Source of the DNA: Vicugna vicugna
Taxonomy: Eukaryota
DNA: 64,000 nt
Direction of reading: 5' to 3'
NCBI GenBank assembly: GCA_013265495.1
Contig: MU063895.1
Coordinates: forward strand, 9,379,774 to 9,443,773
Shown here: in pieces, positions 1 through 64,000 of the stretch
Position numbering within the stretch: the stretch's first letter is position 1
How the letters are laid out: each line of letters starts with the position of its first letter
Position numbers and translations under genes: made by a program
Notes under the pieces: generated by a model
Databases searched by the model: none
Told to the model about the DNA's origin: nothing
The model's input: only the letters and a program-made list of their open reading frames with translations

Positions 1-300
1 GAGAAGGCAGGACTTGATTTTTCTTATGTTTACACAGTAAGGTGATATTTGATTTGGGCCTTGAAGAATGGATACAGATTTCTCAGAATAATAATTTCTG
101 TAAGTGGGTTTTTTCAGCAAGTATCTAATTTCCCAGGTCATGTTGTGTTATGGAAGCCAGAAATGTTTTCCACGTGAGTTGAGATAAGGAAAGAAGGATG
201 TTTGAAGCCAGATAGTGAGAGAAAATTTGGTGCCAGATGAGAATATCTTATACTGGAATTCATTCAAGTGTGGAGCCAGAGAAATTTTAAAGCAGGAACA
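1..300 (-). mobile_element. Degenerate LINE-2 (L2) fragment
   Basis: Purine-rich L2 antisense-type phrases such as gtggagccagagaaattttaaagcagg; recognised from memory; boundaries approximate. Confidence 0.4.
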
Positions 301-441
301 TAATATGGCCACTCCTTTCTTTTAAGATAATTTTGTCAACACTGAAGATGATGGAGAAAAGTAAAGATGACCAAATTGTTGGGAATTCTGATAGGATATT
401 TTTACAAGTGTCCACATAAAAGATGATAAGATATTAACATG

Positions 442-540
442 GGGGGGTGGGCTGTAGAATGCATGCTTAGCTAAAAATAAATACATAAACAAACAAACAA
501 CAAACAAACCAACCTAACTACCACCCCTCCAAAAAAAAAA
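442..540 (+). mobile_element. Internally deleted camelid tRNA-derived SINE (Vic-1-like)
   Basis: GGGGGGG head, tagaatgcatgcttagc, then taaaaataaata...cctaactaccacccctcc and poly-A, matching the intact copy at 47039. Imperfect TSD aagaatattaacat (428-441) / aagatgttaacat (551-563). Confidence 0.7.
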
Positions 541-1476
541 GAAGAAAGAGAAGATGTTAACATAAATATGGTCAGTGGACATAAAAGCAAGGAACTGGTC
601 TTCAAAAATACATTGATAATTATATAAATATGAGATCTTAGGAAGAAAAGTAAAGATAATAAGAGTTCTAAAAGTAATTTGATGCAAAGCCTAGAAGGAG
701 TTTAGCTTTGAGAAGAGAACACCAAAAATAGTCTTTTTAGGTCACATGGAGGAATACAATTTTTGTGACCTTCATAATATAAGTAATAAAATAACTTAAA
801 ACTGCAATCCGAAAAGATACTTCATAGACTTACACAAAAAGTCTTAAGAGGATCCATGTGCTTCACAATGGGTATCTAGTTGGAAAGCAATCTGAATATT
901 ATGTGCCCCACCAAAAATGAAGGGTTTTAAACTTGAAACGCAGGCAGAATACACAGGTAGCTGAGTGACATAAGTATAAAGCGTAGAGCAGAAATGTAGT
1001 GTAACTGGCATGGGCAGCCCTGTCCTGGCAGTAAATAAATAGAAGGCAGCATCTTGCAGGACATTATAAAGCAAACGAAAATTCCTCAGTAATGTAAGTA
1101 ATATGTGTTAAACCTAAAATGGACTTTGAACAATTGCTAATACATACACTTTTCAAGTAAGAGAGGGAAAGCCCTGAAACAAAGACATAATATCCTATCA
1201 CAGATGACAACTGGAGTCAAGAAACATGATAGCAAAAATGTAGAACAGAAGAGAAAAAAGAAAGAATGGTGACCCAGGCACTCCCTGGTGGTTCCTAACT
1301 AAAGAGTTCAACAAGCCACATGAGAAAGGGTCAGAAGATTGATGACTGACAATACACAGAACTGGTAAAAACCTGAGGAAGTGGCAACTTTGCACTGTCA
1401 AGGAATGTAAATTGGCTCTAACTTGTTGACTCTGCAGTTTAGAATTATGTTATAAACTTAAAAAAAATATAGCGTA

Positions 1477-1820
1477 TGTTAGGTGCTGAATTGTATTTCC
1501 TGAAAATTCTAATGCTGAAGTCCTAGTCCTCAGTACCTCAAATGTGACTGTATTTGAAACCTAATTATGGGAAAAATTTTTGGAGCTTTCAAGAAGAAAG
1601 AATAAATCTACATATTTTTCTGGGACAGTTTACGGACTAGAAGGTTAGAGCAGTGATCTTACCTAAGCATGAATCTGTCGGAAAGGGAGAGAAAATGAGA
1701 TGTGAAGAGAATAAAACTGAGTCTTAATGGCACTTACTCGTCTAAATTCAGCCATGGATGTATCATTGCATTTGAAAGTTAAAAGAAACAAGAAATCTTT
1801 ATTGTTTAAGCCTCTTGGAG
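1477..1820 (+). mobile_element. MaLR LTR fragments (MLT1 family), interrupted
   Basis: MLT1 5' end tgttaggtgctgaattg...gaagtcctagtcctcagtacctcaaatgtgactgtatttg (1477-1560) and MLT1-type 3' end aaatctttattgtttaagcc. Confidence 0.7.
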
Positions 1821-2069
1821 TTCTGTCTCTCCCTGCTGAAGGAACACTTAAACATACATTCTTTCGGGGGAGCAAAATTATGCTATTGTAACTTTTCATT
1901 TGGGTATTTTTCTAAACTAGACTCAAAATTCTTTACATCTAAACCATGAATTCCCCAGATTTTGTGTGCATATGTGTGTGAATATATATATATATCTCAG
2001 ATACTAGCAAATATTGGCCACATATTTGATAGATTAATTAGTTAATTAATTTAAAAAGATAGTTAAAAG

Positions 2070-2155
2070 ACTGAAGTCGCATAGCTCAAAGCAAAAATGG
2101 AGGACCTAACCTAGGTTACCTGATTCTCTGTCTAGCGCTCTTTCCATTATGCCTG
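2070..2155 (+). mobile_element. MIR fragment
   Basis: gactgaagtcgcatagctc...ggacctaacctagg...gctctttccattatgcc resembles the MIR 3' half. Confidence 0.55.
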
Positions 2156-2513
2156 ATCCCAAAGATGAGAAAGGCAGAGATATTTCCAGAAGTGTGTTTT
2201 GTTCCACGGAACCAGAAGGTGGCCACGTTCATCACATGTGCCTTCTCCCTATTCTTTGCACCAATGCTAGCCACTCTCCTTGCAAAGCTTCACCCCATAA
2301 AAATCAAAATAAATGAAAATACATTAGGATTTTTCAAAAGGCCTTTCCCTTAAGATATATTAGCCATAGAAAATACAAGATTACAAGAGTTCAAGGATAG
2401 GTCTATCCAATATATATGGAGATATACATATCAATATACCCATATATATAAATTTATATATTTATACACATACAGTGTATATGCCTATACACCATATATT
2501 TATACTGTAAATA

Positions 2514-2693
2514 AGCTTTGGGTTTGATGATTTTGCCCAGCTGCAGCTGTAGGCTAATGTAAGTATTCCGAACATGTTTAAGTAGGCGAGGCTAAGCTAC
2601 GATGTACAGCAGTTTAGAAGTATTAGATGCATTTTTGACTTATGATTTTTTCCCAACTTATGATGAGTTATTGGGATGTAAGCCCATTATCAA
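2514..2693 (-). mobile_element. MER47/Tigger5-type TcMar DNA transposon fragment
   Basis: gctaatgtaagtattccgaacatgtttaagtaggcgaggctaagctacgatg...tgcatttttgacttatgat matches the reverse complement of the MER47 consensus as I recall it. Confidence 0.75.
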
Positions 2694-3749
2694 TATATAT
2701 GGGTATAGCCATATCTATATAACAGAAGTTTTCTTCTTTAACTCACGTAATCTTGTATCTTTTTTACAGACTCAGACTCTGTTTGGTAAGGAAAAGACTC
2801 TCAGGAAGATCTGCAATACTTACTTCTCCTAGGAAACGAGTGCCCTTTGATACTAGAAAATGACCTGTTCGCCTCATTAGAGAAAATCCCTAGATCAGTT
2901 TATTGATGATTTTTTTTTATAATTAGGATTCAAAACAGTCTTCCCCAAGGGTCACTACTGGGCTGACTGGGCATTGCTTTCATTTGATTTTTTTTTAATG
3001 TGACAAGGAGGTGACTCAAAGGAGCAAAGACTTTATTGCCTCTGTAAAAGCATTAATTTGCTTCCAGTGACAGATGGTTCTCTAATCCACTTCCCTTTGT
3101 CTTAAAGTGTGGATAATTACACTGAAACGTATCAAGAGAAGAGAAAGTTATCATCTTTATCTTTTTTTTTTCTCATCCAGATCAGCAAGAGGCAAGTATA
3201 TTAATCCTTCATAGAGTGATTACTGTACAGCCCTCGGACTCTTCAAAAAATTTATACAGGTATTTCTTTTCCTGTATTTGTGCAGTTCATCACTGTCTTA
3301 TATAAACGTTAACAGATTTCCTTCATATGAGTATTTATTAGTTCCTCATTCTCCTCCCTGTGCCAAAGTAAAAGTGATTGCCACCTTATAGAAAGATAAT
3401 AAATATTTCATATATTGAAAACATTACCTCCATAGATGTTTCAAGTGTTAGGATTTTTTTAAGTGATATTTTTGATACTTGATTAAATACAATTGAAAAT
3501 ATGTAAGTTGTTTATATTGTATTCCAAACCAAGTCGAAATATCTAAAGTTACTCATTTTTTCTATTCTTTTTATAGTTTATTATCCCTCATAAACAATAA
3601 TTAACTAATAGAGATGTAGCACTTTTATTTTAATTTGCTTAGAAAGGAAAGTTTACTTATGGCAAGAAAAATAGTCTTTTAGTACAAACTTAAGTCAATA
3701 CCCTAAAATTCACTCATCTGCTCTATTGATAAGAATTGAAATAAATTGA

Positions 3750-3880
3750 AATTAGAATCAAAGATTTCAGGACAGCCAGGAGCCTTCGAGGTGGTCTGGT
3801 TAAACACTCTCACTTCACAGTGTAGAAAAATGAGGCTTGAGAATGGTAAGAGGCTGTCAAGGTCAGGCAGACTATTACAG
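3750..3880 (+). mobile_element. MIR fragment
   Basis: ctcacttcacagtgtagaaaaatgaggcttgagaatggtaagaggctgtcaaggtca resembles the MIR core. Confidence 0.6.
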
Positions 3881-6800
3881 GCATTAGTGGCTGGAAAACC
3901 CTGGTTGCCTGTTCACTAGTGTCCCTCTCTTTATGAAATGCTGCCCTTTCTCAGACTTATGAAGGCTAAGAGGCCAGCACACCAGCTTTTACAGCTGGTA
4001 AGTAACACTTACAAGATATTAGGGATATAATCTAATCCATTGTGCATTGAAAGCAGATAGAAACCTCTTGTGAACACTTGGGAAATAGACTGAGTGAAAA
4101 AAGCAATTATCCTAGTTGCTGCAGCAGAGGGAAGAAAGAATGAAATTGGCCTTATTTATCTATTTAAAAAGTGAAGACGGGGACCACGATAAGAGGCAAC
4201 ATAGCATCACTGTTCAACCAAGAGCTAATGTTTGTCTCATTTTAGAAAAATGTAATCGCTGTTCATTGTGGATGACTTTTTGCCTCCTGTGACATTTCTG
4301 ACACTGTAGTCCATAAATAAAAATTGTGCTGACAGAAAGCTTATGTTGTAAATCATATAATTTACAAGACAGTAAAATATGTCATGATACTGTATCCAGT
4401 ACTTAGCCAAGAGCCTCAACAACACATAAATCTTACCATACTTTGATGCAATCATAGTCTTGTTTCATGCTAGGCTTTTCAATTGTAGCTGAACATTCAT
4501 GATTGCTCTTGTAATAAGTACCATTTTTTCTCCTCCATTTCGCTCCTCACCCAAAGAAATGGTATCTGGAAAGTGCTAAAAATTTGAAGCCTTCAGGAAA
4601 TTGTCCTGAAACTGGAAACCAGGAGGAAATTGACCTGAATACACTATAGGCAACCTTCAGAGCATTGTTTAAAACATATTCCTTTACTCTGGTCATTACA
4701 TTTTTTCACAAGCTCAGTAACATTCACATTCAAGCTACTGAACTCTGTACATAGAGGTTGGCCCGTACTATAATATCATCATAAGTTCTAGCACAAGGAG
4801 GCTTGCGATTTTTTTTTTTATGGAATAAGGAGTTTGTCTTCACAGTATGGTTAGGATTGTTGCTGAATATCACGACTGTTATTAAAAGCTTGCTAAGTGT
4901 CTGTGATGAGAAATTTCTACCGAAATCTTGATTCCTTCAAAAAATCATCTAAATATGTTTTTAAGGAAAATACTTTTTAGTCTACTATTTACTGGTCTAC
5001 TGAGCTTTTCGCATTGAATATAATGTGTTTTTCCAACAGGCATCCTCAGTACCACTCCGATGTACAGTGGTCTCTTGTAGAGATGCTGGAACTGCTGTTT
5101 GGAGTTTGAAATATTCTCTCATGTAAATAAAGAGGAAAATGGCACTCATCAAGCCCTTTAGAAAATGTAATGTACTACCCTCATTTTATTTGTTTCTGGA
5201 GTTAAATTGGTTAAGCTCTTGAGCCACCTTCCCTTTTAAAGCCTTGCACTTTACAGTCAGCCAAAGGCACGCGCTTGCCCTTTCTACACCATCTTCAGGT
5301 CGCGCTTCTCCAGATGGGATTTTTCTCTTCAGCCCTTCCCACAGCGCACCACAACCACATGCTCTGCTCTTTTATGTAGCTTCGCTTTGCATCTGCAGTC
5401 TGCTGCCTGCTTTGGCTCTCTTTACAACACCTAAGGGTGCATAAGACTTTGAGTAATAACTTCCAATGAACTTCCATCCTAAGATACTCCATAAATGAGA
5501 GGAAATGTAAATGTATCAGCAACAGGAAAGGAAATATATATCCACCTCAGTTATAAAAGAGAGGCATGGTTTATATAACCGTTTCCACATCCCTATAATT
5601 ATTTCTACGTTCCGGAAATGCATATGTTCACTATGCACGAGACATACATAGAAAAGGAAAACCAATGCTTTCCCTCCAGGCCTGTATGCTTCTGACTGCA
5701 ATCATAAATAAAAAAGTGACTCTAAACAGCTTTTGTTTTCTGACTCTCCCCCAGACATCAATCATGTTCAGTGGAGCATATGACAGTACTTTAAAAATTC
5801 GTCTCTAAGTAATTTCAGAGTTTTCTTACTTAATATTTTTTCACACTTTAAAGCGTAATACCGTGCGCTATAAAACTTTTACAAAGTAAAGTATAGAGAA
5901 AAAATAAAACTCAAGTGTAATCTTAAACCATTTTCACTGTTATCATTTTTATGTATTACTGGAGGTATGTGTGCATTTAATAAAATTGTGAAAGGACTGT
6001 ACACATAGTTTTGTTTTCCATTAGTTTTCCATTACAATATATCATAAGCTCTTTCCTATGTCGTGAAATAGTCTTGCATAATTTTCATGTTGTTTTCAGT
6101 TTTGTTTTACTATAAGTAATGTTGTGTTAGAAGTCCTATGCTTAAAAAAAGTTCTATGCTTAAAAACAGTTCTATGGTTAAATTATCTGTTTAGATTTGT
6201 TTTCTTAAGTGTGTTGACGAACTGTAAAGTTAAAAAAAATCTTTGTTGTCAAATCTATCAATGTTTCTTTTCTAATTATGCCTTTGCTTTTAACTGCATA
6301 ATGATAAGAAATGCAATGATACGGAGAAAACACGACCGCTTAACTTCCTCACAGAGCTCTCTTGCAGACAGTAATGTATGCCCAGTTCAACACCTTGTTG
6401 TCCGCTTGGAACTAGGGGTATTGCGAATTCAACAAAGCACACAGAAATAATGCCAGGTGGTCACCAAAGCACCTTGTAATTTGAGAGGGTTCTGTTAGTG
6501 ACAGAAATCTGAGGGTTTGGGGAACACCTAGGTGAACAGGGAAGCTAATTTGAGGACAGAGGAATTGCTCTGAAGCACGGAGGAACCAGTGAATCTGTTG
6601 CCAAATGGGGAAGGAGAAAGGGATGAGACCGAGGGAGCCACAAGACAGAAGAAGCTGCTATAAATAGGACCAGGGATAAACTGGGTGCAGCTGTGAAAGT
6701 GCAGGGGAGAGAAATTAGGGAAAATATAAGAAAAGAAAAGTTGAAATGTGCCCAAGGCAGAGACAGAAACACCCCTTCAGAAAGTTGTAGGCACCTTGGG

Positions 6801-7559
6801 AAATAAGAGATACACACTCTGGTGGGGGTGGAGGGGTCAGTAGAAGAATTCCGGGCTAGGTTAGGTCCTCCTACGCTAGATAATTTCCTGTGAGGAAGAA
6901 GAGCCCTAGCTAACCAGAGGAACCACACTTTAAATAATTAGTTGGTGACCATAGCCTCAAAAGAGGAATCCTAAGAGAAAAAATCATGTGAAATCATACC
7001 ACCCCCATACAGATAGATATATATATATATATTTCCCCTTTGCTTTATGGAGTAGTCACCAAAAAAGTTACACCCAGGTGTGAAAGTGCTCCCTTGAGCT
7101 CAGAAAGGGGAGAGACAGTCCTCTGTGCTTGGGAAACATGGCATGTGTCTGTGTCTGAGCATTTGCAAAATATATAAGGACAGACATAGGACTGATTGAT
7201 TGGAGCCTGATTTGGAAGGCTTTTCGTATCAGGCAGACGTTTCACATCAATATTAAAGAAGAAAAAGACGAGAGAAGTAAGTCACCTCGAACTTCAATTT
7301 CAACTGAGAGGCAGCAAGCTCCATTTGAATCGAAAACCTGTTTTTGGTCCTTAAGAAAGCTATGTATGCTCTCAGCCGAGCGTTTTGTTCACGGCATTCT
7401 CTAGGACTGGAACATCTTTATTCTATTCCTTCCCTTCTCTTCAACTCCTCCTCCGTTACCTGTCACGGCAGCACGTTATATGAGGCTGGAATAAAAGGCT
7501 GCCTTCTCTGTGAACCCTTGTTCTGACTTTTAAGACAATATCTCTTCTGCTCTGGGTTC

Positions 7560-7751
7560 TCAGAGTATTTTATACAGTTCTCTACTTACATATCACATTG
7601 AAGTGTCATCTCCTTATTTTTCTCTTCCAAAAATTTCAACGTCTTGAAAGAGAGAGGTAGGTCTTAGTCACCTCTGTACCTTAGTGCCTAGCGCTGCCTC
7701 TGACCTTTAAGAGCTGCTCTACAAGTTGTAGTTAAAAATGAATGAATGAAT
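7560..7751 (+). mobile_element. L2 3' end
   Basis: gtcacctctgtaccttagtgcctagc... ending in an (aatg)n tail typical of L2. Confidence 0.7.
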
Positions 7752-8449
7752 ATCCTCAATTCATTCATTCATTGATCAAAACTCCTAGCCAGTTTACTGC
7801 TCAGTCAGCCTGCAAATAATATGAATAGAAAAGCTTTAGTTCCAATCCCGTTACTTTCATTCAACACTAACATGAACAATGGACCATTTTTCTTTCATTT
7901 AACTTCCTCTGCAACTGCTGCTGCCTTCTGTGACGCAGACGTGTGCCAATTCTCTCTGCGTGTCACTCGTTTGTATGCATTTGATCAAAATATTATTTTC
8001 TAAAATTCATTTCCGGGGCATGATTCCTAATAATATAGGCACTGCTTGGTCTGCACCCTCTAAAAAAAAAATGGTTGAGGACATAGGTGAGCCTTTCCTG
8101 TCAGTTTTTTGACTGAAACAAGTGTGGTGAGCCCACCAAAACCCAGCCAGCTGAGGCAGACTGCTTCCATGCAGGAGTGGGATGAGAAGGGGCACCAGCC
8201 AGCTGGGTTTATGCAGCACCACTGAAGCTCAGCCCGCTGACACCTAACAAGCAGACAGACTTGGTATGAACGGCTTTCCCAGCCAAAGATTCATTGTCAC
8301 GTTCTTTCCTAGCCATTACTGCCTTAGGGTTTTTGCTTTTCAAGAGCCATTACTGCTTCCATTGATTGCCTTTTCTGCAGACTTTGTATAACAGAAAAAT
8401 GCATCTGAGTTATAACAATTTTCTTAAAGTTGATAATTCACAAGATAAT

Positions 8450-8740
8450 GTTGCCATAGAATGGCTTGGAGATGGAAAAGACCAGAACTACAGAGGGTTT
8501 TGGATGTGGGCCTGAACAGTTTGCCTGCTGGGGGTGAGCGAGTGTTAGGATAGGATGGAAGGAGGTTAAGCAGGGAATGATAATGTCATCAGGTCCGTGC
8601 TTTAGAAAAATTAACCTGAAAGGGTGCACAGGCAGTATCAGATGACATAAAAATTAGAGGCAGGAACACCTGCGTGGAGACTATTAAACTAGTCCAGATG
8701 AGAAGCAATGAGAGCTTAAATCAGGAGAATGGAAGGTAGA
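8450..8740 (-). mobile_element. L2 fragment
   Basis: ggaggttaagcaggga...ctttagaaaaatta...gaggcaggaacacctgcgtggagactatt...gtccagatgaga, typical L2 antisense. Confidence 0.7.
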
Positions 8741-8833
8741 TTAATGTTTCTGATGGCTTGCTGGAACTTTCCCCATAATATCTGTAAAGCAAATCTTAAA
8801 CTTAAATCCGTCCCCAATTAACAAAGCCCATGA

Positions 8834-9093
8834 GGTAGGAAGGGACAGACTGGGAGTTTGAAACTTGTAGATACTGACAGGTATATAGAGAATAGATAAA
8901 CAAGTTTATACTGTACAGCACAGGGAAATGTATACAAGATCTTGTGGTAGCTCACGGAGAAAAAGAATGTGACAATGAACCTATGTATGTTCATGTGTAA
9001 CTGAAAAATTGTGCTCTACACTGGAATTTGACACAACATTGTAAACTGACTATAAGTCAACAAAATAAAATTAAAAACAAACAAACAAACAAA
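8834..9093 (+). mobile_element. Young 5'-truncated camelid-type LINE-1 3' end with 14-bp TSD
   Basis: L1 3'UTR (ctgtacagcacagggaa...gacacaacattgtaaactgactata) with an A-rich tail; perfect TSD aacaaagcccatga at 8820-8833 and 9094-9107. Confidence 0.92.
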
Positions 9094-9536
9094 AACAAAG
9101 CCCATGAAACTAAAACCTCTTTCATCTTCATCCCCAGGCTACTCTTTCTCCCGGTTACTTGTATCATCTCCCTCAGTCATCTCATCCCATCAGTCACTTA
9201 CTTCTGTTGATATTACTTCCTAAATACATTTTAAAATCTACTCACTATTTCATTCCTATCATCGTCTGTGGAGAAAAGAATGAAAATGTGTTTACTGAGC
9301 ATAGATAACCAGGTACCATATGATCTGGTCCCACTGTGATTAAATTATTTTAGATAATCTTGAGTAAGCTATCTATACCTTACTATGCTTTTTACCCCCA
9401 GAAATAATATTATTTATAATAATAAAAATATTATTATTATAAACTCAACGTAAACTATTAAAATCAATGTTTTGGCTTGTGGCTAGTATTATATATTTTG
9501 TTCAATATTTTCACAGAATCTGCCTGTACTTTATTT

Positions 9537-9679
9537 CAGTAGTTCTGAAACCTTAACGTGCACTCGGATCACTTGGAGAGCTTTTAAAGCACCATCACCA
9601 GAGTTTCTGATGTGAACCTACGCACCAGCTTTTCCAACAAGTTCCTGCTGGCCCAGGGACCCCGCTTTGAGAACCATTG
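9537..9679. mobile_element. MER5A-like hAT-Charlie MITE
   Basis: Termini cagtagttctgaaac...ctttgagaaccattg and internal ggatcacttggagagcttttaaa. Confidence 0.8.
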
Positions 9680-11419
9680 ACCTACTTGAGCTCTGCTTGA
9701 AAATTCAAATTAACTTCAAGGAAAATGAATTGATTTTATCCTCTTCTAACACTAAGGAACTGTGCAGCCATGGATATATTTTTCGACTTTGTAAACTGCA
9801 GTTTTCTCACCTGTAAATGAAGCAGCTGCCCCTCCAAGGCCTCTATTTTTGGCTGTATTCCTATCATCCTTCTGAAGTGGGCAGGTATCTTGTAAGTGAA
9901 ATAGATAAGTCATTATTTCTTAAGGAAACTATAACACCTAGTTTGGGTATAAATGTTTCTATAACAGAAATAGAGGAACTATTGTATTTAAATTTCCCAT
10001 TCTAAAGTGTCCTTCTCAGATAATTTCTGGATCCAGAAAGTCTTTGGCTCAGTCCTGGTGAAGCAATGTTTCCTGGTTTGGGCATATCAGTAAATTTCAT
10101 CATCAGAAATGTTGACATGAAGCCTGAAATTTTGGAAAACATCCTGCTGTCACAAAATCATCCCTATGACTGGGAGGTACAGAAAACTGGCTAGTGACAA
10201 TGCACCAGTAAGGTAAGATGGACCAGCAGACGCATTTCTTACCTAATTTCAATGACTTCTGAGTTGAAAACCTCAAGTTTTCCTTTGACTCTGCTTGAAA
10301 ACAACTCAAGTGGGCTGAGGGATTCTGCAGTATAAAGGGAAATGCTCAACAGGCTTGGGTGCATTTAAGAATCACTCAGCCTGAGCCATTTTTTGATTGA
10401 GTGCAATAGATCCAGGATAAGATTTCACAGGTCAGTTTCTCTTTGCCATAATCTAGTGAAGTGTTATATACTTCCATTTTTCTCAACTACCACAGTGACA
10501 CATGAATAATCTTCAGGAAATTACTGTTTATGTCATAAACTCAGAAATTAAAATGATAAAATCATGACCTATGAAAAAACTTAGAAGTTAATTTTAGGTA
10601 ACACATTTCTTTCCCCTATATTTACTACATACATGGAGGGTATTTCAACAAAAGTCACTGTATGTTCTGGTGGGACACTGGTTTTCATGAGAGAACTAAG
10701 TAGTTTTATTATACCAATAAGGGCCATGTTCCATATTTACCAAATAATTACATTTAAAAAATTCAGTGATACACTTTTTTTGTTAAATATTTAGCACACA
10801 CTACTGTTTGTCTACACAAGAATCTGGCTTAGAAAGGTATTAGATTAAGCTCAAATATGTAGTCTCTTATTTGAGAGTTAAAATAGTTTTCAGTTTAAAA
10901 TATATCATAATACTCTGTTAATGATACATTATTCCTCTAGGTACTCTGCTACCTGAACAAATCTGGAAACCACTATATTTTGAGACGAAGAAAAACAGGA
11001 AATGATAAAGTAATATAATAATAATAATAAACAATGACAAATAAAAATAAGGCAATAATTTTCAACTCATTTGACCACACTTCCTTGCCAATAACTCCTT
11101 ATTTGAAAAACTTATGTGGAGAAGTTTTAAATGGCAGGTCAGAAGCTGAACATTCCTGGATCCTTAAACTAGTACCATAAAACCTCAACCTCATCTCTAT
11201 TCTGATACAGCTCTTAAGTTGTCCAGACACTAAACGACTGTTTGAAATTATTCAAAATGAGTGTTTGAGGAGAAAGTGATATCAATGTAATCAGGAAACA
11301 GAATTAGAAGTCAGGAAATATTGGTTCTAACTGATTTGTCTCATCTGATTCTTTCAGCTCTATCATCTGTCTCCAACTTTCATATTTTAAAAAAAGGAAA
11401 CTAAACTTTATTATTCTAT

Positions 11420-11720
11420 GAACATCTTGTGTTTAACTCACTTCCCTTCCTTCGCATGGATTCTTCCCTCCACTTGGAATGTTCCTCATCAACTGCTGAA
11501 ATTCTTCAAGATCTAGCTGATACACCAGCATTTTTGTTATGCCTTCCCCAGTAAACTCAAGTAGAATTCAGTGCTCCTTCTTCAGTGATTTATTTTGCTC
11601 TTCCCCACTACGCAAAGTAATTTATGAATATTTCTGACCTCCTACGAGATATCTAGTTCCACTGAGGTTAGAGTACCTTTACAGAGCCCAACACACTGAA
11701 AGGGCTCAATAAATGTTTCT
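11420..11720 (+). mobile_element. L2 3' fragment
   Basis: cacttggaatgttcctc...gggctcaataaatgtttctga. Confidence 0.6.
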
Positions 11721-12149
11721 GAGGCAAGTCAAAGAGTGAATCAATATATCCATCCTTGTAAACGACAAGCATTCTATTATTAATGTTACAAATAGCAGTG
11801 TATGAAGAATATCACCTACCGCTTACACATCTCTGATTTCTTTATGCTAATTCACGGAACAACATTCCTTATTTATGCTAGTAGTAGACTAATTACTGTG
11901 CCGCAGACCTACTTTCACTACCTTAAAATAAGTATGGAGTGTCTTATAGGAACAGTAAACAAAATAGGGAAATGCAGAAATATACCCATCTCTGAATAAT
12001 CTGAGCACGTATATATGTATGTTTATTTCAAAGTCTCTTCTCGGAGCTATAAATATTGCTAAAAACAGTAATTGTGAAAGGGCACCATCTGCTATGCAAA
12101 AGACAGATACTAAACCTTTCTTAACGGAAACCAAATGTGGGTTTAAAAT

Positions 12150-12360
12150 GAATTCCACTGTTTACTAGCTATGTAATGTAAGCAGGTTACTTAAATGTCC
12201 TTAGCTTCAGTTTTCTCAGCTGTAAAATGGGAATGCTAACAGCACTGATCTCACACGGCGGACATGAGGTTTGCAGGATACACGCACACACAGACACATA
12301 TACACATTTCCGGTCTTGTGTCTGGTACCTCATACACAATCAGTGATCATTAACTATTAC
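12150..12360 (-). mobile_element. MIR
   Basis: ccactgtttactagctatgtaatgtaagcaggttacttaaatgtccttagcttcagttttctcagctgtaaaatggg (MIR core). Confidence 0.8.
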
Positions 12361-13479
12361 ATTAATGATGACAGTTGTTACTATTTTACTTTTGTCAACA
12401 TAGACTGGAGGTTGATATTCTAAACGTGTCTTTCTTACTTTGTTCTTGAGGCAAATGATGACTTTGCAGTAGTTTAACTAATAACTAGCTCACCTCTATT
12501 ACAGATTATAGTTTTTTTCTGGGTTTTATTTAAATGGTAAAGCCAGCTCCTGAAAATAAAACATATTTATGAAAAGCTGAATTTATGTGACAACTAATCC
12601 TATGAAATTTATAACCCAAACAGTAACGATTACTTATTCAACCATTGCCTGACTTCTATAATTTAAATTACAGACTAAGTGTAAGTGGACACTTTCACAA
12701 TCTTGTTCCATTCTTTGTGGTTGGAGAATGTCTTAGGTTTGTTGTAACCAGATATTACTCAGTGAGCCATGCCAGCCACTACTGCATTTAAGATGAAATT
12801 CTCAGGACACAATAATATTGGGATTAACTTACTTAATATATATGGTCCAATAATATACAGTTTCTTTTTTTTAATCTCTTATGATAATACCATTACTGTT
12901 CCAAAGAGAGGGTAAGTCTTCTCTCCTTTTCCAACAAATATTACTAAAACCCACCTTGATGCTTTCAGTTGAGTCTAACCTGGTTGTTTAATCAGACAAA
13001 GCCCCTGTCTTCATGGAATTAATGTTCAAGTTGTAGATAGAGACGTTAAAGTTAAATTACCATATTAGATCTATTATTATTATCTAGTGTTACCATTGTG
13101 TAGAGGAGAAAAGGACCTTGCAACTTATTTTGACTACAGTTTGCCCCCCATATCATTATTACTCATGGTTTCAGAATTAGAAATTTGACAGTGAATTCAA
13201 AACTGCTAGAATTTTTGTGAATGTGTAGTATTATGGAACTGTTGAAGATTTGGGTGGACAGAGTGACCTAGAAAACTATAAGATGTGGGCAAATTTTGTA
13301 ATCATTTTGAGCCAGAGTTTCTTTATCTGAAAATAGCAATAATCATCTCTTAGAGAAATTGTAAGAATTACACAAAATAATATTTTTCAGGTGCCTAACA
13401 CAGTGCTTGACAGCTTTCATGGTCAGTTGCAGGGTATCTTTTTGCATTAAAAAGTCTAGATAATTAAAACTGGATAGAA

Positions 13480-14030
13480 AATGTGATAAGCAAATTCTAA
13501 GGAACCCCATAATCCCCAAGAGTCCCTTTCCTGCTTAATCAATCGAATGTTGATCTAAATACTGCTGTGAAGGACTTTGCAGATGTAAGTCAGTTGACCT
13601 TACAGAGTTTCTCTAGCTGGTAGCAGAAGAGGCAGTCAAAGGGAGTTAAGGCATGAAGGAGATTCAACCGACAATTCAACGTTATCAGCTACAATTTTCT
13701 GGAAAGATCCTTGGCGAGGAACAGCTAGTGGTCTGAAGAAGAGGAAAGAGGCTTCTGGCCAATGGCCAGGAAATGAGGATCTCAGTCCTTTAAACACAAG
13801 GAACCGAACTGTGCCACAATATGAATGAGCTCAGAATTAGATTTTTTTTCCCTCAGATCTTCCATAAAAATGCCCAGATGTCAGACTCCTTCAGTGTGAG
13901 ACCCTGGGCAGAGAATTTAGTTGAGCCATAAAGGAGCTGTAAACTATAGAAACTATGAGATGATAAATGGAAATGATTTTAAGCCTCTTTGTTACTGGAA
14001 ATTTGCAATGCGGCAATAGAATACTGATAT
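13480..14030 (+). mobile_element. MaLR LTR (MLT1E/F-like)
   Basis: ctgctgtgaaggactttgcagatgta...gaatgagctcag...tgagaccctgggcagagaa...aatttgcaatgcggcaatagaatactgata. Confidence 0.85.
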
Positions 14031-14164
14031 AGAAAAATGTTAGTTTTCCTTTCTTCTTAATCAATATGCATCCTTTACCTTTTATTAGTTTCACTTAATG
14101 TTTGCCTTTTTGCATTAAAAACAAAAAAATCTTACTTATTTGTTAGTAAGATAATTTCAAAAAT

Positions 14165-14962
14165 TTTTAAATTGAAGTATAGTTGATTTAAAATGGTGTG
14201 CTAGTTTCATGTGTACAGCAAAGTGAATCAGATATACATATATATGTATACATATATATACTTTTTCAGATCCTTTTTCATTACAGGTTACTACCAGCCA
14301 TTGAATATAGTTCCCTGTGCTATACAGTAGGTCTCTGTTGTTTATCTATTTTATATATAATAATGTGTATCTGTTAATCCCAAACTCCTAATTTACCCCT
14401 CTACCACCACTTTCCCCTTTGTTAACCTTAAGCTTGTTTCCTATGTCTGTGAGTCTATTTCTGTTTTGTAAATAAGTTCATTTGTATCATTTTTTTTACA
14501 TTCCACATATAAGTGATATTATATGATATTTGTCTTTCTCTTTCTGACTTACTTNNNNNNNNNNNNNNNNNNNNNNNNNNNNNNNNNNNNNNNNNNNNNN
14601 NNNNNNNNNNNNNNNNNNNNNNNNNNNNNNNNNNNNNNNNNNNNNNNNNNNNNNNNNNNNNNNNNNNNNNNNNNNNNNNNNNNNNNNNNNNNNNNNNNNN
14701 NNNNNNNNNNTGTAGAGTGCTGCTATGAACACTGGGGTGCATGTGTCTTTTTGAATTAGAGCTTCTTCCAGATATGTGACCAGGGGTGGGATTGCTGGAT
14801 CATATGGTAAGTCTATTTTTAGTCTTTTGAGGAATCTCCATACTGTTTTCCATAGTGTCTGCACCAATTTACACTCCCACCAAAAATGCAAGAGAGTTCC
14901 CATTCTCCATACCCTTTCCAGCAATTATTATCTGTAGGCTTTTTGATAATGGCCATTCTGAT
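14165..14962 (-). mobile_element. LINE-1 3' end including the ORF2 C-terminal remnant
   Basis: ORF 14496-14924 (-) reads [36 protein letters not shown], the L1 ORF2 C-terminal cysteine-rich region; 3'UTR ends aaattgaagtatagttgattta. Confidence 0.95.
14555..14710. other. Assembly gap (156 N) inside the L1
   Basis: Run of N from 14555 to 14710. Confidence 1.
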
Positions 14963-17900
14963 GGTTTTTTTTTAAAAAATCACTTGATCTGCGTCCTTGA
15001 CTTTCTACAGATCTCCACCTACATAATCAGATACAGGATTATGTGGTTATCTTATTTATTCACAGAAAAAAATGTGCTTAATGTTGCTGGAATATTTTGG
15101 TCAGTTGTACAATGAGTTACTGCCTTCAGACAACTGTCTACCATAAGAAAGAAACTCCAAAGGGCCTCATTCTCTTTAATATTGTGAGGCAATTGGCTTT
15201 TACCAAGATGCTCCTTGGATTTTATATAACATTAACTCAGTTATCTTTCTTACTCTGTGGCCATGTCTCACCCCATTAAAAGGTTTTCCAAAAATCAGTG
15301 ATTCTCTAACTGCTTTCTTGCTTTGATTATATGTTTTGATTCATGGATTTCAACGATCACCTTTCTGCTGCACCTAACACAGGGCCTGGTAGCAGCAGGA
15401 GCTCTGTACACGTGTGAAAATTAGTAACAATTTACGACTCTCAACTTTGTATTTCTAATCCTAATCCTTCACATGCCATTGGAACTCATGTCCAACTACT
15501 TGCTAGATATTTTGATGTAGAGTTTTCAAGTGAAATACAGGACATCCTGTTAATAATTTTTAAATATAAGTATGTACCAAATATTGCATGGGACATACCA
15601 ATGCTAAAACAGTCATTAGTTATCTGGCAGGCAAATTAAACTGGACTTCATGTATTTGCATTTGTGAAATCGGCAAGCCTAGTTTAATGCACATTGAAAT
15701 CTTGAAGTCAAGATGTCCAAAGCAAATTACTATTATCACTGCAAGCGACACCTGTGATGTTTTTCACTGTTAGATTACTTTAGCCAATCAGGCCTGACTC
15801 CTCAGGAAAAGCAAGTAGTGTAACTGAGTAATTAATGAATAAGGCCCAGACCCTAGCCTCCTGATTACAATAGCTCAGGTCTACTTCCTAGCTCCATCAC
15901 TTACGAGCCGTGCAGCTGTAGCAATCTGCCAAACTTGCAAAAGACTCTGTTTCTTTATAGGTAACAACAAGGTGGTGATAATAGGAGCCCATATTGATAG
16001 CTTTTCACTAGAATTAAAATGTAGGATCGTGTAAGCACCTAGGCAGGCAGGGAGGAACTACTCAATTCTGTCTCTTCCCCATTTGTGGTCCATAGGGCAT
16101 AAGTTAGCGTGATACTGGGTTGTGGGACGAATTCAAAGACATTCGAAGAGTATGGGGAAGTAGTGAATATCTTGACTTTTTACAAATATTCATATAAGTA
16201 TATATTTATTTGGTAGCTTTCTAGAGCAGAACTGAAATTATTGATCAAAATCATATCTATTTGTTCCTATTTGTGTGTCTGTAGATAGGATCGCATTGGG
16301 TATCTCTAGCATAGTGTTTTTCTGCCTGTAGATGAGAAAATCCTCTTTAGTTTTCTATGAAGCAGGAAGCAATGCCTGATTGTATTCTATTTTTTCTAGT
16401 ATGAGCTTTGTGAAAGCTAATTTTCCTTTGATAGATCTTAGCAATTAGGTTGTTTGTAATAGGTATTTGGCTAGATTTTCAAATTCTGGGGAAAACATTC
16501 AATAAGGTGCTGAGCAACAGAAAACTTATTAAAAATGCAAACTGTTTAGCTTTAGGGAAAGGATATTGGTGAAAATTTGGATTCTTTCTGTTGTTTGTGT
16601 TTTCACTGACACCGGTAAATCATTTGGCGATGAGATGATGAAAAAGTTTACACTTTGTCAAGAAATTAGATAATATTCAATATTTCTTGTTACAAGGAAA
16701 GGTTGGTGGCTCTAAATGGTTAAACTTGGATCTGTTGCATCCTGAATTCAGCTGTAAAAAGACTTGGGCTAATTTAATATGGAAATATATTTAAATATTT
16801 ATTAATTCGTCATTAGTAACTGAACCTAAAAGTCCTTGAGTGTCTGCTGTATATGAGTCATGGTACTAAGGACTATGTGACACTGGGAATTCTTCATTGA
16901 GGGAGTGCAAGCATGGAATCCTCAACGGAAGGTGGGCAGATGAACTGATAGGTAGGATGGACTGGAGAGGGGATCTGGGGGCAGCAGTGGTAACAATCCA
17001 CCTCTGTGCTGGAACGGGGTCAGTATAGAGTATCTCACGTACTAGACCCAAGCCCAGGCTCGAACCACGGCAGCACAGAGAAGAGAAATTCGGGTAACGA
17101 TCCATAATGTGTCAGAGTGGGACAAGAGAGGAGGAGACAGGAACTCTCTGAAAGACCTTTTTAAAAAGACCACTTGATATCATTATTATTTAAAATATCT
17201 ATTAAGGTTAAACATAATGATAATCATCAGCCAAGGAAAGGGAGCTGAAAGATCTGATATAATTCTCAGTGAACTACTTATATGTGAACTGGGAATATTA
17301 GAACTCCTAAGTGATTTCCAAGAGAATTATTTGACAAAAGCCTCTTGACCTGGGCTGTGACACGTCACTCATCATGACTCCAGCAACATGAGTCTGTAAG
17401 GAACGAATCAGGCCGTGAGATATCATCAGGCCAGGGGTCAATTCATTCTTTGAAAGGGTTTATCTGTTATCATTGGATAACAGATTGGACTCTGCAGCTC
17501 AATCAAAGCTCAAACCCAGCTGCTACCACTCACCGCTGCCCTGAACCAGCAATTAATGTCAGACCAAGCATTCCTGGGGTTATCACAAAATCTGAAATTG
17601 GGCCCTGGCATTTGAATTCTGAACAGTATGTTCCCTATTTGCCTCTTAACACGTTTGTCTATTTTAAGCATTCACACCAAATGTGTATTAAGTCCTTCAT
17701 ATTTTCTCACGTGTCCTGCCTCAAAAGCTATACAATAAAGAGGATGTTAAGAAGAAAGAGTTGAGAAAGAATATTCTTCCTCTATTTTTAGTTGTAATAG
17801 TGGGGTTTGTTCTGTTTTGTGTATCTTGTTTTCACATGTTTTCCTTTGATTTAGAGATCATTAGGGAGAGATGTTAATTTTATTGGTGGATCTGAAAGTA

Positions 17901-18479
17901 AGACCAAAGCTGTGTGCTGGAGAGAAATTATTGACTCCTAGCCTGCAAATAAACAAGGCACCAAACTGAAAATGCCAGCTGTCAAATACCTGATCCAAGC
18001 CAGAGGTGACAAGGAAACAAAGCACATGGCAAAGGCTACGCTTTGGTGATCAAGTGATCATAAGATTTGCATAAAATTGTAAGGTTGGGAGTGTGCAGGA
18101 ATCTCATCTCAATTTACAACCATCAGAATTACTGGCTATGAGATCATTTTATATAATAAAATCTTTCTATCAGAAATCTGTCATGATTAGATGACCTACC
18201 ACTTGAGACTGCTAACCTTTTAAGGGTCATGAGATAAAACAAGTATTACAATGCCTTTTCCCCACTTCCATTATGTCTGGGTCTCTGTACCCCAGCCTCC
18301 AATCTGTCCCCATCAAAAAAGAAAAGAAAAGAAAATGGTGACCGAACATTGTGTCTCAACCTGGGCTATATTGAGACAAAATATGTGACTGTTTTGTTTT
18401 TCTATTTTATCACATCAGTAACGAGGGTATTCTAGATAACTTCTCAGCCATGTGGCTTTTATTTAACAGTTAACTACTG

Positions 18480-19680
18480 CCTCGCTCTTTAAACATGGTT
18501 CGCTTGAACTTCAGAGCAATATTCTGCTGATTGTAATTTCTCATATTTCTTTTTAAGCTCGTCTCCTTCCGTCTCTTCCTAGGCACACTGCAGTCCTTCT
18601 CCTTACTCTGATCTTTCTGCTCAAATTTCCTTACTGGAAGATCTTAACCACTTTTATGATTTTAACAACCATCTATAGGTGAGAAATTCCAAATTGTTAT
18701 CTAGCTTTGACGTCTCTCCGAGTTTCAGAATTATAAACCTAAATATCTGTTTGACTCTCCTTAGACAGTTATACTCATTATGATATTCAAGATGTATACA
18801 ATTAGACAGATGATCATCTATCCACATATCACCACTTTCCCACACACAGTATGTTACCTCCGGCTGTAGAAGCCTCTCATTCAATATCACACTCTTTCTA
18901 GATAATGCTTCCAAATTATATCTGTTAGCCATGCTAGTCTGAGTTATTTCTAAAATCCTCCCTTCCTTTGTTTCCCTTTAATCATGGGCTTAGTTGACTC
19001 CTTCACTTTTAGCCCAGGAAAAAAACTGTAAAATCTTCTTATCTTTACTATCACCTTCATCTTAAACAAATATCTAGTCATATTGCCCATTATTGACTGA
19101 TTAATTAATCAATTCAGAAAATATCTGCTAGCTTATTAATATATACCAGGCACTGTTGAGTGTGTTGAGATTACAACAGTGAAAAGAGAAAGAGACGATT
19201 GCCTTACCCCCGCTGAATTTTTGTTATGGGAAAGTGATGAGAAGGAATTTATAAAACCTAATTGAACAAGAAAATGATAATAAAATTACTAATGTTGATA
19301 AATGGTGTTCATGAAGGAAACAGACAAGAGGCTTAGACTGAAAGTGAAAGAACGCCAAAGAAATCTGAGATTTCAAGGGATACCTTTCAGAGGAAGTGAC
19401 ATATAAACCCGCAGCAAAACACGAGAAAGAGCTAGCCATGGGAAGTGTGTGTGTGTGTGAAGTGGGGCTTCGCTGTGGTGGTGCCGGACATTCCAAGGAG
19501 AGGAAACAGGATATGCAAAGAACCCTGGTGTAGAAGAGCTTGGCATGGTCAAGGAATAAAGAAAAAGAAAAAGAAAAAGAAAAAGAAAAAGAAAAAGAAA
19601 AAGCTACCACTGGGGCTAAGACACAATGAATAATGGTTAGAGTGATGGCAGTCAAGAATAGAAAAAGACAAAAGCCAAAC
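18480..19680. mobile_element. Adjacent L2 fragments in opposite orientations
   Basis: Pyrimidine-rich L2 sense segment to about 19090, then antisense L2 (taccaggcactgttgag...gagattacaacagtg). Confidence 0.6.
19561..19602 (+). repeat. (GAAAAA)7 hexanucleotide microsatellite
   Basis: Seven perfect units counted. Confidence 0.98.
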
Positions 19681-20129
19681 CATCCAAACCTTGTAATCTG
19701 TGGGATTTACATGTCTCTGACTTGCAATAAAGGCATTAAGTATTTACAAGTCTGAGTAATAAAGCAAATGGCCTGCAGAATGAAGTTTAAGTTCAAGCTT
19801 TCTAGTGTGATATATAGACCCTTCACAATTTAACCTCCATTTTCCTCCAAGCTTTGTCTCTTGATACTTGATGCCTTACAGTGTATGCATTAGTAGTTCT
19901 GCCACCTCTGAAATTGCTGGTTTATCCTTTGGTGGCTTGCTTTGTTCTTCTTCCCTTTGCTTGGAGTGTTCTTCCCCAATTTCTTTGCTGAACTTCTATG
20001 TAACTTAGATGCCAATTCCACTTAACAGCATCTGCAGGAACTTCAGGCCAGCTTGGCAATGTATTTTTTATACTCTCATATGTATGACATATGAGTGATG
20101 TATCTGCAGGCCATGATTATATGCAAACT

Positions 20130-20151
20130 TATATATATATATATATATATA
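20130..20151. repeat. (TA)11 microsatellite
   Basis: Direct reading. Confidence 0.95.
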
Positions 20152-20167
20152 CATAGACATATACGTG

Positions 20168-20743
20168 TGTAATCAAGCAGGACCCTAGCCTGGCTCAAGA
20201 GTTAATTATTGAAAGGATGTGAACATGTAGTGAGAAAAATAAGACTTCGGCCAGGAGAAATGGTAATAATTTACACAGCAAATCAGCCATATAGCAGTCA
20301 CAGACTCTTTAGTTCCTCCCTGAAGGACACAGATAATGGTGTCTGATGCACATTCCCAAGCTGTTTTACAGACCAGCTCTCCCTCCCCAACACACACACC
20401 AAATGCAAAAAGTTAGCTACATGATGACCATGAGCGTGTAGCCCCCAAACTAGCTGGAGCCTGAGGATTAAGGATGTTAACCCCTGTGACAGCACTCTGT
20501 TACTTCACCATCAACCAATTAGAGAATTGCATACCAGCTGGTCACGCATCCTGCAACACTCCCCCACACCTTGCCTTTAAAAATGCTTCCCTGAAACCCA
20601 TCATGGGATTTGGGTTTATTGAGCATTAGCTTCCCCACTCCTTGTTTGGTGCCTACAATAAATACTGCACTTTTTATCACCACAACCTGGTGTCAGTAGA
20701 TTGCCTTTACTGCCTGTGGGTGAGTGGACTCTGGTTTGGTAAT
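20168..20743 (+). mobile_element. ERV1-class solo LTR (artiodactyl MER41_BT-like)
   Basis: Starts tgtaatcaagcaggaccct; has ccttgcctttaaaaatgcttccctgaaaccc, AATAAA at 20657-20662 and ends near ggtttggtaa. Confidence 0.8.
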
Positions 20744-20891
20744 GTACATAGATAAACAGGTATGCCCACACATACACATAAATATGTGCAAGGCATTTTA
20801 ATAAAATAGGTATGATACAACGAATAGTTATTACTAGTACAGAAACCTTCCAGTTCGTCTAGTGACTTAAAAATTAATCAGTTTTCTTCCG

Positions 20892-21320
20892 TGTATTAGT
20901 TTTATATGGCTACCTTAAAAAATTGCCACAAACTTGGTGGCTCAGTGCAATGCAAATTTATTACTTTTGTTTCTTTACATTGGAAGGCTGACAAGGTATC
21001 ACTGGAATAAAATCAAAGTACCTCTGTATTGCTGTATTCCTTGTTGAAGTTCTAGGGGAGAATTTATTTCCTTGCCTTTTCCAGTGTCTGGAAGCCACTT
21101 AACATTCTGTGGCTCATAGTCCCTTCTCCACCTTCCAAGGCAGCTGTGTTGTATCTCTCTGGGATCTCCTTCATAGCCACATCTCCCTCTGACTGATTCT
21201 TCTCTTCTGCTTATATCTTCTATATTTAAGGACCCTTATGATTACATTGAACTCACCAGGACTATTCCAAGACACATCCATTTTAAGGTCAGAAAATTAG
21301 CAACCTTAATTACATCTATG
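20892..21320 (-). mobile_element. MaLR LTR (MLT1C/D-like)
   Basis: tgtattagtttt...aattgccacaaacttggtggct...ctaggggagaatttatttccttgccttttccag...aaggacccttatgattacattg. Confidence 0.85.
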
Positions 21321-21999
21321 ACTTTAATTTTCACCAAAATGACATAGCTCAGATTTTATCCAGTAGTAAATGGTGACCCCCTGACCATTATAACCTTGTA
21401 GAGGAGAAATACACCTGTTGGGAAAAGGGTTTTAGGAAGTGCTGTCTGGCGTCAGGGTTATAGGGATAGATGGGAGAGGAAGAGACTGCTCTGATGAAAC
21501 TACCCTTCTTTTACAAGAACAGTACATTTTAAACTTTTTTAAGCTCACAGCCTAGAGATCCTAATGTCCTAAGTATTTCTGTCTCCATCTTAGCCCTGAT
21601 AAAATGCTGAGAATTAATAGAGGAATTGATAGCTGAAATTCAAGTGACTGGGTTGAATCACCCACCTTCTTTTGTAGAGTAACAGTCTTTTACAGGAGAC
21701 AGATACTTCTCAAGTATATTGGCATGTATTCTAAACATCGTGTTCAGTATTTCCATAGGCATTTTATAGTGACCCGTCTTGGCTACAAAGGGCCACATTG
21801 ATTAATTGGCAATGAGGAGAATCTAGAGTACTTACTAGGATTATTGCAGGCAGCACTCGACTAGATACAGTGTAGCTTGAGTTGCCATATTCAGGCTTGA
21901 AGACCACACGCAAGACAGTGTCCATTCAACATGAAGCACAGTGGGTCCAGATCCACTATTACCTCATCGCTGCACCTCTACTAATGAGGCCTCAGTGAG

Positions 22000-22350
22000 C
22001 TAATACAATGCTTCCACAGGAAGGGGATCTAGTAAAAGAACTGAGGAAACATGTCATGTAGGAAGAATGCAAATAGAGATAATATGTCTGAAGAGGATGT
22101 AACATGGGTATTTTCAAATATCTTAAATCCTGTCACGTGGAAGAGAAAATAAAATGACCTAATAGGGGGATTAAAGAGGAAGCAAGTTTAGGTACAATGT
22201 GAGGAAGAACTTGCTAACCGTGCTGCCTAAGAATGAAATGGGCTGCTTCACTTTTAAAACAAAACAAAGCAAAATAAAAAACAGTTGATTATCTGTTGGA
22301 AAGATGCTTCAAAACCAGAGTAGATGACCCAGAGAATTATTTCTAACTCT
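22000..22350 (+). mobile_element. L3/CR1 3' fragment
   Basis: tattttcaaatatcttaaatcctgtcacgtggaagag...tttaggtacaatgtgaggaagaacttgctaac...aatgaaatgggctgc. Confidence 0.6.
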
Positions 22351-22989
22351 ATGTTTCATTGAATGTAAATTATTCTAGGCATCACATCCATGGAGGAAGG
22401 AAAACTGGTTCTCTAATTGCTAAATTCTAAGCTTTCTCAGCAAATGGACATAAAGGCTGACATTATCTTAAAATTGTTAAATCAGAGGTAGTTGATTTTA
22501 TATTGATGTTACATTATACTTCAGTCTGAAAGCCAGTACATTGCCAAACTTGGCAAGCTTTCCTACTGTGGATCTTTAAGAAAGAGAATCAGAATATCTA
22601 ACAAAACATGAAAGACCACAAATGTACAGTATTATAAAGTATTATTCCCTAGAGAATAGAAATTGATTTCCCCAAGCTAAGGACAATATCTGATATCTGC
22701 TGTTGTAGTACGAAACTGAGAACATGGACCCTACCACAGAACTGTGCCCTATAGGCTATTAAATTCAAAGAAATAAGTAAAATAGATTATTTGTATATAT
22801 GTTCATTTTTCAAGGGTCACAGTCTAATTTTATAAACACAAGAGAAAATGATGAGCTGCATTTCTTTGAAGTTACAAATACATGCCAATTTGACAGAAGA
22901 GTACTTGATACAGTTTGGCTGAATTTTAGCTTATTTTCTGGTTTGCCTGGGTGTTTTTAATTTATTAAATGCAATACCATAAAAATAGG

Positions 22990-23400
22990 TGCTTTCATAT
23001 ATTGCTGACAGGGCTGTAAATCGGTACAAACTTTCCAAAGGGCAATTTGATAATATGTTTCAAAAGTCTTAAGTATTTGACAACCCATGGCCACCTTTTA
23101 AGATTAATCACAAGAAAAAATCATGAATATGAGCAAGGATGTAGACATAAGGCTATTCATTGCAGCAAAGTCTAAAGACTGAAAAAGAGAAAGAATCCAC
23201 ACATCTAACATTAGAGCATTATTTAAAGGCTTATTCTTCCATAAAATGAGATAGAAAGTAATTAATTGGTTTACTGTAGATTAATATTTAATAACGTGGA
23301 CAACTGTTTGCAATAATTGTTGCAAATACAAGTATGTTACAAAGCAGAATTTATAGTTTGATCTCATTTTGATTAAAGAGCAATGCTGTACAACATTAAC
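22990..23400 (+). mobile_element. Old L1M (L1ME-like) 3' fragment
   Basis: gggctgtaaatcggtacaaactttccaaagggcaatttgataatatg...aaggatgtagacataaggctattcattgcagc. Confidence 0.65.
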
Positions 23401-25329
23401 AGTGATTATCTCTGTACGCTAATTTTACCTAAATTTTCCTTATTGTCTCACTTTGCTTATTTTAAAAAATGTTCAGTGTTTAATGTGATTTAATTCAATA
23501 AGGAGTAAATATTTCTAAAGCCAACAGAGCAAGTTAATTTTTTATCTGCTTGCTAATAGTCACTTGCAAATGTACCTGAAATGTAATGAACACAAAAATT
23601 AATTCTGATGGTTCATTGTGTGGTTGCTGTTGTCTATAAAAATGTGAATTTGGTAAGTGATAAGTTAAACAAGAGTGGGCTAGACCCCTTGTATTGAAAA
23701 AGCAACCAGGAGGGATTAAGCTAAAACAGTAACATTGTCTCTTGAAAATCTTTTCACTTTCTAATTTGCAGTATATGCCTGATATTTTTATTTAATATTA
23801 AATACATATGAACATCTATATCATAATACACACATAGGCATAGACTATGTTGATTATCCATGCTTCAGGAAAAAAAATGTTGACAACTAAACATAAAATC
23901 TCTGAGAGAGAAAACAAACTAGCCAACTTTGCAGAGGCTATAATAAAATTTATTATTTTCTGGATCTTGAAAAACGATTCACCACTCACAAAGTAAGGAC
24001 ATACTCTTCCAAACGTAGATTGTTCTGGCTGATTTACATCATTATTTACCTTCTCAAGATAAACTCAAAGTAAAATAGCATTGAAAATATTGAAAATAAA
24101 AGATTTAAAATTCATTAAATATCTTTACATGTAACGTTGCAGTACAACGGCTTATTCAGGAGGCCAATAATTTGTTTCCTGGAATAACACATTGGAAAGT
24201 CAAGTTAAGCAGTGTGAGTCACATGTGTTCACATATGGCACCATTTTGTAAAGATCATTAAGCCAGGTGGATTCTCTCACACATAAAATAGTTACTTTGC
24301 ATTTCCTTCATAAGGGTGCATTTGTGCAACCACTGGGACATGGGGTTTCTATTACACTTAATGAAGTGTACCGAAATCAGTGGAAGAATCAAACTATCAC
24401 CTTCACTCCTGATTTCCTTCTGGGGGCCTTCGTGTGCAGGTGAAACTACGTGTCACTGTGGGCTGAGTGAGCTTTAGCCATATGTATTTCCAGGAGGAAA
24501 GAAGAGCTGAAAACACTCCTGTGATTTCAGATTCAAAAATACGAAATTATTCAATTGATAGAAAGGCATTTCTTCAACATTTTCCCATGAGGATGCAATC
24601 AGAAAGAAAAATACTTTAATAAAAGGAAAATACCCTTGACAAAATCAAGCGTGTAAAATGAGGTTACGTTAAAATGCATCATTTTCACACAACCATTCTA
24701 CATCAAGTGTGGTATTGAGGTTGAATCACTGAATGTGAAAATATTATGAAAAGCACTCAATGCAAATAGGGAAAAAGTCATTTTAAAATATTTATGAGCT
24801 GCTCTTCATAAAACTTTGCTCAATATATTAAATAAGAAAATTTTATGCCAAGAAGAATTTGTATTTTAGGAATTCTTTCTATTATTCTTAAATCTAAAAT
24901 ATATAGTTAGATTGCCATTGATGAGAAATTCTTTGCATACCAAATAGCTACTAAGCTCTAAAAATATGCCTGTTGCAGTTCTCAAAAAAGTAAAGTGTTG
25001 CACTTGATTCTGCTAATATAGTATATTATTTTAAATTGCCTCATCGTCACACAAGTAGAAGATATAGGAGTACAAAATGGCTTACAAATAGCTTTTTAAG
25101 AAAGCTACCTTTGAGGTAAAATAATTTCCCCATTCATGTAGATTCTAGTTGAATACCTGGATCTGAACAGAAATCTGTTTAAAAGTGAATGCTATAAGGG
25201 AAAATTACCCCATTTTTTCCAAAAAGGAGATGATGAATGAGTCCCTGTTCTTATCTCATAAATATCTCCTGTAAGATTTATTTCTCTTATGCCTTTTCTT
25301 AAGATCTATTTGAAACAGACAGTCTTTTA

Positions 25330-26222
25330 GTTAATGTATCTCAAATGGAACTCTGTATAGCCCCTCTTTCCCTCCACTCATTCCTCATATCCACAGATCC
25401 TACCAATATCCACCCAGGCGCTCAACCCAAACCAGGAAATGACTCTTGGTTTCTCTTTCTGTATAGCCCCGCCTTCCCCTCAGCATCTGGCCTGTTAAGT
25501 CTGTTTTCCATCGACTCACTTCCCTCCATCTGTGTCATGTGCCCTTGTTCATATCATTAGTGTCTCTGATCCAGATTACTGGTTAGTCTCTTGACCAACA
25601 GGCCTCCTAACAGGCCTCCCTCTTCTCCACACTCCATTCTATATTCCAGTAGCTAAAGTCATCTTATTTAAAATATCTATTAGACCATGTCATTGGCCTA
25701 ACACTCCCTAATGCTTTTATGTTGGGTTAAAATCAAAATCTAAACTGTCTACCAGGGTCTTCTCAGGCCCTATGAGACCAGGTCTCTCCCTGTCTCTTCA
25801 GTGTCACCAGAGAACATTTTACGTGGTCTCCATACTTCACCAACATTGGTCATGTTGGTCCTCTCAAGCATGTCAGCTTACTTTGCTTCCGAGTCTTTGG
25901 TCTTGCTCTTACCTTGGCCCTTCTCTCAAACATGTTCACTGCTGCTTCTTTCTGGTCATTCCGGTCTCAGGTCAGATGTCACTTCCTCAAGGACCTTCTC
26001 TGTTCCCCTTGTAGTAAGTTTCCAACTCCCAACCCAGTTACTCCATCGCAGCATCCCATTTTATTTCAAAGAGCCTGTTTGCCTGAACATTTATTTTTAA
26101 TTTTTTTTTTTGCTTACTTGTTTAGAGCTCTATTTCCTGTTTTAACACCTGAGCTTTACTATCGTACCCTTTAGAACTGTACTCAGACAAAATAAGTGTT
26201 CAATAAATATATGATTGAATAA
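25330..26222 (+). mobile_element. L2 long 3' fragment
   Basis: ccagattactggttagtctc...gatgtcacttcctcaaggaccttctctg...aagtgttcaataaatatatgattgaat. Confidence 0.85.
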
Positions 26223-27729
26223 GGTTACCTGACTCCATAGAAGCAAACACTTTTTTGATGTATTATCTTATAAAGCTTAATACCTAATTGCTGAGTTACC
26301 TTTAGACATTAAAGTCATCTTATAAGGTTTATTTTTATACATTCTGAGGTTTATCTTTTCAAAATTCTTTTTTTTTCTGACTTGAAATCCTCAGTGGATA
26401 TAGCAATGTAAGTTTCCTTTCATGGGTCTTTTTTACTTTAATTGTCTTTATCAGTCTTCCACAGTGTACTCTTTATTGTTGCACCAGTTAATCTATTGTC
26501 ACCGATCTACGTGCACATCTACATGTAATACATCTACATTTCAGCGCATGTATGTGCTGGCATTTCCTGCTCAATGATCATTTCTTCAATAATTTTTACA
26601 AGCCCTGGATCTGACCTCTAGTATATAATAGAAAATGTTCTCAGAAATACTTACATTTTATTCTGTGCCCAGTTATTTGGTATGAAGTTAACCTGACAAT
26701 TGTGACGAGAAGAAAAGCATGTATCAACAAATCTCAATTTGTGTCACGAGATTCTCCTGCCCCCATGAGGTTTCATCGACCTCCTGGAAGGCGTTCTGGC
26801 TGTCAATCCTCAGAACACTCTCTGATAGTTGGGTGTCTGACCTGTGGTGCTTTTTATTTTAGAAGTCTGAAAATCTTACATCCATGCCAGTATTCTAGGT
26901 ATATGTAATGCTAGCTATTGTTTGTGACATAGATCAAATGAACTTCAAAATGTGTGGAATGGCAACAAAGCCTGGTAAGCACCCAGTGCTCACCATAACT
27001 AAGAAGCCCAGGGAAGTCGAGTATTGGGTTGGATGTACAGTGAAACCCAGTCTCCCCAAATACGACGTTGTAAACATTATGAATGCACACACGTCTGCCT
27101 CCATAAATCTCTCCTGTTTTCAGAGTCATGAAACCAGATGCTGTTTTTCAGTGGTCGTTTTTTAAAATTATTATACTGACACCTTACAACCAGGTATGAT
27201 CTCAGTCATCTCCTAGACAAGCTTAGACACAGTGGGTTAAATGGACAGTGTTTCAGCCTTTCTTTTAAATCCCAATCTATTCTGCTTTATATTTAAAATA
27301 CTTCAAACAGTTTTATAATACAACTTCTCTTCTCTCTCCCTAAAAACTGTCTAACCATAAGAATCAATTGGCTGTCTTACTGAAGTTCCTCAAAGCAGTG
27401 GATGGACACAGAGATGCGTCATTCATGGATTCATTATACTTTTATTAAATGCTTACAGTTTTTTTTTTTTCCAACCATGGGCTTACTTATGAGCTTCCTA
27501 ATTCCCATAGTGGGCCAGAGAGATATGCCACCTACTCTGAGAAAATAGTGGTTGATGGAGATGGTAATCCCTTGACCTGCTGAGCATTATGAGAGGAGAA
27601 GGGAAGTAACGTAAGGATTACTGTCCCGTTTGCTGTGGCCTTGTAATAGACTCAGTGCCAGCCAGATAATTTTCAGATTGTGGAATTCTGGTGGCAATCT
27701 GATTATATGATGAGGATGAAAGTGTCAAA

Positions 27730-27970
27730 AATAATTCTATGGCAGTTCACAGCTTAAATACTCCTCTCATACATGCATATACATTTAATCTTTATAACAA
27801 CATTCTCAGGTAGATATCATTACTATCCCCGCTAAGTTGATGAGAAAGGTTAAACCAAGAGATGTAAATAGATTTATCATCACTCAGTTTGTAAGACAGA
27901 GCCAAGGACTCAGACCCTAGTTTTAGCACCTTAAGTCCTTGGTTTTACAGCTACAGAGTGTATTCTCAGT
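27730..27970 (+). mobile_element. MIR
   Basis: taatctttataacaacattctcaggtagatatcattactatcccc...gagccaaggactcagaccc. Confidence 0.75.
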
Positions 27971-28735
27971 ACACAAAGCACATTAAGTGAATTTTCCTTT
28001 GTCCATTAGCATTTTATTCATCTATCTATGTATCTGTCCATCTGTTTCTGTGTGCACAATTTTATGTAAATATCCTTTGACTATGTGGCTTTCACTGTGT
28101 GATATATACATTTTCTCTATGCGTCAGTTGAAATGGGGAGCAGTATGCAACTCTTGACCGGTTTTTATTTCATAGGAGTTCTCCATTAATTGTCTTATCC
28201 TAACCGATGACCAGAGGGGAGCCAAAATAATATGTAAGAAAGTGTTTAACAGCTCATGTTTTATATATATCCTTAAGACTACACTTTATATACAGTCGTT
28301 TAGAATTTGAAGACCTAGGTGTTTGTTCAGTTTTAGATACAATCTAGATCAGCTTTCAAAATATAGAAGTGTTTGCTTTTCCGTATTTTCCATGGATAAA
28401 AGCTAATAATTTTATTTAACTTTTTTCTTTCCCAAAGACTAGAAAGAGAAATTATAAAATTCAGAAAATTTAACTTTGAGCACTTGTTTTTAATTATTCA
28501 CGTACCATCTTAGTGACTTAACACATATGCAGAGATGTCTGTATTGTTTTGTATTGCATTCCAAGTACCCAGTGCACGTACCTTAGTATAGCACATAGTA
28601 GTAACTAAATAAGTATTTTTAAACCTTCAGTATTTCTGAGATGACAATATGGAAAACTCAAGTCCCATTGTAAAAACCTACGGTAACCTTGTTTTAAGAA
28701 TGACTGATCAGGGCGAAGTTCTAGAAAAACGGAAC

Positions 28736-28827
28736 ACTTAGCATAACCATTTGGGATTGACTGTTCCAGACTTTAAGCTCAACGACATTTCTATTTTTAC
28801 TTACAAAGGACGTGAAATGCCAGTTCT
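28736..28827 (+). repeat. Inverted repeat, left arm (92 bp, unclassified)
   Basis: 88/92 identical to the reverse complement of 33531-33622 by manual alignment. Confidence 0.97.
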
Positions 28828-30299
28828 ATTCTAATTCCAGCCAAGTTGAAAGTTTACTCCACATAAATTGGTGCAGAAAAAGTGCGACCTGAAAGTATCA
28901 GTGGTCTCAGCGTTGATTCCAACTTGGATGCTAAGAGAACACAGTGCGTAGAATATAAAAAACTGCTTTTCATTTCTCTTTAACTGAAAATAGGTGAGAT
29001 GAAATTTAGACTGTTTTTCCTTGAAATAAAGTCCATATTTCTCTCTGCCCTGGACCCACTACACTTACCTCAGTCACCCAAAGGGAAATTTAAATATCAA
29101 AGGATACTGGTGGAATGGACATGATTTCCTTTTAAAGGGCAGTCTGCACTTCTTGTAGCAAACATATTATTTGTAAATCCTTTTCCTCCAGGAAAGAGAC
29201 TTTTCAACTTCTATTGCAATTTCTGATTCTATGAATCAGAATCCCATCAAAAGGAACCAGTAAAGAATATAGATTTATAGGTTAATTATTTTCTTAGATA
29301 TGGGGGGGGGCTACAACCTTCGTTTTCTTTGTCTAATGACGAGGAATTACAAAATCCCATGACCCCAGGCAGACGCGGGCTAATTTGCAGTGTGGGGACT
29401 GGAGAGAAGATGACAGCTGCAGACAGTGTGGAAGGAGAACCACCTTGCAACATGTTTTGTCAAGTTGCAGCCTCTAGCTTTGACCTAGGGCCAGTATTCC
29501 CGGAGACATGATGAAGTGTGAAAAGTACTGGCAGGCATTTTAGCCTGGAAAAAAAAAAAGTTCGGAGGGAAGGGAAAACGGGGATCAGGAGAGATTAATA
29601 TTTGTGAGGTTTATAGCAGAAAAGGCAAAGCAATAGGAAGTAGAGGAATCTCTGCAGGGAATTTCTTACAACAGCAGCAGATTAGAAACAGGATGGGCTG
29701 GAGCAGGAAGCTTATTTTTCCAGCTGGAGCCTTCCCGACAAACCTGAGGTCGATTTGGGAACGACAGGCAAATGCCAAGCCAATGCGAAACCAAGAAATG
29801 ATGATAGAATTTACAGGCCCTGGGAAAGTCTGGGGGCTGGGAAGAAAGAAGGAAAGAGGGAGAGAGGAGGAGAGAGCAGGGGAGTTGCGAAGAGGGGAAG
29901 GACTGAACTCCAGCAGAAGGCACTGGCATTCTGAACCTGGAACATTTTAGTTACAGAGCAGAAGAACATTCCTGCTAGTGAATGCAGATTTTCAAGCTAG
30001 AAGAGTCTGAGGTGACCTAATCTAGACGTTTTCAAGTTTTACAGCCACAGGAAATAAACTTCAAACAAATTCATATGCAGAATCCCCATGTGGCTACAGA
30101 ATTGCTGATCTGGTTTAGGAGGAAGGGGCAAGCTTGGACTTGCATGCACTGGCCTCAACGCATGCCTGAAAATTGACTCCTGGGGCCCTCAGAGAATCTT
30201 TAAGGCTTTTCAGAATATTTGGAAATGAACCTGGTCTGACCTACACCTTCATACATTAAGGAAACAGGATCTAAGGTCTTAGGGCTTGCAAGTATATTT

Positions 30300-30960
30300 T
30301 GAGAGTCTACGTGCTGTGAGGCTCTGTCCCTGTTTCCTGATGCCCTGCGTTCTGAACTTTCAGGATCCCTCTGCTGGGAATACAGGCCCTTGAACCTCCC
30401 TCATCACATTGCGGGTAATTGCTACCCACAGTCCTTCGGGATGGACATGACAATAGACTGATGAACTCCGCTGTCACTCTGAGAAACACGGAGGATGATC
30501 CTTCTCCTGAAAGCTGGCACTTTCACTGGAATGATGAACAAGGCAGAGGGTAGAACATAAGGCCTCCTTTGCCTGCAACGCCATCTGCTCCCCTTGGTGC
30601 CTTCTGCCATAGCTGGAGTTTTCCAAGAGTTTTCCTCCACTTCTGCAGCTTGTAATGACTCCTTTAATGATAATTTCCAGCCACCGCCTTGTCCCTGTCA
30701 GCTTTCAGCAGTGGCAGGCTCTACTGGCATTAACTTTGCTTCAGGTGTTCAGGTTAGTGGCTTCGACTGGCTACTCTGGTAGGAAAATAGCATCCCAGCA
30801 TCTCTCTGTACCCAGCAAAGAAAAATTCTCCCATTCTGGGTACCACCCCTGCCGTATCTTTCTTAGAAACACTTCTGTGAAACCTTTTGGCCATAGCTAC
30901 CTTGCTGCACAACTCTTTGAATGTCTGATTTCAGATATCCATCCAGTTTCAGTGGGAAAC
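30300..30960. other. GC-richer unclassified segment, possibly an ancient LTR
   Basis: Composition differs from its flanks; all frames are interrupted; family not recognised. Confidence 0.3.
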
Positions 30961-31799
30961 CATATCTTTGTGTGTACACATGTTGTTAATGTTTATGTTA
31001 CTTTTTTCTTTTTAACTTTGCCTTGAAATGAATTCTGACCTTATTGGTAGAAGCATTGGTTAAGCATGTGTCTTCTGCTTTCTAAAGATGTGATCTTAGG
31101 AAAACCATAAAGTTTCAGAAAAATCTCATTGATTCAAAGGGAGATAAATCCTAATGACCTCCAGCATTACTGGAAGCCATAAATAAAGTCAAACGAATGT
31201 GAAATTGTTTTCAAAATTTTAAACTATTAAGTGAATATACAGGATTGTATAATCAAAATTGCAATAGCATCGATCTGTTTCCTCTGCCTTGAATGTCTAC
31301 CTCTTAAGAATCTCACTGTAACTTAAACCCATTTCTTGAGGGTTCTTGAGGGAGGGTATTCAACTTGAATCTAGTTTAGCCATATCTAAATTTAGACAAC
31401 AGGGGACTTGGCAAAACCTCCCAATTCCTCTTCACATACCTCCCGTGTACATGGAGGCAATTATTTTAAAATATTGAGTAATGAAAATGGTTCCCTAGGT
31501 ATCGCATAATTTCCTATATAAAAGATACTCAAGTACACAATGTGGGGGAACTTAAGACAACCTCATGTCTTTTTATCAGTGAATGGAATCAAGCAATCTG
31601 AATTGAATGTTTTCAGCGTTTAGTTATCTATTTGTCTATTAGGAATTTGTATTGATTACTGCACTGACAAACTCATATTTAATTTTTGTGCTGTATTTTG
31701 TTATAAAATAAAAATATACACACATCCTTAAATTTGAAATAAATAAGTATTTAGCATTAAGTATGCCCTCTGTAATATTTGTAACCCTGTTTGCCTTTT

Positions 31800-32620
31800 C
31801 TCTGTTCCACCTCTCTTCAAAATAGTGTCTCTCTCTGCCTTTCAGTGGCTTAAGCCAGGTTTCAATTCTTCATACCTTGACTCCTTCCTCTTACGTTGTA
31901 TCAATCATGGAAGACTCCTGATTCTATCTCCTGAATGTATTTTACGTTTATCTATTTCTTTCCATCCCCACTGGCATTTCTCTATTAGAGGCACTGTTAC
32001 CTCTGACGTTGAATTAGTTTTCCTGTCTCCGGGTTCCCCCTCCACCTCACCCCCACCCCCACCCCCGTCACCCTCTGGCAATCTAAGTGCCATCTAAATG
32101 CAAATTTAGTTATGTAAAACAGAAAGCAAGCTCCATGAGATCAGGACTTGTGTCTTTCTTTCTTACCTCCACATCCCTAGTGACATAGACTGATTTATTA
32201 ATTCGACAAACATTTATTGAGTGTCGACTATCTGTTAAATAATGTTCTAAGCATTGGAAATTCAGTACAGAAGACGACGGACAATGGCTTTGCCCCAAAG
32301 AACCTTACATTTCAGTGAAGGAAGACAGACGCAAACACACAGAAGTAAACAAACAAGAAAGCATAAGGTAGCGATAAGTGCTATGACACAAATAAACTTG
32401 CGGTGCTGCAAACAGTGGCCAAGGGGCTGCTTTAGGTAAGGTAGGTCGGGGAAGCTCCTCGAGGGAAGTGAATGAATGACTGTCTCTCTCCTCCTTATAA
32501 TTTTTCCGTGGGTCATCATTGTCCTTGTTAGATAGGTAAGCTCATGATATTTCAGGTTCTTATCTCTCATTTTGCAAGGCTAATCTTCAGCCACTTTTGA
32601 GCAGGAAATGTAATATTGCC
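31800..32620. mobile_element. L2 fragments (sense, then antisense from about 32187)
   Basis: aagctccatgagatcaggac (L2 3') followed by attcgacaaacatttattgagtg...aagcattggaaattcag (L2 antisense tail). Confidence 0.75.
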
Positions 32621-32642
32621 AGTTGAATCTGAGTTCCTCTTA

Positions 32643-32832
32643 CATCGTGGTTCTCACACTTCAGCTGACATTAGAATCACAGGGAGGGTTTGTTAGAACA
32701 CAGATGCCAGGCTCCGTCGTGAGGGTTTCTGATTCACTGGATCTGGGATGGGGTTGGAGAAAGTGCATATTTAACCCGTTGTTCCCAGGTGATACCAGTG
32801 GTGTTGGTCCAGGGTCCGCTTTCAGAACGCTC
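32643..32832. mobile_element. MER5A hAT-Charlie MITE
   Basis: gtggttctcacacttcagctgacattagaatcacagggagggtttgttagaacacagatgcc...ttcccaggtgata...ctttcagaac. Confidence 0.88.
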
Positions 32833-33150
32833 ACACAACTACTTCCCATCTTCTTTCACGCCCTTTTGACCTGTCTGCAGAGTTTCACCCTCCTGCCCCC
32901 ACTCCTCTGCATTTCTTGCATAATTGTCTTTTACTGATTTTTCATGTCTCAGTATATTTTTTATCTCCTCTAAGAACATTTCCCAAATATCCACTTTCCC
33001 TCTCTCTTAGGTGCTTCATAGTCATGCTGTATCCTGTTTCTATCACATTATATTGTGGTTTCCTATTCCCTCGTTTGTATATCTCATGCATAATTCCTTG
33101 ACTGTATTTTTCACTGGTGTATCTTTAGTGCCTAGAACAGTGCCTGGCAC
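32833..33150 (+). mobile_element. L2 3' fragment
   Basis: Ends ctttagtgcctagaacagtgcctggcaca. Confidence 0.7.
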
Positions 33151-33530
33151 ATTTTCAATCCTTTCTATTCAAGAAAGATCAGTGCTCTGATGATTGCTAG
33201 CCTGGTCAAATGATTTCCTGCAAATCATTCAGAAATGTAAGTACAGAAAATAATTAATATGATAAAAACATGGTGACATATCTAATAACTGACAGATTAG
33301 TTTTTAAAAGAATAAAGATCGTGAATGAATGAATAATTTACATTAAAATTATGATTTCTGAATTAACTTTCAAGAAAATAATCCTTCTGCATCTTTTTTC
33401 CATCTCACCTTGAAAAAAAAAATGGCGAAGTGTTTTTTTTTTTAATGATAGAAAATACCAAGGGGATAAAGATAGTGTTGTATTTACTCTAAATTTGGGT
33501 AGATTGAAATAAGATATTCAAAGTATTCAA

Positions 33531-33622
33531 AGAACTGGCATTTCACTTCCTTTGTAAGTAAAAACAGAAATGTCGTTGAGCTTAAAGTCTGGAACAGTCA
33601 ATCCTAAATGATTATGCTAAGT
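33531..33622 (-). repeat. Inverted repeat, right arm (92 bp, unclassified)
   Basis: Reverse complement of 28736-28827 with 4 substitutions; abuts a tandem tattcaaag x2 (33515-33532). Confidence 0.97.
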
Positions 33623-34624
33623 ATTTTTTTTCTAAACAAATGCCGTAATGTTTCTTTTACCTTATTTTAAAAGTTGTTTTCTTCCATGTATTTTACATTC
33701 TGAAAAATGGGATTCTGAGAAAACAAATGTAGTTACCAAAGGAATATTATTATTGATCAGTTGAAGAATAAGGCCCCTTGAGGCTTTTGAGAGCTGTTTT
33801 GTTAGATGGGAAAATATACTATAAGAAAAAAAATGAAATTGTACATTAGTCAATCAGGCCAATGTTAATTAAATTGGTGTGAATTGTATCAACAATTCAA
33901 TCTTGTGTATCACTTAATCACAAAGAAGAATAACAAACAATATGGATAGTGTGAAGCAAATTTGAGATAAGAAATCTTCCAGACCATCCAATTACTCATG
34001 TTCTCAATTTTCTTTGCCATAAATGATAGCACATGCACTGTCATGGTCTAAGTTAATGAGAAACCAGGGACTAACATAGATCATTGCTAAAACTGAGCTT
34101 GCCAGTAGGGGAAATCAAAGTGGAAGACAGGAAGAGGAAAGGTTAGCTTTTAAAGAGGAAAAATTGCTACTCAGAGATGATGTGCATTTAGTAGAGCATA
34201 AAATGAATTTGATCTGAGTTGGGAATTCGAAACATAAGAGCTTTAAGGGATTGCTAAAATCCCAGTGCCTGCATTTAAGAAATCTATTTTCCACCTTGGA
34301 GATTTAGAAAATAAAAACTACATGTCAGTAGAGGACTGGGGATGGGGCTTTTTGGCTTCTGGAAAGTCTTGAATGAGTCACTTAGTGTCATATGAAAAAT
34401 AGGTGTTATTCCTACAAAATCCATCATGCTATAAAAGCAAAGTACTGCGAAGGACCGTTAAAAGTCAGCCTAAGCGTCCCCCAGTCTGCATCCATGCCAA
34501 TTTGAAAATTATTCCAGGCCGTTTTTATAAGGCCTTAATAAACATTTCTTCATTTTGCTAATAATCTGGGACAGGACTTAACAGTTTTCACCATCAGAAA
34601 ATTCGCTCTTATATATTATTTAAA

Positions 34625-34730
34625 TCCCTTCTATTTGGGTTCCTTCCTTCCTTCTATCCTTCCTTCCTTCATCTTTCTTTCTTTTTTTCTTCCTTTCTTT
34701 CTCTTTTTCTTTCTCTCTTTCCCTTTTTCA
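34625..34730. repeat. Polypyrimidine low-complexity tract (TTCC/TTTC-rich)
   Basis: Direct reading. Confidence 0.85.
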
Positions 34731-35899
34731 ATTCAATCTTCCATAAAGGTGGAAAATGGCTGGTCATCATGAATGGTATGTGTGTTCATCTTTTATATAA
34801 TTGGTAAATCTGTTATTCAACAATCTCAGTTGTTCTTTCATAAGATCTAATTTTTTCTTACCTAGATACGAGTTGCTTTTCTCTACTATACTTACATTGT
34901 GTCAAAGCTTCTGTTTATTCTTTATGTTTTGAGTTACTGAAGTAAAGCAAGAAACGTTTTTCATACAGAATTTGATCAGTTGTTAAAATAATGTGAGCAT
35001 CTCAACTATCTTTCACTTTTAATATCTAAGTAATATAACCAGTGTTGAAAAATTAGGAAAACAGAGAAGAAACAAACAAAAAAGTCACCCCAAATCCCAC
35101 TGCTCAGTGGTTACAATTATAAATATTTTGCTGTATTTTTAGACTGTTTCCTATCTAAATTACTTATGTTTTGCATAATATATCATGATCGTTTTGCCAT
35201 ATTAATGAAAGTGTACCTTAGAAATTGTGTTACGTGTTGCAGAATTATTTTTCAAGTTGATCTGAGTAGGAAAGCAGACATATGAACATACCAGCAACTA
35301 GATTACAACACACAAAGAACTATAATAACGATATGGTAAAATATTAGTGTAAAAAAGCAGGACTTTTTTTTGACATAATAACAAATAGTGAAGACTCCAT
35401 ATGATATCACTGTAGTGACTACTGGAAGATGAATAGAGTTTCCTTTAACGGAAAATGGAAGACACTAAATACAGAAAAAAAAATCATGGGTAGGCACTAA
35501 AGTTTAAGAAAATTGTGTGTTTGGATAGAGCAGCTGGTATAAGGAATGCACAGGCTCATGAGTCAAGCTTTCAACAAGGGATCTATTTTTCCTTTCTCAC
35601 CTTTACTTCTATGCATGGTTTAAAAAGTACAGCCCAGATCTTCCATGGTCAAGCTAGGGTTAGAACTCAGAAGATAAGTTTAGTCTCTTCCTCTCACACA
35701 TGAGGAGCTGTAAGACTGTTTGTGGACATGAAGTTAATAGGGCGCTGTCGCAGAAGACAATGAGAGGTAAAGTTAACTTTTACAATTATTTAATTTTTTG
35801 TTTATGGACTAAGTTCAAAGAACACTTAAATTATAGAAACAGTATTTTGATTCCAGGCAAAATACTTATTATTTATGCACGTGGGCTGATAAAAATACT

Positions 35900-36232
35900 G
35901 AAATTCAGAGGAAGGTGGGTCAAAAGGCACAGGCTTCCAATTGTAAGTAAGTACTAGGGACGTCACGTGCAATGTGATGCCTGTAGTTAACACTGATGCC
36001 TGATGTATAGGAAAGTTATTAAGAGAGCAGATCCTAAGAGTTCTTACCACAAGGGGAAATTTTTTTCTTTTCTCTTTATCTATATGAGATGATGGATGCT
36101 AACTAAAACTTGATCATGGCAATCATTTCACAGTATGTGTAACTCAAACCCTCATACTGGATAACTTACATGTATACCTGAAACTTATAAATGTATTCAG
36201 TATGTCAATTATTTCTCCTTAAAACTGGAAAG
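35900..36232 (+). mobile_element. L1MA/MC-type 3' UTR fragment
   Basis: gggtcaaaaggcacaggcttcc...gatcctaagagttcttaccacaag...ggcaatcatttcacagtatgtg. Confidence 0.85.
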
Positions 36233-36599
36233 AAATGCTGAAATTATGTGAGCTTCCAGGGCCTGACCCCTTAAATAAGTTAATAGTAAGGACTATTTAT
36301 ATGAGACTATAAAAATTACAATGTACCTGGTGACATTATTAGGAATTCCACTTGGACTCACTAATTCCATATGTGTTAGGTGTCAAGATTGTCTCTTCTT
36401 TCTCCCATCCTCACACACTGTGTCCAGGTATTGTACCCAACCATCCAGGAATTTACAAGCGTCCATGATATGGTATAAAGGGTTTTAGTAGGTTTTGCTT
36501 TTCACAAAATACTTGGACAAAATCATTGATAAGTTATCTAAATATTTTTTTAATTTGGACAATTTCATAAGGGCTAATCCATCTAGGAATTCTGAATTA

Positions 36600-36963
36600 C
36601 TTTAATGGCATTGTGGAGATATAATTGGCATGTAACATTGCATAAGCTTAAAGTACACCAGGTGATGACTTGATATACATACATATTGTGAAACGATTGC
36701 CATAATAAAGCTAGCTGACATCTCTATCCCATTACATAATTACTATTTTGTATGTGTGTGTATGGGTGTGATAAGAACATTTAAGATGTACTCTCTTAGA
36801 CTATGTTCAAATATGTAATACAGTGTGGCTAACTATAGTCACCATGCTGTGCATAGATCTCCAGAACTTATTTACCTTAAGACAGGGGAGTTTGTACCTT
36901 TGACCAACATCTCACCCTTTCCCTCTTTCCCAGGCCCTGGCAATCACTAGTCTAATCTCTGTT
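36600..36963 (-). mobile_element. L1MA9-like 3' UTR fragment
   Basis: gagatataattggcatgtaacattg...actatagtcaccatgctgtgcatagatctccagaactta...ctttgaccaacatctc. Confidence 0.88.
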
Positions 36964-39900
36964 CCCAGCTGTGAATCCTTAAGACATAAGGAATAGATTT
37001 CAAGCATCTTTAAGGAGGACAGTTTCATGTTTTTCTCTACTTGAGATCAGATGCTGCAGCTCAAGTTTTCTCCTTGAATATTCTTACAGATTCTCTTCTT
37101 CTCAAAGTCTCCTGTTTTACTCAAGAGAGTATGTTTGCTACTTACCTTCTGAAACCCTTCTGGAATGAAACCTCAGAACTGGATCCAAAGTGTTAACTAT
37201 GTGTATTCCACCTGCTTTCTCAAAGGATGTTTTATCAACACCTGCTTGCATGGATCTAACAGAAAATAATTGGTCCATTAATTGTGTTGAATATATAAAG
37301 CAAGGAACTGTATGCTTCCCTCTAGGAAGACCACAATAGAAAGAATGGAAATTTCAAAGTAGAGAGGAGCAAGTGGATGGCAGAAGCAACATTGAATGAG
37401 TAATTATTTGGCGCCATATTGTTCCAGGTAATTCAGTGCGTTCTGTCAACAAATTCTCACGACTGACCTAAGGCAAAGTTCTTAATATAAACATTCTGAG
37501 ACATGCAGCATTGAGAAACAAGCCTAAAATCAAACAGCAAGATAAAGCAGGACTGATATGGCAAGATTCACTGTAGTGGGTCCTTTCTATAAGAAGCTGC
37601 CTCCTTAATAAAAAAGAACTCTCTTACAATGTAAAGACACTGAAAGTAAAGGGGAAACTGGACACTTATCCAAGTTACTTTCAGTAGCATTAGAAATTTC
37701 TCTGCTGATCCCACTGAGTAAATCCTGCTCACCCAGGCTGGCAGCTTCCAGATACCTGGCTTGCTTCTCTGGAACTTTAACCCTTTTAAAAGACACGGTA
37801 ATCATTTCAAAGACTGTTTTCCACGTGTAGTTTCAGATATGCGATGAGCCTGGCCATTAGGCTCAGAGTCTGACAGAAAGTGTGTACGGGGATAAAATGT
37901 AAAATGCGTCTGAAGATAAAGTACTGTTTGGGTTGTAAGGCTCCATGCTGTCAACTCACTACTCAATTTGAAAAGTGACTTGCTAGTTTCTCATCTAAGC
38001 TGCTACTTGCAGATTTCAGCTGGGAACAAAAAATGGCATCAACTTTCCATTATCATGCTTAGAACAAAGAAAGGTGGATTTTTTTTTATGATTGGAATGT
38101 CTGGTAAATATTCATTTCACTGGTACTGCAGAGAGTTGATCCATATCTCCTGTGTGCTTCAAATGCATTTCGTTTAGTAAGTGAATAATCAAAAATAAAT
38201 TACTCTTTCAACACAAACCTGCCTGAGACTTGAACTCATGATGTGTAAAAGCCTTTCCTCACGTTTAACGGTATCTAGCGGAACGTCATAAAGCAGTGGG
38301 CTCTCTCCATCCTTCTTCTTTTAACACATGTGTATTATACTTTAAGACAACAAGGTTGTCCATGCCTTGGTTACTTTTCAAAAGAGCCTATTTGCAAGGG
38401 GAAACTATACCACAGTGCCCGTTACATTTTGAAATTGTCTGATCCATGCCTTACAGTTTGGTCCTGCACATACAGTGGGGCCTGAGCTGTGCGTGTGGAA
38501 AGGACAAGAATGAACACGCCGTTAAAACAGAAGCTTCAGGTCACCTGCCTTATGGAAGAGCTAGACGTGCTCTGCCTTTTGAAGGTGGATACAGCTGCAT
38601 TCTAAACTACGTGCTCTCTCTACTTCCTTGAACATACTAGTGCTATTACTGAATAATAATAATAGAAACAAAACATTAAAAAATACTCTCCATGCATGTA
38701 TGTATTTTTAAACATGTACACAGGCACACATGCATAGACCTCTTCCCTCAAAAAAATCTTCTTCCAGCTGAATTTTCATAATCATAAAATTCTAGGACTA
38801 AGACCGTTTTTGTTCCCTTGTTTTGCGGGGCTTTCTTCGCCGGAGTTCCCTGTAGCACCCACCTGCCCTAATAGCTTCTGACAGAGATATTTGCTCCCTT
38901 TACACTTCCGTGTTGCGATGTGTCATATCTCCCACATGGAAAAAAGAGGATGGTGTTTCTCATGTCATCTTATGGAGTTAGCATATGTCATATTAGTAGC
39001 AGAACCAGAACTCAAAATATCTTTTGACACTGTCATTCACTGTTACACAATGTTTAATTTCGGTTACTTATTTACCATATGCCACCCGTGTAGCTGATGT
39101 GATAGCCCGAGCAGTTCTCACAAATCTCTTGTTTAATATACAGATGCCCACCCCCAGCACAAACACATCTCACAGTCGTGTAATAAAGTTCCCCGTCCTA
39201 TTCCACTGTTCCCCAAACCCATCATAAGAACCTGTTCCCAAAGTGGTAATAGTAACGTGCCTCATATATGATGCAGTATGCGAAATACTTAGAATGATGC
39301 CTAGTCTGTGCAATCCCACAACGAGGATGGGTGGGCTGGTGGGAGCATCACAGTCAAAGACCTTTAATAAGGTGGCTTCTCTCCTAGACACTAACTGTGT
39401 GCAGGGATGGACCAGGCTTCTCCTTCTATTGTCTTTCCAGAGCTGACCAATAATCCTGTTACACATTTTGTTCTTTAAATTTGTATTAGACATGTTACTG
39501 AATCTTTCTATGCCTGGGGGAACATTCTGTCCCTTGAAAGTTACTTTGCACACTTGCTGTGAGCTATTCAGCATTGGCTTTTGCAGTTTAACTCCTAACA
39601 GAGCACTCTGTTCCCCCACTTCCTCCTCCTATAGAAAACCTTGTTGTATCTCTAATGCATAAAACCCAATGTTCTCACAGTGACAAAACATTTGGATAAA
39701 GTCACACAGTGTCAGTACAGACTTGAAAAGACACAAAACGCTGCCAAGATAACACAATCACAGGGGTTGGAGAAAATGAATCTCAGATTAGTAAATGGAC
39801 CTGAGCCAGTGCCTCAGTAGACTGCAGGGATGAAGCGTAGAAACATTAAAACACACACATACCCAATCTTCTCAATATGAGTCTTTTTTTCTTCCCAAAT

Positions 39901-40362
39901 TATTAAGAATATTATGTTCTCTATAAGGCTGGCCTATTTATTTTTCGGCATTGTGTACTCTCATTTGCCATTTTGGTGAGAGCAGTGAATGTGTTACTTG
40001 TCGTAACCAGTAAAGCTCTATGTCATAGATCTCTTTTTGAAAACTCCTTTGAAGGTTGGAAATATGGCTGACAGGTTTCTTAATAGATTTAACTCACACA
40101 AGAAAAGTTGGCCATGTATGGCGTGAGAGAACGCTGTAGGTCATGTCCCAGGTCCTCTGGGCCCAGGATTTCAGGGTCTAAACTCTTCCTCTGAGAAAAG
40201 CAGACTTCTAAAACATCCACCAGAGTGTCTGCTTTGGCTTCCATGCCATCAGGTCTTGACTAATCAGTCCTGAAAGTGTGGGAGTAAGACCTTGGCAGAT
40301 GTAGATACATTGATTAAGTGTCTCTGGGGAAATACTTGTTAATTATTCTCTCTTTAAAAAAA

Positions 40363-40864
40363 CGGATGGCTGGATAAAGAAGCTGTGGTATATTTATCCA
40401 ATGGAATACTACTCAGCCATTACAAAGAATAAAATAATGCCATTTGCAGTAACATGGATGGACCTAAGATCATCATAGTAAGTGAAGTAAGTCATAAAGA
40501 GAAAGAAAAATATCAAATGGTATCACTTATGTGTGGGATCTAAAAAAGAGACGAACTTACTCACAAAACAGAAACAGACTCACAGACATAGAAAACAAAC
40601 TTCTAGTTATAGTGAGAAGGGGAAGGGAGGGTGGAGGGATACATTAGGAGTTCAGAATTTGCAGATATTAACTACTACATATAAAGTACATAAACAAAAA
40701 GTTTCTTCTGTAGAGCACAGGAAACTATATTCACTATCTTGTAGTAACCTATATTGAAAAAGAATATGAAAAGGAATATATGTATGTGTATGCATGACTG
40801 GGACATTGTGCTGTACACCAGAGAGTGACATTGTTAACTGACTATACTTCAATTTAAAAAAAAA
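40363..40864 (+). mobile_element. Artiodactyl/camelid LINE-1 3' end
   Basis: tggataaagaagctgtggtatat...atggaatactactcagcc...ctgtacaccagagagtgacattgttaactgactatacttcaatt plus poly-A. Confidence 0.93.
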
Positions 40865-42278
40865 AGACAATGATTCCAACAATAACAAATAGAGATAGAT
40901 GATGGATCTATACATAGATTGTGTGTATATAAAATTTGAATTTTAAAATTTATAAGTATACATGAAAATAATCCATCATTTCAAACTCTGCATTTCACAT
41001 CATGACCAGAGCATGCCCTTTCCCACCTCGCTCCTCCACACGCATTACCACTATGGCATACTTCTCATTTGGTGCTGATTGAATTCTTGTCACACAGTTA
41101 AGACATTTATCGTTTCCAGGCTTCCGATGAGTAAGCTGAAATTCAGAGAGTTTAGAAAATTAAAGTCCAGTCTCTCAGTAAATGGTAAACTTAGGCTTCC
41201 CATCTGGGTTTTTTTAGGTTTGTGTTCACCATTCTTTTACTCCATCCAATTTGGAGAAAAGTATGTTTGCTTAAAAACATGTATTTTCATTTTCAACCCA
41301 GTGTTTATAATAAAGTGATGGTTGTGGAGGATGGAGAAAGGAATATATTGTGGTAGGTAGAGGATTAGTCTGCAAAGATATTTAACATTTTTGAAGGTTG
41401 GAGTTGAAGACGAATGAGCATATACAGCTCATTTTCTAGGTAAGGTGTTCACGGGTTTGAAGAGGGTGCCAAAAGAGGAAATTAGGAAATAGAATTTTAA
41501 GAACCTTCACCAGAGCATCAAACAACTCAGAGCTCATGGTTTTGATGCCCAAAGGAATAAGAATGTAAACAAAGCAGCAGACAAACTAAATGAGATAAGC
41601 GAAGGCTGCGAGTGGTTGCAACTATAATACAATGCTGCGTGTGTGCACGTGGACAGATCCTTAAACTTACCGGGAAATGAAAATCAAGATAAGACTATCA
41701 TTTGCATATTTTATTTGCCACTTTGGGCTCCATATAGTCTTTGTTGAAATTACTTCTAAATATATATAGTGAGATACCCACATTGCATGTCTGTCATTTT
41801 GGGGTACAGAAATTCGCCTGAACTTGTTTTAGGAAGAGTGAAAATAGGTTCTAAGTCACTTTATTTCATTCAAACAACGTTGAAATTAAAAAAAAAAGTT
41901 TAAATTCACTGCTTAGGGAAAATCACATCATTTTAAAACACAGAGGCTAATAAGTGATAGAAACTAGTGGCTATCTCCTGGTTGGGTCATTTACATCTGA
42001 AGAAGAGCTGTGACAGAAATTTCCAAGAGTTTCATGTTGAAAATTACAATTGGGAGAAAATGGTTTTCACAAAAATAAAGAGCGAAAAAAAAAAAAAAGA
42101 AAAGGTAAAAATAACATGATGTTTCTACTCACTAGGCAGTCCTGTTGGGTCCCCTTCAGGGTGTAAATCTGATCGCCAGTCTTCCCCTAATGGTTTTGAA
42201 ATGGAGCTGTTGAAAGCTGTGTTCAGCAAGCACCCTTTTACCCTCACTACTCATTCTGTTTTCTTCTTCTCTCTGCAG

Positions 42279-42650
42279 ACACGCTCAGTTGCATCCTTCC
42301 AGCCCCTAAAGAACCATTTTTTTTATGATGTTGAAAATGAATATGTTCTCTTCAAAAGAGGTGGAAACGAATTCATGTGATAGGATCTTGCCTTTCAAAA
42401 TAAGAACTTGGTCAGTGGACTTCAAAATATAATAATAAAAAACAAAAATAACATGAACTCTTGGTTTTGGACTAGTTTCCTCCCCATCTGCAGCCAACTT
42501 TCATTGCCTGTGAATTCAGACCATCCTGACCATCTGTAAATTCCTGTCTTTTCATACTGATTTCTTCCTAATTAATGGAATTTTATTTCATACTCCCTTG
42601 TTTATTTGTTAGACCTGGTTTCAAAAGCCCAATAAAACAACTGAGGAGAG
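42279..42650 (+). other. Candidate 3'-terminal exon (host transcript unknown)
   Basis: Branch-point-like ctcac (42243-42247), tract ttctgttttcttcttctctctgcag ending 42278, AATAAA at 42434 and 42631; no transcript evidence. Confidence 0.3.
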
Positions 42651-45443
42651 AGATTAATCCCTTACAGTAAAATATATGGCTTTAGTACTAGGACATGTAA
42701 GTAACCAAAAATATGGAATGATCATTTTTGTCACCACAAGATGACAGAAGTCAAAATGTTTAATCTCAGCCACTCCATTGTAATGCTCTTTACACAGGAA
42801 AAATGAATTCCTTTCCTTATAAAATTTAGCAGACTGGAAACATTCTGCAGCTGACACACAGACTCTGAAGAAGGAAGAAAGGAAAACAGAGGCACATGGG
42901 CTACTGATGTGTGTCCACTCTGAGGAAAGAAACAAAATTAAAGAATATTTAGAAGTTGAACTTCTTATTTAATTGGCTAAGTTCTGATTAAATCTTTTAG
43001 GTCAAGTATTTACTAACTGATGAAAGAAAAGTGACATTAAAATGTGATTTATGAATTTAACTATTTCCAAGTAAAACATGGTAGATAGATAGATAGATGA
43101 TAGATAAAATTGAAAAATTGTTCCACAGGTTTTTGGACACAAAAGCATATGGATATAAAAAATCAATATTCTCACTTTGGTTCAAGTTACTGAAATGGGG
43201 TGTCTTCACCATAATAGTTTGCCTTCCTCTGTCAGGAGGACTTAACGTAGGTAAGATCAAAGGCATCACTTGGCATCACAGACTAGGTGAAATGGCTCTT
43301 TTAGGTACGCAAAGCAGAACTAAGAATTGGTACTCCAGCTCCTTAGTATGCCCTCTCTTTTCAAGAAATTGATAGTTTGTAGGGGAAAAAAAAAGATTTC
43401 TTATGTCTTGCCTGTTCTGCGAGGCTATCATTCATCTTATTAAAATGTGCATGTGATAATGCAAGATGTGACTGAATGTCACTCATTTCGATCCCACTGA
43501 CCACACAGTGTCTGTTGGTCCCAGCATAATTTGTCAAGGTAAGACACCCCAGTTTAAAGGTGGAAGCAAATGAGCTCAGTCATCTCACATTTCCCAAGGC
43601 CAGAGTCTGCTTTTTTAATTTTCTACACGTTATTGCTCCTTGTAGTTATTGAGCCAAATCCTCAGTTAGCAGTCTGCTAGGTTTGGTATCATATCTGAAA
43701 ACCCTATGTGATATAGCCGTGAAAGAACCCCCAACTGGACCACCATGTAACAACAACAACAAAACTATTAGTTAGCTTCTTTTGAATAAGTATTTTATGG
43801 AGCATTTTTAAAATATGTAAATCTATAATCTGCAACCATGAATTTAACATTTTGTTCTTGTTTTGTTCTTGCTTTAGGAGTAAACATTATAACTTGTTCC
43901 TTTATTTATTTTCCAGCAGTGGTCCTCATATGAAATTTTACTTTAGAAAAATTTTATTTATGAACAGAGGCTAGGGAGGGAAAATAAGAAACACAAAACA
44001 CCATGACCAAGATCTTAGAAGGAGAAAGGCTTGAATCACAATCACAGCACATTCTGACTTGCACAGAAATGTTGGTTTTCCTTTTAAGATTTCTGATAAC
44101 TCGGAGCATCAGGAGGGTTTTTTTCCAATTTACTGATTCTGCAAGAAAGTGTGGCTATTTTAGAACATTGAATCTGTACGTCTCAGGAATCTCCTTAGAT
44201 GTAGGTTTCAGGAACACAGTGCAGGGCTCTAGTGGGTTTGGAGCGAGAATCCTTTAATTGATAGTGAGGTCTTTAAGGCATTGAGCTTGAAAGCAGGGCC
44301 AGTGACACTTTGATCACAAAAAGGCTCAAAAAGGAGAGTCATGATGCTTTCAAATACAGTTGACTGATTCTAATTAAATCTTGGGCTACCAAGGGAGCTT
44401 TGCGCACGGCTCTGAATAAACACTGATGCTCAGATGCATTAAACTTTGAGGGACTGAAAGACTAAATAGACTACTGATGTGGAGTTCTCACCCATTTTGA
44501 AGGAATCCAAGCAAAGATGTACTGGTAGAGACCTCGATGGATATTTTAACAAGTGTGAAAGGAAGTTTAGGTTAGAAGAAAGAAGGAAAAACGTTTTTTC
44601 CTTTACACATTTCATTTTGGTAGTGAATCTATTTTAATCTTTTCTGTTAAAATAATCTTGCAGTTTGTTTTGTAAGTAACATATATATATTAAATATAAT
44701 TGCAGATACATTTTGTGCTTTTGTTTCATTATTTTCTTAGGAAAAAATTCTGAAAGTGAAATGGGTAAATGAACGTGTTGATTAATTTTAAGACTGGAAA
44801 TGGCTTCACTGACCTCCAGAAAGATTGTACCACTCCTCAGAGACTTAGTTTTAAGTTTAAATTTGTTCCTACATTTAACATATTTCAATTTTTAATGTCT
44901 CTTGCTCTGGATCCCTTGAATTAACACTTGTTCTTTCCGTCATGCATTCATTCCCTTATTCACTCCGTTACTCACTGATGGAGCCTAATGGTTGCTCCAG
45001 ATTATTACAGCATGCGGTTTGGGGGGAGATAAGGAAGGCAAATTTTTAATTTTTTTATTTTACAAAAAATAGGATAGTTTATAATGAGTATGCGATGTAA
45101 AGGCAGAAGACTTTGATTTAATAACTAACTTCTGTCCTTCATTGTGTGCCATTTCACATTTTTGAGGTTCTAATTAATCGACTTTAAAGTAGAAGAAAAT
45201 AGTAACCACTTTAGAAAGAGAAGCATTTACACAAGTGTTTTCTAAACCAGAAAACCATTTACAAATCAGGACTGGGATATGGCTTTTCAAAAGCAAGACA
45301 AAACTCTTTATACCCCCCATCACTTATGTTTACCTAAATTGATAGTTCAAAGTCATACTACAGTAATCTGGGTAAATACTGAACTTCAGCAGCGTCTTTG
45401 TCTCATACAGGATTGACACTATAAATGCATGCCTTTTTCTCCC

Positions 45444-45872
45444 TGTTGAAGGAGTTCACCTGGAGGACGTGACTGTGGTTGACTTGCAAGCTGAACCGGG
45501 CAATCAGGGGCTCCTCACTCCCTTCCCTGTCTTTGGAATGTATGTTCTACCCATGGTTCCCGAACTAAGAGCTACTTTAAGGACACAGCCTTGAGAGAGC
45601 AACGTGGTGTTGAGGCCATTTAGACCAAATATGTGACTGAACTTTGTTAAAGTCTCTATATAAAGTCTTAAGATTCTGAAAGGCTGGTATAGAGACCTAC
45701 TCAACCTTGAGGCCACCCAAGACACACCTCGGGTGGAGGTGCCCTTGCTGGTTTAGCCTGCTGCCTCCCAGTCTGGAGTGGTCTGCCTCCTTCTTCTGTC
45801 AGCCCGTGCTCTCTGGGGAGGGGGGCTTGTTTCAGATTTCATCCAGGGAACTTCAGAGGTTGTAAACCAACA
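45444..45872 (+). mobile_element. ERV1-class solo LTR (Laurasiatherian type)
   Basis: TG...CA termini; aaggacacagccttgagagag...ctctatataaag (TATA)...tctggagtggtctgcctc...gtaaaccaaca. Confidence 0.8.
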
Positions 45873-46099
45873 CCCTCCCTCCCCTCCTCTCTGTTTCTCC
45901 TGTCCCTCCTTGTTTCATGTTTAACATTTTATTTATGCATTTAATAAACAAATCATTTACTTCTTTGATAGACAAAACACTCACTTGTTTAAAAATAAAT
46001 TCAGAAACCATGAGAGGATAAATTGTGAAAATTCCCCCTTCCACCGCAATGACCAGCCACGCGGTTTCCCCCTGTGAAGGCATTTAGTTTTCTAAATCC

Positions 46100-46170
46100 T
46101 TTTTTTTTTTTTTTAATGGAGGTACTAGGGATTGAACCCAGGGCCTCATGCATGCTAAGCACACACTCCA
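46100..46170 (-). mobile_element. 5'-truncated camelid tRNA-derived SINE (Vic-1-like)
   Basis: Poly-T, then aatggaggtactagggattgaacccagggcctcatgcatgctaagcacac, the reverse complement of the SINE B-box region. Confidence 0.9.
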
Positions 46171-46385
46171 AGGACAAGAGCAGTGAGTCAATCAAAAACC
46201 ACTTCCAAGCGAGGGTATAAGAGAAAGGGGGAGACAAGGAACACCGATTCCTCCTTGAACGCGCCTGCTTTCTCCTCTTGCAGGTGTATCTTCTTTTCCT
46301 AAATAAATCTTTTAAAATCTTTTTTGCTACATAATGCTTTCTGTCTACCATCTGTAAATCTTATCTTTTGAGTAAGACCAGAATT
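46171..46385 (+). mobile_element. Probable LTR 3' fragment (U3-R-U5 like)
   Basis: TATA-like gggtataagag, downstream cctaaataaatc, abrupt fusion to the SINE; family not recognised. Confidence 0.45.
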
Positions 46386-47038
46386 AGATTTTTTTTTCCA
46401 TTTCTCTTTTGGGTAACAACCACACAAAGCTTAGTTCACATACTGTCTTCCTTACACAATCTCCTCAAACCACACATAGTGGAAAGTAATATAACAAATA
46501 TTGTTGAATCTGTATGTCGTAGATATTGTGCCATGAACTTTCACCTTCTTGTGAATGATCACATTTCAAAGCAACCAAAGAAGTTAAATACTGTTTTCTT
46601 TCTCCTTCTCCTTCCTCTTCATCTTCCTCCCTTTCTTCTCCTTCCCTTCCCCTTCTCTTTCTTCTTCTTCTTCCTCCTCTTGAGCCAAATTATCCCCAGA
46701 GAAATTAATCTCCTCAATTAAATTTGCAAAGAGCAACACAGGGTTAGAATTGCTTTGGACACAAAAATATCTAACTTTAAATTCCTGCTTTCCCCATTTC
46801 TTTGCATTCTCTCTACCTTCTGAAAATTTCTATCCCAACTTTAGATTTTTCCATATCATGTAATGAAATTATTGTGTTTTATATACCTCCTAACCATTTG
46901 CCTGTATATCTTAAGTTTTGTTTTTAAGGGAAAAATCTGATTTTCTCAGTATCCTTTCATATGCTCTCAATAGGTACTGGATAAGTAATCATGCATCATC
47001 TTGAAAGTCATGTTATAAAAATGTTTAGAAGTCACCCA

Positions 47039-47200
47039 GGGGGCAGGGTATAGCTCAGGTGGTAGAGTGCATGCTTAACATGTATGAGATCCTGGGTTCA
47101 ATCCCCAGTACTTCCTCTAAAAATAAATAAACTTAATTACCCCCCCAAGTAAAATAATTAAATAATACAATAATAAATAAACAAAATATTGAAAAAAAAA
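47039..47200 (+). mobile_element. Full-length camelid tRNA-derived SINE (Vic-1-like)
   Basis: GGGGGcagggtatagctcaggtggtagagtgcatgcttaacatgtatgagatcctgggttcaatcccc; A-box about 47051-47062, B-box 47095-47105, A-rich tail. Confidence 0.93.
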
Positions 47201-49419
47201 GAAATGGCCCAACTATGTTTGGGGATTAATTATTCTTACACTTAAAATTGGAATTCAATAAAATACAGAAAGCTGTTAATTTTAAATTGGCATTTTAAAT
47301 GTAAACATTTTCTGCTTGTAAAAGAAAGTTAGCATCTACCTTTGAGATTTTCTTCTTTTAAAATAAGGGAAAAAATAAGGTCTTTGTATCTTTTTTTTTA
47401 AAGTACTCTCAAGTAGGGGAAGAAAAAAAAAAAAAAACAACTCAGTAGATTATGCCTGAGGCTTTCACTGTAGCCCTTGGGGTTTAAATCAGAGGGGCAG
47501 CCTGAGATGAAAATGATAGCTCTGTGACTTGTCTCGCAGCATCAGTGACCTCAATGTAAATTGTTCCTTAGATGATGGGGAACAAATGAGAAAACTTTTA
47601 GGGAAGTTAAGAAAATGCAACTTTTTCCTAGAAGAAGATTGTCCCTGGGAATACATTTAAATCTTTCGAAGGCTATACCTGTCTACTGTTTATGGAACAC
47701 GGAGAGATATGCCCCAGCTCTCCTCGTCTCTCCTTTTAATAGAAGTTACTCTGCCAGAGAGATGACACATTTGTATATGCTAGTTTTAAGCAGGATCAGG
47801 TCAAACCTGAGTTGGTTCTAATAGCACTGCTACATGCATTATCTGGCCGAGAGAGGAGAGAATGTCTACATCAGGAAAAATCCTATGGTGCTGCTCGCCT
47901 ATTTGCTGCAGAACCCAGTCACTCACAGAAGTGGGAAATAGTTGGGCAAACAGAATACGGCTACAGAATCATGTGATAATAATAATAAAATTAAAATAAA
48001 TAAAACAGGTACAGGGCAATGACGAATGCTTTGCAAATAACTGATAAGGACTTATACAAAAATTCAAGACAGTAAACTAACATTATTATGCACCAGTAAT
48101 ATTTCAGACACTTTAAATGTATCAAATTTTAGTTACTATTCCCACAACACTGAGACATGCCTTGCCCTTACCTTCCTAATGTTGTCATTGAGAGTCACAG
48201 AATTTGTAACATACAAATAATAATAGCATGTGGAAGATTGTTAAAACTCAAAAATGTTGGCTCCTTCCAGAGTTGAAAAAAATAGTCTAAAGATCTAAAA
48301 AAGGTCTTGAAACACTGAAAAGGATCAGATATGGAAAAAGGCCAGAGATGGAATTAGGAACTTGGTTTCAGCCTAATGGGTGACCTTGGGCATTGACTTC
48401 ACCTCACAGAAATTCAGCTTCATTATCTATCTAATAAGGGGGAGGGCAGCTCATATCTCTGATACTGATGTACATGCATTACATATTTTTAGGAGAAAAG
48501 TATTGCTGTGTCTATTTTATAATTGTGAAGAATAAGGCTGAGAAAACTCCTGCAACTGGGGAAGTTGAGCTAGTCAGCGCTGGAGGCAGGTTTCCAGACC
48601 AGGTATGTCAGAGATTAAAAGCCACATTATTTACATTACATCTTGTTCCTTACCAAGGAGATCAGGATTATTTCTGATTGCTCATGTAACATAGAAAATA
48701 CATAATATCAGCATGGGGCTTTGGGAGCCAAGCAGCAAATGTGCAGCTATGTTTGTCTGCAGTCTGGTGTTACTGGCGGGAAAATGAGCACCTGTTTCAG
48801 GAATTCCAGGAGCCTAGGTAATGGCAGTCATCTAAATCCCAATGTCTCCACATAGCTAACAAAATCATCAATAAAACAGACCAAAAAGAAGACCAAATAA
48901 TATGAACAAAAAAATATGAACAAAAATCCCACACTTTCCCTGAAGGAACACTATATATATATATAAAATATATATATCTTCCCCCCGAATGCATGCAGAG
49001 TGAAAAGCAAGCATATTCAAAGGGGAGGGGAGCTGACTTAGAAGAGGAATGAGCCAAGAAATGTTGCCTGGTTTATTTTGGAGGCGGGGTGTTACTCTTA
49101 GGGCAAAGCATAGTTCATGGTCAGAACTGTACAGGGCTCAAAATTTCTAATGGCAAAAACACGATCTTTTAGGCCCAAACACCCAAGGAACAGAACTTGG
49201 AATATCCACAGTGACTAGAAAGTGAGAGAGAAGGAAGAGTCCTCCATCTCTTATCCTAAGGTTTACAGAGACCTTACAAGATTTTAGGATTGCCACAAAT
49301 TACGTATGCATGAGACAGAAAACTCCCAGCCCAGATGAGAATAAAAGAAATGCACTGAGATTTGAGCGGACATCCAAGTAAGAGCTTTTAATTTGAGTTT
49401 AAACAGCTTGATTGCCTGC

Positions 49420-49930
49420 CACACAAACAACAAAAAAATCAAACTCTGATAGAATATAAGAGAATCCAGAATATTCACTGTATAATGTTCACCATGCACA
49501 GAATACAATCCAAATTACTCCATATAAAGAACAAGGAAACTGTGACCTCAGGTGACCCAGATGTTGGAGTTTCAAAGCAGCCAAAATGAACAGGCTCAGT
49601 GTTACAAAGGAAAACATGCTTTCAATGCATGAAAAAATATGGCACTGCAACAGATAAATAGAAAATATTAAAAGTAACAAAATGAAAATTCTGCCACTGA
49701 AAAAATACAGTATCTGTAATAAAAAATTTAATGGATGAGACTAAGAACATAACAAATATGGCAGAGGAAAGAATCAATGCGCTTCAAGACAGATCAATAG
49801 AAATCAGTAAATTTGAACCGGAAAGAGAGAGGGAAAAGGGAAAAGAGAAAAGGTTAAACAGTACAGAAACCTAGACTCAGTACCTATGTGACAATATCAC
49901 ACTGAAGGTCTAATATGTGAGTAATTTGTA
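49420..49930 (+). mobile_element. Old L1M ORF1-region fragment
   Basis: aatacaatccaaattact...gcagaggaaagaatcaatgcgcttcaagacagatcaatagaaatc. Confidence 0.7.
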
Positions 49931-52900
49931 CCCCAGAAAAGGAGAAGAGACAGGATGGGGTAACCCCTTTACCTTTACATGGAACCAAGTTTCCATGGCT
50001 ATTTACTGCCAATGGAATAAAATAGTTAATGGTGAGTTAATCCCTTTCTTCCATCTGCTCACGTGTTATTTTTATCTTCTTTTGGCCAAGTTTTTATTTT
50101 TTGACCCTGTGCTCATGGCGCACTGTATTGATTTAAAAAACCACTATGCTTTTCCTTGAACCATTTTTCTCTTACTTGTTACAGTCTGACATGATTCTCA
50201 AAACTTCAGTAGCTCTAAAATGTTCAGATTTTCTTAGGCTATTCAATATTGATAGAAAAATAATTTACGTAATACTTAAGACTCTTCGGTAGTCAGTGAG
50301 GATAATTCTCTGGAGAGAATTTCAGCTTTAAATGATATAGCTGTAGAAAATGCCAATTATGAATGCAAGAGTAAATCAGAAAATGAGAAGAGCTAAAACA
50401 TAATACAATAGAAAACGGAAGCATTTTGTAAAGGATACTTCAAAGTTAGTTTTTCTTCAAAGTCCTATAAGTACTTTAAGAAAATAGGATTAGATAAATC
50501 TGATTTGAGAAATTACATATTTATAATTAATTAGTACAAATATTGCTCTTAAAAGTACATAAACAGGTTTAGAGTTTACGTCTTTAAAAAATTATTTCCT
50601 CTGTGGGTTTGTTAGACTTTTTACTCAATTGCATAGGGATGTTTTTCTCACCAAGAGAAAATGAATTTCTTTTTTTTGTATTCAGGCACTGTGGTTGTTA
50701 TTTAGCACAGCCCTGGCTATGGCCAATTAGTAAACATGAAAGAAGTATTTTAAATAGACTACTTTCCATCAAAGAGATCCTTTCGGGAAACTTCAAGTTC
50801 CCCAGGAATGTGAATCTGGGTCATTTGAGGGTACAGAGTGTATGCTTATTCCTTCTGTCAAAGATAAGAGTCACTGCAGGAAAAATCCTAATAAAAGAAT
50901 ATAAGAAAGAGAATTAGCGACCAAAATAGTATAGGAATCATCAACTCTCACCTAGAAAAGGGGAGATGCATGGCCCAGTAATGTCATGAAGGGGATGGAA
51001 GTCTTACCTTCATTGCTACACAAAAGCACAAGCTGGGAGATCTTGAGAGAAATATTTGAGATGTGAGACATGGAGTACTTCCTTCCATTCCTTTCCAAAT
51101 GAAATGCTGCTCATCTTCCTTTTAATTATGCCGTATCAAGAAGCAACAGAATGGCATATTGGATGCACATGAAATCTTCACTCAGGATACTTGGATGTGA
51201 AGTCACCATATAGTAAACTTGTGAATTTTGGAAAATTGTCTGACATTTCTAAGCCCCTGCTTCTTGATTTAGCAAATAAAAGTAACAGTCATTCCTTTCA
51301 GCTTGTGTGGCCAAGTTATCATAATGTATGTGATTTTGTTCACTGTGTGTTGTTTTGTTTTTTTGTAAATTTAAACCGTGTATCACGTCCATTCCAGTTT
51401 TCCCTTTTGCCAGTTCAAGGTTGCCTACCTCTTACTAGAATTCCAAAATGCTAAGAGACAAAGTATTTCCTTCCTGCCTTGGCAAGTAAACATTCAAATA
51501 TCAATAAGTCACTCTGGTCAAAATACTAAAGGAAAGATTGAACGATCATTTAATTTACTCCTGAGAAACTTTGGAATCTTGGCCTTATGGGCAAGTGATC
51601 AAATAATATGCAAAAAAAAAAATCTGGAAAAATGTATTAGAGAGGTGTGTCAAGCAGTAATTACTGAAAACATCGTATTACTGTTCTATACTTTGTGACT
51701 GTTGTGGTATTTGTCAGTCTTCTAATTTCAAGAATCATTTTAATTTTTTCTCACTAATATTTATATTCCATACCTAATGTTGTGTTTGTAGTTTGTATTA
51801 GATTCAGGCATCAGTTCCTGTATGGAAGCACAAGAGTTTCTTTTGGGGAAAGTGGAACTTCTCTTTGGCCTAGGGAAAACTCATTATCTTCTCTGCTCTT
51901 TTAAAATTGCAAAACAGTCCCTTATCACTTCATGGGTTTGATGTCTGAATACCTGAAAAAATGAACAGAAGCCTTAAATCATTGAGCACATGTTAATCTT
52001 AATTCACGGTGAGGCTTAGCTTCAAATCTCGGGTTTAATTACTTCATAACATTAGCAGAAAGTCATGGATACGGGGCGTGCACTGTTTCATGTTAAACAA
52101 TGGAACGTTCTTTTATTTTAAGATGACTCTGATGGCTCACTGGCTGGGAGACAAGAATCCTGAGCTGGTTGTGCGGTGCTGAATTTCTGATATGTCCTCT
52201 ACACTCTGGAGTCTCTGACATGAGCTGGAGAGACGGATAGGGCAGGAATTATGCAGCCTAAGGTCATTAAACAGAGTAGAGTGAGGAAGGGTATGGATTC
52301 CGTGTCTTCTAACCTAGACCATCAATCTTGACTATTGGCAAAGAGATTTCCTATATTCAGATGAGATGTCATCTGAAAGAAGCTTACAAATGTACTTCCT
52401 GTGCAGAATTTGTGGCAACAGATTACTCCTTAAGACTTCATAGTAGAAACTTCACCAATAGCACGGACATGATAGACTTAACTGAAGAGAGGAAAGTAAA
52501 TGACAAACATTCTCCATGTTCAATGAATTATTGATAAAGACTGTATTGTCTGGTACGTGGGAAAAATGTAGGCAACTACTAACTCAGTCTGTAAAGTTTC
52601 TTGACTGCCTGGCTTTACGGACATTCATTATAACTGCATTCATGATGGAAAACTATTCCGCACGGTTTTAACAGCATCTTAGATTTGGAAAGGAAAGTAA
52701 GTCCATTTGCTTGCTGTACCTCAGAATCATTGTTATCCTCTACAACTGTGCTTCATTGAATACTGGTATTGGATAAGATGCTGACAGGTATTCCTACATT
52801 ATAAATCAGGCCATTATGTGGTTGAATGTTCAGAATTCAATTAAAATTTTCTGTTTACCAATAGTGATGCAAAAATCCTGTTACCTGTCACTAATAATCA

Positions 52901-53159
52901 TTGTTTTCTGTTTTGGAGTAATTTACAATTTTTTTTCTTTTCCTTTGTCTGAAAACATTTTGTGTATGCTATAGTAGACATTGGGGTCATTCCCTTCATA
53001 CATTTGCCCCATCTCATTGTGAAGTAACCAAACTCACTGGGTGAAGATGACCACAGGTGGCCCCTGATAGTGGTAAGCCATCACTATTGCTCATTTTTGG
53101 TCTCTTACAATCAGTTGTCTCCTAGCTGCGTGCTCCCTGTTCCCTCTCTGCCCTTTCTA

Positions 53160-53640
53160 GAATCCACTCACTAACAGCCAGATGACCTTCAAAAGCAGTG
53201 ATCATACTATGTTACTTTGATTCATTTAAGCACAAAATTCTACAACTGTATTACATCTCTCTTTCAATAAAAACTAATATTTTTTTCATGACTTACAAAG
53301 CCCTCTTGTGATCCAATTTCTCTTTACTTCTCCAGACTTATCTCATCTATTTTCACAGTGGAATCATCACTCTCTGGCCACATCAGCTTCTTTTCCTTCC
53401 CTCAGACAACTATTTCTTGTTAACCAGTTTATTTCCTGCATAAAACATAGCATAAGAAGTGATGATCTCATGTGTTTCTTTACTTTCCATGTGAAATATC
53501 TTATCCAATGAAACGTGAACTTCATGAGGATAGGGGCTATTTCTATGTTCATCACTGCTTTGAAATAAGTGAACAGTGGCTTGTATATTGTAATTTCCAA
53601 ATATGTAATTGTTAAATGATGAATAAATGACTTGAGCTCG
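53160..53640 (+). mobile_element. L2 3' fragment
   Basis: acagccagatgaccttcaaaagc...ttcatgaggataggggctatttctatgttcatcactg...gttaaatgatgaataaatga. Confidence 0.8.
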
Positions 53641-54237
53641 GATACAATATTATCAGTCATTTAAATAACCAGTATCAATTTGTAATATAATACAGAGGGC
53701 AATAATGATAGGAGAGAGTGTTTTAAATAACATGTTACAAATATAAATTTCAATAACATCATCAGAGTAGGATTTGACATGAAATAGTGAGACGGTCACT
53801 TGCCCCAGTTGGCTCCCCTGACTTAACATAACCTATAATCATCTCCACTTGTGAGGATCCCCAGCCTTTGGTGAATACATTGCTCATCTGACACTGACAC
53901 AGACTGTCTTGTGAAATCGAGGACAGTAATTCAAATTGCTCTTTCATTTATAATTTTTTTATGTTAATAAGATGTGATATGTGCATATCTTGACTCTCAT
54001 GAACTATTATAAGCTACCAGAGGGTGCTGAGGTTTAGACAGTGCTGATCACTAATTCTTAAATACTTACTGAATCAATGCATATTTATGTATTTCTTTGA
54101 TTACAAAGAGGTATTAATAATTTTTTTAGGGACTTGCCCTCAGTTTTTTCCTTCATAGAACCTCTTCAAAGAAAAGAATTTTAATTCCTGGGTGTGTCCT
54201 GGAATCCTCCTTTCTTTCGTTTTTTGGTATAGAAACC

Positions 54238-54239
54238 AA

Positions 54240-54274
<35 letters not shown>

Positions 54275-54275
54275 A
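54238..54275 (+). repeat. (AAAT)~9 tetranucleotide microsatellite
   Basis: Direct reading. Confidence 0.97.
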
Positions 54276-55962
54276 GAAGAGAGGATAACTTAGAGATCTT
54301 CATTTGACAAACATCTTTTGAATCACACTAGACATTGTATTAGACTTTAGAGATAAAGCAAGGAACAAGCAGACGAGTTCCCTACTGGGATATCCATCAT
54401 AGCCAGGAGATAGAAAAGAAACAAGTTAACACATAAATGAGATAAACAGATTCTTTAACATATTTTTAAGGCAAACCTGAAATGACTCCTGTTGTTGAGC
54501 CGACAGATAGCGGGGAATCCAGGCTTTAATCAAATAATCCCACAAGGAAGCCAACTTGGCTTGTATAATAAAGACTCATCTAGAAGAAAAAGAAAATGTC
54601 CATGTGGATGGAGTTTGTGAACAAGTTTAAGGGAACTAGGATGTGGGGCAAGTGTTTTTGATTAGCTGCTGCGCTTCTGGGCTAGATAAGAACGAGACAA
54701 GGACCATGCATTTCTGACTTGTGCAGTGTAATGGGAGAAATATTACATTTTTTCTCCAGAAACTGCCATAAAGATTTAAATTTCTTCTTAAGTATCTCTG
54801 GTTGCAGCAGTGATGTTCTGTTGATGTGGCCCAAGCCGTAAATGGGCTACACTGAGTGAGGGCATGCTTGGTGTAGTGGCCGGTAGGGAAGAGTCAATAC
54901 ATTGTTGCTTCTTCCCGTATTGCATTGCCCTGGCTTTGGCTGTGACCTAGATAACCACTCTTCCTCACAGTCAAAACTTGCCAAGCCAGGTCCTAGACCC
55001 TTCCTGCCTGGGGTCTTCTCTCTCTCCCTTGTTGATATGTTCCCACCTACTAGTCTCAATCCCACTCTACTTTTCTTTATAATATTTTTCGAAGCTCTTA
55101 CTATGGATAAAGCAACATAAATTCCCAGGAACATTGAAATAATAACTGTAATTTCTTCATGGCTCTTACTTTTGAATCTGCCAAAGGCATTGCTGTTTCA
55201 TTTAAACCCACAATGTCCTAATAGTCTCTCAGAGGTCCTGGTACTTTTCCTATAAACTGTGGAGTTTGCGGTGCTTTCTCACAGCAAAGCTAAGTTGGTA
55301 AGTCTGTAATTTCCAAAGTTATCATTTCCTCCTTCTTTTATAAAGATGAATGTAGTATTGACCTTATTCCCTGCTTGATTTGATATTTTATGGATTTGTC
55401 AATACATCCTGTCTGGCAGATCTCAGGAGCCCTTCTCTGCCTCACAACTGAATATTTAAGATTGAACATTAAAGCTCTGTGCTCTCGATATAAATGTCCA
55501 CGATTGGCAGAGGGAGATAGAAGAAAGACACAATTTAATATGATCTGACAATACTGTAGGTGCTAGACTGAAAATTTCACCTATGTATATGTTTTAATTT
55601 ATCTTTATAGCAACGTTATTTTACAGATGAGGAAAGGGAGGCATGGGGAAATTAGGCAATAAGGAATTATCAATTAGGGATCAAGTTCATTTCTAAAAGG
55701 AAAGCTAATTCATTCCCCAATCTCTGCTCCCACTTTGTTAAAGTAAGTGTTGCTCCATTAGCTATATTTAAATAAATATAACCCATTTTATTAGTTTGCT
55801 TTGATCATCCTCTCACAAATAGTATCAAGAGACTAGTTTATAACTTATATTTGTTCAATCCTAAGAGGAAATAAAAAGGTAATGTGATAAATACCTTTGC
55901 CTTCTTAAGGTATCCCATCTCATTTTTCTGTATTTAAAGTGAATCCTGTTAAAAATATTTCA

Positions 55963-56001
55963 ACGTGTGTGTGTGTGTGTGTGTGCATGTGTGTGTGTGT
56001 G
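55963..56001. repeat. Interrupted (TG)n microsatellite; 39-nt alternating purine-pyrimidine run
   Basis: Direct reading; the gcat interruption preserves alternation. Confidence 0.95.
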
Positions 56002-56799
56002 GTGTAGTGTTTCACTGTGGTGACTTCAAGAAATGCGAACTCCTTAAACTCTTCTAGTGCTTCCTTTAAGTGTCAACAAATGCACAGAGCAGTGGCCAAA
56101 GTACTATATACGAAGATGGTATAATGATGTTTAAGCCATAGATTTATCCCTGTCTATGTGGTATTGTGAGCCATGTAAACTCTCAAGCTTTGTTTTTCTT
56201 ATCTCTAAGATAAAAATATTTTGACTGGATGATATTGAAGTTTTTTTTCCCCCTAAGATTCTATTAAATTTTCTGCTATATCTAACTTTGATCCCACAAG
56301 CTTCAGTTTAGGTCAGGTTTCATATTAGTGTCTCCATGGAAAGATAGGACAGATCATTTTTCTTTTAAAATTGCAGACTTAGAGGGAAAATAATAACATG
56401 TAATTCTGAGGCCAGGATTTTAGACTTGGAAAGGAAATATACTAATCACCATAAGCTTTAATTAGTTTGGTCAATAAAATATTTCTTGAGTGGAAGATAA
56501 TTTTAAATTTTAATTTTTTTCCATTGAATGTCTACAAAATCATCCCCCCAAAACTTGAAATTATCCAAAACCAAGTATTACTTTGCATTTTCCAGATATA
56601 AAATTAGCCTTTTTATATTTTTAATGATTTTTTAAAATATGTAGAGTAAATCTAAATTAAGTGCTGAAATTCCAGTTCCTTGCATAAACATTCTTCCTTG
56701 AAATCAGAAACATCTTAGCCATTGTCATCCTTTTTGTCATCAAACTCTTATCCCCTAGTATTAACTTCCACTGATGTACAATAAGGCTGAGAAACTGTC

Positions 56800-57180
56800 A
56801 TAATTTAGAGACGTTTAAGGATACATGATGACTAAACGTAATGTTTTATCTTGGGAGGTGTCCTGGGATGGGAAAAGGGCACTGAATAAATATGAAGGAA
56901 ATCTGAATAAAGTATGGACTTCTAGTCAATCACAATGTTGTCAGTCTTGGTTTACCAACTGTAACAAATATAGCATACTTATGTAAGTTCTGAACAAAGA
57001 AAACTGGGTACAGGGCATGTGAGCTATCCCTATCCTATCCTTAAGTCTTTTGCAAATCTAAAACTATACTAAAATAAATTTTTAAAAAATATATGTCAAA
57101 GTCATGAAAGACACAGAAAGGCCAAAGAAGCTTCTAGATTAAAAGCAAATGAAGGGCTGTGCAATGCATGATTCTGCATT
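56800..57180 (+). mobile_element. L1MC-type 3' UTR fragments
   Basis: gaaatctgaataaagtatggact...ttgcaaatctaaaactatactaaaataaa, then atgtcaaagtcatgaaagacacagaaagg. Confidence 0.75.
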
Positions 57181-58156
57181 CAACTCTCTAGCAGGTTTTT
57201 TTCTCTTTTCCTTTTGCAGTAAGTGACATTATGAGGACCACTGGAAATTTGAATAATTTACCTGAAGGAAGTAATTGACCTGAGACTACCTTACGACTTG
57301 AGGATGGAAACATACTAGGCAAACCCAGGAGCAGATTCCACCTGGCAATGCCTCACCTCCATCACAGTTGTAACCAAAACACAAGCAGCCCTAATTTGCC
57401 TTGTAAATGACTTTCTAGAAAAATCTTTGATTATCTAGCTTACTAAATAATTTTAAGCTCATCCGTGTAACTGAGATTCCAGAGAACACTTTTTTTTAAC
57501 TTCATTGAATTGCTGGAAAACTTCCCAGACTGACAGTACACTTCTCTTTATGAAGCTCTTTTGTGTCCACAGGATTTTCCTGAGTGGCAGTGGTGAAGTG
57601 AGAGGAACCTCCTCCAAACGCAGAAGTTCTCTCCCCATCTGATTCAGCATCGCAGCTGTGGGAATGGGTGAGAAAGAGAATTTAACTCAGGTAGTTTGTT
57701 GTTGTTGTTGTTGTTTCTAAAAGCTATTTCTCCAGAACCATGATGTCAAGGCATCGGAAAATAGCAACAAACAAATTTGATGATGTACTTACTGGCAGGA
57801 AAAAAAGGAGCGAAAAAGGTAAAAACGACAAGTCACATATCCCACACACATTGACTAGCTCAGGAATAGGTCCACTTGAAAAACATACAGTAGAAAATTA
57901 GTCTGCATTTGAAGTCAGTTCATGAAATATAATGCCTGCCTCTGTATTCTTCCTTATCAGTTTAACTCTTAGAGCTAAATCTGAAAAGGCAATTGTCTTA
58001 TAAAAACAAGATCAAAAAGAGTAAGTTTTATAAGGAGAAGTAGATTAAACATATTAGTTTCGTGCATCATGGGTATTCAGAAATGTTTAAAATGTTGGGC
58101 CGTACTACCCACTAAATATATTTCTCAAAATCTAAGAGTGATTCCATTTCATTTTT

Positions 58157-58176
58157 TTAATTGAAGTATAGTCAGT
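58157..58176 (-). mobile_element. 20-nt LINE-1 micro-insertion with 12-bp TSD
   Basis: ttaattgaagtatagtcagt is the reverse complement of the L1 terminus seen just before the poly-A of the 40363-40864 L1; TSD catttcattttt at 58145-58156 and 58177-58188. Confidence 0.85.
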
Positions 58177-59175
58177 CATTTCATTTTTAATCTTTATATT
58201 TCTACTTGAAGGGCTGCCCTAAGCAATGCAGATGTATTGCTCTGATGGAACGAATGCATGTAATTATTACAGAGCCTCACCCAGAGAGATGTATTATTAT
58301 TTGCCTGAAGAGAGAGCCCTTGAAATTATTAATCTCTGATGAGTACAAAAGGAAAGCCATCCTCCAGGTAAGCCCTAGACTGGACTAGCCTCTGAATCCA
58401 ATGCTTTTCATTCTTCCGTTGAGCCACGTACGTCTCAGCAGGTTCCCTCAAATTCCATCATTATGGATATCTGGTCTTTCAACATAGCAATAGCCTGTTT
58501 CATCAGAATACTCCCTTCTCAAAGGATTCAGTGATAAAATATGGGCTATATTTTAATAGGAAAAAGTATTTTTAAAATGTATGTGTTTTATATTTATAGG
58601 AGATTAAACCTGCAAAGTAAGAATTTTGTGGTAAATTGGATCAAAATTAAATAAGCTAAAGCTCCATTTTCGGAAACCTTAGGGAGTTTTTCGAGGCTAA
58701 CTTTTCTAGGAGGTGTGTTCTTCCTGTTTCCCCCTTTCCCAGTCACTAAATGCAGAACATTTAATCTTGTTGTAGAGACTGATGAAAAGGGCACCTTCAT
58801 ACATGGTTGGGATCACAGTGCTGTCTCTGTACGAAGGACAATATCGTGAAGAATAGATTGAAGGTCACAAAAGCCTACGCAGAAATCAAGTAATAAATTT
58901 AAAAGTAAACTTTGGACAAGACAAAGAAAAATACCATAGACAAACGTAGACTATAAAGTGGTTGATAATGACAGTCCTGACCAAGAAGCAGTCAGCTGGT
59001 TTCAGCCTATATTCAAATTGTGGTCAATAAAGATATGAGACTGACTATAGAAGGAGATCCAAGCTAAGCCAAAACTACACATTTAGCATATTGATTGGAC
59101 ATATGTCAGAACCCCTTCTGCAGCCTTGCTTGTTTTATACACTGCTCCTCAGTGCACCTGATCCGGGATGCTAAA

Positions 59176-59690
59176 TGTGGTTGACTGCTGTAGACTGGCT
59201 CTGCCATCAGCATTCCACCTCCTTTCTAATTGGAAAGATGAAAAAAACAAAACACCGTTTCCCAGACTGTTTTAGGGCTATGATTCTGGATGTGAATCAG
59301 ATCCACCAGGTAGATACACTGACATGAAATCTGGAAGGCAGTAGGGAGGCAAAGTGAAAGCTAGTTTCCAGTAGCTATCTCTGCTGGCAAGCAGGTTTAT
59401 AGATAGAGAAGTCCAGAGACAATTGAGAGATCTAGACTCAATGTTCCATGTTTTCATTCCTAGCTTTATGGGTTTAAGAGGCATCTGTGAAGGACATGGC
59501 AGAAGCAGCAGCAGCCCCCTGACCTCTGGATGGTAGTTCCAGTGGAATTCCCTTGAGCGTAATGGGACCGAGATGTTCCCTGACTCCTACCCAACTAGGT
59601 CATTCGATGATTTGGCCGGCCAGTGATTCTCCATGTTAATCCCCTTTCTTCTTGTAATACCTAAGGTAGCGGTAAGTCCTGACTAATTGC
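59176..59690 (+). mobile_element. ERVL LTR (LTR33/LTR16-like)
   Basis: tgtggttgactgctg...ccgtttcccagactg...tgaaatctggaaggcag...aatcccctttcttcttgtaatacctaag. Confidence 0.7.
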
Positions 59691-61149
59691 CAAATTGCCA
59701 TACACATATATTTCCATATAGGATTCTCTGTGGCATTCTCTTTGCATCGTGAAGGTCAGAAATTCTTATATAATTCCCTCTATTGCTGCATAAGGATCTG
59801 AGTTTTAAAAAGTCTTCAAATTATTGAAATTTGTAAATACCTTTTTGAGGAGGCTCTCAACTGATTATTGCTCTGAGATGCAGAGTGGGGGAAAACAGAC
59901 ACACTTCTCTTGCACAATTCTGTGTTAATCATACTTAATGTTCGATGGGCCCTCAGTTACAAACCCTCTGAAAATACCTGCACTGCTAGGTTTCCCTGCT
60001 TTGTAACAAAAATAAAAGAGAAGATCATCTCCTGAGTGTCAAACAATATTTACAATGGATTCAAACACTAATTGACCCATAGAGGACAGGGTCATTACTA
60101 GCACATTTGATGCCTTTGTGTGAATTTAAAAAGATGACACTCCCAGGACAAATGCAAATTTGAAACAGATGCACTCAGGATGCAGGAATAATAAGAGAAC
60201 ATGCCTCTTCCTCCCAGTTGGCAAAAAACACACCTGGGTTTTCAGCTACAGTTTGCCATCTTGATGAACTGCCCTTGTATGTTGCACACACAATTGTTCA
60301 GATGCTTACAACACTGCCCAGAGTATTGTAGGTGCTTAAAATGATTATTGAACTGTTAAATTTGTCTTCTAAGAATCCAATAGATTAAATATGGCAAAAA
60401 GAGGAAAGGGTGTGCCTTTCTCTCTTTATCCTGTGCACCTAACCTGGCATCTGTTGTGTATTTAGCAACATTTGATATTTTCTTCAAAAAACCAACGTAT
60501 TGGTTTCCTAGTGGAAAGGCTTACCTCCCTGAATAATAAATTCTATGGAAAGAACATATAATACTGTACCTTTTTCCAGCTCGAATTTCTTTTGGGTTTT
60601 CTTAGAATGCAAAATTGAATAGTAAGAACTTAAGGAAGACTCAGAGCACCCTCCCTTTGAGAAGGTCATGCACTTGGACACACCTTGACTTTTGTGTGCT
60701 GCAGTCAGCGTCGAGCACGTGAAATTTTATTTTTGTTTCCATGATATGCATTTCCCTCCTGTTTATATGGGTGTATATTGTGTGTAGATCTGTCATATTT
60801 TTTTGCAGAATGCAGAAAAACTGACATATTTTCTCCATAACAATATGTATGGGTCTTCTAGAGTAAATCTGCTATCTCTACTGATCCATTTAGTGAAATG
60901 TGAGCGAAGCACATGCAATTGTGAGATGCCATTTCACTATGTCACGGTTTACACGGGTTTTGTCAAAAAGTGTGAGATAATTCTTACCTTTGTGTTCCTG
61001 TACGTAAAGAGGTAATGTCTTGTTTTTCTTGAACTTCATTAATGATCTTCTCTTAATTGAATTTCATCAACTTGATTATAATATGCTCAATGTGATTTCC
61101 TTTCTTTTCGCCATTGCTGGAATTGGAGATGCTTTCTGGCTCTCTGAAT

Positions 61150-62400
61150 TTACAATTTTTAAAACAAATGCAAGAACAAAATAGTGGTTATTTCTTCAAA
61201 TATGTTTCAGCTTCTTTTCTGGAAATCTAACTACACGTGTGTTACACCACTTGAAACTCTACCACTTACAACTGAGACTCTGTTCGTTTGTTCTGTTTTC
61301 TTCTCCCTTTCCTCTTCCTTCTTCTGTTTAAGATGTTTTTGCTTTTGTTGTTCATTGTTGCTTGTTAATATGTGTTTATGTGTTGCTGTATCTGAAGGTC
61401 ATTGTAATTCTCTTCTTCCAATATCCACTTTTCTCTCAAGCCCTTCTCAGTGTGTCCCAGTGTATTTTTTCACTTCGGATATTTAATTGTTCATCTCTTG
61501 GAGTTTCATTTATTTCCTTTTTATATATTCAATTTTCTTACTACATTTATATTTTACTTTAAATGTGATAATGATCACATTTTTCATAGGGTGTTTTTTT
61601 GTTTGTTTTTAAAGACTCTGTCTCTAATTTCAACATTTCTGACATTTCTGGATATCCTTCTTTGGATTTGAATTTCTTCCACTTACAGGTCACATTTTCT
61701 AGCTTTTTTCCTAGATATAGTGAAGTTTATTAAATTTTAGATATTATCCAAGTTATTGAGAGTCTGAATTTTACTGCCTTCATTTAAAGAGTATTGAAGT
61801 CTATTGGGGGAGTCTGTTATTTGCAGAGTAGCTTGAATGCTTTTGTGGCTTGTTTTTTAGTTTGTTAGGTCAGCTCTCCATTTTAGGTGAAACTGAGCCT
61901 TGCACTAAGTTCTTACCACTACAAGATCTCCGGTGCAGTTTCTGGATGTACAACAAGGTCTCTCTATTTCCACTGGTTAGACCTAAACAATTCCTAGCCG
62001 TCTGTGAGCTCTTTGAATTGCTCAGTGACATCTCGCTAGTAGTTCTTTTTGAGGTGTCTTGGTGTTTTACCCTCACAAAAAGCACAATTCAGTGTATGAC
62101 AGACTCATTCCTTAATGCTCTTTTCACTGGAGTCCCTCCATTCCAATACTGTATCGCCTACATTCCAGCATTTTCAACCACCTCAACTGCAATTTATGTC
62201 CGCCAGTCAGCAAGATCACCGTGCTCTTCTTGTGTTTCTCCCCCCGTAACACACTCAGGAAAGTGAAGCATGGCGTAACTCCAGACCATTTGTAGTGCTC
62301 ATTGCATTTTTCTCTTCTCTCAGGAATCAAATTCATGTGATGATTGTGGTCCACTGTCTGTAAGTTTTTTTTTTCCATATATTTTTCCAGTTTTCTATTT
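61150..62400 (-). mobile_element. Old L1M/HAL1 5'/ORF1-region fragment
   Basis: ttttctggaaatctaactacacgtgtgttacaccacttgaaactc...gagactctgttc; T-rich antisense L1 composition. Confidence 0.65.
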
Positions 62401-63269
62401 TCTTACAGTAAGATAGCAAACCAATATCAATTAATGCCTCATCCTTTGTTAAAGCACTGTGACCTCCCCATATGTTATGCTAAATAAATGTTCTAATATT
62501 TAAATATTCTCTTTTACTGTAGCATTGCATTCAGTGGGCATTTAGTATTTATTTTTTATTGAGCCACTGGGTGCACTTGCATTTTTATTGTAAACCATTT
62601 ATTTGTCCATTCGGGGAAGGGACAGCTTAGTCTCCAGAGGTTTAGATTTCAGCGAAAATAACTGTTAGATTGAAATTGTAGCTATAGTTTTTCTCTGAAA
62701 TGTTCAAAAGTAGCTGACTAAGACATACTCTGAATCTCCTAGGTTTCATTAGACTGTAAGTCAAGACAAATCTATATTATACTTTAATTTATAAATCTTA
62801 GTAGTTTCATGCCCTTACCACTCATTTAAGAAACTTTGTTTCTTAAAGATTTACTTTCCTCCGAGTACTTCTGGGAATCTCCAAGGGTTGTTTTAAACTA
62901 GTCTTCAATTTGTTTCTGGTTATATTTCTTCTATAGCCTTATGGAATTTAGTTTCTACATCGGTAGAAATCTCTGCTGATTTACTTCTGATAATAAATGT
63001 ATACCTACTGTTTTATTTCCAGGAGGAGATTGGGAATGAGTAGCCATGAACTCATGGTTTTGGTTGCTTGGGGCACAAAGGAGTGAACGTTCTTTCCTCT
63101 AAGATGAGTTACATTGTTCTGCTCCAGCTTTAGCCAGTATTGCTGCCTTAGAAATGCTCCAATATAGAACTCTGTTTTTGTTATTACTCCCTTATTGTCA
63201 AGTGTGCTTCTACCCCAGTATGGCCACCTTCCTTTTGAGAAAGATCTTCCAGATGCTCTGATGCTTGCT

Positions 63270-63410
63270 CACGTACAGTTAGATGTTTCCACGTGCTCAG
63301 CTTCGGCCAGTCGTAATTTGTGACGGGAGCATTCTTTTGTCTCTCTGTGCTACACGTGGGTAGCAGGAGTCCTGCAGCAGAATCGTTCACTACCATCCTG
63401 ATATAAAACG
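63270..63410 (+). promoter_or_regulatory. Candidate TATA promoter with E-box/HRE cluster
   Basis: CACGTA 63270, CACGTG 63290 and 63353, TATAAAA 63402-63408; 8 CpG in about 140 bp. Confidence 0.3.
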
Positions 63411-64000
63411 CAGAGCAATGCCTCTCAGTTTAATCACACTGCTTTTTCTTTTTCCTACAGTTTATACAGAGTACCCATGTATATTATAGCAAAGGATATG
63501 TTTGGCTGGATTCTGAGGTCATCCCCTACTGTTTCCAAAACAAAATGCTCTTTCTCTGTCTCTTTCTTTTGTTACTCCAAGCATTGTCAGCCATCCACAC
63601 AATCTGGCTTTTGTGAGGGTTCTAATATTCAATATGTTGGTATATATGTGAACCTCAGGTATTGAAAGAGTTGAAATCTTCCTCCCTAATCAACCTCAAG
63701 GAATTCCTTAGCTTTCCACCTCCATCCCTGAATATCAAAACTTTTTTCTAACTCTGCCCATAGGTTTTATCACTTTTTATTCCAGCTTACCGAGATACTC
63801 TATTACTTAAGTATAACAACCAATCCCTAAATGTTGGAAAATCTACTTAAAGCTGATTAAAACGCAGAGCTAAGTCCTCTCTGGTGTAATATGGCTATGT
63901 CCTTTAACAGGAAACAAAGTGTATAAATGTACCCTTAATTTATTGCTACATGATTCTTTGAATTCTAATGAGTATCAAGAGTGATTTCAGAAAGCCATAG

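What the first reader, a model, noticed from the sequence alone, without database searches (positions are those of the whole stretch)
28736..33622. Unclassified 92-bp inverted repeat (96% identical) bracketing 4.7 kb of ancient repeats
Seen: 28736-28827 and the reverse complement of 33531-33622 match at 88/92 with no gaps and a 39-bp perfect core. Differences lie at 28747, 28753, 28793 and 28811. Similarity falls off sharply outside the arms, with only weak outer resemblance (tagaaaaa). The 4703-bp spacer is mostly old L2, MIR, MER5A and L1M relics. The arm matches no TE family I know, and such identity exceeds that expected between copies of an ancient repeat. Inferred explanations: (1) an inversion made by staggered breaks that left inverted duplications; (2) an old inverted duplication homogenised by gene conversion, prone to recurrent polymorphic flipping; (3) a selected long-range RNA duplex (splicing loop-out, circRNA or ADAR site; on a + strand transcript it would contain one G-U pair and an A-C mismatch at 28793).
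Basis: partly seen in the sequence, partly recalled or inferred. Interest (0 to 1): 0.75.

Follow-up and report, generated by a model that had tools for sequence, protein, structure and literature searches.

The report
Small local inverted duplication, repair scar
A stretch of about 105 bases has been copied once, in reverse orientation, 4.7 kb away in non-coding mammalian DNA; it looks like an ordinary, fairly recent scar of faulty DNA replication or repair, and nothing shows it to be a mobile element or a functional RNA structure.

Summary
Arms 28736-28827 and 33531-33622 match at 88/92 with a 39-bp perfect core. With two small gaps the match runs 28718/28722-28827 against 33531-33637 (about 106 bp, 92.5%, E 6e-38). 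It is the only pair in the 64-kb window with at least 84% identity over 30 bp.

- **Sharp edges.** Flanks of 150 to 1000 bp show no residual similarity, so this is not the conserved or converted core of an older long repeat.
- **No element features.** The arms do not fold on their own and match no Rfam family. They have no poly(A), no terminal inverted repeats of their own, and no duplication flanking the whole 4.9-kb unit. The spacer shows no transposase or reverse-transcriptase remnant.
- **Junction scars.** The left arm is flanked by a perfect 7-bp direct repeat, AGTTCTA, that overlaps the donor's end. A perfect 9-bp tandem duplication abuts the inner edge of the right arm.

Best reading: one neutral, microhomology-mediated event roughly 4-55 Myr ago (point estimate 10-20). 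Most likely it was a 105-bp inverted templated insertion at the left site. Alternatively it was a 4.8-kb inversion that duplicated one flank. No outgroup sequence could be reached to decide between them. Gene conversion and selected-duplex readings have no support. Earlier notes of this scan list similar 100-120-bp inverted duplications elsewhere in this genome; I did not check them.

The parts
28717..28723 (+). First copy of the heptamer AGTTCTA, at the outer edge of the left arm. I read it as the target-site copy and as microhomology with the donor's start (GTT-TA).
   Evidence: AGTTCTA occurs 11 times in the window (13.6 expected), two of them here, 105 bp apart.
28722..28827 (+). Left arm. 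Under Model I the inserted copy is 28724-28828 (105 bp).
   Evidence: 92.5% gapped and 95-96% ungapped identity to the reverse complement of the right arm.
28822..28828 (+). Second copy of AGTTCTA. Its first 6 nt lie inside the arm homology and the 7th (A, 28828) lies outside it. TTCTA is also repeated in tandem at 28824-28833.
   Evidence: A flanking direct repeat of 7 nt or more has a null frequency of 0.024 per arm with generous zones.
28829..33514 (.). Spacer of non-coding sequence, in places GC-richer. It holds no protein-domain remnant, Rfam family or repeat shared with the rest of the window.
33515..33532 (+). Perfect tandem duplication TATTCAAAG x2. Its last two bases are the first two bases of the right arm. 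Possible junction scar.
   Evidence: Only 9 such perfect tandem duplications (period 8-15) occur in 64 kb. The chance that one ends within 2 nt of any of the four arm boundaries is about 0.006.
33531..33634 (-). Right arm: the donor under Model I, the native copy next to the right flank under Model II. The gapped alignment runs on to 33637.
   Evidence: Its best flanking direct repeat is only 4 nt.

Best explanation
The pair is the scar of a single, selectively neutral error of DNA replication or break repair. That event copied about 105 bp in reverse-complement orientation within the same 5-kb neighbourhood. It is neither a mobile element nor a selected structure.

Most likely sub-model (Model I, inferred): the left site originally read ...GGGCGA-AGTTCTA-TTCTAATTCC.... 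A free 3' end there paired through microhomology with the right-hand locus, whose segment starts GTT-TA and ends AGTTCT. It copied about 100 nt of the opposite strand and then returned to its own template at the same heptamer. That left the insert 28724-28828 flanked by a 7-bp duplication, AGTTCTA. This is a microhomology-mediated template switch of the FoSTeS/MMBIR type, or templated patch repair at a staggered break.

The five substitutions and two small indels since then (about 4-5% divergence) put the event roughly 10-20 Myr ago. The Poisson range is about 4-55 Myr, assuming 1.2-2.2e-9 substitutions per site per year.

If the region is transcribed, a stable 95-106-bp RNA duplex would form as a by-product.

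I put about 0.8 on 'a one-off local rearrangement of either geometry' and about 0.5 on Model I specifically.
For: - Exactly two copies lie 4.7 kb apart, and they are the only high-identity pair in 64 kb.
- Both edges are sharp, with no residual flank similarity.
- The same about 106-bp unit is present in both copies.
- A perfect 7-bp direct repeat, AGTTCTA, flanks the left arm. It overlaps the donor's terminal AGTTCT, and the donor's start GTT-TA resembles it too. The right arm's best flanking repeat is only 4 nt.
- No poly(A), no terminal inverted repeats within the unit and no Rfam family.
- The arms have no structure of their own (z -0.01 to +1.2).
- The 29 longest open stretches in the spacer and by the arms carry no transposase or RT domain.
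- The differences are 4 transitions and 1 transversion, scattered along the arm, as expected for neutral drift.
- Such events are a described mutation class: PMC5453318, PMC7954356 and PMC8421209 for template switches and templated insertions, and PMC5338099 for interspersed duplications in human germlines.
Against: - No outgroup or second genome could be reached, so the ancestral state is inferred, not seen.
- The 7-bp flanking repeat is only moderately unlikely by chance (0.024 per arm), and 6 of its 7 bases are equally explained by Model II.
- The 9-bp tandem duplication abutting the right arm (p about 0.006) suggests that the right-inner edge is itself a junction. Model I leaves that as coincidence or as a stalling site.
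- In the four-point survey of short template switches, returns upstream of the leaving point, which would make a target duplication, were not observed (PMC5453318).
- Copy number in the rest of the genome is unknown.
Confidence: 0.5

Rival explanations
1. Model II: a 4.8-kb inversion that duplicated one flank (a dupINV/INVdup-type event, made by staggered breaks or two template switches). The ancestor read A-B...C-x-D. The block B...C-x was copied or rejoined in reverse while x also stayed next to D. The novel junctions are then left-outer (28717-28723) and right-inner (33530/33531), each using the AGTTCT / GTT-TA microhomology.
For: - The geometry is what staggered-break or CNV-flanked inversions predict: inverted duplicates at the two ends of the inverted block (PMC1885836, PMC5338099; type 1-3-4-2 of PMC5453318 at small scale).
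- The perfect 9-bp tandem duplication lies at the predicted right-inner junction (p about 0.006).
- The end of flank A, AGTTCT, equals the end of x' over 6 nt, so that junction would be seamless.
Against: - The 7th base of the flanking repeat (A at 28828) must then be chance.
- The event requires copying or rejoining 4.8 kb rather than 0.1 kb.
- Base-skew profiles give no sign that the spacer is flipped relative to its surroundings, though the window has almost no strand asymmetry, so that test has no power.
- The orientation of the spacer cannot be checked without an outgroup.
Confidence: 0.27
2. Two independent copies of an uncharacterised short interspersed repeat, or fragments of a young lineage-specific element, that happen to lie 4.7 kb apart in opposite orientation.
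For: - Genome-wide copy number could not be measured.
- Both copies have the same extent, as copies of a short complete element would.
- The left copy has a 7-bp flanking repeat, like a target-site duplication.
Against: - There is no third copy in 64 kb.
- There is no poly(A) tail, no terminal inverted repeats within the unit, and no tRNA, 7SL or other Rfam similarity.
- The right copy has no target duplication.
- The 'target duplication' at the left overlaps the homologous sequence itself by 6 nt, which is not expected of an independent insertion.
- Two copies within 5 kb would be likely only for a family of about 1e5 copies. That would be a major known repeat and should recur in the window.
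Confidence: 0.08
3. The arms are the terminal inverted repeats of one 4.9-kb DNA transposon.
For: Inverted arms of about 100 bp bracket a few kilobases.
Against: - No target-site duplication flanks the whole unit: the outer flanks read ...GGCGAAGTTC and AAATGCCG....
- No transposase-like domain occurs in any open stretch of 55 aa or more of the interior.
- The arm ends do not resemble the termini of any superfamily that I know; this point is from memory and was not tested.
- There is no other copy in the window.
Confidence: 0.03
4. An inverted repeat maintained by selection or gene conversion. It would act as a long-range pre-mRNA duplex (ADAR substrate, exon looping or back-splicing aid) or as a substrate for recurrent flipping of the spacer.
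For: The two arms would pair very stably as RNA: -155 kcal/mol on a + transcript and -162 on a - transcript, where 3 of the 5 differences become G-U.
Against: - There is no halo of older similarity around the arms.
- There are no compensatory changes; 4 of 5 differences (+ transcript) or 2 of 5 (- transcript) break pairs.
- No exon, Pfam domain or Rfam family was found in the loop.
- There is no CpG island or other sign of a gene in the window, and transcription is unknown.
- The arms are short, with a 39-bp longest perfect run. From general knowledge that is below the lengths at which mammalian ectopic recombination is efficient.
Confidence: 0.05
5. An assembly artefact, for example a chimeric or fold-back read built into the consensus.
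For: Short inverted duplications are a known error class of long-read assemblies (general knowledge). The scan's notes list many about 100-bp inverted duplications in this genome, but these are unchecked.
Against: The copies differ by 5 substitutions and 2 indels and lie 4.7 kb apart. An artefactual duplicate of the same molecule should be near-identical and usually adjacent.
Confidence: 0.03

Closest known systems
Replication-based template-switch / MMBIR templated insertions (four-point model; PMC5453318, PMC7954356, PMC8421209)
   Same: A reverse-complement copy of nearby sequence with the donor retained, microhomology at the switch points (AGTTCT, 6 nt; GTT-TA), and creation of a new inverted repeat.
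   Different: The events catalogued in great apes are mostly tens of bases long and are copied from within tens to hundreds of bases. Here about 105 bp were copied from 4.7 kb away. The apparent 7-bp target duplication corresponds to a return upstream of the leaving point, which that survey did not observe.
CNV-flanked inversions and inverted interspersed duplications of human germline SV catalogues (dupINV/INVdup, iDUP; PMC5338099), and staggered-break inversions in Drosophila (PMC1885836)
   Same: Inverted duplicates sit at the two ends of a block of a few kilobases and derive from sequence that was single-copy before the event.
   Different: Inversion of the block is not shown here. The duplicated piece is only about 105 bp. 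Those catalogues describe polymorphic or de novo variants, whereas this is an aged copy (about 4-5% diverged) that I take to be fixed.
Templated sequence insertion polymorphisms (TSIPs; PMC5110952)
   Same: A short stretch templated from elsewhere in the genome is inserted at a break. Class 1 has a target-site duplication of 5 bp or more, and class 2 has microhomology at the junctions.
   Different: There is no poly(A) tract, no cryptic polyadenylation signal and no TTTT/A target, so it is not class 1. It does have a target duplication, so it is not a typical class 2. The donor is local and inverted rather than distant, and nothing points to an RNA intermediate.
Inverted-repeat SINE pairs (such as inverted Alu pairs) as sources of intronic dsRNA
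   Same: If transcribed, the arms would make a long, nearly perfect intramolecular duplex of the kind that ADAR edits (general knowledge).
   Different: The arms are not mobile-element copies. Transcription and editing are untested, and the loop is long (4.7 kb).

Membership tests
Inverted templated insertion by template switch (FoSTeS/MMBIR-like) | The inserted segment matches a nearby donor in reverse-complement orientation, and the donor is retained | tested here: met
   106 nt, 92.5% gapped and 95-96% ungapped identity, with both copies present.
Inverted templated insertion by template switch (FoSTeS/MMBIR-like) | Microhomology between recipient and donor at both junctions | tested here: inconclusive
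   the recipient heptamer AGTTCTA matches the donor end AGTTCT (6 nt) and the donor start GTT-TA (5 of 6 with one gap). The ancestral recipient sequence is inferred from the flanking repeat, not observed. Chance level is 0.024.
Inverted templated insertion by template switch (FoSTeS/MMBIR-like) | Empty site in the ancestor or outgroup | not testable with these tools
   No mammalian sequence is within reach. The metagenome scan gave only chance 22-mers. Genome contigs and viral contigs gave 0 hits. The protein routes were empty.
Inversion with flanking inverted duplication (staggered breaks / dupINV-INVdup) | Inverted duplicates at the two ends of the block | tested here: met
Inversion with flanking inverted duplication (staggered breaks / dupINV-INVdup) | The block between the duplicates is inverted relative to the ancestral order | not testable with these tools
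   There is no outgroup. The strand-skew test has no power (window AT and GC skews are about -0.01). No old repeat in the window spans a junction.
L1-mediated templated insertion (class 1 TSIP) / retroposed copy | Target-site duplication of 5 bp or more | tested here: met
   7-bp AGTTCTA around the left arm.
L1-mediated templated insertion (class 1 TSIP) / retroposed copy | Poly(A) tract at the 3' end of the insert and a TTTT/A target (PMC5110952) | tested here: not met
   the insert ends are ...AAATGCC on the top strand and ...CGTTTTTC on the bottom strand, next to the duplication. The target AGTTCTA is not TTTT/A-like.
DNA transposon with terminal inverted repeats | A target-site duplication flanking the whole element, and transposase remnants or further copies | tested here: not met
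   The outer flanks are unrelated. There is no Pfam hit in 29 open stretches of the interior and no other copy in the window.
SINE / small-RNA-derived repeat or known RNA family | Similarity to tRNA, 7SL, 5S or any Rfam model, and an A-rich tail | tested here: not met
   (no match at E up to 1 in 26000-36500). (the only tRNA-like hit in the window is at 47044-47117). There is no A tail.
Functional long-range RNA duplex (ADAR, circRNA or splicing loop-out) | Able to form a long stable duplex | tested here: met
   -155 and -162 kcal/mol. This follows trivially from the sequence identity.
Functional long-range RNA duplex (ADAR, circRNA or splicing loop-out) | Pairing preserved by compensatory change; transcription; an exon in the loop | tested here: inconclusive
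   There are no compensatory pairs, and 2-4 of the 5 differences break pairing. No exon-like feature was found. Transcription is not testable here.
Gene-conversion-homogenised old inverted duplication | A high-identity tract embedded in longer arms of lower identity | tested here: not met
   flanks of 150-1000 bp on both sides score no better than shuffled sequence.

The most novel reading that the evidence does not exclude
This may be one instance of a recurrent, size-restricted mutation class in this genome: inverted, locally templated insertions of about 100-120 bp with their own short target duplication. The scan's first-stage notes list several look-alikes on other pieces of the same genome: a perfect 104-bp one with a target duplication, a 114-bp one, and a 120-bp pair bracketing 3.6 kb. 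A sharp size mode near 100-120 nt would point to a defined intermediate, such as a displaced lagging-strand fragment or flap, or a fixed synthesis tract of one repair polymerase. It would also be a steady source of new long intronic RNA duplexes in a lineage without Alu-like inverted pairs. None of this was tested here; the other notes are unchecked.
Probability: 0.12. Interest if true: 0.6.

Novelty: new member of a known kind. Interest (0 to 1): 0.22.

Why it matters
On its own this matters little. It is a dated, clean example of a small inverted duplication with readable junctions in a mammalian genome. It shows how a perfect-looking long inverted repeat, and hence a potential dsRNA stem or fragile site, can arise in one step without a mobile element or selection.

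It would matter more if a genome-wide census showed that such 100-120-bp inverted local copies with target duplications are common and size-restricted in this lineage. That would define a mutational signature and a source of new RNA hairpins.

Tried and rejected
- **Orthologues or further copies.** The one metagenome scan, with a 21-mer from the core, returned four marine contigs that share only a 22-mer, which is chance. The viral and prokaryotic genome collections gave 0 hits. Exact look-up of ten nearby ORFs and a homology search with the 123-aa spacer ORF found nothing, so the protein collections do not hold spurious ORFs of this genome or its relatives. The scan's own index by sequence was blank.
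- **Which arm is native.** I tried to decide this from old repeats crossing a junction. blastn with word size 7, and nhmmer with the flanks either native or joined with the arm removed, found nothing elsewhere in the window.
- **Host gene.** There is no Pfam domain in the ten longest open stretches of the window or in the spacer's stretches. The only two hits were sub-threshold (PAZ, E 0.064; CPSase_L_D3, E 0.093) and count as chance. There is no CpG island.
- **Coding reading of the arm.** One reverse frame is open across the left arm but is stopped in the right arm. I read this by eye, and it is consistent with chance.
- **Flanking inverted 7-mer.** GGCATTT/AAATGCC around the right arm has p about 0.06, so I dropped it.
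- **Strand-skew test for an inverted spacer.** It has no power, because the window has almost no skew.
Full report
**Observation**

Left arm 28736-28827 and the reverse complement of 33531-33622 match at 88/92 without gaps. The differences lie at 28747, 28753, 28793 and 28811, the perfect core is 28754-28792 (39 bp), and the spacer is 4703 bp.

The ungapped match extends to 28733-28827 / 33531-33625 (95 nt, one further mismatch at 28735). With two small gaps in the A-rich start it extends to 28718/28722-28827 against 33531-33634/33637 (106 nt, 92.5%, E 6e-38). A 36-mer from the core occurs exactly twice in the window, against none expected.

In a self-comparison of the whole 64 kb, this is the only pair with at least 84% identity over at least 30 bp. 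The other three strong pairs are old L1-like and SINE copies at 70-82%.

**Setting**

The window is AT-rich (about 37% G+C) and CpG-depleted (observed/expected 0.25). It has no CpG island and one run of 156 N at 14555-14710, which I left alone. A tRNA-derived SINE at 47044-47130 and an L1 3' end near 40400-40870 show that it is mammalian.

I found no evidence of a coding exon. The ten longest open stretches of the window and all stretches of 55 aa or more in and beside the spacer have no Pfam match. The only exceptions are two sub-threshold chance hits. Whether the locus is intronic or intergenic remains unknown.

**What the arms are not**

- They match no Rfam family, even at E up to 1.
- Neither arm folds better than shuffled sequence (z -0.01 to +1.2).
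- They have no A-rich tail, no terminal inverted repeats of their own and no tRNA-like part.
- The 4.9-kb unit as a whole has no flanking target duplication, and its interior has no transposase or reverse-transcriptase remnant. Reading the arms as the terminal repeats of a transposon is therefore not supported.
- The flanks of the arms (150, 400 and 1000 bp, inner and outer) are no more similar than shuffles. The arms are therefore not the conserved or converted core of a longer, older inverted duplication. The duplicated unit really is about 106 bp, with sharp edges.

**Junction anatomy**

Two features at the edges look like rearrangement scars.

1. The left arm is flanked by a perfect 7-bp direct repeat, AGTTCTA, at 28717-28723 and 28822-28828. 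Six bases of the second copy lie inside the homology, because the right-arm copy also ends in AGTTCT. The right-arm copy starts with GTT-TA, which resembles the first heptamer. A flanking direct repeat of 7 nt or more occurs at 2.4% of random placements with generous tolerance. The right arm's best flanking repeat is 4 nt.
2. A perfect tandem duplication, TATTCAAAG x2, lies at 33515-33532, and its last two bases are the first two of the right arm. Only nine perfect tandem duplications with a period of 8-15 exist in the window. The chance that one ends within 2 nt of any of the four arm boundaries is about 0.006.

Both probabilities are post hoc and should be read as suggestive only. A third coincidence, the inverted 7-mer GGCATTT/AAATGCC around the right arm, is not significant (p about 0.06).

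**Mechanism**

The same microhomologies fit two histories.

- **Model I.** The left site once read GGGCGA-AGTTCTA-TTCTAATTCC. A 3' end there paired with the right-hand locus through AGTTCT or GTT-TA and copied about 100 nt of the opposite strand. It then returned to its own heptamer, leaving a 105-bp inverted insert (28724-28828) with a 7-bp target duplication. This explains all seven bases of the repeat. It leaves the 9-bp tandem duplication as an unrelated event, or as the place where synthesis stalled.
- **Model II.** A 4.8-kb block, including one copy of the arm, was inverted while the arm was also kept next to the right flank. This is a flank-duplicating inversion. The novel junctions are left-outer and right-inner, so the tandem duplication is a stutter at a junction. 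Six of the seven bases of the repeat are microhomology and the seventh is chance.

Both are described classes. They include short template switches that create inverted repeats with or without an inverted spacer (PMC5453318, PMC7954356) and MMBIR-type templated insertions (PMC8421209). They also include CNV-flanked inversions and interspersed duplications in human germlines (PMC5338099) and staggered-break inversions in Drosophila (PMC1885836).

The L1-mediated class of templated insertions shares the target duplication, but its poly(A) tract and TTTT/A target are absent here (PMC5110952).

I put about 0.5 on Model I, 0.27 on Model II, and about 0.8 on a one-off local rearrangement of either kind.

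**Age and drift**

The copies differ by five substitutions (four transitions and one transversion, scattered along the arm) and two small indels in the A-run. That is about 4-5% divergence.

With 1.2-2.2e-9 substitutions per site per year (general knowledge), the event is about 10-20 Myr old. The Poisson range is roughly 4-55 Myr. No homogenisation is needed to explain the identity.

- **Gene conversion of an old duplication.** This is not supported. There is no lower-identity halo, and arms of about 100 bp with a 39-bp longest perfect run are poor recombination substrates (general knowledge).
- **A selected RNA duplex.** The arms would pair very stably as RNA, at -155 kcal/mol on a + transcript and -162 on a - transcript, but that follows from the identity alone. 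Four of the five differences break pairs on the + transcript (C-A twice, A-C, C-U; one G-U), and two break pairs on the - transcript, where three become G-U. There are no compensatory changes and no exon or RNA family in the loop. Transcription is unknown. If the region is transcribed, the duplex would be a plausible ADAR substrate as a by-product.

**What could not be done**

No mammalian sequence other than the window is within reach of these tools.

- The single metagenome scan returned four marine contigs sharing a chance 22-mer.
- The other collections returned nothing.
- The protein routes were empty.
- Old repeats in the window do not cross any junction.

**Earlier notes of this scan**

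A look-up by words returned first-stage notes on other pieces of the same genome that describe similar things. They include a perfect 104-bp inverted, locally templated insertion with its own target duplication, a 120-bp pair bracketing 3.6 kb, and a 114-bp pair. These are unchecked notes seen as titles only, and they are not independent evidence. They do raise the possibility of a recurrent, size-restricted class, which I give as the novel case.

**Verdict**

It is best explained as an ordinary, neutral scar of replication or repair: a new example of a known kind of mutation. Interest is low unless a genome-wide census shows a recurrent class.

Noticed in passing
window 33515-33532: Perfect 9-bp tandem duplication (TATTCAAAG x2) abutting the inner edge of the right arm. 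It is one of only nine perfect tandem duplications with a period of 8-15 in the window.
   Followed up: yes
window 28824-28833: TTCTA repeated twice in tandem across the inner edge of the left arm, so both inner edges of the arms sit in short tandem repeats. I read this by eye and did not assess its significance.
   Followed up: partly
window 47044-47130 and 46102-46168: A tRNA-derived SINE (ARAGORN calls it tRNA-Val-like) with a truncated inverted partner about 0.9 kb upstream (67 nt, 82%). This is an ordinary SINE-based inverted pair in the same window.
   Followed up: partly
window 14164-14554, 14555-14710 and 40485-40860: An L1-like fragment (74% identical to the inverted copy at 40485-40860) runs straight into the 156-N stretch.
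   Followed up: no
window 28868-28892: The sequence ATTGGTGCAGAAAAAGTGCGACC, about 45 nt inside the left arm's inner edge, faintly recalls a mariner-type terminal repeat. This is from memory only and was not tested.
   Followed up: no
window 34640-34729 and 19551-19602; 46590-46690: Low-complexity pyrimidine-rich tracts: (TTCT)n matching an inverted purine-rich tract at 19.6 kb, and a CT-rich stretch at 46.6 kb.
   Followed up: no
L001-L004 (metagenome contigs): Four marine metagenome contigs, apparently related to one another, all carry the same 22-mer as the arm core. There is no similarity beyond it, so this is a chance match.
   Followed up: yes
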